Source: Orbicella franksi (lineage: Eukaryota). Taken from it: a DNA stretch of 64,000 nt. The notes below the pieces were generated by a model, which made no database searches, was not told the DNA's origin, and saw only the letters and a program-made list of their open reading frames with translations. The position numbers were made by a program, and so were the translations under genes. Of the stretch, positions 1 through 64,000 are shown one piece after another (the first letter of the stretch is position 1; every line of letters begins with the position of its first letter). Location: the NCBI GenBank assembly GCA_964199315.1, contig OZ116704.1, forward strand, positions 3,720,001 through 3,784,000, written 5' to 3'.

Positions 1-71
1 GTCGGTCGGTTGCTTAGTCGGCTGGCCTGTCTGTTTGCTCTTAGCAACCCAGGTCTCTTGTCGCAATCTGG

Positions 72-1155
72 TTAAAGATGAGTGTCCCACTCAACGTTGC
101 TTGTTTCTCCACTGGCACGATGTCGTCTTTGACGCGAAGTACATTCACCATCAACAGCCGCCTTGGAACGGCTTTGCTTACTTGTCACCCTGCAGAGAAT
201 TCGATAAAACTCGCGGCGATAATTCCCTGAGAATATCACATAAAGAACTGGATTAATAGCACTGTTACAATAACCAAACCACGGGATGACAAAACGGACT
301 TTCACGGGAATTTTGTAGAAAAGGGTTGAATTGTAAATTCGTATCATCTCCAGAGCTAAAAGTGGAAGCCACGACAGAGTAAAAATGACAGCCACTGTTA
401 TCAACATTGTAGTCGCGCGTCTGCTCAAGTCTTGGACTTTTTTGTGTGTTGTCGAATTTTGATGTCCTGGGAGTTTTCTCCTGCAAAGACGTAACCCAGC
501 CAGACAGTACACTAAGGCGATGATTATTAGTGGAATGACGTAAGCAGTAACGAAAAGAACTGTGATGTAAACTCTTTGTGACATGGTTTCCGGCCAGTAC
601 TCGTCGCATATCATACAATCCCCTCCCTCCAGCTGTATATTCTTGGTGGTTATCATAAGTGGAAGCATTAACGCCAGCGCTCCTAGCCACGTCATGGCGA
701 TCGCGAAACGTGCAGCGTTTCGAGTCATCATTTTTTTTCATGGGAAATAGGATGGCAAGACTGCGATCGAGGGAAATCGCCACTAAACTGAACACTGAGG
801 CTGCAAGGGATCCCACCTGTACAGCGTGAAGGAACTTGCATAAAACAGTTCCCATGAACGTGCCAAACCAACTGTTCATCACGTAGAGCCATTTGAGTAT
901 GTAGGGGATATCTATGGTCATGAGAAGATCAGCAAAGGCCATGTTGGCGATGAGAGTGTTTGTTGAGCTGCGCATGTGGTTTACTGTGAAGACGATGTAA
1001 ATCACCAGAGTATTACCGATCATTGCCAGGATGAAAATAATGACGGCAAGGATTGTGACTCCCACCTGAATGTTGCGCGGGACCTGGAATATCCCATGGT
1101 GCACTTGTGTGGCATTATTCGTCATGTTAGGAAGCATGGAAGATCCTGATAACAT
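72..1155 (-). CDS. Class A (rhodopsin-like) GPCR, neuropeptide (RFamide/QRFP/NPFF-like) receptor type; frameshifted at 731-738
   Basis: ORF 265-1155 gives N-glycosylation sites (NMT, NAT), TM1 GNTLV, TM2 NMAFADLL and TM3 CKF...SLDRS (DRY-like). ORF 72-731 continues with TM4-TM7, the ECL2 Cys, WLP and NSAINPVLY (NPxxY). The frames join if one A is removed from ATG AAAAAAAA TG. The real start may be ATG 1137, since there is an acceptor ttatcag at 1146. Confidence 0.9.
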
Positions 1156-4100
1156 ATAACAACACTAACCATTAGGGCCTCTGTTTGTTTCTTTTAAACC
1201 CAGAGAGGAGTACTTCCCAAACGGTTCTTGGTGGAGGTGTGCAGTCCGAACCTTGAAACCCTTAGCCTATTTCAGACCAAAATCTGTGATTTTTCCACAC
1301 CCTATTTCTGAAAAGATGGCGGCTGTACATTTTACCACAATACCTAGCGAACCTAACACAGCCTATAAGGCACAAAGAAAGCCAAATTTTCACAATATTT
1401 GTCCCTGTACTAAGGACATTGTGTATGCTAGGTTTGAAGATTTTATGGCTCTTCTGTACGTTTTTATGAAAGTTGTTAGGGTTTTCGTGCGCTAAGAACT
1501 ATGGATAAATTTACCAGTCGCCATCTTTTTTCCTACGGAGGATTGCTTCGTGCAAATCAAACCTACAAGTCGCTCACAACTGTCGAGTACGCCACAAAGA
1601 ATATTGTAAGATTTTAAAACATTTTTTTAAAACGCCGCGTCAATCGTTGCCGAAATTGATAGAAAATTACGTATTTTGTGACAAACTTCTACTGAGTAGG
1701 GAGGAAGGTGAAGTTTTCTCGGGTCAAAATGGCGGACGAAGTTGTTGTTGGCAAGAGAATGCTTGTGAGCGTAACTTTGAATTCATGTCTTGTTTTGCTA
1801 AGGTAGTCCAGTTTCTCTTTGGTTACTTCGATTTTTTTTCCTTATTAAGTAAGTAAAACCAGAATGCTTTTAAGGGTCTTGACTGAATGACTTCCGGCTT
1901 AGTCTTTTTTATGGAAAGTTCTAGAAGTTAACTAATAAACAATTTGTGGTAACATTGGTCGCGAGTATACAGTATATGTCCTGATCATCTGGCCTCGCGC
2001 CGTGCTCAAATTTAGCCACAAAGTTGAAATACACTTAATGAGTGCGGATGTGTCGATCAACTCTCTGCCATTCATTTCACTCTGTCGAGCTTGCAAATTA
2101 AGTAAATTATAAAACAGTAATGTTTACATAGGAGGTTTAATGAGAAACGTAAGTAATTCTCTAGCAGATGATGTTGTCAAACCATAGCCTGTAGCTGAGA
2201 CATTATTACTACAAAATACACCAAATTTTATTTAAATAGAAACGATTTAAATTGAGTGAAACAAGACTCGCATATCCATCAAGTTATAGTCAGGTGAAAA
2301 CAGAAATTACTGTTGAAATCTGTAAAGAAAAGAAACTGCTTCAAAAATAAACTGTTGTAATCCTTAAAACGTTCCGTACGTGTTTATTTTAGAGAGCTAG
2401 CTGCTATTTGAGTAATAGCAGTTAGAAGTATGCCATCCTTCTAGTTGCAAACAAACTACGGCATGCAGAAAACTCATTTAAATCAGTCAGTCTTCCTGGG
2501 ATTAGTTTCAGGAAAAAGAAGCGCTGGATGATCTTTTCAGGCCAACTTCGTACTGTGAAAGTCAACAAGCCAGTGTGTTCCAGCAGATTATTACCAATCA
2601 AGGGGCTTACACGAAAAGTACAGAAAGAGACCTCTACTGTGCGGTGTAAGACGAGGAATTGCAACGCGGAGATGAAGTTTTAGCTACAAAATAATTCCTG
2701 AATGTTCGACTTAAACTCCTTTGCATACCCTGACGTAGAATTTAATGTCACAACAAACTAGTGATTTCACCTTGGTTGCAAGTAAACTGAGGGAAGATAT
2801 ATATAAGGAAAAAACTCTTTTAATCTTGCATTTTACTTACCTTGGTTTACCGTAAACCTAATTGCGATTCTGCGAGTGACAGAAAGTTCCGATCCAAGAG
2901 GAAAGATTACTCATGAATTGTATAATTTGAACAGATGCCTGCCACGAGATAGAGCAGGAGATGAAAGCAGATGGCAAACGTGCAAATTGTAATTTGTTGC
3001 AAGCCAATCAAAGGTAAGCCATCAGTCCCGGCATATATTCCTTGTCGCAAAATCTTTGGTTTATTCCTGATTATGAAAATAAAATGAGGAAAAGAATCAG
3101 CTGGCAGCTAAACTGTTTTCTCAACTGATATTCAACACAGAATTTCATTCCAAACGAATATAAGGAAACGAGGGAGAAAAATTGAAACTGTATGTTCTGA
3201 TCAGATCCGTACTTACCTGGATATACCGTTGCGTTCATACTCGCCCGTCGTGCAAAGACACAACGTGTGAGAATTCAGGTGCGGTGGATAGATGTTCCTG
3301 TCCAGAGACAAGCTGGATATATATTATGAAATGAACAATTCAAACAGATTTGCGCACCAAAAGAAAAAAACATGAGAGCAAATAGTTTGCTTGTAAATTG
3401 TGTTTTAATTTTGTTTGGAGCCAATCAAAGGCGGAGCATGCTCTGTTTGTGTGAGTAGTTTTGTCGTCACGAACACTTTTTTCTGTATTTCATGTCTAGT
3501 CTTGTTTCCAGCGCTTACGTCGTCAGTGGACGTAGAACTAATATGGACATGTACTGTAGATAGAGATTGAAAATGGTTGTTTGACAGCACTGGGGTGGAC
3601 ACAGGAAGGTCTACGGGCAAGAGAGACACTGGAGACAACATGAACAATAAAAGTGGAGAAGGAGACCGAGGAACAATCCTAGCAAAATCAGCAGCGCAGA
3701 CCAGGACAGGCACAGAGAGAATTAAGGTTAACGTCCAGAGTTTTGCACGATTACTAATCTGGTTAAACATAGCATTGGCTGAACGCGGCCTTATTGATCA
3801 AATTTACATATGTACATACAACGAGTGTTGACAAAACAGCAAAACTGCAGGAGTTATTCTTTTACGAGTTTGATACTTACAATTGCAGTTCTGTCTCCTC
3901 TCGTGACCCAAAACAACAAAACAAGCCCCAGGTGAAAAATGAAATTTGGCATCAGTCTTGAGCGCATAAAGACGAGTCATTGGCAGGCTAATAAGACCTG
4001 GATATCCTGTGGCGTTTTCTATAGAAGGTATATGTCATAAGTTTTGACATTCATGTAAAATTAACAATTTTGGGAACATTTAGTGGGATAGGACTCTTCA

Positions 4101-4487
4101 TGCGTATCCTTCCGACACAAAAATAACAAAATTAACACGCTTTCAGATATTACTCAGTCTGACAAACTTTTTGTCAAATTGTTAGTTAACAACCTGGAGT
4201 GCCTGAACAATATCGTTGGACCGTTTGTCACAGTTGTCCGTTAACCTTATCTATATTACGAAAGCTGACAGAAGACAAAGCCAGTGTTCAAATCCATAGT
4301 TCGCCGCGCCGATTCGACGCGGTATTACTTCTAACGAAGCTTACTCATTAGTTATCCGAGAAAATAGTGTATTCATCAAGTATGTACTTCCTTCTGAAAA
4401 TGTTGAAAGCTCCCTCTTAAACTCTATAGGAAAAGAATTGTTTTTCAGGCGATTTTGAATCATTCAAGGCTCCAATTTGAAAAAGAT

Positions 4488-5160
4488 ATTCCGTCAACTT
4501 CGGAAAGTAACGACCCCCCACCCCCGAAAGTAGCGAGGCAGTTGTCCGTTTCGTAAACAGTCGATGCCATTTTCGCGGCACTTAGAAATGTTTTTGTCAA
4601 GGAATTTTTCTCTACTAGATTAAAGAAAAAGAACATTTGTAAGTAGCCACCCAGTAACGAAGCCGGAACAGAACCTCTGTTTCCTAACATCCTTCTGCCA
4701 CTACACTACCAGGTTGATCCGCCAAATCTCCGCAAAATTTAATTATAAAAAGAGACTTTCTTAAATATTAATGATAGGGTTGCCCCAACCATCAAATAAA
4801 AGCTAACCGCAGGCAAACCAGTGTGAATATGAACAATTAAGCATTTGGTGAGTGCGTTTTACTCTATCAACAAATTATAACCAGTTTCTACCGTGTCCAG
4901 GCTTAAACTAAAGCAGATATGGCATCGTCCATTCTGAAAGGCTTGGTTACCAATGATGGCATCGATCGTTAAAAATGGCATCGGCTGTTTACGAAACGGA
5001 AATCAGCAGTAGCGACCCCCCAAAAGTAACGTCAAAAAATGATGCCCCCTTCCGAAAGTAGCGAGCCCGCCCCTATCCCCACCCCCGAAAATAGCGAGAC
5101 CAAGGATCAAAGATTTATTTTTCCAATCAATATATAGTCTAGTGAAATTTACGTACGGTA
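4488..5160. repeat. Degenerate non-autonomous DNA-transposon-like element
   Basis: 29-bp inverted repeat at 4545-4573 and 4972-5000 (1 mismatch). Repeated C-run+GAAAGTAGCGA motifs near both ends. Outer boundaries approximate. Confidence 0.45.
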
Positions 5161-8100
5161 CTAGCTGATTGTAATGAAGGCACTCTTCAACAAGGGACTA
5201 TTATCGCTTGTGCCACGCTGCACGAAATGTGTGAAAGTCACTTTGAGCTTCTTCAGTTCATGTTGCGCCATATTAAACAAAACTCGCTGAATGTCATCAA
5301 GTAACAGGGCCGGGACGTACTAAAAGGACCTTTTCTTCAAACTAAAATTGAAAATTCTGTGTCATTTTCAACAGGAGCGTATTTAAAGACGAACGTTTTT
5401 TTAATTAAAATTGAAAACTCGACGAAAAACATCGGTTTAATTAACAAAAAAAAAAAATGCTGTAAAGCTGTTTATATGGTTGGTTTGTGGGAATCCAATA
5501 ATTCAGATCGGGACAAAATTTTTCCGTTTCTTTCATTAAAAAGATAAAATTAGGAAACGATTAAGTTGACATTTCCCTTGCGGATGATAACATGGCAGCT
5601 AAAAATATAAAACAATTCCCTGAATTAAAGACTTTCAAAAGCTAGAAAACGTACTCTGGTTAAAAAAGTTTAAAATTACTAGAGCTTTTGACTGCCAGTC
5701 TGCAATCTTTGAGAAGTAGTGAACAAAAAGCGCGTTCGTTAAAATACACACGGCACGTGAAGGAAAAAATTTATTTCACGAACTCCATATTAGCATTTTA
5801 TTTTTTCACAAGTATCTTTTCATTTTTTTTAACCTTTTTCTACTTCATACTTTTGTTTTACTTGACACTTTCTCGTGTACGAGAAACGTACCTTGTTTCA
5901 GAGTTTCATTCATTTTGCTTTCGCGTTGTACAATGGATTGAGCTTCGGTCGATGTTCCTCCTAGTCCAAGAGAAATAAGCAATGATTGAACACGGCTTTC
6001 ACTATGAAGTATGGTTCAGATGCTTGTTCCAGCGGTAGATCAATTAGACTCAAGATGAGGGCAGATAGTTAACTGATGAATTGTATTATAATTTTGTTCA
6101 GACGTGTTAAGCCTCTTGCGAGATCTTCCTACAAAAATCTTCCTTGTGGCTTAAATTCATCTCATTTATCTTATTATCTCGCAAACAAAAACGCCGTTAG
6201 ACACAAGATCTATCTGACAATAACAGGATGACATTTGTTTAGATTAATATTCTTTATAAGCCATTCTCTTGAGTAGAAATGAACCGCGAGTGGAAGAAAT
6301 TTACTGCGTGTTGATTTGAAAGTCAGTGGTAATTATTTAAAACTATAAACATGATAAAAGATCCACCGGCTGAAGTTGGTTTTACCAGCTATCTATTAAA
6401 GCTTGTCTTTTATTTATTATCGTATTTGTCAAGCTCAATTTTTCATCCATCTTCAGAACCAGTCAAACACCAATAACTGGAAATTTCAAAACAGGAGTAA
6501 ATTAAAAACAACTGGGCTAAGTTTTTGCCGTCTCGAAACCGTCAAAATAATGATTTGCGGTTTAGCCTTCCGACGTGGAATTCTGGGAAGTACGGAGCCA
6601 AAACAAGCAAAGCTAGGCAAGCTCACTTTATGTGCCTAGGAGGCAGGTCGACCTGTAAGAGCTACCTTGTTTCGATTTGTTATTAGGAATCGTTTGATAG
6701 CGATTAGATTTTCACTGTTATCTGGCTGAATATAATTCGGCCCAAAGATACGTTAAAATAGATTAAAGCAAGACTTATTTCATTTATTGGTATTATTGTT
6801 GGTGATAGGACGACAAATGTAATTTCATATAATATTGGCATTTTTAAGACGTCCATGCATAAATCAGGTACGCGCGGATCTCTTTGTCAAAAGGAGTTAG
6901 AAGCCTCGTGCCTCTGCATTAAAGAACTAACATGGCATACCTTTAATAGTTGGCTTGCTGGACCATTGATGAGCTATACAAACGAAAAGAGATTCCGAAA
7001 TTTAAGAATCGTGTCGATACACGCGCGTCTTACATATCCACATGTAGAGGAATGGTCTGCGAGCACGCTTTCTTGACAGCGGGTATTGCATTAGAGTAAC
7101 GGCTGGTGGAACTGATGTGTATTTTACAGTAAACAAAATTCACATTGATTTTCACCGAGTTATGACGAGTATTGACGGTATTCTCGTACAGGCGGGAAAA
7201 AGCTGCAAATTTTGCTCTGCCCAGCAGCGTCGTCCAGAGCATTTCTAAAGTTGGGATCCAGTCAAGCTGCTAAGTATTACAGATCGGTCCAGTTGTATAG
7301 GGCCATGTTTCAAGACTGCACTGTACGAAAGAGAAAGAGAGGTATCTTTATGAATCTCTTAGTGCTTGATGTACCTGGAAAAATTAGGAATATAGACATC
7401 GTTCTAGGTTATTTGTTTGAAAATAATTTTTTTCCAACATAAGCGGTTTCAAATAACATTGTAAACAGGGTTCACTGTGTAAAGTCATTTACTATTTTCT
7501 TGCTGAAAAGTAAAATGAGAGAAAAATAAATATCTTGCAGTTGCAATTATTCTTAATCTTTTACGTCTTTCGCCTGTACTTAATAAACAAAAAATTGGTT
7601 TGTTTAACGATGTACTAACGGCCTTGGCAATTTGGACCAGCTCCCTTTATTAAGAAACCCCCGGCTTGATTTACAACTTACTGTCTGTGTGCAAATTTTG
7701 TCTGGGTTTAACGTAATTAAGAGTTTGCAGTGCGTTTGAACATTAGGCTGGATAAAGATGTAGACGAAACTTGATAAGCGCCGTTTCCCCGTTTCTAATA
7801 GCCGCGGTATACTATACATTGTAAATACAATGTTTTTCGTTACGTGGTTGGCGAATGTTTTCTTAACGGGTAACAGAAATTAAAACATTGTGTCTAAATT
7901 TAGGTGTGGCTTATCTCTTTAAACATTTTATAGTTGACCTCTCTCGGTTTTTGGTTTGTATTTCCATGATTTTTTAGGCACAGAATGGGAGGCTACGAAA
8001 TTTAGCACCAATATAGATTTTATTATTTTTCGATTACATTTTTGACTATATGCGCGCACGCCTTCGCAGGTTGCACACTATGAGAACGAGCCTATGACCG

Positions 8101-11100
8101 TTTATTTCTGATTGAAACTTCAGGCGGTCTTTGCACAACAACTGTTGCGTATTTTTCGCGAGTTTAATTGTCGAGGATTGTACCTAACTTTTTTTCATTG
8201 TAAAATGGGTGCTGTTATTCGTATAGACGATTCACAAACAAGATTGTAAGTCAGTGAATTGTGGAATGAATGGACCGATAATTCTTCACCCGTAACTAAT
8301 TGATGTGCGCGAGCTAGTGGCTAACACGTGTAATGGAAACAGACGAGAAACACAGTGTTGTTTCCAGATGACTTATAGTTCTTTTGAAGCCCTGTAAAAG
8401 CCTAATGGTGTCCGATTCCTTAAAAGGATTCATGTAAGTTGGTAATCATTTATTTAAATAACGTTAACAGTCGAAGTGCGAAGATAATTTGAGCAATTTC
8501 AAGTTCCAAGTTATGACCGCAGGTACCGTCCCATTCGTAGTAAGGAAGACAAAATAAACGGGCAAAATATTTGGTTTTATAGATAGGTATTCATGCAAAC
8601 GTTATTGTGACTTTAATTTAATAATTAGATATTTAATTGTACTTCTGTACCGAGAAAATATTAACGGCAAATGGCTTACGGAACTTTCAATCTATATTGT
8701 TTTACTCAGTAAACACAGAACGTCCTCATTTTATGGTGTTCATTGTCAGAAAAGGTCTTATTCAAACGGCAGCCAACGACGTAAACTTTGGAGCCAACTA
8801 AATCAGTTTAAAGCCTTACGAGTTTCTTTTCAAAAGGGTTTCTTTTACATGGCGAAATATCATGGTGTTAGGCCCATAAAAAGAGAAATCGTTAAGTGAA
8901 GTGCTTTCTGAAGTCTGTTTATTTCCATACTTTCTTCAAGAGAGAAAGCTTTATATTTCACTCAATGATTTGATATGAAAAACAACTAATAACTAATAAA
9001 ACAACTAATAAAATTCATGTTGTTAGGTAATAATACTGCAATTCAAGAAATTTATATCTCTGGGAAACCTAATTTATGACAATAAACTTTGGCTTATTCT
9101 AGTATCGTGCCGCCTAGCAAATAAAGTTCAGTGTTTTCATGTTAACGAAAGGCGTACGGAAAATATTTGCCTCCTATTTCTAGCTGCAAAAGAAAGCAAC
9201 AAATCAACGAAGCCAAACCCGAGAAAAAGATTTCAAAAGAACTACAAAAAGGTGTTTGTCGTACGCGAGAACACGGCCGAGAGGCAAGTAATTAGCAGAT
9301 GTTTCGTGCATCGCAAAGACTCAATTGAAAACCCTTTAATTTAAAGTGTGAAAATGTCGGTCTCGGCTGAACTTTGAAGAACACCCGTACTTTTCACAGG
9401 TGTTGTCACAATTTGACAGTCCGTTTTCTTTGAAACTTTTGTCTAAATGATTTATGAGCCTCTGTCGGTGAGCAACTGCGCGTGCGTGCTTTGCTGTTTG
9501 GCTTTCACAAATCCTAAAACCCATGAATTCATAACCTTGAATTAAATTTTACTGCTGCATTGATTTTGAACTGGGATTTTAGTAAATTTTTTTTCCATTA
9601 CTCCGAGGTAAATTTGGCAAAAGCTCTCAGCTAATTCACTTTGCTTCTAATTACTCAAGCAGTTTGACGTCTCGAAAAGAGGTTCCGTTTTATCCTTTTA
9701 TATAATTTATATGTTCTAATTTGCCAGACACCTTTTAAATCTCGGTTTAATTTGCTAAGTGGGAGGTTTGTGGTTTTACCATTATTCTTTTTGCTGCAAT
9801 AACAAACTACTTATTGACTGGACAAAAGACAAAAATTGATTGAGTCTGAGAATATATCAAAGTACAACTTGATTCTTTGGCAACAGAGCTTAAGTACTTT
9901 TTATAATATCAGTGTTTTGTCACAAGCAGTTTCCAGAACAACCAACTTAGCCCCGTAGAAATTTTTCATTAAAAGAAATCGCAAACGAAGAGAGTTGCCA
10001 CATGGCAGCAGCTAAAAACATTGACGTGAATTGCGGCGATTTCCCTACCACGTATTATTGAATTGTTAGTAACTAAAGGATTAGACTGTGACCGTTCAAT
10101 TCATTTTATTTTATTCCCATCCTGTAACAATACAACTCTTGTTTTCTTTATTCCACTGGCGTCAGTTCTGGAGCTTGGACAATGCAAAACCAACTCAGAC
10201 CTGTTTACAGAACTGTCTCCTCCTTGATTATATTTAAGTCAGTTGATTCTTGTCATATAAGCTGCTGTTTCTCGCGTAGAATGTAGCGTGGCGTAAAAAC
10301 ATAGCGTCAGGTTTAGTTTAATATTATTTAATTGCTATTCTGTTCGTCGATGCTAATGTTTTCACCACCAAAAACAGCCCATTAACTAATTGAAAAGATC
10401 CTCGGAGCTTGAGTGAAGACCAATATCAATAATTTGATTGCTTTCTCTGTGTGTGTTCTTTTATTTCATAAGAAAACGCAATTTTGGACGCAGGCCTAAA
10501 AGACTCAGTGAACGATAGAACATAAAAAACTTTCCTTTAAAACACGTTTCAAACTGATTTGTCGGGATTCTTTTTTGCTTTGTTTTTTTTTTTTTCAAGT
10601 GAATACGATCTGCGTGTTATACGTAGCAAGTGGCCTCGCTTCCTGGTGAGTAAATATATTTTCCAGGAAGCACTCTAGCTTACTTTCTACTTTTTCGTCG
10701 TTGAAATATATGTAAAAAGAAGTGTTCTCAGTCTGCTGTAGTTTCCATGGCGAGTCGGGTTTTGTTCTTTTGTTAGATTTCCACCAAACGAAGAAATCTT
10801 TTTCCAAATTTATGAAAAAGGGTAATCTATTACACGAAATGTCGGCTACAGTACGAAGGAATAAATCAGATCCGAACAAAAGGTTCTTTGATTAAAATCG
10901 TCATGGCATCACAAAGAGATATAATTTTGAGTGGCGTTTCTTTTCCAATCATTCCCGTCCGCACCGTTAGTATTGTACTTTTTTCCAAGCCAATTTAAAA
11001 GTAGCTTTTCTTTTTACGAGATGTTTGCAAAGGACTCGCACAAAAATGTAAAACAAAGACAAAGAAAATATTACACTCAAGGAACAAACTCAAAGCGGTG

Positions 11101-14100
11101 TTCTTTGACAAAAGATACGCTGTTAGCATATGCGTAGCTCAATTATCTTTGATTTACGAGTGTTAAGAAGAAAAGAGACTGAAAGGGGGAAAGAGCGTTG
11201 CGCGAGAAAAGCAAAACAAAGATCGGGTTTGCAATTTAAGCGCTTCAATTTATCTTGGGCGTTTTCAAAAAATTTTCCATAACTCTTGTCTGGATTCAGC
11301 CGTAAATTCAGCGCCATGTATCACCTTAGGAAGTAATTCAAATCTTTCTGGGGGTTTTAGTGCTAACTGTTAAATCCTTGAGGCTTAGCAACAGAAATTC
11401 AATTAATCACGCGGTTTATTACAAACGTTCAGTCTTACCTAAAGATAGAGCGAAATTAAATGAGTCAAAGCATTGCGGACAGCGAATTAAACTTTGTTTT
11501 CTAAGCAGGTTTTTATGTTCCCTACCCTTTACTACATCTTCATGTTAAATTACGCCGTAGTTGTTGCTTAACTTTAGAGATAAATAAAGTTTGCTTGCGA
11601 AAATTGTAATTTGTGGGTTGTTTGGTGATAATCAGTCAAAGCCTAACCCAACATAACCGTTTTATTACCAAATACTACTAAGCCACCAGTTGTAATCGTT
11701 TAAAGACGATTTCCGTGTGCACACGGAAAAAATGCTAAGTGAACTCCTCGAGGGAGGAAGTTTTCTGGGGTCCAAGCGTGAAAAAGTTATTTACTGGGCG
11801 TATTTCGATTCAAAACATGAATAGCAATTACCATTTTCCTCTGATGTGGGTATCGTTTAGTGAGGTAATTAAGGCTAGCAGCACTTCGGAGCAAACGAAA
11901 TTATTCATTAGGAGTACCCTTAATTGCGAAGCCTTAATGTAATCCCTCCATAATGTTATTCTCATCTATAATGAATAGTTTGCGGGGAAAGAAGATCGTG
12001 AATCTGACTTTATTTTCAAATGGAGTAAAAAGTTTACATTTAAAGTTTGCCGATGTTGTGATTGAGCAATAGTAAAGTATTGACATATCACAATAGCGAA
12101 ATATAAATAAAGTACGATTCCATGAACATGAGCTTCCTGCTTTCAGAGAGCTTTTTGTAACTTTAAGTAACGTATCCATATAAATAAGAAGTGCGGCAGC
12201 TGTTCTGCGAATTTCACTCTTCTAGTACAAACCGTACAATTATTTCTTGCCATAAACACGAACAACTCTCCAATTAGGCCACAAAACTGACGAACAATGT
12301 GGAATAATTAACGGATTGCTGTGTTAAACAATATCTCTCTTTACAAGTGCGCTTCCCCCATTGTTTGGCGCACTGATCGAGCATGCGCGCTGTTGCACGT
12401 GAAGGCTCGTGATTGGTCAGTTTTTGGCAGGTGCGTTGCACATTACATTGCTCCTCGAGAAAACCATTTCAGTGTCAATCTAGGTCTTGACGCTCTGTTA
12501 GGTTCTCTAATGCCAATATTTACTTTAGCTTCAAGCAAGTTGTTTAGTTACCATTCAAAATGCCAAAGTCGTTCTTGGTCAAGAAATCAACTGGAGTATC
12601 ATCCCAACACAGCAGGGGAGCCGAAGGTAAACCACTTTTTTGACATCTTTGTTGAAAGTAGCTAAAATCACGACTTTTACAAAATATTGTGGCTTGTGGA
12701 TGTAACAAGTAGATGTCAAATATGCCCGCCTCCAATCCGGCTAATTTTCCGTAAAGCGAATTTTCTCGGTTAAAAAGATCTAAAACGCGCTTGCACTTTG
12801 GTTTAGAATCAGTGCCAGAGGCCTCACAGGTGATAAAATTAACTACACGTTTTAACATATCCCGGCGTAGGAAAATCGGTTAAATAAATGAGACTCCCCG
12901 CCGAGTGTACTCTGAAGAAAGCGCATTCAACCCGCAATTCAAAATCAACAAACCACTATATCTACAAAAGTAAATAATCAATTCACTTAAAGAAAAAATC
13001 TTATTCCAACTCGGATAACATTATCATAGTCAATAGTTTAAAATCCGACAATCAAGGCCCTTGAAAGAATTGGTCTGCTAAGTGATCCTCTAGAATTAAA
13101 CGCTTTCCACTCTACACCGGAGAGAAATTATTCTCCAATCATTGAATCGGCTCGAAACTCGAAACGTTGGCCGTTTACAGTTCAAAGCGACAAATCTGCG
13201 AGAGTCGAAGTTTGCAGAGTAGGAAATGGCGATAAAATTGCTAATGATCGAAAATCATAAATCCGTGAGATTAGGGGATATCTATAACGAGGAGAAACCG
13301 CGAAACAGAAATTAAATTCTACTATGTACACAAAGAGTAGTTTATAAATCTATATCATGTTTTTATTAGTCGTAATTTTGTGGTAAATAAGCGTGATTCT
13401 GAGAGTGCATCGAAATGCTAATGTTAACAGTGCAGAATTGAACCAAATGTTAAAGCTTGGAAAAGGTCGGCAATATAATTTCCTTCGTAACTTGAAGTAC
13501 ACGGATTCCTGCCGTGAATCTGTTACGAAATTTGCTTCTCTCTTTAACACAGGTGTTTAAAAGTAGACCAGCCAAGAAAAGACCCTTTTTAAATATTCAT
13601 GTTATTTCTATTTAGTTGTTTGCCATATCGCAGGTTAAATCTTCTGATGATAAAGGAAAAGTTAAATTAACCCAGCGAAAGGACTTTCCCACCCGTTAAA
13701 AACATGTGCGTTTAGACATCAGAGATTCAACGAACAACTCATAGGAAATTTAACGAAATGACAACGTCAAATCAACTAAGCTTTTCTAAGGCTGGACCGC
13801 TAAATAAATAAGGTGACGAAAAATTTTCGGGGGTAGAACTCTCTTTATGGAAAAGCAGCGAAGCATAAAAGTCGTAGTGTAAAAAGTGGCAGAAGACAAA
13901 TTATTCAAGAACACTTTATTTCTTAGCTTTATTTTAAAACGCCTCAATTTGCAGTATGCATTTCTTTAAGCTGGTTTTGCGAGCTTTGGGAGAAAGATTA
14001 ACCAATTGCAATTTCCAAGGACTGTCTTGCGAAAGAAAAGTAAATCGGATACCTCTCAGAAAATAATAATAATAATAAAAAAATACCAACGGCGGTTAAC

Positions 14101-15754
14101 ATTTTCGTGAAGTGCGTTTTACATTAAAAGCTGTTTGGCATTGCGGTATTCTCCTTTCGTCACAAGTTTAAGCGCAGATTGTTGCTGAAAGATTACTCCT
14201 AGCTAAACTTGTCACGGCTGTTTTTAACTATATTCTTTACCGCGGCACCTGAAACTTGTGGGCAAAGCAACGCGACGCTCTCAAAAGAATTAGGCGATTT
14301 AATTTCTTCCTGAAAATACAATTGGCTTCCTTTAAGTACAGTTGATTTCATCTAAGGTCCCATTCAATCGAGTCAAAATTCGTGTAATTTTAAACGAATT
14401 TGAACTTTTTTTGTTAAAGGCACTCGTTAGGTGGCAACGGTTTGATTAAATACAAAAAGTTTTGCCTTGAAAAAAAAACAGTACTAATTCTATACAAGAA
14501 AACTTTGTTATAGAACTTCACGAGTGACACTCTAGTTCATTCATTCAGTTAACGAAGACAAACAATAATACCTTTTTGTACACGGATTGAATTGTTTTGA
14601 CTTATTGAGTTTTTCCTCCGCAAGCTTAGTTTCTTTCGAAAATTAGGCGATTTCGTGCACGGAAGGAAAAAATCTCACACTGCTTCATTCTACATAAAAA
14701 AATCAGCCCCTGACATTTTAAAATACTTTAATTGTAAAAGTATCTCAGGGCAATCAGGAAATAAAAAGCATTGTCTCTGTACTTGGTTTAAGATAATACA
14801 AAATGGTTGTACAATGGTTCTTTTTAAAAGAAAATCTTGATTACCGTCAAAATAAAATATATTTCGAGGTTTGGATAACGGTCCTTTCGAACTCACCAGA
14901 AATGCTTCGTCTGCAGAAGTGAGACTTGTTAGATCTTTTTTCTTTTTCGGTCTTCGTACAGCATCCTTAACCCTAATCTGACAAGAACACAATATCCACG
15001 GAAAAAGTCTTTAAACCAATTCTATAAATTGACACACACTGGAATACCTTTTCGCCCCGGCAGAATATCAGTTGAGGCTGAGAGCAATTTACGAAGTTTT
15101 AGTGCCTACGAAAATAACTCTCCTTGAAACCTTGCATCGATTCTGTTTAAAGTAAAATCACTCGTGTATGAATTAGAATAAAAAGGGAAAACGACGTTAC
15201 GATCATCTCTTCGACGCCAAAACCATTATCTTAAAAAATAAATTCGTAGCGAGGGGCAATATCTTTTGATAACAGGAACAAAGACTTGGCGACACTCGTT
15301 CAAGTGTTCAATATAACTCACAAGCTGCGACACATTTCATTATGATGGCGAGGCAGCCTTATCTGTTTTGTCTACGCTTTGATTGGCCATAAATTGATCA
15401 CTTCTTTATTACTTTAACAACAAGAGCTCTCTTGAAACGACGACTATCTATTACGCGATAATTTTTTCTCGCTCGCGCCAACCCATTTCTTCACAGGTTC
15501 CCCTCAAGCAATGCATATTTGCCAGGTTGCCCTAATACGTTCGCCGGTACCTACGTTAAACGCTAGTGTGAAGAGAAACTTCCTGTGAGAGTTTTTACGA
15601 AACGTCACACGGGAAACTGCCTAGACAAGATTCCTGAATCTCTGAACACTGCCAATCGGCTTCTTTGAAAAATTTACCAAACTACTGTGTGCTAACGAAG
15701 GCGAGTTTACAATTACTTTACACGATTAATTGGCAATATTTTTTTTTCTGAGTC

Positions 15755-15783
<29 letters not shown>
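15755..15783 (+). repeat. poly(A) tract
   Basis: About 29 consecutive A. Confidence 0.95.
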
Positions 15784-15785
<2 letters not shown>

Positions 15786-16433
15786 AAATAATATTCGTGC
15801 CGTGATTTTATAAATTAATTTTCACTGATGGCGAATGAGATGCGATATGGAAAAAAAATACAATATCCAAGGTGGTCTTAAGATACATTTCAAACTTGCA
15901 ATTGCAGTTGTGGATCAAAAATCATAGTAAATTCGTCTAAGACGTTCTTTCTTCGTGTTTATATTCCGTTAGGCGAAATGTTAATGCATATGTTCAGTTG
16001 TTTTTATTAAAATCGGCTGACAGTTGAAAGTAACTAAGTTTTATGATTGGATGAACCAATGAATTTGTTTTTTCTCGGAGTGCCGGAAAATTAATATATC
16101 AAGGTTGACTAAGTAGAAGAAAACACCAGTTGAAGTCTCTCAGTTTAAAAGACTGCTTCGCGGGTTTCTCGTTGTATCTGCAGATTTTGTTAGACTGTAG
16201 TTAAAACACTGTTAGATTGTACATTTTGGGATCGAGCAAGCAAGAAACGAAACTAAGATAGCGAAATTATCAATGGATTCACGAGCGGTTTACATGGTTA
16301 TGCCGGCCTGTTAACAAACAAATAACGACCTTGACGTTCTTGTTGCATAACAAAGGTTAAGATTGTATCATAGGCAACTTTATTTTTGATTTCTCTGGCT
16401 CGGCTTACCACACTTTGATTTCGTTTCTTTTAG

Positions 16434-18377
16434 ACAAGACATTGAAAAGAGAAGAGAAAACCTGCAGTTATGAAGATGATAAGTCTGTTCAGCCATCACC
16501 AATAGAACAGACAAAATGGGACAGGTGGGAGCCTCTCGACATGTCTGAGTACGAAACAAGCGTGGAGTCAGTTCATAACGTCGTGAGAGAATTTCAGCAC
16601 AAGATCTCGCGCTATCCGCGGACACCAATGTTATTTCCACCCTCTGACGATTCTTCATCTTTGCACTCTCTACACACTTCATTCTTGGAAGAACCCTTCC
16701 AGTCTCCCACTCATGATTCCACTTCCGCCATTAAAGAATCTGAAAAGATGGGGAGAGAAAAGCCATTCCAGTGCAACTTCTGCGTGATGTCATTCACTCG
16801 CCCCAGTGATCTCCAGCGCCATCTTCTCATCCACAACAACAACAAGCCATACAAGTGCGAGGAGTGTGACCGTGAATTCACGTGGTTCGGTAACTTTCAA
16901 AAGCACGTGCTTTCACACATGGGAGGCAATACCAGAGCACCAGGGACTTTGCCCTTCTCCGCGATGTTCACGTTCCTAGCACGTGAACAAGTGAAGGATC
17001 TTTTTATCAAGGATGGGGAGAAGTACAAGTGCCGATTGTGCGCCAAGGATTTTACACGCCTCAGTGGTTTGAAGACCCACATACGCATGCACACTGGGGA
17101 AAGGCCATACGTCTGTGAAGTCTGTTCTTTTGCGTTCACCACATCACGTGCTCTCAAGATGCACGTGCGCTTGCACACTGGAGAGAAACCGTACAAATGT
17201 GACGAATGCGGGCGCGCTTTCACAAGAAGAGATGAGATGCATACTCATATGTACATCCACAAAGGTGACTCACCCTGGTTTCTTTTCAGTTTTTTTTTTT
17301 TTTTTTGTAATTTTGTTCACTAAATAAACAGTAATTTTGTAAGCAAGATTAAAGAAATGAAATCTCGGATACAATAAAATAAAACAAAAATGTGGCCTTG
17401 AACTTGACAATATTAACCAGCAAGTCCCTACTTATTTGTTTAGTTCTTGAATCTAAATTTGGCAGAATTTGGCTGCTTTATCTTGGTTCTCTTTGGCAAT
17501 GACGTTATAAACGAGGGTATTAGAGGTCTGAAATTTCAATGCTGCAAGGAAAAAGGTTGCAAAGTCATGACTGTTTCAGCTCAGTTGTTTATTTACTATG
17601 TCAGTTGTTTGTATTGAAAAAAACTAACTGATCATGTTCAGCCCCGCTTTCAGGCTATTTTTTTCAAACATTAGCTGACTTTAAGTTATCTAGCGAAGAG
17701 CTAATTGAAAGTAATGTAAACATTTTCATTGTCTCTCTGGTTGTTTTTCGCGTATTATTTTGTTATTTAAGTAATAGCACAGGGGCAAAATCAAACCTTT
17801 TCCCTTGAAGCGTTTGATTTCTTAACATGACTCAACACCTTTGTCCCTGATTACTGCAATAAGAGTAACTTCAGATAGTGGCGGGCAAACCTAAAGTATC
17901 CCTTAAGCGCATTACGCCAAAGGGGCACTGTGAGAGTGCTTTTGTAAGTCTTGAACGAATTTAATTTTATATCTTAAATAGTAATATACAATTTTGAAGT
18001 TGTATTTTTCTTTTGTCGTAACAGGAGAGAAGCCTTTCAAGTGTGATATCTGTGCAGCGTCGTTCATTCGTTACGGTCATCTGCAACGCCATCTGTTAAT
18101 TCACAGCGATGACAAACCTTACAAGTGCAAGGTGTGTCCCAAATCCTTCACACAGTACCGCAATCTCCAGACTCATATGTACAAACACACGGGAGAGAGG
18201 CCCTACAGATGCAGGTACTGCCCCAAAGGATTCACCCAATACGGCACTCTGCAGGCGCACGAGAGAACACACACAGGAGAGAAGCCCTTCCAATGCCAAT
18301 TCTGTGAAAAGGCTTTTATTACGTCATCACACCTTAGATGGCACATTAAGACTCAACACACTGCAAAGAAAGATTAG
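16434..18377 (+). CDS. C2H2 zinc-finger protein, 9 fingers (2+7); exons 16434-17264 and 18025-18377; 5' end unresolved
   Basis: Nine CxxC-x12-HxxxH fingers with TGEKP-type linkers. Splice AAA G|gtgact ... acag|GA GAG AAG CCT restores the HKGEKP linker. Acceptor ttttag at 16433; first in-frame ATG at 16541; stop TAG at 18375-18377. Confidence 0.9.
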
Positions 18378-20175
18378 ATAATTGCATGTAGATGTGTTTA
18401 TTCAGCAAATGTTTGTAAATATTATAATAAGCGTTTCTGGCGCCAGTAATTTCACTATAAATACGTCAGGGATATGTTAATTGTTCAGTCGGTAGCTGCA
18501 TGTCAGGGAGTTCTTGTATAATATTTTATTAACATTCTAGATCATTAATTAATGAAATGGTTGATTTAGTTTTTGGGTTCGTTATATAAAACTTACAAAT
18601 AATTTTTTGGTTCTCTTTTGACTTTTCCCTCATTTTCTCGCGCCGTTCATCAATTTATTTGGCAGTCACTAACTCTTTAGCAAGGTTTGAACTTCTGTAA
18701 ACTCCTTTTTGTGAGTCTTAAGTTATATTCACTGCGTACAGAGGCTAAGGGGAAAGGAGGTACAAAAATGATGGATCAAAGAAATGAATGCTTCTAAACT
18801 TGAAGAAATTTAATCACTGCATGATTGCCAGGGTACCAACCAGCAATTTGGAAAGCGAGATGGACACTTCTTGTGAAGAGAAAGAAAATTACATAGAATT
18901 GCGATTTAGGGGTTAAATGTAGTAATTTTTATGATTACTACTTAGCTATAGAGAGGAAATTTATCACACGGGAGCAACCTCGTTTCCAGGGCTTTTCCCT
19001 GTAGCAGATGAGGACAACCTTGATGAATTCAAAGACAGGATTGTACATCGACAAAGAATGAAGATGCATATATCTTTTTTAAAATTTCAAATTTCGGTTG
19101 CGAAGTTGTGAAACATTTGCGGTCAGCGAACTGAAGTGATTTAGAGATAACGCTGTTTGAAGACGCTGATCATGAATTGGTCCCTCTGAATCATGATTTT
19201 CTTTCGTAGATCTCAGTGAAATTCTCAGTAAATGACTTTTAAAACTGAGGGTATCTATTTTGAAACTGAACCGAAAAATTGGAGCTACACTCGAGCAATG
19301 AAGGTAGGAACTCTAAACAGCATCATAGATAACAGGGTGTGACCGAGTGGTTTAGGGCGCTGGTCTCGCAAATTTGGGTCACTGGAACTGGAAACCGCAA
19401 AGGAATGGGTATCAGAATTGGGGCAAAAGGAGGCTAGGAAAAGGGATTTGAACAAAAATTGGGCCGGGAACCTCCCTGACCTTAGCCTGCTTCAAGACCC
19501 ACCTCACAAACCCGGTTTAAGGTCATTCCGCTGAAATAGAACCTGCAATGAGCTTTTTGTGAAACTTTGCCTATCGATTGTTTATATTATAGGAACTTAT
19601 ATTTTGAAATAAAAATGAGAGGTCCCCATGTTCGTTTAGGAGCAAAAGCACCTTGTTTGTACCCATATAAATCCTTATAATAGCACCATGATTGTAGTTA
19701 CGATTGCTTGCTAAATTCACGTTTCCGACGATTGCATTTTGTTTTACACTGAGAATTGGTCCATATTTATTTTACACAGAGAAATTTATTACTCAATTCA
19801 AAACAACAGAAAAAAATGATAGGTCACCATACTCGTTTGCGAGAAAATGACGATTTACCTCTATGGCGAGGTCCAGCTGTAAAGAAAAAGCAGCCATTTT
19901 TTAATGCGCGCGCAGTAGGGATGCGCAATGCAATACTAGGGAATGACATTAAATGAAACGCTAAACCTGTTGCCTTTTTTCATCTACACTCCAGCTCACA
20001 GCACGGTGAGTAACTTGTCATTTACTCCGATGACAACATTTCGTTAGCAAAAGCGTGTAAACAAAATTTCCCCCCCTGAAAGAAAGAGACCGCTCGCCGT
20101 TATGACCTGGGACCAAGCTTGTGATCCAAGCCTCCTCCATTTGCCTGCAGACGCCTGGCAGTCATTGCATTCAAA

Positions 20176-21114
20176 ATGGCGGATCACTGGGTCGCAGAGG
20201 TCTTTCCTCCAAAATTTCAGTTTGGGAGTGTAGATGAATTGCTAAATGGTCCAGAGGAAGATGAAAAAAGTAAAGAAAAGGTTAAATATCTTGATGAAGT
20301 GTATCGAAGAGTTTATTTTGAACAGGAAAAAGCCAAAAAGTCAACCGATGATGAGTTGCATGTTGATTTGGAGCGCCTTGAGAAAAGTCGGAAAAAGCGA
20401 CTTGTTGGAAAAGATAGAAAACGAGCAAGGAAGCAAAAACAGAAGGATCAAGACGAGTGTATATGGAACGAAAGTGAATTGAAAATGCTGCGAAAGTTCC
20501 TACAGAAGGCTAAAATGCAAAATCTCAAACTCGCTGCCATGTTGCAATCGGCACAAGATGAGATTAATACTTGGAAAGAAAAGGTTAAGGAGGTTACCGA
20601 ATCGGACGAAATTGTGAATAGCAGCTTCCGCATTTTGAAAAAGAAATACGAGCGACTGAAGGTAAATTATAGAGCATTGAAGGACGACGTGAGAAAGTAT
20701 CACTCGAACTTGAAAGTTTCAAGAGAAGAATGTGAACAACTAAAACTCGAGAGGGATGACATAGCAAAGTCACTCAGTCAAACAAAAGCAGAACTGAATA
20801 TAGAAAAACTCAACAATGAGCACCTTCAGTTAAGATTAGATAAAAAGGAAGAGGAATGCACAGAAAATCTAAAGAGCCAGGAACAATTTTTGGAACAGCA
20901 ACATCTGCTTGAAATAAGGAAATTACAAAAAGAAGTTGCTAGGTTGACAGAGAAGTTTGATGAAGAAAAGCAAGATAATGATTTAAATAAGAGAGCACTT
21001 GAGCACCTAAGAAGTCATTTTGCCAATTTAAAAGTCAGTCAGGAAAGTAATGATGGTACTAATGCAGTAGTAAATATGTTAAGTGTTATTGACATTGACT
21101 ATCTGCCAGCATAA
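20176..21114 (+). CDS. CCDC160: Coiled-coil protein, CCDC160-like (single coding exon, 312 aa)
   Basis: Uninterrupted heptad-rich ORF. N-terminal HWVAEVFPP..F.SVDELL and C-terminal NKRALEHLRSHFA resemble the vertebrate CCDC160 termini as I recall them (HWKENMF..FSAQDVL; NNRALELLRKYYA). Probable 5'UTR intron 20006-20150 (gtgagt...ctgcag). Confidence 0.75.
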   Translation: MADHWVAEVFPPKFQFGSVDELLNGPEEDEKSKEKVKYLDEVYRRVYFEQEKAKKSTDDELHVDLERLEKSRKKRLVGKDRKRARKQKQKDQDECIWNESELKMLRKFLQKAKMQNLKLAAMLQSAQDEINTWKEKVKEVTESDEIVNSSFRILKKKYERLKVNYRALKDDVRKYHSNLKVSREECEQLKLERDDIAKSLSQTKAELNIEKLNNEHLQLRLDKKEEECTENLKSQEQFLEQQHLLEIRKLQKEVARLTEKFDEEKQDNDLNKRALEHLRSHFANLKVSQESNDGTNAVVNMLSVIDIDYLPA

Positions 21115-22928
21115 AATGGTACAATGACCGATGAGATAAGACCTAATCCAATCATAATTGAAGAAGCAAGGTATCCCTGCAGTGCTGAGCCATATTTTAA
21201 CTGTATTTGCATTAATTTTTCAGCTTCTGACTGTGAAGTCTAGTAAATAAATATCTCTTTGACCAAACACAAAGGCTATTCTGGGAGATTATTGACCCGA
21301 GGTCTTTACAGTATGGACTGAGCACAGGAATGTCTGTATAAGTAAGACCAAGGGCAGATAACCAAATTAAGTTAAACATACATACTGTCATGTTACATAT
21401 CATGTCAATATAGTCCGGGCCAAGTTTGGGAAACAAACAGAATATTATCATCCAGGCATTAATGATAAATAAACCATAAACTTTAAGAAAGCAATTCTAA
21501 TTGAAAATATTTCTACCTTCTCAATTTTCAATATTTCTATTCTTTTGAATTTTCATTTTAATTCTAATTGCGACCAAACTTGTCATTTACACATGTCTAG
21601 TGTTTTTAAAACAAAGCAAAGAAGGGTGAAAAAAATGTATGTTTTACCTGCAAGTTATTTCTTTTAGGAAAGTAAATCCATGAAACTGTAAGAAAACCTT
21701 TCTGAGTGGTTGAATGAGATTATATAGGACAGCTACCCAATCTAAAGTTTGCAAAATATTAAACTGGTTTAATAGAGCAATCTAATTGGTTGATTTTAAT
21801 GATTGGGCCCCTGAACTAATGTAGTCCTGTTATAATCTCATTTATATGACTGAGAACATGACTTCATTGTGATTTGCTGAGAGCAGGCATATTTATCTCT
21901 ACATTTATTTTAAATATGCAGTCACTGCAAATTAACATGTATTTTTAATTTTCTCAGTCATTTAAAAAAAGGAGCATTATTAAATAAAAACTTGAAATGA
22001 GAACTTAAGGATTTATACTATGTTACTTGTAGCTGAATAAATTGCAACCATACGGACTATACGTAATTAAGTTTGTTGCTATTGGATCCATTCATTTACT
22101 TGTCAAATTCAATATCAAGTAAAAGAGTCTTTTTATTGGAGACTTTATTTCACTACAGAAAAATCCCAATTTTTTGAACCTCCAAGGGAGACGATAATTG
22201 GGTTGAAAAATCAGGTAATTTGAGAAATTGTGGATGTAATTTAAATGTTTGACTGTAAGAAGGGAAGTTTTGTAACTTAGTTTAGTTGAGTTAATGGTAG
22301 GTTCCAAAAATCCAGGGTTTGAGAAATCATGATTCGCCAGTAGCTTGTTTGGTCTTCATTTGTCCCCAATTTATTGAACTCTTTTGCAAACAAATAGTCA
22401 GCATATTCATGTGTAGTAATGTATGGAACAGGACCTATGAACCATCGGCCAGCCCTATTTAATTTTGCTTCACTGGGAGAGCCCTGTAGCTCTGTATACC
22501 AAAAATTTTAAGAATTACAAAAAGTTCTTTGGCTATCAAATAAACATCAAAAGTTCCCTTCAAGTTAGTAGCCATGTGAGCTCCCATCAAAGCTGAGAGA
22601 CTGGTGGACTGTTTTTCCGTTGATGATATAAAAGAATTCAAGAGATTGACCTAATGAAAAATATGGAAATAAATAAACGTTTACCTAAAAAAAAAAACAA
22701 CAGCAACAACAAAGCAAAGAAAAGACAGTTGCATTCTGGAACCACATTTGAACCTTTTGTCGTATTTTGCTCGAGCTCCTACTGTATGCAGTTTATCCCA
22801 GCTATTTTAATTGTTCAGGGGAACAAAATAAGGGTGCTATCAAGCTAAAAACTGGCTATTCCCTAGTGCCCCAGGACCATGGTTTGGTCTCGGCCCTAAG
22901 GACTCTAAGCAAACATTATGTGAGGACG

Positions 22929-22978
<50 letters not shown>

Positions 22979-23440
22979 CTTTATTACTGTGTCTAAAATG
23001 TTTAGCTGAGGGGAAGCGTCCCCTCTACTAATTGTGGACACCTACCTAAAAAAATTACAACTATTACAATAATAAGAAAAATTTATGTGATAAAAAAAGC
23101 TATATACAAGATTATTATTACAATTCACAAAGGCAGCAATTGCATCTTTCATTGTTTAAAAAGTTACTGAAGTCGCGTTTCCGAATTGTTTTTTTAAATG
23201 TATTAAGAGACTGACAGTTTCTTTCATCGGTCGTCAGGTGACTCCAGAGCTTTGGCCCCAGGTATCTGATGGAATGTTTTCCGTACGTTACTGTAGCAAA
23301 GCGGGGCAGTGAAAAGTCTGATTGCCTCAGCCTGTAGGATGACTGATAGGGCTTAAATAGCTCACGGATCGGATTAATAATAAATTTTTTTATTATTATT
23401 TTAGTTTTTAACAGGTAAAGACGAAATATATGTTTCAAAG
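22929..23440 (-). mobile_element. 5'-truncated CR1/L2-clade LINE 3' end with (TTA)n tail
   Basis: ORF 23118-23438 reads like a CR1/L2-type ORF2 C-terminus (YGKHSIRYLGPKLWSHL...SLNTFKK). It is followed by an AT-rich 3'UTR and an (ATA)n run at 22929-22978 on the plus strand. Confidence 0.75.
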
Positions 23441-23697
23441 AATCTTCTCTATCTCCTTAAAGGTTCCTTTCTATCTCTTTCCCGTTCAGTTTGTTTTACT
23501 TTCATCCCAAACAGTGGTTGCCCATATTTGGTGACCTAGCAACACGGGAAACAAAGGCATGATATTTGCAAGTTCATTTAATGCCGGACAGATGAGCAAT
23601 CGATGTTCAAAATTTGTCAATGTGAAAATCCACTTTGTGCACCACCAAACGTTGAAATCGTCAGGTAGACAGGCGTGTTGTGTGTTTGTTATGAGGT

Positions 23698-26600
23698 ATG
23701 AAAAGAGGCGCAAAGATCTCTACCTCGAATCGTTTGCTTCGTCTGAACACAAGCCAATATCGTCGTGAATACAAGAGCGGGGCTGTTTACCATGGCGAAC
23801 TCGTAGGAAGTAAGAAAAGTGGTAAAGGGATCTTTAAGTGGCCTAATGGAGCTTGTTACGATGGGGAATATGTTGACAACACAAGACATGGTTATGGTAA
23901 GCAGTACTGGCCAGATGGCTCTATCTACGATGGTGCTCTAGTGAGGGATCTACGGCATGGTGTTGGAACGCTGACTTGGGCAGACGGAGAGGTAAGCTTA
24001 ATTAAGCTGCGCTAAGCTTTACAAATACCAACGTTAAACTGTCTGCTATTTCATAAATAAGCATCAGTATTGTCCACGATGAATCTTAGCATGCAGTTTT
24101 GTTATTGGCCCATGAATGGAAAAGCTCAAAGATAGCTGAGGTTACATGAAACTAAATAGAAATGTATATAATTGGCCGAAAGTAATGTTCTCGAGTCAAG
24201 TTACTAAAGTACGTACGCTTCTGCACTTGTCGACTTTTCAGGTTGAGGTTGGGCATTATTCTCAGTGTCAAACGCTTTTTTTTGTATTATTTTACTTTAA
24301 ATGTGTCTTTGCTGAAATAAAAGCTGAATATTCGCCGCAAAGAGTATTTTCTTGACCGTTCGTTTGTTAAGGCAGAAGCCAGCTGCGTGCTTTGTGTACA
24401 TACACTTTCCAGTGGAGCCGGCTGTTTACCTTATCTCAAGTAGCTTGTTATATGTGTTGCAATTAATTTAACGTGTGTGGTGAGCTAAACAGAGGTTTGG
24501 ATGTCAAAAATATACAACATAGTTATACGCTGTACAATGTAGCTTTAAAAAGCCTGCATGTGGATGTAAATTAATTTTTAATTATTGATAAGCTAATATG
24601 AATCGCATTGCATCGTTGACATCAGAGTTGAAATTAATAAAGTATGGCAGATTTTGTTGTTCTTGATCAAATTTACAATGTACATGGTATACTGATTAAA
24701 AAACTGATATTCAGGGTGCAAAGAAAACAAATTTTTCGGGCAAACTTTAGCTATGATGTCCATGTACTAGCTGGTAAATCATTCTCTGACATAATTCACT
24801 GCTCCTGGGCTATGGACTTTCTTTGCACACTGATATTAATCTTCCGGTACTACGTTCTAGCCAATGAAAACTGCTAAATTTCAATTTTGGGTGAAAGGGT
24901 ACCTGGCATTTATCAGGTTGTGTCAACAAAAGAATATTGTAAATATACACTGAAACTGATTTGTTAAAATTAGTTGTATATCCATACCTCCCCCATGGAA
25001 GGGATTTTTCTTCTAATATCCCCCACCCCTTGGGAAATATCAATTAAGCTTCATACATTTCTTTAAATGTTTTGGTCTTACAGAACCTCTCACCCCCAGG
25101 AAATTTCAATCCCTTTTGTGGGGAAATATCAATATTTTCTAGAACCAGACATTACATGTAGTACAAAATAATATATTTTCTCATGAATATTTTGTGGATG
25201 GTCTGACTCAGTCATCACACAATAAGAACAAGGGTCTTGTGCGGCCTTCAACATCTCTAATACTGCATGAAACATACCCAGCATTATAGCTATGCAATGG
25301 ATGTAAAGGGTTGTTTAACTTTTGCCCTTTCCTCGTGTATGTGTGTGTGCTTGCAGTATCAGGTATTACACTGGAAATAAGCAATTCATTTTGTTAGAGA
25401 AGTCTTTGTTACAAAGGTCACAGATTTGACATCAGATCAGTACACTCTGAGAAGTGCAAGAACCTTACAAGTCAGATGAGCGTGGTAGATCAAATTATTA
25501 CATTGCATTGTATAACTTAATTGGGAATTATTATTTTTGCCCTGAAAGTTTGGTTCTTGTTTTTCTTTAGAGCTACTCTGGAGAGTTCTACCGAGACAAA
25601 AGGCATGGCAAAGGAGTGTACACCTGGCCAGATGGCACGAAATTTGAAGGTCACTTTGAAAATGACAAGAAAGAAGGTTTTGGAACATTTATCTTTCCTA
25701 GTGGCAATAAATTTGAGGTTTGTGCATGATGTTATAAGTTCGACGTTTTATTTCAGTTCACTATCAATGGACGATGTGGCAGCCTGTGGCTTATATATAA
25801 GCACTCTGGGTAATAATTGTACATTGAATGGGTTTAGCTTGTCCATTTTTATAGTACAGACACTATTACATTGCTGTTCTACACCAGAAGGACAGCGTGT
25901 ATACTGTCAGTAAACTCTAAGTACTGGACTTTAAATTACAGTTTACTTTGAAATGCATTATAGTATTGCAGTTTCAGACCTAAATCTTTGCTTCTTATTT
26001 AATTTACTCTCCAGGGAATATATTGTAGAGATGAAAGAGATGGACCAGGAGTAATGACATACTCTAAGGACAAACAAGATGTTGGTCTGTGGTCTGGTGA
26101 ACGTCTTATTAAACTGTGCTCAGTCATGGATAGTGCTTTCCTTTTTCAGCACTACTCTAACTACAATGTAAATGCTGGGAACAATTTGTCAGGCAGAGTA
26201 AAAAGAGCAAACACAGCTAAGGAAGGCTTGCGAAACACTTCACCTTCATTACAGGACTTTGATGGGGTCAGTGACAGGGAATCAATCAAAGGTCTGTCTC
26301 AGATTCCTGACTCTTTCTCATATGCAGACATTTTAGAAGGCATTCGTGGAGAAAAGGGCTCCAAGGGACCTGTCGAACAAGCGTCTGAGGAATTTTTAAG
26401 AGCATCAGCTGCAGGGGACTGTATCAAAGTGAGGGGTTTGATTGAAAGCGGAAAAGTTCATGTGGATGTTGCTGACAAAACTGGATATACTGCCCTGCTT
26501 GCTGCTTCGGTAAGTATAAGCCACATACACATGCATGTGCTGATTGTATGAAATACTGTAGATACTGTAAGTACCTTCAAGTTTTTATAAAAATGTAGTG

Positions 26601-29600
26601 CATGTAAATCTACATGTACCTGTAGTATTGTAGGGTAATTCAAGAGACCTCTTTTGGGTTATGTGTATAAATTTGCTATGGGCCATCTGAAACCCTTGTC
26701 AGCTCAAACTATATTTGCAGGATAAAAGAAAACTGAATTGCAGCAGCAGACAAGGAGACAAGTGGTTCTTCAATTTCCCCTTTTTTTTTATTGTATGTGG
26801 GTTCCCAGACAACTTGCCTAGGGCCTTGCCCATTAGGCACGTGAAAATGAAAAGTTACTTGCCCAGCAAGAAGAATGTACTTCTCCTGGATGACTGGATG
26901 GAACTGTTTTGAACCCTGAATTTTTAATTTCTCTTATGAGTTGGAGATAGTAAGTTCAACAGTGCTTACTAAAACATTTTGTTATTTTATTATGTGTACT
27001 CCAAGTACTTGATGTACTTCTTTTCTTTAGGTCAACTGCCACAGAGATGTCATTAACTGCCTACTAGACAATGGTGCCAATGTAAACAAGTTAAATGATG
27101 AGGGTCTGTCAGTTCTAGCTGCCTGCCATGTCCTCTTCTACACTAAACACACATGGAAGGATAACATCGCAGAAAACATTCCTGATGAAAACTTATTCAA
27201 TTGCATACAAGAGGACTGCCAAAAAGGAACTTATATTCATCGCAATTACCGTCAAAGTGTTGTGGTTGAAGATGCCAGGTTGGAAACAAATGTTCTTGAT
27301 TCTGGAGATCCTGAAGAAAACTCTGAAGATGAACGTGTAGAGAATATTCAAAACGAAATAAACCAAGACGAATTGAGTGATCCAAGGATGTCGTACAGAG
27401 TTATTGAATTTACAGAAAAAACATGCAAAGATAAAGATGAAAATGGTGCGGAATTAGAAAACAATTTAAATAATAGTATGAAAATGAAATTAGATTTAAA
27501 TAGAAATGGTTATAAGAAGAGTATCAATAACCAAGGAACAAAACTAATTATGGAGCATGGGGGTGATAATCAGCTGGACTCAGGAATGCTGACACCGATC
27601 AGTGATGTTTCATTGGCGCATGAAAGGAGTGTTGAAAAAACTGACAAACTAAGTGTGATGGACCCGTCATTGTTTAGTATCACGAGTGCAGTTAGTAGCA
27701 CAAGGCAGCCATCTGACTCAGCCGATGATTTACGCAGTGAGAACAGCATGGAGCAGAACAAACAGGTTTTACTGGCTGTTCAGAGGTAAGCCAATCATTA
27801 CAGTGTAGCTTATTAAATTCTTTTGCTGATTTTGAATGAAAACATATTGGTTGGTTGATCAGAAAATTCTAAGATAAATTTCATGATAATCATGATCACC
27901 GTACAAATTATATCTTGTCTGAGCTGCACGTACATGTACATGTACATGTACATTGTGTGATGTGTGATTTAGCACTCAGCCAACCATCACACAAGAATTC
28001 CGCAATGTACCTGCAGTTATTGCCCGTTAAGAGTATGTTTTCTAAAAACACAACACAGGGCCGTACCCAGAAAAAATATTATGACTGAGGTGATGCCCAT
28101 GGTTAAATTCTCTTCCTAGATATTTAGGGTGTTTATGATGACTAAACAACAAAATATGAAAAAAACCCAGGCAAGTGTTTCAGCTTACCTGTTACTCACT
28201 ACAGCCCTGTAACAAGAGGGGCTTTGCTTGGACTGTACTTGACATGTACCTTTATTGAACTTATTTTTTTTTTTTCAGACGTCCCCATCTTGAAGCGACA
28301 GTCCGTCTCTTGCTGTGGAGAGGTGCAGACCCAAATGCATCATCTCTGCCAATGCCTGTTCTCTTTTTTGCTGTGAAAGCTGCAGACACAGCTGCTGTGG
28401 AGATTTTACTTCAGAAAGGAGCTGACACTTCTGCCAAGTTATCAAAAGAAGTAAGAAGCAGAAAATGAAGGCTTAATAATTGTTCAAGATGCATCATCTA
28501 CATGTATGACTTAAGTAGCTTTATGCAAAGTTGCAGAAGGTAGAGTACTTGTATTAGTTCTTCATTTCTGCAAACATTACAAAAACTTATATTACTAAAA
28601 CTTGCAACAGTTATGTTAGCTATGGCATGGAGTTTTATTTCAGTTCCAAGTTTCATATACTTTTGAAGGTGATAGTGTTGTCCAAAAATTTCAATGAGAT
28701 TGCAAGAACGATGACAGTAGTTTAAAAAGCAACTGTAAAGGGGATGAAAAGTACAGTGTATGATTACTTGTAGTTGTGTTATGTAACTTCCAGTATGAGA
28801 CAGGATTTCAATTCTAAACTCCCATGTAACTCTTTTTGAATTTAATTAAATGCAAGGTTAGTACCGTAAGACACATTAATGTAAAACTTTTTCTAGAGAT
28901 GAAAACAGAAATGCAGAGTACAGTGTGAGAGAGTATTAGACAGCAAAATTTAACTATGCCAGTTTAGTTTACAACAACAACAACAACAATTATTGTTGTT
29001 GTTGTTGTTGTATACTTCTTTATTTTCTTTTCTAGCAATCAGGCATTGCTCCTCTTCACATTGCTGTGGCTCTACCTGACGAAACAGGAGTAGAGATCAC
29101 AGAGCTGCTTCTCAAGTCTGGTGCTGACCCAAACATCAGAGATTGTGCATTTGGTGCCGAGGAGAATGGAAAAACTCCAGCACACATAGCATCTTCAAGA
29201 GAGGATAATGACCAGGTACAGTGTACTACAGCTTGGATAACATCTCCCCTGATAGGACACTCCGGTTCTGTCCAGGTTTGACTAGTACAAAATTATAAAC
29301 AACCTCCAACAAAGGGCAGACACAGAGAAGTGAGACTTCTGTGACTTCCTGTGACTTGTTGTTAACTAAGGCTTCCCATATTAATTTTGAGATTGGATTG
29401 AACGTTTCAGAGACCCAAGATTTTCTATACATCATTTGCCACAGCTTGTTAAGTTAGTCACCTAGCCTTCATAGTCACTTTGAGTAACCTGATTTGTACA
29501 TTGTATGTATGAGTTTAGTTGTTAATAACATTGCATCTCTTGTAGGTATCATGTGCTGTTGTGCGACTGCTGTTAGAGTACGGTGCCGATCCTGACCTGT

Positions 29601-32600
29601 TGTGTGAAGGACACTCTGCCCTTTCCTTGGCGATCTGTAGTGGAAATGATTTGGTAACCAAAGAAACTAATATGTCTTTAACATATTAATATAACTACTT
29701 GTATTTGTTCTTGCATGTGTCTTGTGTGCACATTGATTAAGTGCAGCGAATTTAGTCAGAATTGGAACAATTTAAACAACAGTTTAAACAATAAAGTGCC
29801 AGTTTTGTTCAATTTGGTGACTTTTTTTTATGCCTGTAATATTGGGGACCTTTGTTACAGTTCTTCTTAATAGATGAGTTTCTACTGGAGTTTTCAAAAA
29901 GGTTTGACGAAAATTCTGTTCATTTCTCTGACAGGCTGTAGATACACTTCTGGAACATGGAGCTAATCCAAGCCTTTGTCTCTCCAGGGGGGTGGGGTCA
30001 GCACTATGTGCTGCTACGTCATTCATGGCTGAGAGAAGAAGGACTCCAGCTGGCAGAATAAAACTTGTAAGTTCAGTGTACTTCCTTGATGAGTCCCCAC
30101 TGGTGCTTCAAAAACACAAAAGCTCACTTGACACTCTTTTTCGGTAGGAGACGTGGTAGCCTCATGGTTAGTGCACTTGACTTCTGATTGAGTAGTCATT
30201 GTTCGTGCCCTGGATGGGGACAATGTGTTGTGTACTTTGGTTAGACGCTTTACTCTCACAATGCCTCTTTCCCCCTTTGTGTATAAATGGGTGCTGGCAA
30301 ATTTAATATGGGGGAAACCCTCCAGGGGGGAGTAGAAATATGCCTAGTTGCCTCATGCTACACATAAAACAGAGATAAGCTCTGACTTGATGGACCGCTT
30401 GGCTTGTAAGCAGACTTTACCTTTTACCACAATACACCCCTTTTACTATGTGCTTTTTCAGATAAACAAGTTAATGAGAGCTGGTGCTAATATTTTGTCT
30501 CCAATCACTGTGAGTGTCAAGTATCCTCCAGGAACTGTTGTGGATTACGCTTACAATGTGTTTTATCAGGTAAATATCTCGTGTTTCTTTCACTTATTTT
30601 GTCGCAGCGTAGATGTACATGTATTATTATACAGTTTACTGAATGAGGGAATAACAATAAAATGAAATCCCACAAACAGTTCAGCCAGTTACAGTCATGG
30701 CATCAAATATTGTTTCAGATGGTCTCAGTATACATAACAGTGCAAGAAATTTGTCGAGACAGAAACCGACAATACGCTATGCTTACATTCCCTTGAAATG
30801 AGGCTTACTCGTCTGCCTTGACCTCACACGTGTATTTTGCGTTGTTCGATGTTCTCAGGATCGCAAGATCGCTCACACTCCTTACCATGCCCTCACGGTG
30901 ACAGAGCGCGAGTGTTACAATGCTCGCCGGGAAATGTTGGATCATCTTGGAGATCTGTTACGAACACAGGTGTTGAAGAAAGAGAAAGAACTGATCGAGA
31001 AGCAGCTGGAGGAGGCAGAAAGACAAGCTGAATGTGAGTTCTTTTGATATAGAGGAATAGGCCATTTCCGAGTTACCTTGTGCCTTTGTCTCAATACGAG
31101 TCTTTGTCCAAAACCTTTCATATGAAAATGAGCTGTAATTTACATGAAGCTGTAATTTACATAGCTTCTAGGGTTGCGCCTCGCATGGGTAACTTTATTT
31201 TCCCGTTCGCGCAATTCCTATTGGTCCTTTTCTTCTTTTAATTATATTGTAATTTTATGACCAATAAAGTTGATAGACAATGGACGTGTAAGTGGAACAC
31301 ATTTTCATATGAATGGTTTGGTACGAAGACTCGTTTTGAAACCGAGGCAAAATGCAACTTGGAAATGGCCTATTGTCGTATAAACTCCTATATAAGTGAG
31401 AGCATTCAGCATAATCTATGTACTAATGCAACAAGCGTCTTTTTTTGCAGCAGTCGCGTGATCTCATGTCCATTGCACTGTTCGCGCGGTATATGTAGCC
31501 CATGTAAAAAACATTTTTTGCGTCTAATCTGAAAGTGAAGATTGAGAAATTGTCTTGTGAAATGATTGTTCCCTGTCATCCCTGCAACGCGTCTACAAAT
31601 AATCGAGGTGAACTGCACGGTTTTTGGTGACGATTATCTCAAGTCAACGCTTCTTTCGCGTGTTATTAATAAAGTCGCTAGACACTTCACATATGTACAT
31701 GTGTATACCACTAATGAGGGAAGAAACAAACCTCTCTAGCCCCATTCAGTTTCTTGTTACAAGATTAAATATATTCCCTTTTGAATGTCGTTTCAGTAAC
31801 GTTGAGTGTTGATGGAACTCCTCACTCAGCTTGGGGAATCCTGAAATCACCTGACAAAGTAAACAGGCTGAAGGAGCAGAACGCCTCCCCTGCTGGGAAA
31901 AATGACACCTTGAGATGCAGCCGGGTTAGCTTTCGACTTGAGAACGAGGTTTTTGGCGGAGACGATGGCGAAGAACGTGAAATTGAGGCTCAGGCGGATC
32001 GTGAAGTCGAGGCTATAACTGGAACTGGTGGTGAGAGTCCTGGAGTCGATGAGGTAAAAATAAAGTAGCTGTATCAAGAAAGTTTTTCAGCTCGGCTGGA
32101 TTATTGAATATATTACTGTAATTGCATCTTTTTTTCAGCGAGGAAAAGATGGCATAGTGTCAGAATTATCATCAGCTCCTGACGACAGCAAAGAAAGCAC
32201 TCCCTGTTCTCTCGGACCCAGTGCTCCTGAGCCGTCCATCAAACCCTCGTCTCCAGGTCGAGACGAAAACTGCGGTTTACGTATTGCGGTGACCAAGGCC
32301 GCTGACCATATGAGTATTTCTGCACTGGCGACTCAAGCTTTGAAGCAACGCAAGCAAGTGATGAAGAACCGCTTTCGATACTGTTACGAGTGCGGGCGCT
32401 CTATAGGAATTCGCTTGTCGGCCTGCACGAGGTGTAAAGAGGTTTTCTACTGCAGCAAGTCGTGCAAACTGAAGGCATGGAATGCGAGACACAGGGAGGA
32501 ATGTGTCCGTCTGACAGGTAGAGGCGTCAAAACAGCTTCCAGTCGCCGAGCAGACAGCCCTACTCCAACCACCGACCCTGATGCGCCACCCCCTTCTACC

Positions 32601-32732
32601 ACCCCCCCAGGCTCTCAAAGAAAGACTCCTTCCCGGGGTAAGGGTGAGAAGGGGCGAAAGTCGCAGACTCCTTCGGCGTCACGGGTATCTAAGCGGAGTG
32701 CTTCCTCGTCATCGACAAAGATCAAGAAATAA
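23698..32732 (+). CDS. ANKMY1: Ankyrin repeat and MYND domain protein 1; exons 23698-23991, 25571-25717, 26015-26509, 27031-27785, 28279-28450, 29036-29215, 29546-29653, 29935-30066, 30462-30569, 30859-31033, 31797-32053, 32139-32732 (about 1138 aa)
   Basis: N-terminal MORN repeats (YxGx4RHGxGx3WPDG), several ankyrin repeats (G.TAL/PLH..A...LL..GADPN) and a C-terminal MYND finger (CYECGR...[24 protein letters not shown]). All introns are GT-AG with consistent phases. This domain order is that of ANKMY1. Confidence 0.92.
28970..29012. repeat. Perfect palindrome TA(CAA)6T-T-A(TTG)6TA
   Basis: 21-bp arms are exact reverse complements around a 1-nt centre. Confidence 0.95.
30144..30427 (+). mobile_element. 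tRNA-derived CORE-type SINE, diverged copy in ANKMY1 intron 8
   Basis: tRNA-like head (gtggtagcctcatggttagtgc), CORE-like centre, tail cagactttaccttttacc. Homologous to the 37045-37341 copy. Confidence 0.8.
31056..31374. mobile_element. MITE with 19-bp TIRs and a nested insertion
   Basis: TIRs aataggccatttccgagtt (31056-31074) and aacttggaaatggcctatt (31356-31374), 1 mismatch. Confidence 0.8.
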
Positions 32733-34489
32733 CCGCGACATGTTGGATGAACGGAAGACTGGCAATGGTGGAGGAACAGGAAGATGGAAAGAAAGGAGAG
32801 AAGGGACTCAATTCATCGGCTGTATGCTAGGAAGGCGGCCCCACCAAATAGTGCAGACAACACTGAACATGCCATTTAACTGTGACGTCTCGCACATTCC
32901 CACTTTCATAGTTCCAGTCAAAAGAATCCTTCGATTTCCTAACAGGGATTCGTTATAAGCCTGCAGAGAGATCGAATAGCTAAGTTATACAACCTTATTA
33001 TTTAGGAACGTAGACGGATTAACATCTCTTGTTACGGCAGCGTGGAATAGCATACGGAAGTAATCCGTTTTTGTCAGTTTTACAGACTGAAAAACAGACT
33101 TGTTCAACATTGCGTAATGATTAATTCCTTCTTGGTCGTGTTATGTTAGTTTTTATTTTCCTCGTGTTTGGACTCTTCGTGCAATACCTCTCACTTATGT
33201 CTTCCGCAGCCGTTTGTTGGTTGCAGTCACATGATAGCTGTTATTGCGGTTCTAAGCGATTTGACTTACAAACTAGGGAATATGGTCAATCTTCATTGTG
33301 TGACCGATGTGTTGACCATTTGGACTCGTTCGCATGCGTTCTTAACCAAAGAACATCTTATCTCAAGCTCATGCTTAGCTAGGCTCAGTTTCCAGCCGTG
33401 GGTGTTTCAGCACCCGCGCGCACCGAAACACCCACGGCTGGAGGCTGAGCCTAATGATCAGCTAACCGGTGCTTTGTTGGTTATTTGTACAAAAAGGGCA
33501 ATTTTACTTGCTTTGATCCTGTATTAGGACTCTATGCGATTGGCTTAAAAAAGATCATGCCACATTTTCTTCCAAGAAGTAAGTAAAACCAAAACCAATG
33601 GTTGTTCGCTCGCACTCGTTTTCCCGCGTTTCGCGTCAGCTATATGTATCTGCTTCGAGTTTTGATTGGTTCAGTCGATTGTCTCTGTCCTTTGTGATTG
33701 GCCAGTTTTGGTTTTACGGTACTCAGTTGAAAACCTCTCTATCCGTGTAACTGGATTTTAGTATGAGTGTGTATCTGGAGTCATTATTGAACAATGTTTT
33801 ATATATTTAAGCTAACAATCACTGTAATATATGATTATTTATGACATTTCTGTTTTTTAACTTTTGTGTGTGTGCTATTTTAGTGACTCGTCAGTGCGAC
33901 AGCTAATAAAAAATGTTTTCATTTGATTTGTTTGATGGCGATTAGTCCGGCTATTAACTGTGAAGTCGTTTATGTTGGAAATCGATAGGTTTTTCAAAAA
34001 GTAACTTTTCGGCCGCGGTGCAAGCCGACATACATGTACCGCGCTCCTAATCAGTTTGTTTAATTACAGACGTTAGCGCCAGCTGGGAAACAGCTTAGAT
34101 TGATTCTTAAATGGGGAAAAAACTGAGTAACAAACAAAGAAAAAATCATAACTATTAACTGAAATTGAGATCCCCGTCTTCTCTTGCAGTTTTACGGACA
34201 GAAATTCGCATCCTGGTGCTTAAACTGTCATTGGAAAGTTTTCCGACCTCCCCTCTACTCTTTACGGATTGTTTTAACAAAGCCCCAGTAGCATCATTGT
34301 GTTATGGGTGGGCAGGAGAGGGATATGACATGAATTATTGATCGAAGTGCCCCCCGGGACTTTGACGACTTATGTTGACGTGACGTCTAAAGAATATCAT
34401 TCGAGGAAGCAAATGCAACTTGCGAGTTTTGGTGTTCTTTATGGTATTTTCCAAAGAACGGTGTGAGTTGTTCCGACTGATATTGTTAA

Positions 34490-34875
34490 GGCCCCGCTCA
34501 TACTATGCCGGAGAAATTTTAAACCGCAGTTTTCTTTCTATCGTTGAACCTATCGTCTGCACTAATCCGTCACGAAAATGGAGCTTTTCGAAAACGCTCT
34601 TCAAACCGGAGGAATTTGAAATCCCGGCTTTTCGTTTTCGTGTGTCCGGAAAACGTTTTGAAAACGGAGCTTTTCAAAAACGATGACATCGCGAGAATCA
34701 TGTGATTTTCCTGACCAAGTTTCCCTCAAACAAATCCAAAATGACCGGTGATTGTTGTGTTTTCAAATTTCTCCGCCGTAGTGTGGACAGACAAAATTTG
34801 TTGCGTTTTCGAATTTCTCCGGCGTAGTAGGGGCGGAAAACATTTGATGCGTTTTCAAATTTCTCCGAAGGGGCC
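34490..34875. mobile_element. PIF/Harbinger-like MITE
   Basis: GGCCCC...GGGGCC termini flanked by TAA at 34487-34489 and 34876-34878. The subterminal motif cgttttcaaatttctccggcgtag is repeated about 3 times at the right end, and its reverse complement occurs at the left end. Confidence 0.75.
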
Positions 34876-35713
34876 TAAGAAGTTCCCTTTCACGAGGTTA
34901 ACTGAGTCACAACATGTTCGATAGTTCTTGGTATATTTTAATTTGTTTTCCACAATAATAATGAACATCGCGTTTCCCTAATCCAATGGCGGTATGTACA
35001 TAGCAGAGAGGTAAAAACATGCTCAATATTTATTTCATTTCAAAAGTCCTTAAAATGCACTTTACCTTGTTCTCGTTTGGAAAATTCTAACCTCAAATAT
35101 ATTTACATGACAAATGGACGTTCTTTATATGAATTATATTAGTTCTATGTTCTGTTATCTCTGTAATCTCTTTTTAAATTTATTTTTAATTTATTTGACA
35201 CATATTATTTCTTTTAAGTTTATTTCTGCCCCTTGATTTCAGATGTTTAAATTCTCTCTTGACATACCGCATCTTGTAAAATAATAAATTATTAAGGACA
35301 AAAAAGGAACCGACGATCAAAATTTATAATATTTCTGTAGTCCTGCTTTATCATGAATAGTCAAACTTAATTTATTACAATCGTTTAAATGCATTTTTTA
35401 ACTCGTCGAATTTTAACTTACTTTTGTTTTGTTTTTGTAACAAGAGCATGCATCAAGGACATAATTATAAATATATTAATTTTTCATTATTTTCTGTGCG
35501 TTGTCACAAACTAAACTGAACTAGCTGTCAAGAGCTTCAAGCTTTTTAAGCAAAGACATTTTTTATTTATTTCTATGAAATGTTTCACTGCGCGAAAAAC
35601 TGCAAATCGTCTCTATTTTGGATGTTAAAATTGGAACTTCCAGCTCGTGAGCTCCACTATTGATATAAATTTGACGCTAATGGCATATTTACTGTTAACC
35701 ATTTATTTCTTTG

Positions 35714-38700
35714 TCAAACTATCGAACCACTAGGCTTCGATGTGACAGGGACCACGCCTCGATCTCCCCCGCGCCGGCGTGGGTCGAGAACGTAAATGTA
35801 GTTCTCATTCCCCCTTGATCTTGACCTCGGGTTAAATGGTGGAGCATGGACTGGTGTGGGCGCAAAACAACCGTCCCCTAAAGGCCTGGGACTGGCCGAA
35901 AACTTGCATATTCCGTCTTGATCGCTACTGTTCGTTGTGTTGGACGAAACTGACGTAGTTTCCAGTGTTGGTATCCCATAATATTTATCAAGATTATGAC
36001 GTTTTCCGAACTCAAGCGCTGATATGAGTTCGTCACGTGACGAGCTGTACTCTGACGATGCCGAGTCGTACGCACGTGGATCACGTGATGCTCGGGTCCT
36101 GCCATAGCCTGTGTGATAAGGGCTGCATTCTTTTGAAGACTCAGACTCTCTGCGCTGTGGGGTTTGCACTGCTCTTATCACAGGCGTCACTTGGCTGGAA
36201 CTTCGCTTGGAATTGAGGCTTGTTCGACGAAGATCATTCCGTGAAGGTCCCAGGCCCGAGTCACGTGCCCTTGATATCCCGGACGCTGGACTTTGGGAAT
36301 ACACCGAATGAACAAGTTCCTGGCTCTGGCCGCGACTTTTGCTGGTGCGGCTCAACCTACTGGCAGCGGCCGAGTGACGCAAGTCAATGTTAGATTCCAT
36401 TGCACGTGATATACTAGCTGTATCAAGCTCAGAGCCGCCGTCAGCATGCCCGCGGAATCCCAAAATCCCGATACCCGGAGTGCCGTTCAGTGATCTCTGC
36501 GCGGCGTACGAACTGGGGTAAGTACCATGATCGTCTCCTTCCATGAAACGCCGCGCACGCGCTGCTGAATCAGTATCGTGAAGAGTGGGCCGGTGGTAGA
36601 CAGGCTGAACAAAGTTTCCTTCTGAAGAGGTGTCACTGAAGCTTCCCTCGTGAGGCGGGGGCTGGCCGGGGGCCCCTGAGTGGTACGGAGGGGGTGGAGG
36701 TGGGTATTCCTCTTCCATTATCGTCTCCTGCGCGAAATGATTGCGCAGCATACTTCTGGGCAGGCTGATTTCAGAACCGTGTGTCGAGCGGATTGGTTCA
36801 AGGGACGACGATGAATCAGCGAGATTACCATTGGTTGAGGGGCTGCCCTCCGATTGGTCAGGATTGCTTCGCCTGGAAAATAATTACATAGTTGTCACAG
36901 CTGTGCATCATAGAGTAAACACCCATCTATAAGAACAAGTAATTAAGGACATTAGGCTGGAAGTTGGCCAATAAAGCACCGTACATACAAGAACCAATTC
37001 AGCAAGAATAAGAAAGCACTCATATTGAAGTACTATGGTGTACTAGGTAAGGTAAAGTCTGCGAACGAGCCAAGTGCCCCATAAGGCTGGAGCTTATCCC
37101 GGTTTCTGTAGCATGAAGCGACTAGGAGTATTTCTACTCCCCCCTGGATGGGACGCTAGTCCATCGCTGGGTTACCCCCAGCATTAAATTCGCCGGTACC
37201 CATTTATACACCTGAGCGGAGAGAGGCACTGTGAGAGTAAAGTGTCTTGCCCAAGAACACAACACAATGTCCCCCGGCTGGAACCCGGACCGCTCGCTCC
37301 GGAGACGAGCGCACAAACCACGAGGCCACCGCTCCTCCCACACTATGGTGTACTGGACTATACAAACTCTAAGACCCATACAGTACCTGACAGGAAGGAT
37401 GGGACTGTAGAACTATAGCTTAGAGTGAGTAATAAAGCATTGTATGTTAATGTATAATGTATAGTATTTCTGGAGCAAATTTTAAGAACATTTTGAACAC
37501 ATCTTTAGGCTGATTTCTCACTAAGCACCAGGTAATTAAGAACGTGATCAGCCTGAACCCCGACGGAAATCATTGGGTGTTGACTGTATGACATGAGCAG
37601 AAAAACAAACATTTTTAATGGAAGACTAAAATATTTGGTGTGCCAATTGATGTTAGCCATAAGTTTTTAGAGATTGTACAATTTCCAAAATAGACTTTTA
37701 CTAACAAGCATCTCAGACCACCGTGGATGTCTTGATATACTTCTAAATTCTCCATTGAAGCTAGCATTAAAACAAATGTATGGCCAACAATAACAGAATT
37801 TACCTCTGATCGTAATCTCCTTGTTGTATCTGTAGTTGCTCTCGGAACACCCTCCCCTTCCAGTATTTCCTCCAGTCTGAGCAAAACAATACAAAGGAAA
37901 ACGCAAAATGTTAAATAATTTTATCAAAACAGTTCTGTATGAAGTCAATGACATTCCACTCCCGTATTGCAAGAACAATTCATGCATTTCTGTCAATATT
38001 TTATTGTACGGCTTGTGTTTGTAGCCAATATAAGCCTCTCTTATTGGCTAATTCTAGGACGTTATTCTCCCGTAATGCCCATGGGCCGATTACGACCCTA
38101 TAAAAGCAAAGCAAAAAGCCATATAATAAACGACTTATTAACCTCGAACGTTCGGTTTATACGGGAAAATCTCAAACCTCGGTCTTAGTTGCTGTATTGA
38201 TTTCGCTATCGCTCGGTCAATACGGCAAGGTCTAGGTCTGAGATTTTCCCGTAAAGACTTTACTCTCGGTTAATAAGTATTTAATGTGCGACTAAGGATA
38301 CCTCTGACTTGTAACAAAAGTTTACAAAAGAAAGCTTCATGTCAAAAACCTAAGATAAACCTTTCGTGCTTGGTCTACGAACTCGCTTTGAAAGAAATAA
38401 TCAAAGACTGAAAGACATTCTTACCTCGTGCCGTAGCTAATGCTTGACAATCAGTCAAGAGAAATTGAATGTTGATCAACAACACTTACCGTGAAGTTTG
38501 TCGAGGCTTATGTGTCCTCCTCTGAAGGCCACCAGCAATAAACACACGATAACAACAACAATCAACGCACCAACACCGATTAACACGCCGAGGAAGGTAG
38601 GATTGCGATAAAATTGCCCCCTCCTGCCTGCTGTTGGATCAATCTCTACCACTTCCTCCTCTGTGACAATGGGATTCCCATCTGATAGAAAATCAACAAA

Positions 38701-41700
38701 CAATTAGGACTTGATTTAAAGAGAAAAAGAACTGAAATCTTTGCATTCTTTTATTTCACATCCCTGGACAGTCCGTTAATTGAGTTTTCTAGAGCCTTGT
38801 GGCCTATGGTTGCCTGACAATGGTATCTGTGACGTGAAACGACAAGGGGGGAAGAAAAGGAGGAGAAAAAACAAAGGTTCTGAATTTCCCACTTCCCAGA
38901 ATATTTAATCACGGTTTCTGCGCCTGTGTTAATGGTTCCCCAATCTCTCTCTTTTTTTTTTGCTTTTTTTCCGGCTTAACATATTGGGATACCTCGCAAT
39001 TTTTCTGCAATTTCTTTAGAACGGAAGAACCATTTTCGCAGTGCCAGGAACCTCTTACTTCTTTTCTTGCTTCCGCATACTTCTTACCCACTGTCACGGT
39101 CCCTCCCCTCCCCTCCATGACCGTATTGTTACTCCCCTTGAATGGGCTCCAATCAATCAATCAATCAATCAATCCATCCATCAATCATTTTTTATTTCTT
39201 AATTTACACTTTAGAGCTGTCTTGGACTGGCCCGCGGATAGCTAGTGCTAGTCTAGGCGGGCCAAACCATAACAGCCCACTACCAGACCCCTCGCGAGAC
39301 TTAACCTATCACCTCACAGGCCCGATCAAACACTGCAAATTACTCACAAATTACTACAGCGCTACAGTCTTTACCTACCTTTAAATGTAACCTTGAGAAC
39401 TTTACTGGGCTTTCCCTTCCCGACGGCATTCAGTGCGGAGATTCTGAAGTAGTACACTTTGTTGAAGTCAATTTCGTGTAACACGTAATAGTTGATGTTA
39501 CTGATGTACTGAACTTTCCAGTCCCTGTCATTGACTTTGTACTCAAGAATGAACATGGTGACGGGACTATTCCCGTCATCCCACGCGCGCCAGGTGATAT
39601 TGAGAGCGGGAGGGTCAGTGAGGACGTCGAATTTGATTACTGTCGGGGGTAATGGCGGGGCTGGATGAGGAACAAACAGAAAAACACGTTTAAAGCTCTG
39701 TTTTTGGTAATTCATACACAGGTAAACTTTGTAAGCTCGAGAAGGACTTGAGATATAGGGCTACATCATGTGACTTGGTCATGACATTATGATATATAAT
39801 GAGGCCCCATTTGCCGCTTGTTAATTGCTAAATTACTCACTTCTTATTTGAAGCTTCCTTTTCACGGTTTTTCTTCCTAGCTCATTACTTGCCGTACACT
39901 CGTATTCCCCAGCGTCCTCCTCTCGGACGTCCATGATCTCCAGGGAACCGTTAGTGAGCTGTAGGTACTTCGTGCGGTCGCTCAGCTCACGACCACTGCT
40001 GTACCACATGACTGAGGGCTTAGGGTAACCATAGGCTTCACAGTCCAAAATGGCGGATGTTGAGCGTGTAGCTAAGGTGACCGGCAAAATGTCGTGAAAG
40101 ATGTTTGCTGGGACTGAAAACAGAACGATTTTATTTTAGGATAAGAATATCGGAGAGAAGGATGTTTTCTTATCATATTGGAGTCTAAAGGCCCTTACGT
40201 ATGTTACTTCTTCAAAGCTAAAAAGCAAAGGCTTTTCTGAACACGGAGGGGAACCTAAATGTTAAAGGGGTGGGGAGGATCGTCGAAAATTTTGGAAAAC
40301 TGGAGCGACAATGTCCCCCATTCTGGAAATTCCGGAAAACGTTTACGTTGTTCCATTCGCCACTGGAAGTTTGCAGAATTTCACTCCGTATTTTAGGTCT
40401 AATAGGAGGCACCCATCGTTGGTGTATGCTGAAAATTGTAACTGATTTTTTGAATGACGCGAGCAGTGCGAGGTGCATGAGACTAATCGGCCTACCTTAT
40501 CACCTCTCAAGCGCATAAAACTAGTGATCGTAAGTATTTCCAAGGTTGCTAATTAGTAATGAAATGATTCTTGACGTTAAAAGAGCAAAGGGACACAGCC
40601 GAAAGGTCACGTACAGACTTCTAACGGACGCGAAAATGAAAATCTTTAAACTTAAAGAACTACCTGTACTCCCCAAAGGCTTACACACTTATGCACTTAC
40701 TTTTATCTTTTGTCGTTTGTCTTACAACAGTTGACGCGTTTCCGACTCCAACCGAGGTACTTGCTTTAACCCAAAAGAAATACTCCGTATCAGACTCCAG
40801 CCAGGGTAGATATTTTGATGTGATATTTCCGCTTATTTTAAGCTCTGTAACTTTGTTGGAGTTTGTAAGAAGCGGGTCGTTGACCGTCTTACTGTAGTAG
40901 AGTAGATATGTTCTTATGATGCCATTGGGTTCTATGGGGGGATCCCAGAGCGCACGAATTGTTTGTTTGGAGACCGGGATGGCCTGGACTCTACTAGGTG
41001 GTCCGGGAACTGAAACAGAAAAAATGTCAATGACGTAATGTTCTAAAAAAAAATAAAAAACCTCGATTTAATCGAAAAATATTTATAGAGAATGTACATT
41101 GTGTAGACGCATAATGTCTTTCCTATAGGGTATTCATGCTGACGTCATTGTTTACAATTTTGCTCATTTGCATACGGCTTTGCGTACAGAAGGAAACATG
41201 TTAGATATGAATTGACTTCAGGCAGCTAAAGGGCTGGTGAAACTTAGTACATGGTGAAATTTTTAGCTCTTTGGGTGTAATATTCAAGGAGATATTGTCT
41301 TTCAAAAACTGCAAAATTTCTGGGTGGCAAAAGCGCTAATGAGCTCATACATTCTTTGTAAAATTTTGAGTTTTTAAACCCGTGTTGCACAAAAAGTATT
41401 CAATACATCAGGCTCATATTCATTGGCAGAGATAACCGTACTATGACGTTTCAATATTCAGAACTGTTTTATTTGTAGCTCCATCAGAAACTGAATTACT
41501 TATGCTAATGAGGCAAATATTGTAAACAAGAATTTCCCTATTACTTTCTGTCAACTGCTCTTTATCCAGTATTGTCAAACTTAGTAACGTAACATGTGTT
41601 GCTAGAACCAAAATGGGAAAAAACATAGAGCCGCAATGCGTACATATATCTGACTTATCACGCAAGTGTCGCCTTTGGGCGAGATGAAAGATAGGAACAT

Positions 41701-41996
41701 TAAGTTTTGATGTTTTATCAGAAAACTAGAATGAGCAGAGATGAGCAAATACGCCTCAGGTTGGCTTTGAAGCCTTCGAGCTCTGATTGGTTTGGAAGGC
41801 CATTCATTTGAAAACCGCCTTACGTTGTCGCACGCGCGATGGTACGTCTAAAGAATCTTAGTGTAATGCTGTTCTGATGTGAAGTTTATATGAAATAATT
41901 CATATATGAACTGCAGTTGTAGATGAGAGTGAAGAATGATCATCGCAGTTAATTTTCCAATTTAAGCAATTGGAAAGAAGAAGCCTGAAAAAATCA

Positions 41997-42030
<34 letters not shown>

Positions 42031-42325
42031 GATACCGGTGCGATGCTCTACCAACTGAGCTATGAAGCCACACATTGGGAGCGAGGTCAATTAATTGAGT
42101 TCATATCAATTAATTGAGTTCATTCTTCTTTCCAATTGCTTAAATTGGAAAATTAACTGCGATGATCATTCTTCACTCTCATCTACAACCGCAGTTCATA
42201 TATGAATTATTTCATATAAACTTCACATCATTTCACTCCTCACGGGAAGATATGAACTCAATTAATTGACCTCGCTCCCAATGTGTGGCTTCATAGCTCA
42301 GTTGGTAGAGCATCGCACCGGTATC

Positions 42326-42359
<34 letters not shown>

Positions 42360-43994
42360 TGATTTTTTCAGGCTTCTTCTTTCCAATTGCTTAAATTGGA
42401 AAATTAACTGCGATGATCATTCTTCACTCTTAATGCTGTTCTCTTATTATCTATGCTACTCACTATCTATTGTACTTTAGTATAAATCTACTAGCGTTCT
42501 ATCACGAATGCCGTTCTCTGATTGGCTACACTACTCACTATCTATTCTGTGACAGATATTGAGTAGCGTAGCAGCGTGTGCTTGTTAGAAAAATGACGGC
42601 CGATTCTTGGCGTTTTCGATGTGGCTGTGAAGAGGATTTAGATAAAGTTTTGAACGATTAGTAGATTTATACTAAAACAATTAGATTATTTGCTCTGAAT
42701 TTCTACGCGTGATAGAAATCTCGACCTCATAATCTAATTGCTAAGTAGATAGTGAGTAGCGTAGCAGCGCCCGGTTGTTAACAAAGGGGGGCCGGAGCTT
42801 CCTAGCTTTTACCGAAGTGTCTGTGAAGAGGATTTCGATAACGTTTGATTGACCGTGAGTAGTTTTAAACTAAACCAATTAGATCATTCGCTCTCGATTT
42901 CAATGCGTGATCGGTTGACTCAGGTTACACCTTCATCAACTATCACACGATAGAAATCTCGTGCTTATAATCTAATTGTTAAATAGAACCTGTTAATTAA
43001 AAGCCCACAATACATTCACACTTACTGTCTTCGAGCGTTGTTCCTCCTATTGGAAAACTCGCAACTCCTTCTCCTACACGAGTAAACGCTACGACTCTGA
43101 CTCTGTATGATGTAAACTTACGAAGCCCTGTCAGAGTTACATTCCTCTCATCCGGTTTCGTGACAGTCCGATTGAAGACTTGATCCGGGTTCTTTGTGCT
43201 GAAGTAATACACTCTATAGCCCAGAAGTTTACCGTTGATTGCGTTCGACGGCGGCTTACTCCACGTAACCTCCATGCTTTGCGAGCTAAGCACTGTTATT
43301 TTGACCGAGTGGGGAGGCTGACTGGGAACTAGGGATAGAAAAAAAAAGTCAAAAATGTTGAATGAAAGATTTCCTCGCGTTACTTAGTACATACAGTACT
43401 CGAATCAAGCCGGTTTCTGTAGCATGAGAAGCTAATTCCCTCAAGATCTCAATTGGCTTTGATTGATACGATCATTATCAAGATTAAACAACTAATCTGT
43501 TAATGCATCACAGTGTGAATGATTTCCTAAAACAGTGAACCTACCGTCTTCATGTGTGACCACTTCCTCTTGTGCCTTTCCTTTTGGGCTTACCCCAGCC
43601 CGTGTAAACGCCTGAATTTCTATGGTGTATGCTTTGTAAGGATCAAGGTTACCGATGACATAACTCCTTTTATCGCCTCCTCTCACTGTTAAGTTTTTTC
43701 CTCTGTAGATCTTGTTCCTTTGTTCGTAAAGCACAAAGTATCCTCGAATCACGCCATTTCTGCTTGATACGGGAGGAGGCTATACAAAATAAATGAGAGA
43801 TTTAATTATAACCGTATTGAACTTTTAGAAAGGCATAAGCACAGGTATCCTTTTCCATTGATCAGAGGCTGCTCTAAGATTGTTCGTGTCCGCGGAAAAA
43901 GTTGAATAGAAACTACAGACATGTCAAAACCTTGAAACCTAAACGAACATTTGTTCATCTTATTAACAGAAATGGTGCTTCTATCCCCAAACAA

Positions 43995-44037
<43 letters not shown>

Positions 44038-47000
44038 CAACATTATGCTGGCGCCGTTGTTGGCGCGAGGTTTGAAGTCACTAAAACTTGTAACCCGCAA
44101 CCGAACTTTTCATGAGAGCGATGAAAAACTCGGATAATTTTTAACGTTTGTTTTTCCAAGCACAAATGTTTGCATGGCGTTTGATTTTCGCAAAATCTCC
44201 AGCGATACGCGTAATTAACAAACTTGAAGCCCTCGAGATTAAAATGGCGTTAATAAATTCTGGTCAACCGTAGCTTTCAGTTTTGATAAAGATGTTTACC
44301 ATTTTCTCCTCCCCTCTTCCTTTTTCTGCTCTCTTCCTTTTTAAGCGTCCGATATATACCAAGATATTCTAGAATTTGTACTGCTAGCTAGACTCTTTGG
44401 GCACAAATGAATTCGGGGCTGAAAAAGAAATGCCACTGATTTCTTGAATCTAGCACTGCAAATTTCATGCGGGTGAAAATCTCGAATAAAAGACTTCTTA
44501 CCTTCCATTGCACGTAAATCTTCTTGGACGAGATTGCAGTGACGTTCACCAGTTCAGGTGGCTGTGATGGTGCTGTAAATATGTTTTCTTGTTAATGTTA
44601 CAAGTAAAATCCCGTAACAGAACAAAACGCATGTCATTTTTAAACTCGGCATATGGTAATAGGAACAGTGGAAAAAAGTCTTTCCAAATATACCGTTATT
44701 CAAGATTTAGTCAACAGGTCATTTTACAGTGGTCTTCTTAATGACCTCGCCTTTGAATGGCAGCAAGGCTGGAAGTGACCTTGTTTTACGATACAGTGTT
44801 CTAATGCTAACTAGTTTGCATCAAAGCTGCTCACCTCCAGCTTCGCTTACATTCAAAGGCCAAGTAACTGAGCACACAAATGTAAAGTGACCTGTTAAAT
44901 AACTATTATTTTGGTTCATCAAGGATGGAAAAAGAGGACGAATTGTTGCTATGCAACTCAGGTTTATCACTGCCCCAATGTTGATTAACAATAGATCTAA
45001 GCTGAAGGGACAGAAGTGATTTCAAATAGTCTTGTTCGCTCCAAAAACAATTGCATATATCTACTTCTACATGGCAAAGGTTGCCCATCCCGCCACGGAG
45101 TGCTGGTGCTTTGACATTGGCTGTAAGCCAGAATCGGGAAGCCAAGATAAGTACAAAAATCAGATCAAGAACAACAATTTCAGAATGCCGCTTACCAGCC
45201 TCCAAGGTCACATGTGATGTCGAACGACTGGCCTCGCTTTTGCCTCGCCTGTTTTCCGCGTAAACGCGCAAGTCATAGTTAGACGCTGGTCTGAGCCCGT
45301 CAACAAGCAGACCAGTGGATAGTTTGACTACTCTTTTCTCACTCTCTTGCCAGCTGCTCGTACTTGGTTTGAACTCTACAGTGTATTCAGTGATTGCCGC
45401 GTTACCGTCGAATCCTGGTGCCCAGGTAAGATAAATAGACCGCGCGGTCACTTCCTTCACATCCGGTTTCGAAGGAGGGGATGGCTTTTCTGTGGTAGTT
45501 GATAAACAAAATATTAAATAAATCGGCAAATTAAACGACAAACTTAAATATTATGAAATTATTCTAAGGTGGAGATACTGAGCAAGGTCCTAATCAGTTA
45601 GTGGTAGAGCTTATCAACTGTCATTTTATTCTAATGATCCAACAGCTTTCTAAGGAAAAAAAATCCAGTAAAAACCCATAATATGGTCTAATATGAGCAA
45701 CATCAGTTTTCTAGCAATTTGTCCCCAGTCGGAAGGAAGCTGAATTGCAAGTTAAGGACGTTATTGCGCGTATTACTGATCGTGTTAAAGTGTGCAGCAA
45801 CCTGACCCACGAAGTAGATGGACATGGTTTCAACTTCGTACAACATGCATTCTGCCGCAACTTGAGGTAGCCGCCAGCGCAGACGTATTATATTTCCGGT
45901 TGTCACTTCTCTCCGGAATTACGCCGGCGTTCGAAAGCTATTAAAACTTGCATGAGCATAATAAATGTAATGTACGGTCAGTTTACAGTACAACACTGTT
46001 GCGCGACCAGTTGCAAAGAAAATGTTGTCCTCGCCTCACTAGCGGCGTTTTGGTATTTGGGAGTGCCGTTCAACTTACTGTCGGTAATTTCTAATCCAGT
46101 TGTCGACATGAAGTAAAATGAGAAGTGGCAAAGTCAGCAAAACTGGAAAATCATCGGCATTGATCTATTTTACCCAACATAGACTTGTGCCGTGTATGAA
46201 ATTATCCCTTCTGGCTAAGTTCAACTCAGAAGATAACTATTTAGTGGGTGAAAGTAACAAAAAGATATCAGGTAATTTCTTACGTTGAGCTATGATTTGA
46301 AATGTCTTTGTGTCACTTCCAAACCGGTTTGTGACCCTGCATGAGTACTCTCTGGTGTCCTGTAGAACCAGGGTTTTGACAACCAGTGTACTGTTAACCC
46401 TGAAATGTTTAGTCTCTATATTATCTATTATGCTGATTCGAGAGCTGTCTGACATTTGTCTGCTTCCATTAAACCAAGTTACGTCGATTGGCAAATTTCC
46501 CACGGCCATGCACGTGATCGTGACGTCATCGGATACCCTGGCCGGTGTGTTTGCAGGCGCAGTCACGATGTTGGCTGGCACTGCTGGACAAGATAAACAC
46601 AACAAATTAAAAAAGGTGCGCAATGCTTCGAAATAAAACTAATAATTTCCTGTAGTGATCTGTATCTTGCGTTTACATGTCTTAGAGGTAAAATGAGCTC
46701 CTGATTAAACGCCGGCTCTTCAACATGAGTTGTAAATAGTCCCGTCAAGATCCGAGGTTAAATGACAGCAAGATAAATGGTTGTCGAAAATAACGAATAG
46801 AAACCTTTGCTTAATAAGCACTTGCCTCCGATAAACTGTAGAACTGTCAAAAACAAAAACCACACTGGGGTGTTTAATCGGTATTAGAGGAAATTACAAG
46901 TTTATTTATAATTGTACATACACCTAGCTATGGAAAGGTCGCCTCCAGCAAACATGTTTGCAAAACCTAAAAGACACACGCCCGAGTTTTATAACTGGCT

Positions 47001-50000
47001 CTGTTTGAGGCCACAAATTTTACTCTTTTATAGATCAGAGATTTTGAGGAACGAATAAGATATTCGTGTGATCGAAAAGAGAAAGAAGACACTAAAAGAC
47101 CTTTATTGCCTTCGTTTTGTTTGGATGTGTATGACTATTTCGCATTTTTTCCACTATCCAGTATGGACCTGGTACAGTCAGTTACCATGAATAAAAATAG
47201 ATGTGGGGAAATATTTTACGTTTATCTTTCTTCAATTACAGATGTCCATAAAAAAAAATGTAACAGCAAAAATAAACTTGGTAAGCGGATAACTTGAACA
47301 ATTATTTCCCGCTTCATATGACAGCTTAACTTTTAATCTTGGGATGAGGGGCTTGGTAAGTGAATAGGAAGCATTAATTCAAGGATGAGAGTTTATCAAA
47401 TAATTGAAGTTGTAGGAGGGTGAATATTATTAAAGAATGGCGGGGGTCTTGAAAGACAGGGGAGGGAAGTTTTAACAGAGCTGTTACCATTCTAAGCGTT
47501 TCATACCGTGAACTATAAGTCGCACTCGACGATTGATCTCATTGTCACTGACTGCATTAGAAGCTCTACACAAATACTCTCCAGCATCATCTTCACTCAC
47601 GTTACTTATCACCAAGGTCCCATTCAGCGTTTTCTGAAAGCGAGGCTTGTCCATCAACACTGGATCAAATTTCCCGCCAATTGACTTGAACCAGTCGATA
47701 CGTGGAGGTGGTGTCCCGGATGTCAGGCATGTCAAGTAGGTTGTAAAGGTTTTAAGAACCGGTTGAGTGCTAGGTTGTTGTTGATCGCCAGAGTCAGAGA
47801 TGAATTTTGGAGGCACTAATGGCAAGCAAAGACAAATATTTTCATGACGTTAACTACCTCATAAAAAAAAGGAAGGTTCTTGAATGTTTTTTCTTTACCA
47901 GTAACGTGTGAAAGATTGTAACTGTCACGAAGTAAATAGACTTAAAAGAATGTAGTAAAGGAACCATTTGAGGAGATAAATGTTCTTAAAGTAAAAACCA
48001 AATTTTTCGTTATTCAATATGTTCATTTGGTACCTCGATACAATCGCTTTTTGCCTTGGAGATAATGCTGAAAATGTCAAAACATCCAAACACTATAATG
48101 TTTACATTTTTTAATGCAGTGTTTTGGCAAATCTTCAGTCCAGATTTGTTCAAAAACAAAAAGAAAATTGTAACCCCGCTAAGGAAACTTAAAATCCCAT
48201 GAAAAAATGTTCGACAGGAGCTGTTCTAACCAGAAGCCAGAGGAGGATTTACATTCTATGATAAATTTTTTTATTAAGTTCTTAACTGGACACAAACCAT
48301 AAACAACTATGTCTGCGGACACACTCGTCTTTCCAGCTCTGTTGCTCGCAATGCATGTATACTCGCCCGAGTCCCCCGCAGACAGCCGCTTAAGTTCAAG
48401 AATGCTCATTTTAGCTGTTGGATTATGGATAACAATTACGCCTGGGATAGAGAAAATATCACGTCCGTCCTTCTGCCATCTGAACATCAGTGAACCAGCC
48501 GACAAGTCACCAGTGAAGGAAGAGCAAGTGAAAGAGCCACCATCCCCTTCGTGCCACACTTGTGGATGGGATAATGTTGGACTGGGAAGTTCTGAGAAAC
48601 AAGAAAAGAAATGTTTATTGAGCTCAGTATGCAGCTTTAAGAGGGGTGTAAACCTAATATAATATAACTGAGAATTAGGTATGCTAGTGTCCCATGTGGA
48701 AATTTGGAGTAACGCTATTCGACCTATTCGTTTCATGCAACATAGAACGAAGCAATTCTAGTCAGGAACCCAGATCTGTCAGGGCCAAGCGAAAGAGAGA
48801 ATCATAAAGGACCATAAAGGCCATGAACACATCTTTAAGGAAAAACTCTGACGTCCATTCGAGAAGTACTAGAAATTGTAATTTAAATTTATTATGCCCC
48901 TCTCACAGAAACGCCTCTGAGGGAGGACGCACTTTCGCCGTCAGAACTATTAAAGATTGGAACAGTTTACCCCGGTCTTTAGAAACAGAGAAGTCCGTTA
49001 AATCGTTTAAGGCTAAATTATGTAATACTATTCTTAACTCTCAGAAAATTAATGGAATTTTTTAACTCTTATTATTCGTAGTATGTTTGAAATTGTAAGT
49101 CCAGTTTATTATTTGTAACCATTTTTAATAGTAACTTAATTAAGTATTTTATTGTAAATAATATCGTATTTTAGCAATTTATTGTAAATAATATATTTTT
49201 AGCATTCTAATTATTTTAAGCTGAGGGCCCCAAGTTTATCAGTAACTTAAGTTACTGTCACGGGTCACCCTCATTAAATAAAGTCTTTCACTTCACTTCA
49301 CTTCAAGGCCACTTGAATCGTAAAGACCTTTCTTCTTGTTAGATGGAGCGACTATTTTCAGAAAGAAGCACGAAAGAATATTGTCCTGCTATAAACAGTT
49401 TACAAGTCAGTAACCTTTCAGACTTCCATCTGCTACAAAAGAGAAATTTTTTATGGCTTTTTTCCTCATTAGAGGAGGCAGTTCTTTTAAAGTAGTGAAA
49501 TTAAGCAACCACTTTTGAGGTAATAATTGTTTATCACCATTAGAAATTAGAAATGACTAGTGTGTATGTTTTCTGATTTATTTTGGGCATGTCTACATCA
49601 ATCCGGTATCGACTTGAAAACTTTCACGCGTTTGGCAACAAAGCAAGGTTCCGTGAGGTGTGCATAAATAACTTCTTAGGGAGTTTAAGAAAACCACGAC
49701 GGCAACGGCAACGGGAACAGGAACGTCGCTAAACAAAAAGTTTAATGATCAGAACAATGGCTGTGCACGTGCGTTACAATTCTTGGTAAATTTCTTTGCC
49801 GTTCTCTGCAAAACAGTAACGTGAACTGACCAGATTCTGCGTTGTCTGGAGAACGTGAACCACGGCGGCTAATGTTTCGCCCTGTCCCAGATTCAGTTTC
49901 GTGATAATTTTGACACTGAGAAACAAACGAAAATGACTTAAGTGTATCGCGAGATTGGTAGCTAAACTATGAAATCATTTTTTAATCGACGTTGTCCTCG

Positions 50001-53000
50001 GTGTCGCGTCCTGGATTCTTAAACTCCCTATATAAATGGCGGAACATAACCCTACATGCAGCTGAGACATCTTCCTAGTCACCTACCGAAAACTGAAACA
50101 ACCACGTATCCTTCATCTCTCTTGTTATCACTGTTCACCGCTGTACACTTGTACCGGCCAGCGTCTCCTTTTTGTACCTTGGAGATATGAAGCGTGTTGT
50201 CACTTGACACTGACTGACGCTGGTTAAAAGGGATGCTGGCTCCATCTTTAGACCACGTGACGGTTGGAACTGGATAACCTTTTGCTACACAAGGCAGCTG
50301 AACGGATTGGCCTCGAGTCGCATTAAAGTCACGTGGTATTGATGTTATATTCGTCGTACCTGAGTGATTGAAACAGAATTGTGTCACTGGAAAAAGGCAG
50401 CCTTAGCTACAACATTCAATCAAACTGTAATTTATATTCAAACGTTTTTTTTTTCACCTTTTATTTGAGTTATCAGAAGATTTAATCATTCTCAAAACGT
50501 TAGTACTAAGAACTTTCATAAAAAAGGAAAAAGTTGAAAAATTTATAGAAATGCTAAGCTTTCTTAGAACCTGGTATTTTTGACATGTCACATGTCTAGT
50601 TTCAGTTGAAAAGACAAAGTAACAGTTACCCGTTGAACTCTATTAAGACCGTGCGTGGTAGGGTGGTGGAGCTCTTGAGGCCCTAGGCAACTTTGAACGC
50701 TTGTAACTTCTAATTCGCTCCAAATTTGGTGACTTTTCCTTAAGGCTACCTGGTGATAATTTGGTATGATATGACTTTGACTTCGTCCGTTTTCACATTT
50801 CTGGAAGTAACTTTAACTTTTGAAGAAGCCATCTACTAAGGTCACTTATTATATCTCTCAGTTAGTACGCGCGCTGTGATTGGTCAATTTAGCGGGTCGT
50901 ATTCTACTGTCCGCTAAAACTTAAAGCTATTTTTGTTGCCAAAATGTTTCGCGATTTATCGCCAAGTGTTCTTAACTTTTATAGCAAGTAAAAGTTTAAA
51001 ACTTTCTTTTACTTCTAAAATTGTGCATTGAAACCTGCTAACGACTTAAGGGTCACTTAACAACGATTTCAAATTGACTCGTTTTGCTTTCGACATGCGT
51101 CAGAAATTTGAAGCCGTTCCGTGTGAATAGAAATCGTTTCCGAACTTGGCGGACACACAGTAGAGAGGGCTGTACTGTAAGTTACGGATCCTCATTTTTC
51201 CCTTCGATTTGTGGCGATGGGGAAAAAACTCGGTCCGTAACTTTCTGTCCGTAACTTACAGTACAGCCCTCGAACTCGGTTAGTAAGAGGTATGTAAACG
51301 ACCACGTAACGTGAAATGCAAGAGACTGACTCCTCCCTGCCAAGATCCTTCCCCCGCCCCCAATCATATCACTTTGTAGACAGGCGAGTAGCAAGACAGG
51401 AGTAGAGTTAGTTCCCAGTACTGACCTTCAATGTAGACATGAATCACTTCTGAAGTGCAATTTCCAATATTGCAGGCCACGCACTTGTACTGCCCGCTTT
51501 TCCTCACATCCATGTTATCCGCTTTCAGAGTACTTTGCTTGGCCTCGCTCAGCCGAGATGACGTAATACTGTATCCATACCCATCATGCACTTGCTGATC
51601 ATCTAAGTACCACGTGATCTCTGGTTCTGCATGACTGTATGCTCTGCACCATTCATTCAGGCCTTGGCCGGGTTTCAGAACAACGTTTTGGGCACTGGAG
51701 GTAATTGAGGGATTGCGCTCTGATAAAAGAGAAGATCGAGTAAAGATATTGTTTCCCGACTCTGTAGTAGACATAATAAGAAACAAGATATTGAAGCAGA
51801 GTCAATGTTTTAGCGATCGCAAGCTTTCGACGCTGTGATAGCGTTGAAAGGTTGCGATCACTAAAGCATTGACTCTGCTTCGACGCCTTGTTGCTTCTTA
51901 TGCCTCCATGTTGTCAAGCAGCCGTAATTGACAGTTAAGCTTCAAATAACGTTTGTACAGCATCGGCTGCGACCCAGCCTTCCCCCCCCCCCCCCCTTCC
52001 CCCAATTCACTTTTTAAAACATTTCTCGCAAATACAGGATAACAATGAAAACATTTCTAACATTATTCGAAACAGAAAATTAAGAGTAAGTCTTCTAAAA
52101 AAACGTCTTTAGCTAGTCGATTTTGAAAAATAGATAATAAATGTTTCTGATGATTTACTGATTTTTTAGGGATTTGGGCGAAAGTGTATCCTTCCATTTG
52201 CACATTCAACTGTTTGTTCGTGTTTATCTTCTCCCTCCCGTTTATTGTTCTGTTCATGGCATACAACAACCCCTCCTTTCTGATTTTTACCTTAGTGCGC
52301 TTAGAGACTTTCTTAGTTTTCATGACGAATTACTACTGGAACGTTAGTTGACTGATACTGATGGCGTCACTGCATCAATAGAGCGGATTACAGCACGTCC
52401 CACAATCCCAAGGGATCTCAATGAAGATGACGTTATGCGCGCGCACATACCTGCTGTAATGAGAACGGCGCTACTCTGCACCACTTCCCGGCCGTTGTCG
52501 GCGACGCACTGGTACACACCAATATCGCCGCCGAAGATTACAGAAAACACGAGTCTGTTGGGTTTGATGCTGATCCGAGACGTACCAGTGAATTGTTTAC
52601 CGTTCAGAAGCCACGTGATGTTGGGTTTAGGCTGACCGGTTACGTCACACTCCATGATATATCCTGAAGACACAGAGGCGACTTTCCTCCGAGGTCGAGC
52701 GACAAATTTCAGTGGAACTTAAACAAAGAAACAGAGAACACTTCAGTGAATCATTCTTCTATAATGTCCCTTCAAAAAACCTAGAGTATGGGGAGAAACT
52801 TTGCACTAAGTTAACCCTTAAGTCTTAACCCTTCATTACCTCTTTTGCAGGGACTATATGTTCTAGGGGAAACGTTGCTACCTCAGGATGACTATAGTGC
52901 AATATGTGGGTCAAAGGGAAAGGTAAAGTTTGCATACAAGCCAAGTGGGCAATCAGGCTGGCGATTTCCTGTTTTCTACTCTCCCCTGGATGGGATGCTA

Positions 53001-55863
53001 GTCCATCGCAGGATTACTTCCACCATTAAATTTGCCGGTACTCACTGATACAGAGAGGCACTGCAAGAATAAAGTAAATTGCTCAAGAACACAACATAAT
53101 GTCCCCGGCCAGGACTCGAACCCAGACTGCTTGATCCAGAGACGAGCGCGCTAACCGTGAGGCCACCGTGCTTCCGGAATCAGGGCCAAACATAGTCAAT
53201 AAAAAATGGTTAGTCTCTGGTTCATGGAGAGACAAGTGAAAAGGTGAAAAAGACAAAAGCATTTTTCACACTAACCCAATACAGTCAGGTACATATGAAG
53301 GGTTGCGGAGCCCCTCGAATTTTTCACCGTACACTCGTACAAGCCCTGGTCTTCAAACTGTGTCTTGTCAATGCGTAGACTGCCACCCGCAAACCTTGAA
53401 AAACGTTCCCCCATCTGTCTTGGGACTCCATCCTTCTTCCACGTGTACTCTTCCATCGTGGGTACAGGGTAACCCTCCGCCATACACTGAAGCTTGCTGG
53501 TGTCTCCTTCCGTTACTGTGATGTTGAATGATTTATTCAGGATCCTGGGAGGGGAAGGTTGTTGCTCTGGAAAGGAAGACAACGAAGTTGAATGCTGCTT
53601 TGCTGCTTACTCGAAAATTTGGGGAGTAATTTTTTTTCACCTAACCTGCAGCGTAGCAAGCGTTTACGTGGAGTTCATGATCAGGAGCAAAGAATTACCG
53701 CGCGAAATGACTCTCGCCCCATTTTTTGCGCGGGCACAACACCGAAAATCCCGTTCCTCGGGCTTTCTTTGCTCCCCAACCGCACGGAAACACTTGCTAC
53801 GCGGGATATCGTCACACTTTTTCCTGCTTATACAGCCACAAAGAGAAAAATGCTTTTAAAAGAATGATAGCAAATAAGTCTCTAATACTTAATGACTGGT
53901 CAAGAGGAGAATAGTGAATGTTACATCCCGAGAATCTCATGTAATTACATTACTTTCCCTTAAAGGTCACAAATCATCAGTAATATTATAGTTATAGTCA
54001 AAACAGTTTGACCTGCTTTCAGCATGTGTCATGCATGTTTCAGTTCAATATGAGATTGCCTTGTCATATATTTAAGTATATCATTGCATTTTTGGGTGTT
54101 TTGAGTTAGTGGAGACCTTTTTGCGATCCTAGCTTATCCTTGTAATTAAAGTAAATTACCAACCAACAACTCGACGAAATTCATTTAGATGCGAGGTCTA
54201 AATAAATATTGTAAGTATCAGAACGTACTTATCCAGGGTGGCAATACTACGATTAGGGCTAGCCTATGTACATCACAATTTCAACAACGAGCTGGACGTT
54301 TCTCACAGCTTGTAGCTTACGAGGGGCGAAGTTCCTGAACCAACTTCCAAAATTGATGAAACTGAGAGTAAGCAGTGTAATTATCTTAGCTTAAATGTAT
54401 TTGACACGGAACAACAGTAAAACTGATTTGTTGACGTTTCTGTTTTATGTTTTTCGTCCATAACGAGCAAAGCAAAGCGGGCGCTATCCGAAAAGACTTC
54501 TATCGATCAATATTGGGTGGCTATATCAAAGTGCGAGTTTGCCAACAATCAGGGGACTGGGTTATGCTGATAACAACTGAAATTCCGCGCCTCAACTCCA
54601 GGCACTATTTAAGGAGAGAGTAGCGATACGACTAATCGCTTCATGCCGGGTAAAACCTGCAATTCACTGTTTGCATTATGTGCCACCTCTAGTTCAACTA
54701 GTACATCCTTACCTTTCAAAAATAACTTGGCTGGATTGCTAAAATGCTTCTCTCCTGTCAGAATATTGACCGCTGTACAGTAGTACGTGGCTTTTGCCGC
54801 ATCATCGTTCACGTTTGTAATGACCAAATCTCCGGATGGCATAAGAGTATATTTACCACCTAACGTGATCACATTGAGTCCGTTATGCCACGATATGACA
54901 CGCACGTAATCTCGCACATGCTCCGGGATCACGATTTTAATAACGGCCGTGTTTCCACGAATTACGTAACTGTCTTGTGCGTAAATCTTGTATGGTTGAA
55001 TGATAACTACCAGAGAAAATGTAAGATACAAATTAGTAAGCCAAAACTAGTTAGTGTAACAAATACGAATTGCCACAGGTTTAGTATCAAAATTGTCTCA
55101 AAAACAAATTTCAACCACTCAAAGGTCGCGTCGAACCTTTCTGAGTCTGTAAAGGAGCACGATTTCTCTCGGGGCGGTTGATTAAGATCTTGTGATCATC
55201 ATTAGTTGGTGGGCCAAAAGGATAGCGGGCAGTTGATTAAATGACATTTATCAAATAAATAAACTTCTGACAAAGTTTGAGTTCTAATAATTAAGAAACG
55301 ACTTCTTTGCATTTCCATTCACGAAATGATCGTGATTGACTTTGATTGATGGTGATTTGATTTCTGGCCTGCGTCGTACACGTACCAGCGAAAAATGGTG
55401 CACTTCATAGACAAGCAATGTAGTTTTTCTTGGTTAGAGTGAAGTCGATAAACATTTTCATAATGAGTTTGCGGTTTCCTGCAAAACAACTTAAACAAAG
55501 ACATGTTTGCTGCACACCCCACCCCCTCCAGTTTACCTGCACGTAACTTGGCTACCTTGCTGATGATTTCAAAGATTCCAAATTTGTTATTTGGTGTCTT
55601 TGCAACGCACTGATAATCCGCTCTATGCACAGAAAAATTAAACCTGTCCTTGGTGAAGGCTGGGAAGTATAAGGAACCATTGGGAAAGATGTAGCGTAAG
55701 CCGGTGATGTTGCTGCTTATCACGTGATCAGAGCGTGCGATTTTCCAAGTGATATTAGCTCTCGGTCTGTCTTCCACTCTACAATTCAATATTGCTGACC
55801 GATTATGTGCAAACTGGGTATCCGCTGGCTCTTCTGTGAAACGCAGATCCAAAGGAATCTCAG
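35714..55863 (-). CDS. DSCAM: Dscam-like Ig/FN3 cell-adhesion receptor. Exons in transcript order: 55863-55537 Ig1, 55006-54713 Ig2, 53566-53276 Ig3, 52717-52451 Ig4, 51719-51426 Ig5, 50359-50087 Ig6, 48591-48298 Ig7, 47815-47507 Ig8, 46580-46284 Ig9, 45489-45196 FN1, 44572-44502 + 43779-43545 FN2, 43328-43026 FN3, 41009-40701 FN4, 40113-39841 Ig10, 39660-39379 FN5, 38681-38490 TM, optional 38442-38425, 37876-37804, 36872-35714
   Basis: Ig1 (FPNGSLYFPAF...VH...YQCVA) and Ig2 (PY.....YVIRGNTAVIK..IP..VRDYV.V.SW...TGE...SNPAKL) match Dscam-family signatures. The Ig9-FN4-Ig-FN order is Dscam-specific. All splice sites are GT-AG and the joined frame is open for about 1945 codons. TM segment FLGVLIGVGALIVVVIVCLLLVAF; C-terminus GSIV. 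Confidence 0.9.
37045..37341 (-). mobile_element. Full-length tRNA-derived CORE-type SINE with 13-bp TSD
   Basis: TSD actatggtgtact at 37032-37044 and 37342-37354. On the minus strand: head with A/B-box-like motifs, MIR-CORE-like ttgggcaagacactttactctcacagtgcctc...tgtataaatggg, and tail actttaccttacct. Confidence 0.9.
38020..38280. repeat. Interspersed element with nested internal inverted repeats (Helentron/DINE-like architecture)
   Basis: 11-bp IR at 38133-38143 and 38268-38278 encloses a 15-bp IR at 38160-38174 and 38239-38253. Confidence 0.6.
38425..38442 (-). CDS. Candidate 18-nt in-frame microexon of the Dscam-like gene (encodes A-L-A-T-A-R)
   Basis: gtcaag|CATTAGCTACGGCACGAG|gtaaga, phase 1-1. 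The upstream intron is only 47 nt. Confidence 0.45.
39150..39360 (-). mobile_element. LINE-like 3' stub with AATAAA and (ATTG)n tail
   Basis: On the minus strand: aaataaaaaatgattgatggatggattgattgattgattgatt. The left end is defined by the microsatellite tail; the right end is approximate. Confidence 0.55.
41997..42069 (-). tRNA. tRNA-like sequence (GGT at anticodon position, Thr-like), repeat-borne, non-canonical
   Basis: Exact reverse complement of 42287-42359. Confidence 0.6.
42287..42359 (+). tRNA. tRNA-like sequence (GGT at anticodon position, Thr-like), repeat-borne, non-canonical
   Basis: Acceptor stem GGCTTCA/TGAAGCC, D stem GCTC/GAGC, T stem ACGGG/CCCGT with loop TTCGAAT, intact A and B boxes, T6 at 42363-42368. 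The anticodon arm has an A-C mismatch and C at position 33. Confidence 0.6.
42477..42985. repeat. Two tandem partial copies of an interspersed element with internal inverted repeat
   Basis: 17-bp IR ttagtataaatctacta (42477-42493) and tagtagatttatactaa (42659-42675). The blocks gagtagcgtagcagcg, ctgtgaagaggattt and gatagaaatctcg...ataatctaattg each occur twice. Confidence 0.65.
43996..44033 (+). repeat. (CA)n microsatellite
   Basis: About 19 CA units. Confidence 0.95.
44713..44896. mobile_element. MITE with 16-bp TIRs
   Basis: aacaggtcattttaca and tgtaaagtgacctgtt (1 mismatch). Confidence 0.7.
48824..49304 (+). mobile_element. 5'-truncated CR1/L2-clade LINE 3' end with (CACTT)n tail, antisense to Dscam
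   Basis: ORF 48823-49065 resembles a CR1/L2 ORF2 C-terminus (HSRSTR...RTFAVRTIKDWNSLP...SVKSFK). aataaag is followed by (cactt)3. Possible 7-bp TSD aaggcca at 48817-48823 and 49305-49311. Confidence 0.8.
49679..50028. mobile_element. MITE with TIRs gggagtttaagaa / ttcttaaactccc, flanked by TA
   Basis: Perfect 13-bp TIRs with TA at 49677-49678 and 50029-50030. Confidence 0.8.
50846..51297. repeat. Interspersed element with a 23-bp internal inverted repeat near one end
   Basis: Perfect IR agggctgtactgtaagttacgga (51166-51188) and tccgtaacttacagtacagccct (51248-51270). Boundaries approximate. Confidence 0.6.
51793..51881. repeat. Long fold-back hairpin (42-bp arms, 5-nt loop)
   Basis: Arms 51793-51834 and 51840-51881 with 4 mismatches. 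Confidence 0.85.
52918..53175 (-). mobile_element. Diverged, internally deleted copy of the CORE-type SINE
   Basis: Colinear similarity to 37045-37341 (ggtaaagt..., cccctggatggga.gctagtccatcgc, caagaacacaaca.aatgtccccgg, gaggccaccg). Confidence 0.8.
53642..53808. mobile_element. Short MITE with about 20-bp TIRs
   Basis: gcgtagcaagcgtttacgtg (53651-53670) and cacggaaacacttgctacgc (53783-53802), 2 mismatches. Confidence 0.7.
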
Positions 55864-56417
55864 CTGGAAATTGAGGACAAAAACATTATCTTAATTTTTG
55901 AACGAGTATGCTGTTAAAATTAAAAGTTGCTTCATTTTATATCGAAGTCTGATGATCTTTTGCCTCTCATAACCAACAAATGTGTATTCTAGGCACTTTC
56001 CTTTCAACCAAAACAAAACTTTGACTTGTAACTTTAAAAGGTGATTCGGACGCTCGCATTCAGAGGTCGTGAGAAATTCTGCAACTCATTTTATTTATTT
56101 CAAAACTGTTGGTATAGTTTGATAGCCAGCTCCATAAGCTATAATTTGCTGTAGGGGTTTATTTATCTACACTTCAAACTGGACGCGCTACATCGCCTGG
56201 ACGCGAGGCACCTTTGAAGGTATACGGTAACCGTCATTAAGAACACTAATCGGTTCAGTACTGAGCTACAACAGGAAAACGAACGAGTAGAAGACATGAA
56301 AATACTCTTCTATATTCGTTGTATTTACATCGCAGCGATTAGTGGCTTTATGTCGGAAGTTATATTAGTTTTCTCTTAGTGAGCCCAACTACAAGTTATA
56401 CCTCCCATAAAGGACTA

Positions 56418-56870
56418 CCCTCTGATAAGCGACTACCACCCTCTGATAGGCGACTACCACCCTCTGATACGCAACTACGGGCGGCACACGAAGTTTTGTC
56501 TCCCATATGGGACCACCCTTTGATTAGCAGCTGCTGGCCTCTCGCATTGGTTCACCTCCCACCAGGTACCACTTTCTTTAGTTAACTACTGGCCTCCCAC
56601 AAAGTTCTGCCTTCCACTAGGGACCACTCTGTTTAGGCAACTACTGACCTCCCACAAAGGCGAACCTCTGATTAGAGACCACCCTTTGATAGACGACTCG
56701 ACCAGACTTCCAACAACCTCGATCCCGTAAGCCAGCTTTCTCCGATAAGAAGATGTCTCCCACAAAGATCTAGACCACCTTCCGACAAGCGACTACCTCC
56801 AACGAGCGAGTATCTTCTAGAGAGACTACTTCCTGTTCTAAACCACCCCCTGATTGGCAGCCAGCGGGGT
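56418..56870. repeat. 21-bp tandem repeat (x3) grading into degenerate gaccacc/ctcccacaaag motif copies; probable MITE remnant
   Basis: ccctctgata(a/g/c)gcgactacca three times at 56418-56477, followed by looser copies. Confidence 0.6.
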
Positions 56871-59800
56871 GATGGCTTATTATTAAAGAGCTTGACTTTG
56901 TCAGTAGCTATAATGTAACTATGTTACTCATTTATAGTGAATTTTTAACGCGAAATGCGTCTTTGCGCTGAGGTTCCTAGCTCGTAATTTTCTGTTCAAC
57001 GCAGTGATAAGAACACTTTCTGTGTACCCACGTTGTCAGTACAGATCGGGTTTTGACTGTATGCATTGTAATCCTGCCTACTGGCCTGGCCTGAGCATTC
57101 ATTTTCTCGATGATTTAAAAAATGTTCTGATCATTCGGAGCGAAATGCGCTTATTTCTTAGCAAATCAGGTACAAACCCGAATACAACTCAGTCTCGCTA
57201 AGAAGCGTTTTCCTTCACTTTCACCTGTCAAATGTCTAATTTGTCTCGAGTACTGATTGTTTTGTTATTTATGGACTTAACGAGCAGTCTCCAGCCCCTA
57301 CTATCGAACAAGGTGCCCGGCCTATTTCTTCGCGAACGCTTTTCGAAACGCTAGCTCAGTACAAATCGACCTTCACGTCTAGAATTTTAAACATTCAATA
57401 CAGCAAAAAAAAAAAAAAAAAAATCGAATAAAGAAGATTTATTTATTCTTGGCGTCTAAAGTGCATTCCTAATGAAACTGCGTGTCTTGAAAACTACCAC
57501 GAGAAGCGGAAGATTAACCGAATATGGCCAGTGTAATTTGGGGTTAAAGCAAATATATTTATGCTACATAAATCCCCATAAAATTAAGAAGTGCTCACAG
57601 CAGTGTTGTCTTCACAGATATATTTGCTAGATATGAGAAAAGAAGAGGCATAGTTTTGAAAATAATTTTTATCTCTGCCATTATGTAAAGCGTACGTGCG
57701 TAGGTTTTTTAATGAGTTTTTACGGAAGCACGAGGTCTTAAGTTGTTTGCGGCAAAATTTATACCGCGAACAAAAAAACATGATGGCGAATACTCAACAA
57801 AAAAGAAGAAATTTTTACCACATGCATGACTGGAAATTTGACCATATAAGGGAGCAATAACCCGAAAAAAGAAACCTTAACTATTAAATGTTTTAATCGC
57901 CGCGCTTGCTTGCTGCACACACTCGCAAATTGCTCTTTAGAATTCCAGTGTTTACTTGCTGACGACTGGTCACGTAGTAAATAAAATCAGGTCCTTGAAC
58001 CTTACTCACCGACACTTTACAACTAAAAGTTGTTCCTCTTGTGTAAAATATTGTAAAAATTTACTACTTACGATTTCAAGCTTTAGAATCATCGAGCAAA
58101 TTCAATTCCCAAGGCCATCGGACCACTGCTTAGGTTTGCACACTTAAGGTGATTTAATATCTTTGCTTGTGGGTACGTGCAAGCTGATGAAATTCTGGTC
58201 ACGATTTCAAACGGACTCAGTCGATGGAATTAATATATCTACAAACGTACGTGCAATTCTCACATTAAATCGTCTCTGACTGATGATACTTCTTTCGGTG
58301 AAAATTCGGGAGAGGTGATAAAGCAAGCAGCTGTGCTCAAAGTTAGCCACCGTGTTGTTTAGGGATTTAGAAAGGAAGCAAGAATCAAGATTAGCACTCC
58401 ATTGGTTTTCTAAATAGCATGGAATGCAAGAAGACGGATGAACCCAGACTTGGGTGTTTTTTATTAAGAAGGATTGAGGAAACCAGGGAAAGAAACCACT
58501 GAGATCCCTCGCCATGGTACACTGCTTACCTGATCGGATTTTCAGAGCTGAATTTATGAATTTTCAAAAAAATCGTGGACTCATTATATGGAATGTTTAA
58601 CCCTTGAAACGCGCACAGAGAGAGAAACGAAGACTGATCGAAGACTGTGTGTTTTTATCAGTCTGTGTTCTTCAGTCTGGATTGTTTATTCCGTAAAATG
58701 TATTTCCCGCCATCCTCACGTCGTTGCGGAATTGCCAAACTGAGTACTGCTCGACTACATCTTAAAAATTTAAGTCGTAACAATACCTTGGTCCTGATAT
58801 CTTATAAGGCAACCGACACTGAAATGTCTTCCTCGACTCGCATGATCACTGAGTTTTCACGCGACGAGCGTCGTTTCTATCATTCGTTCGTAGCTGAAAG
58901 GATGTTCCAGCGCCGATTGAGGAAAAAAAAACACCTCTATTGAAACTTTATGCCTGCTTCATTTTTGTTTCCAACATTTTTAGTCGACAGTGAGCTGAGC
59001 GTCTCGCCCGATTGAAGGAAAGTTTCTTTTATTACAGACTGAAAACAAATCGACGTTTAAACCGAGTCAGCAAAGAGTAATATTGGACTTCAATAAAAAC
59101 TTATCTCATGCTGCGGCTTCATGATGATGCAATAACAGGTATGAATTACTACAACCAGGACTTTCGATTTAGTTATTTATTTTAGCCGTTTATTTGTTAT
59201 TCTACAGCTACGTTCTGCTCAGTTAACTGAGATTTCGATTATTCACAAGGAAGATTTAACAGACGATTTTTCCTGATATGGCAATTTCCCACAAAAACTG
59301 TAGAACCCATATCGAACACTCGTATTAACCCCGAAGTTACATACGTGTAGCTTATATATACTGTGAACTGCATGACGGTCTATTCAAACTGAAAACAGGT
59401 TCTTTCTTGTTTAAAGCTCGCATTTGTAAATCGCTTCAGGATTTTTCACTTTGACCTAGAGTACTGGTTCAGGGTTTAAACTTTGAAGTTCGCTGCAAGA
59501 TGGGACAGAATCGTAATAAATATATTCATCTCGTCCAGATGTCACTTCAGCTCTATTTCTAATTCACTGTTATATTACAAGTTGTCGAATCTACGAATGG
59601 CAAAACATGTAGTTTTTGCTAAGTCATCTATTTTCAGAAAATATTTAATCAGGCTGCAACGCGGCCATAGCTGCAATCTTTGTACAGCTTGAAATTAGCT
59701 TCGCAGGTTGAGAATCTGCTGTCCACTGTTTAGCATCAGTTACCGAACGCCTCGGAGGGTTCGAAAGCCCGTGGGCTGATGTGTTGCAGTACAATTTCTG

Positions 59801-62800
59801 TATCGAAACTTCCTAAAACGAGCTCTTTTGCAAATAATAAATTTTTATTTATTGAGATAGGCTAGCTTATTTCCTTGATTGTCCTAAATTTATCGTAATG
59901 TGTTGAATACCCAGTACAGCAAATTAAATCAAATTTATCATATCTGTAATAGTTGATTCTCTACGTTTTAGATTTCATTTCTACAAGCACCAGTTTTAAT
60001 CAGCGCCCTTTTCATTTGCCTCCTTTTTTCATCTTTATTTTTTTATTATTATTTTATTTTAGTACAGTGTAACTTCTTTTGGCCCGGTTGTGCTTGATGT
60101 AGGAATGGTGTGTTTGTAATGCCTGCGTTGTTTTCATTTGGTATAACAGCATTGAAAGTAGTAACACAGTGGAGTGATGCTCTTTAAACCAATATTCTGG
60201 ATTTAGTTTTTCATAATGTCTGATTTAATTCCACCAAAAGAAAAAATAGTAAACACAGTTGAGATCGCCATGTTTTGTGGCTTTTCAGGGGTGATTTTAA
60301 ACCTAACTTCGACACTTAGGAACTGAAATTCTATATTCCAACTGAGTTTTGATTTGACTATTGTGTATTTAAAGAAAGTAAAAGAGATCTGTGTGCTGAA
60401 CAGTGGCGCTGAGTTAATTTGTTACAAGGGTTACTGGGCCGTACTCGCTCTGAGTAACACCTAAACCTAGGCACTTTTTATTGCTTACAGTCATCATAAA
60501 CACCCTATAAAATACCCAGGAAGAGAATTTAACCATGGACATGCCCTGGGTTGGCTTGCAATATGCTGTACACAACGTATATGGATCGCAACCCCAAACG
60601 ACATTGCATGATCGTGTGCTGTTGAGTGCAGAGCGACGCACCCCGTTGGCTCAACTTATTTTAAGCAAACGAACTCAACACGGATATCTGTCTCGATTTG
60701 CGCCTCTTGCAACAATTACAAAACGTCTTATACATGTAAGTGACGTAAGGGTGAAAAACAACTTTTATGAATAAAAAATTAAAAGCTACTCTAAGTTGAA
60801 CGCATACGTCTGAAATCACAACCGAGCCATATTGCCTCACAACATGCTATCGTAACACAACAGGTTTGTGCCACAGAAAAAGTGAATTTATGGTTTATAA
60901 CCCAGCGGTAAACTTCGTGCTTTTTCACTCTTAAATGATATGTTTTAATGTTATACATAAGTTTTTCAGTAATGGTCAGCTTTCGTGACTTTCCCGTAAA
61001 CATTTCGCTAATTTGTCCCCACACCTGGGTGAATTGGTTTTCTACGACTGCCTTGTAGCACGCAAGGCGAAATTGAAGGTAACCAACTTAAATGTGTGTC
61101 GAGTCTTAGAACATTAACTCAGAGACCAAATTGAGTAGAATTCACAGTTTTTACGTCTGCCTCTTTTCTGAAAAACTTTCAGGCGTACGAAAACGCTGAC
61201 ACATCAAAAACCATAATTAACTCAGTGTGTGTCCGGTCCAAAGTTGTCGACGGTGAAGCTGCACGATTTTTTTCAAAAAAAAATTGCTTTGAATTGAATG
61301 GGACAAGTAATTTCCAAGGTAATATTTTAGAGCTCGGAGTTTCCATTGAGCACAAGGAAGGTTATAGCTACCGACACGAACTTGGCATTGCTAACGGAAG
61401 CAGATCAACTTTTTTTTTCATTCGTGTTTTGTCATGCGTGACACCCGGAAAACATGCAAACTAGCAACATACGGAGACCATTTAAGGAACACTGCACGAA
61501 ATGCCGAGATAAAAGACTAGCAACAAAAAGCTGTAGTAGGAACTGCGAACGTTAAAATTGAAATCATATTGTAAATAGGCAAACAGACGCCTTTCGAAGA
61601 ACAGCTAATAAATAAATGCACAATGAGCAGTGAGTCATGAGATTGGTCCTACTTTCAAAATTACGCTGCATCTTATAAATAGATCCACTATCGAACCGTT
61701 GAAAATAAACCTGCCAAACAGTAAGAGCAGTATATTCGTTCTCTTCACTTTCGACCTATTTTTCAGGGCGCTCTTCAAATTTTCCCAAGGAGTTTTTCGA
61801 TCGCAAAAGAGAATCCGATAAAGGGAGAACTACAAACTCAGTTCAGGCTTACAAATCCCGGCATTCTTCGGATTCGCTAAAATGCTTACAATAATTTAAC
61901 ATGAGAGGTTCGTTTTCTCTTACACTAAAACAAATGGTAGAAATAGGGCGAAGTAGTCGGATAAATTAAAATTTCCATTTACGGCACCAGGTGGCGGCTA
62001 TTGCATTTCCATAAATACAAGCCCCTTGAGTTGTTAAAGCTTTTTTACTACTTAGAGTGTGCATGTATGATGGCTTTCGTAGGCAATAAAAAGAGCATCC
62101 TTTTCTTAAAACGTCTAATGTATTCATAAACTAAACCTGTTGTTTTGTTTGAAATGGTTATTTTGCAATTAACTCTTGAAGAACAATCTAGTATTTTGCC
62201 ACTAAGTCGAAACCTATTGCAAAGACGCTCTCCGCGCGCCAGCCATGAACAACACCAACACGTGTTTGGTAATCATTTATTAAAAGCGCACTCGGCAAGT
62301 TGGTTTTGATTTTCTGCGTAAATCGTAATTAGCCCCTAATCTTGATCAAAAGAGAGAAAATTAATGGCACGAAGTGGACATCTGCTTTGAAAGGATGAAT
62401 TGTCCAACCACCCCATGTTTTGTGCCGTCATCGTTGCGGTCGTGAAACTGCAAACTCCGAGGATAAAACTAAGATAAGGTATAAACATCACTTCGACAGC
62501 ACTGAAACTATAATCGAGATTTTTCATGACATGCCAAAACAAACGTTATTTCTCGTTTACTAAATGCACATATATGAGGTCTACAGTTCACTAAAATGTT
62601 CATTACAAAATCAAAATTTGCACACACAGGCAAAATTGGTGATGATATTTGAGTAAAATGGAAAAGTATAAATCTTAACTGAATTCTGTTGTGGTTATAC
62701 TGATTTAGAAAGTTTTCATACACTAGTTAAAAAAAAATGTGGCAATCTTAATAAGAGAGGCAAGGGAGGCATCAGAAGCTAAGGGAAACTCTTTCCATCT

Positions 62801-64000
62801 GAATTTTGTGAACAGTACATACCTATATTCTACTCTTATCGCAAATGATGTTCATAATTTCAGCCCAGAATCCGAACCTTTGCCTAACAGACCGTATAAA
62901 ACGATAGCTACATGTTTCGTTGCACGTATTCGTATTTGCCCAATAGGAACAATTCACTGTTGTTCTGATAAAAGAGAAGTACAGCTCTTGAACGAGAAAA
63001 CTAATGCAAATTTTAATTGTGGTCCTTTTCAGTCGATCTCGCGAAGGCTATTTGTTAAGCCTCGGATCGTTGCATTGGCAGATGGTTGTGTTAATTCATA
63101 AATAAATTTAATAAATTTCGTCTGGGTTTGCGATGAGATTAAACCTTGTGCAGAAATATAATTCCTTGATTGAGAGCAAAATATTTTCGGCTGTTTACAC
63201 CTTATACATGGTTGGGTTTTCTTCGCCTGTGACAACCCTGTCCATGTATGTTTTCTAAACTTTGTTAAATGTCTCAGTGGAGAAAATAATAAAGTTTCTT
63301 ATGGTCAAGAACTGATAAAAACTCACATCATGAATGAATAATTTTTAATACAGTGGATATTCAAAACAGCTTTAAAATGTAGGACACAATTTAGCTAGTC
63401 GAAAGTCTGTGGCTCAACATTTGAAAGAAATTCGATATTGAATAACCTAAAACGCATTTCAATCCCTTTGCGACTTTTTCGCTTTTCTGCTTTAATTAAA
63501 AAGCCAATGCAGTTCTGTTGTTATGTCACACAAAGGTTTCCTCAAAAATTCTGCGGAAAATTTTCAATACCTAAATATTTTCCCCTTGAGATCAAAATGT
63601 GTGAATATTCTATACCTCAGTTTATTTTTGCGCACCATGTGGACTGAGTTGCAGATATTAAAACAAAAACAAAGATAACACTTACATTTAGCTCAAATTA
63701 TGCGATAAAAAAGCTTGCTACATATATTTATATGAAATTACTAACAGGGAGATTTTTACAGTAAGGCTTTTCTTTTGCCTGTTCGTGTTGAAAAAATTCG
63801 ACTCAGTGACAATATTTCCCGCGAAATGACTTTCAATGGTGAACTCGTAAATGTTTTACTACACGCTCCCTTCAACCTTAGCCTTGAACAATAATTTGAG
63901 ATATGACAACCTTGGCCCGTCACTTGAATGAAAGCTTTTTGGCGATTTCGACATATTTGGATTGAATATCGATCTTAAATAAATAAAGAAAATTACTTGC

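Follow-up and report, generated by a model that had tools for sequence, protein, structure and literature searches.

A non-coding coral retroelement family that combines a Penelope-like integration signature with a conserved tRNA-like gene

An insertion at positions 41876-42430 of a 64,000-nucleotide stretch of the Orbicella franksi genome (contig OZ116704.1, positions 3,720,001 to 3,784,000; referred to here as the window) is a young member of a retroelement family that is non-coding and present in high copy number in the genome of this stony coral. Its mobilisation very probably took place in trans, through the reverse transcriptase/endonuclease of a Penelope-like element (PLE). Each full unit of the element carries a tRNA-like gene, and we tentatively propose that a PLE-dependent lineage may have swapped its hammerhead ribozyme for this structurally conserved tRNA-like Pol III gene, the fold of which would act as an RNase P/Z signal or as a handle for the recruitment of a protein or the ribosome.

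The insertion is composed of a 251-bp unit, present as direct and inverted copies, and has the following features (window coordinates).

41864-41875, no strand: left copy of the 12-bp TSD, TAATGCTGTTCT, found by repeat comparison of the window
41876-42430: whole insertion, 555 bp; the 251-bp unit as 1.23 direct copies plus a 233-bp inverted copy
41876-42107, minus strand: inverted arm, unit positions running from 127 through 251 to 108; the inner (5') end is truncated, and the outer (3') end, at unit position ~108, is the 'long' one and carries the tail
41876-41925, minus strand: the 'tail', unit positions 58-108, between two reverse-transcription (RT) start sites, present at the outer end of the inverted arm only
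41988-41993, minus strand: T6 run of the inverted arm (A6 on the plus strand), 3 nt past the tRNA-like gene, matching a Pol III terminator
41997-42069, minus strand: tRNA-like gene of the inverted arm (ARAGORN, Thr-GGT; Rfam tRNA, 62.3 bits)
42108-42122, no strand: junction filler between the arms, within a slip-duplication of ~18-19 nt around the palindrome TCAATTAATTGA
42123-42430, plus strand: direct arm, 1.23 units (positions 1-251 followed by 1-57); the outer (3') end, at unit position ~57, is the 'short' one and has no tail
42129-42151, plus strand: stem-loop SL1, 9-bp stem with loop GCUUA; again at 42380-42402, with an inverted copy at 41954-41976
42162-42269, plus strand: mini-ORF of 35 codons, with its ATG within the invariant motif AACTGCGATGATC, spanning both RT start sites
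42287-42359, plus strand: tRNA-like gene of the direct arm (ARAGORN, Thr-GGT; Rfam tRNA, 62.3 bits)
42363-42368, plus strand: T6 run of the direct arm, lying in a hairpin loop (stem CCTGA/TCAGG), 3 nt past the tRNA-like gene
42431-42442, no strand: right copy of the 12-bp TSD, TAATGCTGTTCT, found by repeat comparison

The definition of the tail was taken from PMC8557442 and PMC11167929. The period of the unit is given by a 57-nt exact direct repeat at 251-nt spacing (42123-42179 is identical to 42374-42430), and the inverted copy (41875-42107, 233 nt) matched the plus-strand arm over 182 nt at 100% and over 108 nt at 99% identity, with one mismatch. The two copies of the filler duplication, 18 nt each, are at 42087-42104 and 42106-42123. 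One boundary base of the TSD (the first or the last; in the left copy, the last) could equally be the end of the element. All of the features listed by an earlier, sequence-only reading of the window, including the 12-bp TSD, the 251-bp unit, and the filler, were recovered where it had placed them, and the tRNA-like gene that it had proposed was detected in two copies by both ARAGORN and Rfam. Its statement that the insertion contains no ORF was accurate except for the single 35-codon mini-ORF at 42162-42269.

The family is large and young. A 31-mer searched against the genome with at most one mismatch had 1,942 matches, compared to 0 for the control, corresponding to ∼1,900 near-exact units, and BLAST with the unit yielded 201 matches at 95-100% identity. 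Divergence from the consensus was 0.2-1.8% per site (43 full units). Because the unit recurs ∼1,900 times in an identical layout, chance is excluded as its source. The genome-wide search that the sequence-only reading had called for thus revealed a high copy number and the recurrence of both the tandem/inverted layout and the TSDs. Sister families are 72-89% identical; one of them, family B, had 597 matches in the O. franksi genome, and a family B insertion had S and L ends (defined below), inverted arms, and a 12-bp TSD like those of the family in the window (family A). A variant 3' half of the tRNA-like gene, from the reads of another coral sample, was not matched exactly by any sequence of this genome.

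Insertions from the genome and from independently assembled coral-metagenome contigs were compared. The tandem/inverted layout was seen in 51 two-armed insertions, the arms of which ranged from a fraction of a unit up to 8 units. Almost every insertion consisted of two 5'-truncated tandem arms joined head-to-head and flanked by a TSD of ∼9-15 bp (mode, 13 bp, including 1-3 ambiguous bases; range, 5-17; n = 30 insertions). The outer ends clustered at unit positions ∼59 (short, S; mode, 59) and ∼108 (long, L; mode, 108). Among the complete two-armed insertions (n = 40), 30 had one end of each kind (S+L), and none had S+S or L+L; the tail, 49-50 nt in length, was one-sided in 30 of the 30 classifiable insertions. 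The 3' ends were the fixed internal sites ...CTTCACTTTCA and ...CTTCACATCA, with no A-rich, microsatellite, or LINE-related tail. The points of 5' truncation were variable, often lying past one or more full tandem units, and the inner junctions, which varied among insertions, contained 1-13 nt of microhomology and in many cases coincided with palindromes. Arms 'starting at position 1 plus filler' at first looked like a hotspot, but this was rejected as a BLAST artefact; those arms begin in the hairpin/T-run region. A short CTTCAC motif was common to both outer ends.

Inverted and tandem repeats misassemble easily, as has been noted for PLEs (PMC8557442), and the CTTCAC at both outer ends might be taken for a weak terminal inverted repeat. 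It nevertheless seems extremely unlikely that the insertion arose through misassembly, or that it is a satellite or fold-back DNA repeat dispersed through recombination or by a DNA transposase. The layout recurred at >40 loci scattered over many chromosomes as well as in the independent metagenome contigs, and both opposite-strand and unit-unit joints occurred in RNA-seq reads. Furthermore, the TSD, the inner junction, and the unit number were individual to each copy, which fits independent 5'-truncated cDNAs and not the cut-and-paste movement of a fixed element.

PLE insertions are characterised by partial tandems next to an inverted copy truncated at its 5' end, with a tail of 30-40 bp on one side only (PMC8557442), and also by a 9-bp TSD, an ORF start inside the tail, and palindromes at inverted junctions (PMC3846280). 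In vitro, both DNA strands are cleaved and extended by an Anolis PLE, and the tail is the stretch between two internal RT start sites (PMC11167929). The coral insertions resemble canonical EN+ PLEs and Naiad/Chlamys in having partial tandems (pseudo-LTR logic), an adjacent inverted 5'-truncated copy, a TSD of ∼9-15 bp, a tail at one end between two internal RT start sites, palindromes or microhomology at the inverted junction, and a putative ORF-start remnant that spans the start sites in the unit. Since a one-sided tail (49 nt here) and tandem plus inverted copies make up the published PLE integration signature, the insertion is considered to be a PLE-dependent non-autonomous element, and the Penelope-like architecture that had been recognised in the window (tandem and inverted 5'-truncated copies, a TSD of ∼9-15 bp) extends to the family, with a one-sided tail in 30/30 insertions. 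Points against a PLE origin include the lack of a partner in the DNA compared (see below), the tail length of 49-50 nt compared to the usual 30-40, and strand use: the Anolis PLE had no strand preference between start sites in vitro, whereas the coral insertions have strictly one of each.

Both ends of one insertion are 3' ends of the element, and the two variably 5'-truncated copies are joined head-to-head via microhomology. By analogy with the Anolis PLE, a route of integration can be suggested. A PLE protein would recognise the region of SL1 and AACUGCGAUGAUC, nick both DNA strands, and extend both of them from two adjacent internal RNA sites, one per strand. SL1 covaries in the sister families.

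The unit differs from PLEs in being only 251 nt long and non-coding, with neither an RT/GIY-YIG ORF nor a hammerhead ribozyme, and in containing a tRNA-like Pol III gene within the repeat unit. An Rfam scan of both strands (E ≤ 10) detected no hammerhead or other ribozyme family, there was no CUGANGA core on either strand of the consensus dimer, and the canonical hammerhead loci of the genome (L061-L066) shared no sequence with the unit. The lack of a visible ribozyme, for which the earlier reading had suggested a model scan, was therefore confirmed on both strands. The longest ORF of the unit has 35-42 codons, no open frame exceeded 98 aa at 150 copies, and the mini-ORF is possibly a remnant of a PLE ORF start (PMC3846280, PMC11167929). 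Since the element is non-coding, mobilisation in trans is required, as had been proposed.

PLE machinery is abundant in the genome, with >1,000 GIY-YIG candidate matches. Blastn of the unit against a small sample of 30 of these GIY-YIG loci found no similarity, and the ends of that GIY-YIG PLE family differ from the ends of the unit. In 0.8 Mb of DNA, which covered a small part of the genome, the invariant motif was never located ahead of a long ORF, and only non-coding relatives were found. A search with the mini-ORF peptide matched ∼2,500 copies, with open frames all ≤98 aa, and the ORFs of at least 250 aa in 120 metagenome contigs did not appear to be adjacent PLE genes. The predicted linkage to a PLE RT ORF was thus not observed, in that neither the 30 GIY-YIG loci nor the 0.8 Mb of DNA contained a partner sharing sequence with the unit.

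The tRNA-like gene is located just upstream of the putative ORF-start remnant and the RT start sites, the position occupied by the hammerhead ribozyme in animal retrozymes and canonical PLEs. The A box (TAGCTCAGTTGG) and the B box (GGTTCGAATCC) are intact in the gene at 42287-42359. The gene has C33 in place of U33 as well as a 31-39 mismatch, and thereby departs from a canonical cellular tRNA-Thr, in which U33 is present and the anticodon stem is paired throughout. Eukaryotic tRNA-Thr does not usually have the anticodon GGU. C32-C33 and the unpaired 31-39 are common to the four families A, B, B2, and C.

Across these four families, 91.7% of the cloverleaf was paired, and 7 pairs had changed on both sides. 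The covariation score of the cloverleaf was 0.484 compared to 0.292 for shuffles, of which 0/500 reached the observed value, and slid-register controls paired at only 27-49%. At the consensus level, G6 of family B pairs with C67. The A and B box columns were invariant across the four families, and the T run that follows was kept at ≥6 in all, with a terminator-like run of T6-T9 lying 3-10 nt past the tRNA-like gene in all sister families. Because compensatory changes in the sister families keep the cloverleaf, the tRNA-like part, a Pol III-type gene derived from tRNA-Thr, is considered to be under purifying selection for its fold. The view of this part as a conserved, selected module was thus supported by maintenance of the cloverleaf across families.

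It is also conceivable that a host tRNA-Thr gene and its terminator were captured once, via PLE template switching or read-through, and have remained a functionless passenger. Carriage of host sequences in trans by PLEs, including genes that contain introns, is on record (PMC8557442, PMC3846280). The module also looks like the copy of a genomic gene, in that it lacks CCA and is followed by the T6 terminator, and neither the cDNA ends nor the reads had a processing or promoter signature. However, the module is the best-conserved part of the unit (89% identity between families A and B, compared to ∼72% with indels elsewhere), and pairing is kept in all seven stem differences between A and B, two of which are double compensatory changes at the consensus level. 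In addition, the acceptor stem of family C is almost wholly different yet still paired, and the T run and the leader are retained in all families. Thus, a passenger without function seems quite unlikely.

Multi-unit sense RNA exists. Contigs of 9 RNA runs contained the whole unit, and the unit-unit joint was spanned by 63 polyA RNA-seq reads, which both unit-length circular RNA and tandem DNA would be expected to give. Coverage per copy in these polyA data, which are blind to small RNAs, was low and even on both strands, with no discrete ends.

The sequence-only reading had suggested that the tRNA mimic supplies a Pol III promoter, RNase P/Z processing sites in place of a ribozyme, or both. 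The RT start sites are 73 and 122 nt beyond the T-run terminator. The conserved T6-T9 run should halt Pol III before it reaches these sites, which argues against a simple SINE-like promoter and against transcription of the template from it. The T6 run is the sole run of T≥4 on the sense strand of the unit, but the lack of others is not significant because 15% of shuffles were equally free of them, and a design for Pol III read-through was rejected on these grounds. Putative copies of Pol III-terminated RNA (insertions ending at the T run) were rare or could be explained by subfamily divergence.

An ordinary tRNA-derived SINE, transcribed by Pol III from a tRNA head and mobilised by a LINE, with the tandem/inverted layout being secondary, would likewise be non-autonomous and contain tRNA-derived sequence with intact A and B boxes (the presumed Pol III promoter). 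TSDs of 9-15 bp also fit LINE target-primed reverse transcription, and in coral genome papers 'tRNA' repeats are listed by the tens of thousands but not analysed further (PMC12005156). A SINE nonetheless seems very unlikely. The tRNA-like part is internal and not the 5' end of copies, its cloverleaf is kept by covariation, and the terminator comes directly after it. The copies lack a poly(A), microsatellite, or LINE-like 3' tail. The outer ends are the fixed internal sites S and L, strictly one each, every insertion is tandem and/or inverted, and the integration signature is that of PLEs, not LINEs. Furthermore, 37 nt upstream of the tRNA-like gene is co-conserved in the distant family C, and thus sequence 5' of the Pol III start was retrotransposed.

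Cutting by RNase P/Z fared no better as the source of template ends. The tRNA-like part was retained in every copied unit, and the template was therefore not cut on both of its sides. The 5' ends of cDNAs were scattered over the unit. Those at the borders of the tRNA-like part numbered 5 compared to 1.5 expected in one sample and 3 compared to 3.9 in the other. In the genome sample, an excess was seen at the tRNA 5' end (p = 0.018, post hoc), but it was not replicated in the metagenome sample, which was biased by the search pattern used to collect it. Template ends set by RNase P/Z were accordingly rejected, there being no reproducible pile-up. It may be, and we offer this with some reservation, that the tRNA-like module acts in cis as a folded RNA within the template or its precursor, serving as a processing, stability, or protein-recruitment handle that replaces the ribozyme. 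The next option, which is compatible with a role of the fold in cis but less likely, is that the Pol III promoter of the module keeps source copies expressed.

Several known systems resemble the coral element in part. Animal non-LTR retrozymes (Cervera & de la Pena 2020; Li et al. 2026 preprint) are also small (170-400 nt), non-coding tandem units of low GC that are present in RNA, have PLE-type insertion scars, and are regarded as non-autonomous PLE derivatives. However, their defining type I hammerhead is missing from both strands of the coral unit, which has the tRNA-like gene at the equivalent position and no sequence similarity to the hammerhead loci compared. Chlamys non-autonomous elements, such as MRC1 of Chlamydomonas (Craig et al. 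2021), are likewise ribozyme-less, non-coding, and PLE-dependent, with pseudo-LTRs and head-to-tail multicopy insertions, but they share 3' ends with identified autonomous families and no small-RNA gene has been reported in them. TRIMp3 elements (Cassandra with 5S, Helenus with a tRNA-like gene, and Ajax; Kojima 2024) are non-autonomous LTR retrotransposons with small-RNA genes in their LTRs. They too have a Pol III-type gene with conserved promoter and terminator inside the terminal-repeat unit and rely on non-LINE machinery. They differ in having true LTRs, a PBS, a PPT, and integrase-type TSDs of 4-5 bp, whereas the coral element, with its PLE signature, would extend the TRIMp3 idea to PLEs. 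As in the MALAT1 mascRNA type, a tRNA-like fold lies inside a longer transcript and could be cut by RNase P/Z, but the coral unit had no sign of cutting, and the Rfam mascRNA model scored 16.9 bits in the window compared to a threshold of 42.5. The combination of a PLE signature with a conserved tRNA-like gene was absent from the searched literature. Since nothing alike was found there, it is plausible that the element is undescribed.

PLEs are the least understood class of eukaryotic retroelements, and the role of the ribozyme in PLEs and retrozymes is still open. A lineage with the full PLE signature but a selected tRNA-like gene provides a comparison for what the ribozyme position must supply, be it processing, expression, or recruitment, and hundreds of young independent insertions are available for reading the integration mechanism. 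With one tailed and one untailed end in 30/30 insertions, the coral family follows a stricter rule than the published 'often at one end', and this rule was not seen in vitro; if the proposed mechanism is correct, the strict S+L rule would report how the dimeric PLE enzyme divides its two RT start sites between the DNA strands. The element would then also represent a third kind of retroelement derived from a small-RNA gene, beside LINE-dependent SINEs and LTR-type TRIMp3. In coral genome annotations, such families are probably behind some of the 'tRNA' repeats, which number tens of thousands, and of the inflated tRNA counts.

The feature at window positions 41864-42442 is real. A target site duplication (TSD) brackets a 555-bp insert (41876-42430) built from a 251-nt unit, with the parts listed here.

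Layout of the insert in the window
41864-41875 and 42431-42442: TSD, 12-bp direct repeat TAATGCTGTTCT, bracketing the 555-bp insert
41875-42107, minus strand: inverted arm, reverse complement of the unit, 182 nt at 100% and 108 nt at 99% identity
42108-42122: junction filler of 15 nt, part of a slip-duplication at the palindrome TCAATTAATTGA
42123-42430, plus strand: 1.23 copies of the 251-nt unit

The period of the plus arm was given by the exact match of 42123-42179 to 42374-42430 at an offset of 251 nt in a repeat search of the window, and both arms carry a tRNA-like sequence (Thr-GGT; 62.3 bits versus a threshold of 29; ARAGORN and Rfam). The TSD, the unit, its direct and inverted copies, the filler, and the tRNA-like gene claimed in the sequence-only reading were all recovered by the repeat search, ARAGORN, and Rfam. 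The claimed lack of a visible ribozyme was also borne out: the Rfam scan yielded no ribozyme family at E ≤ 10 on either strand, and the hammerhead core CUGANGA was absent from a dimer of the unit consensus. The DNA to the right of the insertion (window 42432-43000) is itself repetitive, with units of ∼196 to 238 bp at 82 to 88% identity, several inverted repeats containing the motif TAGATAGTGAGTAGCGTAGCAGCG, and an 85% copy of the target site (42432-42471) at 42507-42546; the element has probably landed in an unrelated cluster of MITE-like or satellite type.

The genome-wide BLASTN search proposed in the sequence-only reading, carried out on the 497-Mb stony-coral assembly, placed unit copies at 95 to 100% identity on every large contig, with recurrent tandem and inverted layout and TSDs. 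A 31-mer covering the T arm, acceptor strand, and T-run had 1,942 genome matches at ≤1 mismatch, compared to 0 for the reversed control. The family and the window copy are young, as had been claimed, because full units diverge from the consensus by only 0.2 to 1.8% per site (n = 43) and the window copy differs at 2 positions, 1 of them polymorphic. All sampled unit words were present in contigs of 20 public runs, 9 of which are recorded as RNA, under five coded organism labels and the label "coral metagenome." Long arrays of consecutive copies on three contigs of this assembly (C2:17610170-17613417, at least 13; C12:16624528-16626657, at least 9; C145:20782-21890, at least 5) are candidate source loci of multi-unit transcripts.

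Arms from 24 nonredundant genome loci and 120 coral-metagenome contigs, the latter retrieved by a 24-nt pattern, were mapped to the consensus. The usual insertion consists of two head-to-head arms, each a 5'-truncated tandem run of a fraction of a unit up to 8 units, so that the element's 3' end faces outward on both sides. The outer ends fall into two classes, short (...CTTCACTTTCA, mode at unit position 59) and long (...CTTCACATCA, mode at position 108). Among 40 complete two-armed insertions, 30 paired a short with a long end and none paired two short or two long ends; the other 10 had at least one unclassifiable end, mostly through subfamily divergence or deletions. Examples of classifiable insertions are those at the loci L005:1145-2312, L022:891-2360, and L156:4958-5331, and the window copy, which fits the family layout with its left arm, bearing the tail between the two reverse transcriptase (RT) start sites, ending at position 108 and its right arm at position 57. 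TSDs of the 30 short-plus-long insertions were mostly 9 to 15 bp (range, 5 to 17; none found in 2), with a mode of 13 bp when 1 to 3 bases assignable to either TSD or element are counted. In many insertions these 1 to 3 common bases, often ...CA for long ends and A for short ends, hint at minimal primer-template pairing. Inner junctions were different in each insertion, either overlapping by 1 to 13 nt or containing a few filler bases, and often lay in palindromes (the T-run hairpin, the acceptor stem, or TCAATTAATTGA).

This architecture matches published hallmarks of integration by Penelope-like elements (PLEs). PLE insertions have partial tandems, an adjoining inverted 5'-truncated copy, and a 30- to 40-bp tail at one end only (PMC8557442), and in Adineta vaga the TSD is 9 bp long, the tail lengthens a remnant of the ORF start, and the inverted junction contains palindromes (PMC3846280). 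With purified PLE protein of Anolis, both strands of the DNA are cut and extended, and RT starts at two adjacent internal RNA sites whose interval is the tail (PMC11167929). Because of this correspondence, the 251-nt unit family can with high confidence be regarded as a PLE-dependent nonautonomous element. The claimed Penelope-like architecture thus held across the family, with strictly one of each RT start site per insertion, and hence a tail at one end, in 30 of 30 classifiable cases. The coral tail is 49 to 50 nt, however, rather than 30 to 40 bp. A 35-codon mini-ORF, whose ATG lies in the invariant motif AACTGCGATGATC, spans both start sites, as the ORF start is reported to do in PLE pseudo-LTRs. 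A TATAAA box followed ∼15 nt on by TCACT, the Inr-like motif also noted in A. vaga pseudo-LTRs, lies directly 3' of the long start site (unit positions 93-116, window 42215-42238); together the two motifs are a possible Pol II core promoter.

Mobilization by a LINE, as described in the literature for tRNA SINEs, does not fit, because the tRNA-like part is internal, unit copies have no LINE-like or A-rich tail, and both insertion ends lie at fixed internal sites. GIY-YIG candidate matches number more than 1,000 in the genome, which is rich in PLEs. No autonomous PLE partner was identified among 30 GIY-YIG loci, none of which resembled the unit, or in the fetched DNA with AACTGCGATGATC, where the motif was never followed by a long ORF. 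A cluster of ∼12 GIY-YIG matches at C10:19.27-19.78 Mb, with alternating strands, regular spacing, and open frames of 337 to 412 aa, looks like a tandemly amplified block that contains copies of a PLE or a gene family derived from PLEs.

Diverged sister families were present in the metagenome contigs and the genome. Family B (L156:4958-5331 and L008:2190-2400), ∼76% identical to family A, that of the window copy, overall and 89% in the tRNA-like part, has the same module order and PLE-type layout and coexists with it in this genome (597 matches to its own 31-mer); a complete insertion at L156 shows inverted arms within a 12-bp TSD, its short and long ends falling at homologous positions. Module order is also retained in distant relatives C (L076:2300-2480), D (L134:8100-8400), and E (L135:10950-11160), each seen once. 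Pairing in the cloverleaf amounts to 91.7% over A, B, B2, and C (27 to 49% after sliding partners), with both sides changed in 7 of 21 pairs and a covariation score (0.484 versus 0.292 for shuffles) reached by 0 of 500 shuffles. Pair 6-67 has a compensatory A-to-B change at the family-consensus level; G6 occurred in 87 of the first 100 B-type copies listed, and C67 lies inside the B 31-mer. Every family has conserved A and B boxes, C32-C33, a 31-39 mismatch, an upstream leader of ∼37 nt, and, directly after the tRNA-like gene, a run of six or more Ts; Rfam tRNA scores are 60.9 bits for B and 37 bits for C. The unit stem-loop SL1, whose GCUUA loop is invariant, also covaries between families. 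Because pairing, covariation, boxes, leader, and T-run are kept, the tRNA-like part is a selected component rather than a decaying passenger, with selection acting on the RNA fold, including acceptor and anticodon stems, beyond the promoter boxes. That the module is a passenger seems unlikely to us.

The A and B boxes are intact, but C33 in place of U33 and an unpaired 31-39 indicate that this is not a normal decoding tRNA. A tRNA-Thr(CGT) gene with an intron, apparently genuine coral (L068:1721-1805), shares 15 identical T-arm nucleotides with the element, which weakly suggests derivation from a host tRNA-Thr gene.

Three nucleotides past the tRNA-like gene, within a small hairpin loop, lies a T6 run, which is T7 in 40% of RNA-seq reads. 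The conserved terminator precedes the RT start sites by 73 and 122 nt, so that a standard Pol III transcript would lack them. The proposal that the module provides a Pol III promoter for the template was neither supported nor refuted outright. The unit sense strand has no other T4+ run, which is not significant (15% of shuffles alike). The 3' acceptor strand has an alternative partner in a second GGCTTC directly past the T-run (unit positions 231-251 plus 1-4, window 42353-42377), with which it can form a 9-bp hairpin whose loop contains the U-run, and families B and C, with different sequences, likewise form a hairpin around the T-run; this suggests that RNA may continue through the "terminator."

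RNase P/Z cutting in place of a ribozyme fared similarly, neither supported nor refuted outright. The tRNA-like part is retained in every reverse-transcribed unit, and thus templates were not cut on both its sides. The 5' truncation points were spread over the unit (n = 152 mapped). The genome sample showed a post hoc excess at the 5' end of the tRNA (5 versus 1.5 expected; P = 0.018), but the metagenome sample, which is biased by its search pattern, did not (3 versus 3.9). Raw poly(A) RNA-seq reads covered the unit evenly (∼190×, summed over all copies; flank, ∼15×) and equally in both directions, as expected because insertions contain both orientations; 63 crossed the unit-unit joint and many passed from short or long ends into various flanks. 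No discrete RNA starts or ends were seen in these data, which are blind to small nonpolyadenylated RNAs. We tentatively favor a cis-acting RNA role as a substitute for a ribozyme because the tRNA-like gene, just upstream of the ORF start and RT start sites, occupies the position of the hammerhead in PLE pseudo-LTRs. A role in Pol III expression ranks second and is rather doubtful.

PLE-dependent hammerhead retrozymes (PMC7229834; preprint 10.64898/2026.07.22.740005), ribozyme-less nonautonomous Chlamys elements (PMC8557442), and the TRIMp3 group of LTR-type elements, whose LTRs contain 5S or tRNA-like genes (PMC10886601), have been described, and coral genome papers only tabulate "tRNA" repeats, which exceed 20,000 in some species (PMC12005156). 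Nothing in the literature searched described a PLE-type element centered on a tRNA-like gene, Repbase and Dfam lying outside this comparison. Thus, the class, PLE-dependent and nonautonomous, is well supported and of a known kind; new, as far as this literature goes, is the tRNA-like gene as its core. The family raises two interesting questions, one about what the tRNA-like module does and one about the strict rule of one short and one long end, which is sharper than the published tail often found at one end and for which no strand difference between start sites has been reported in vitro (PMC11167929).
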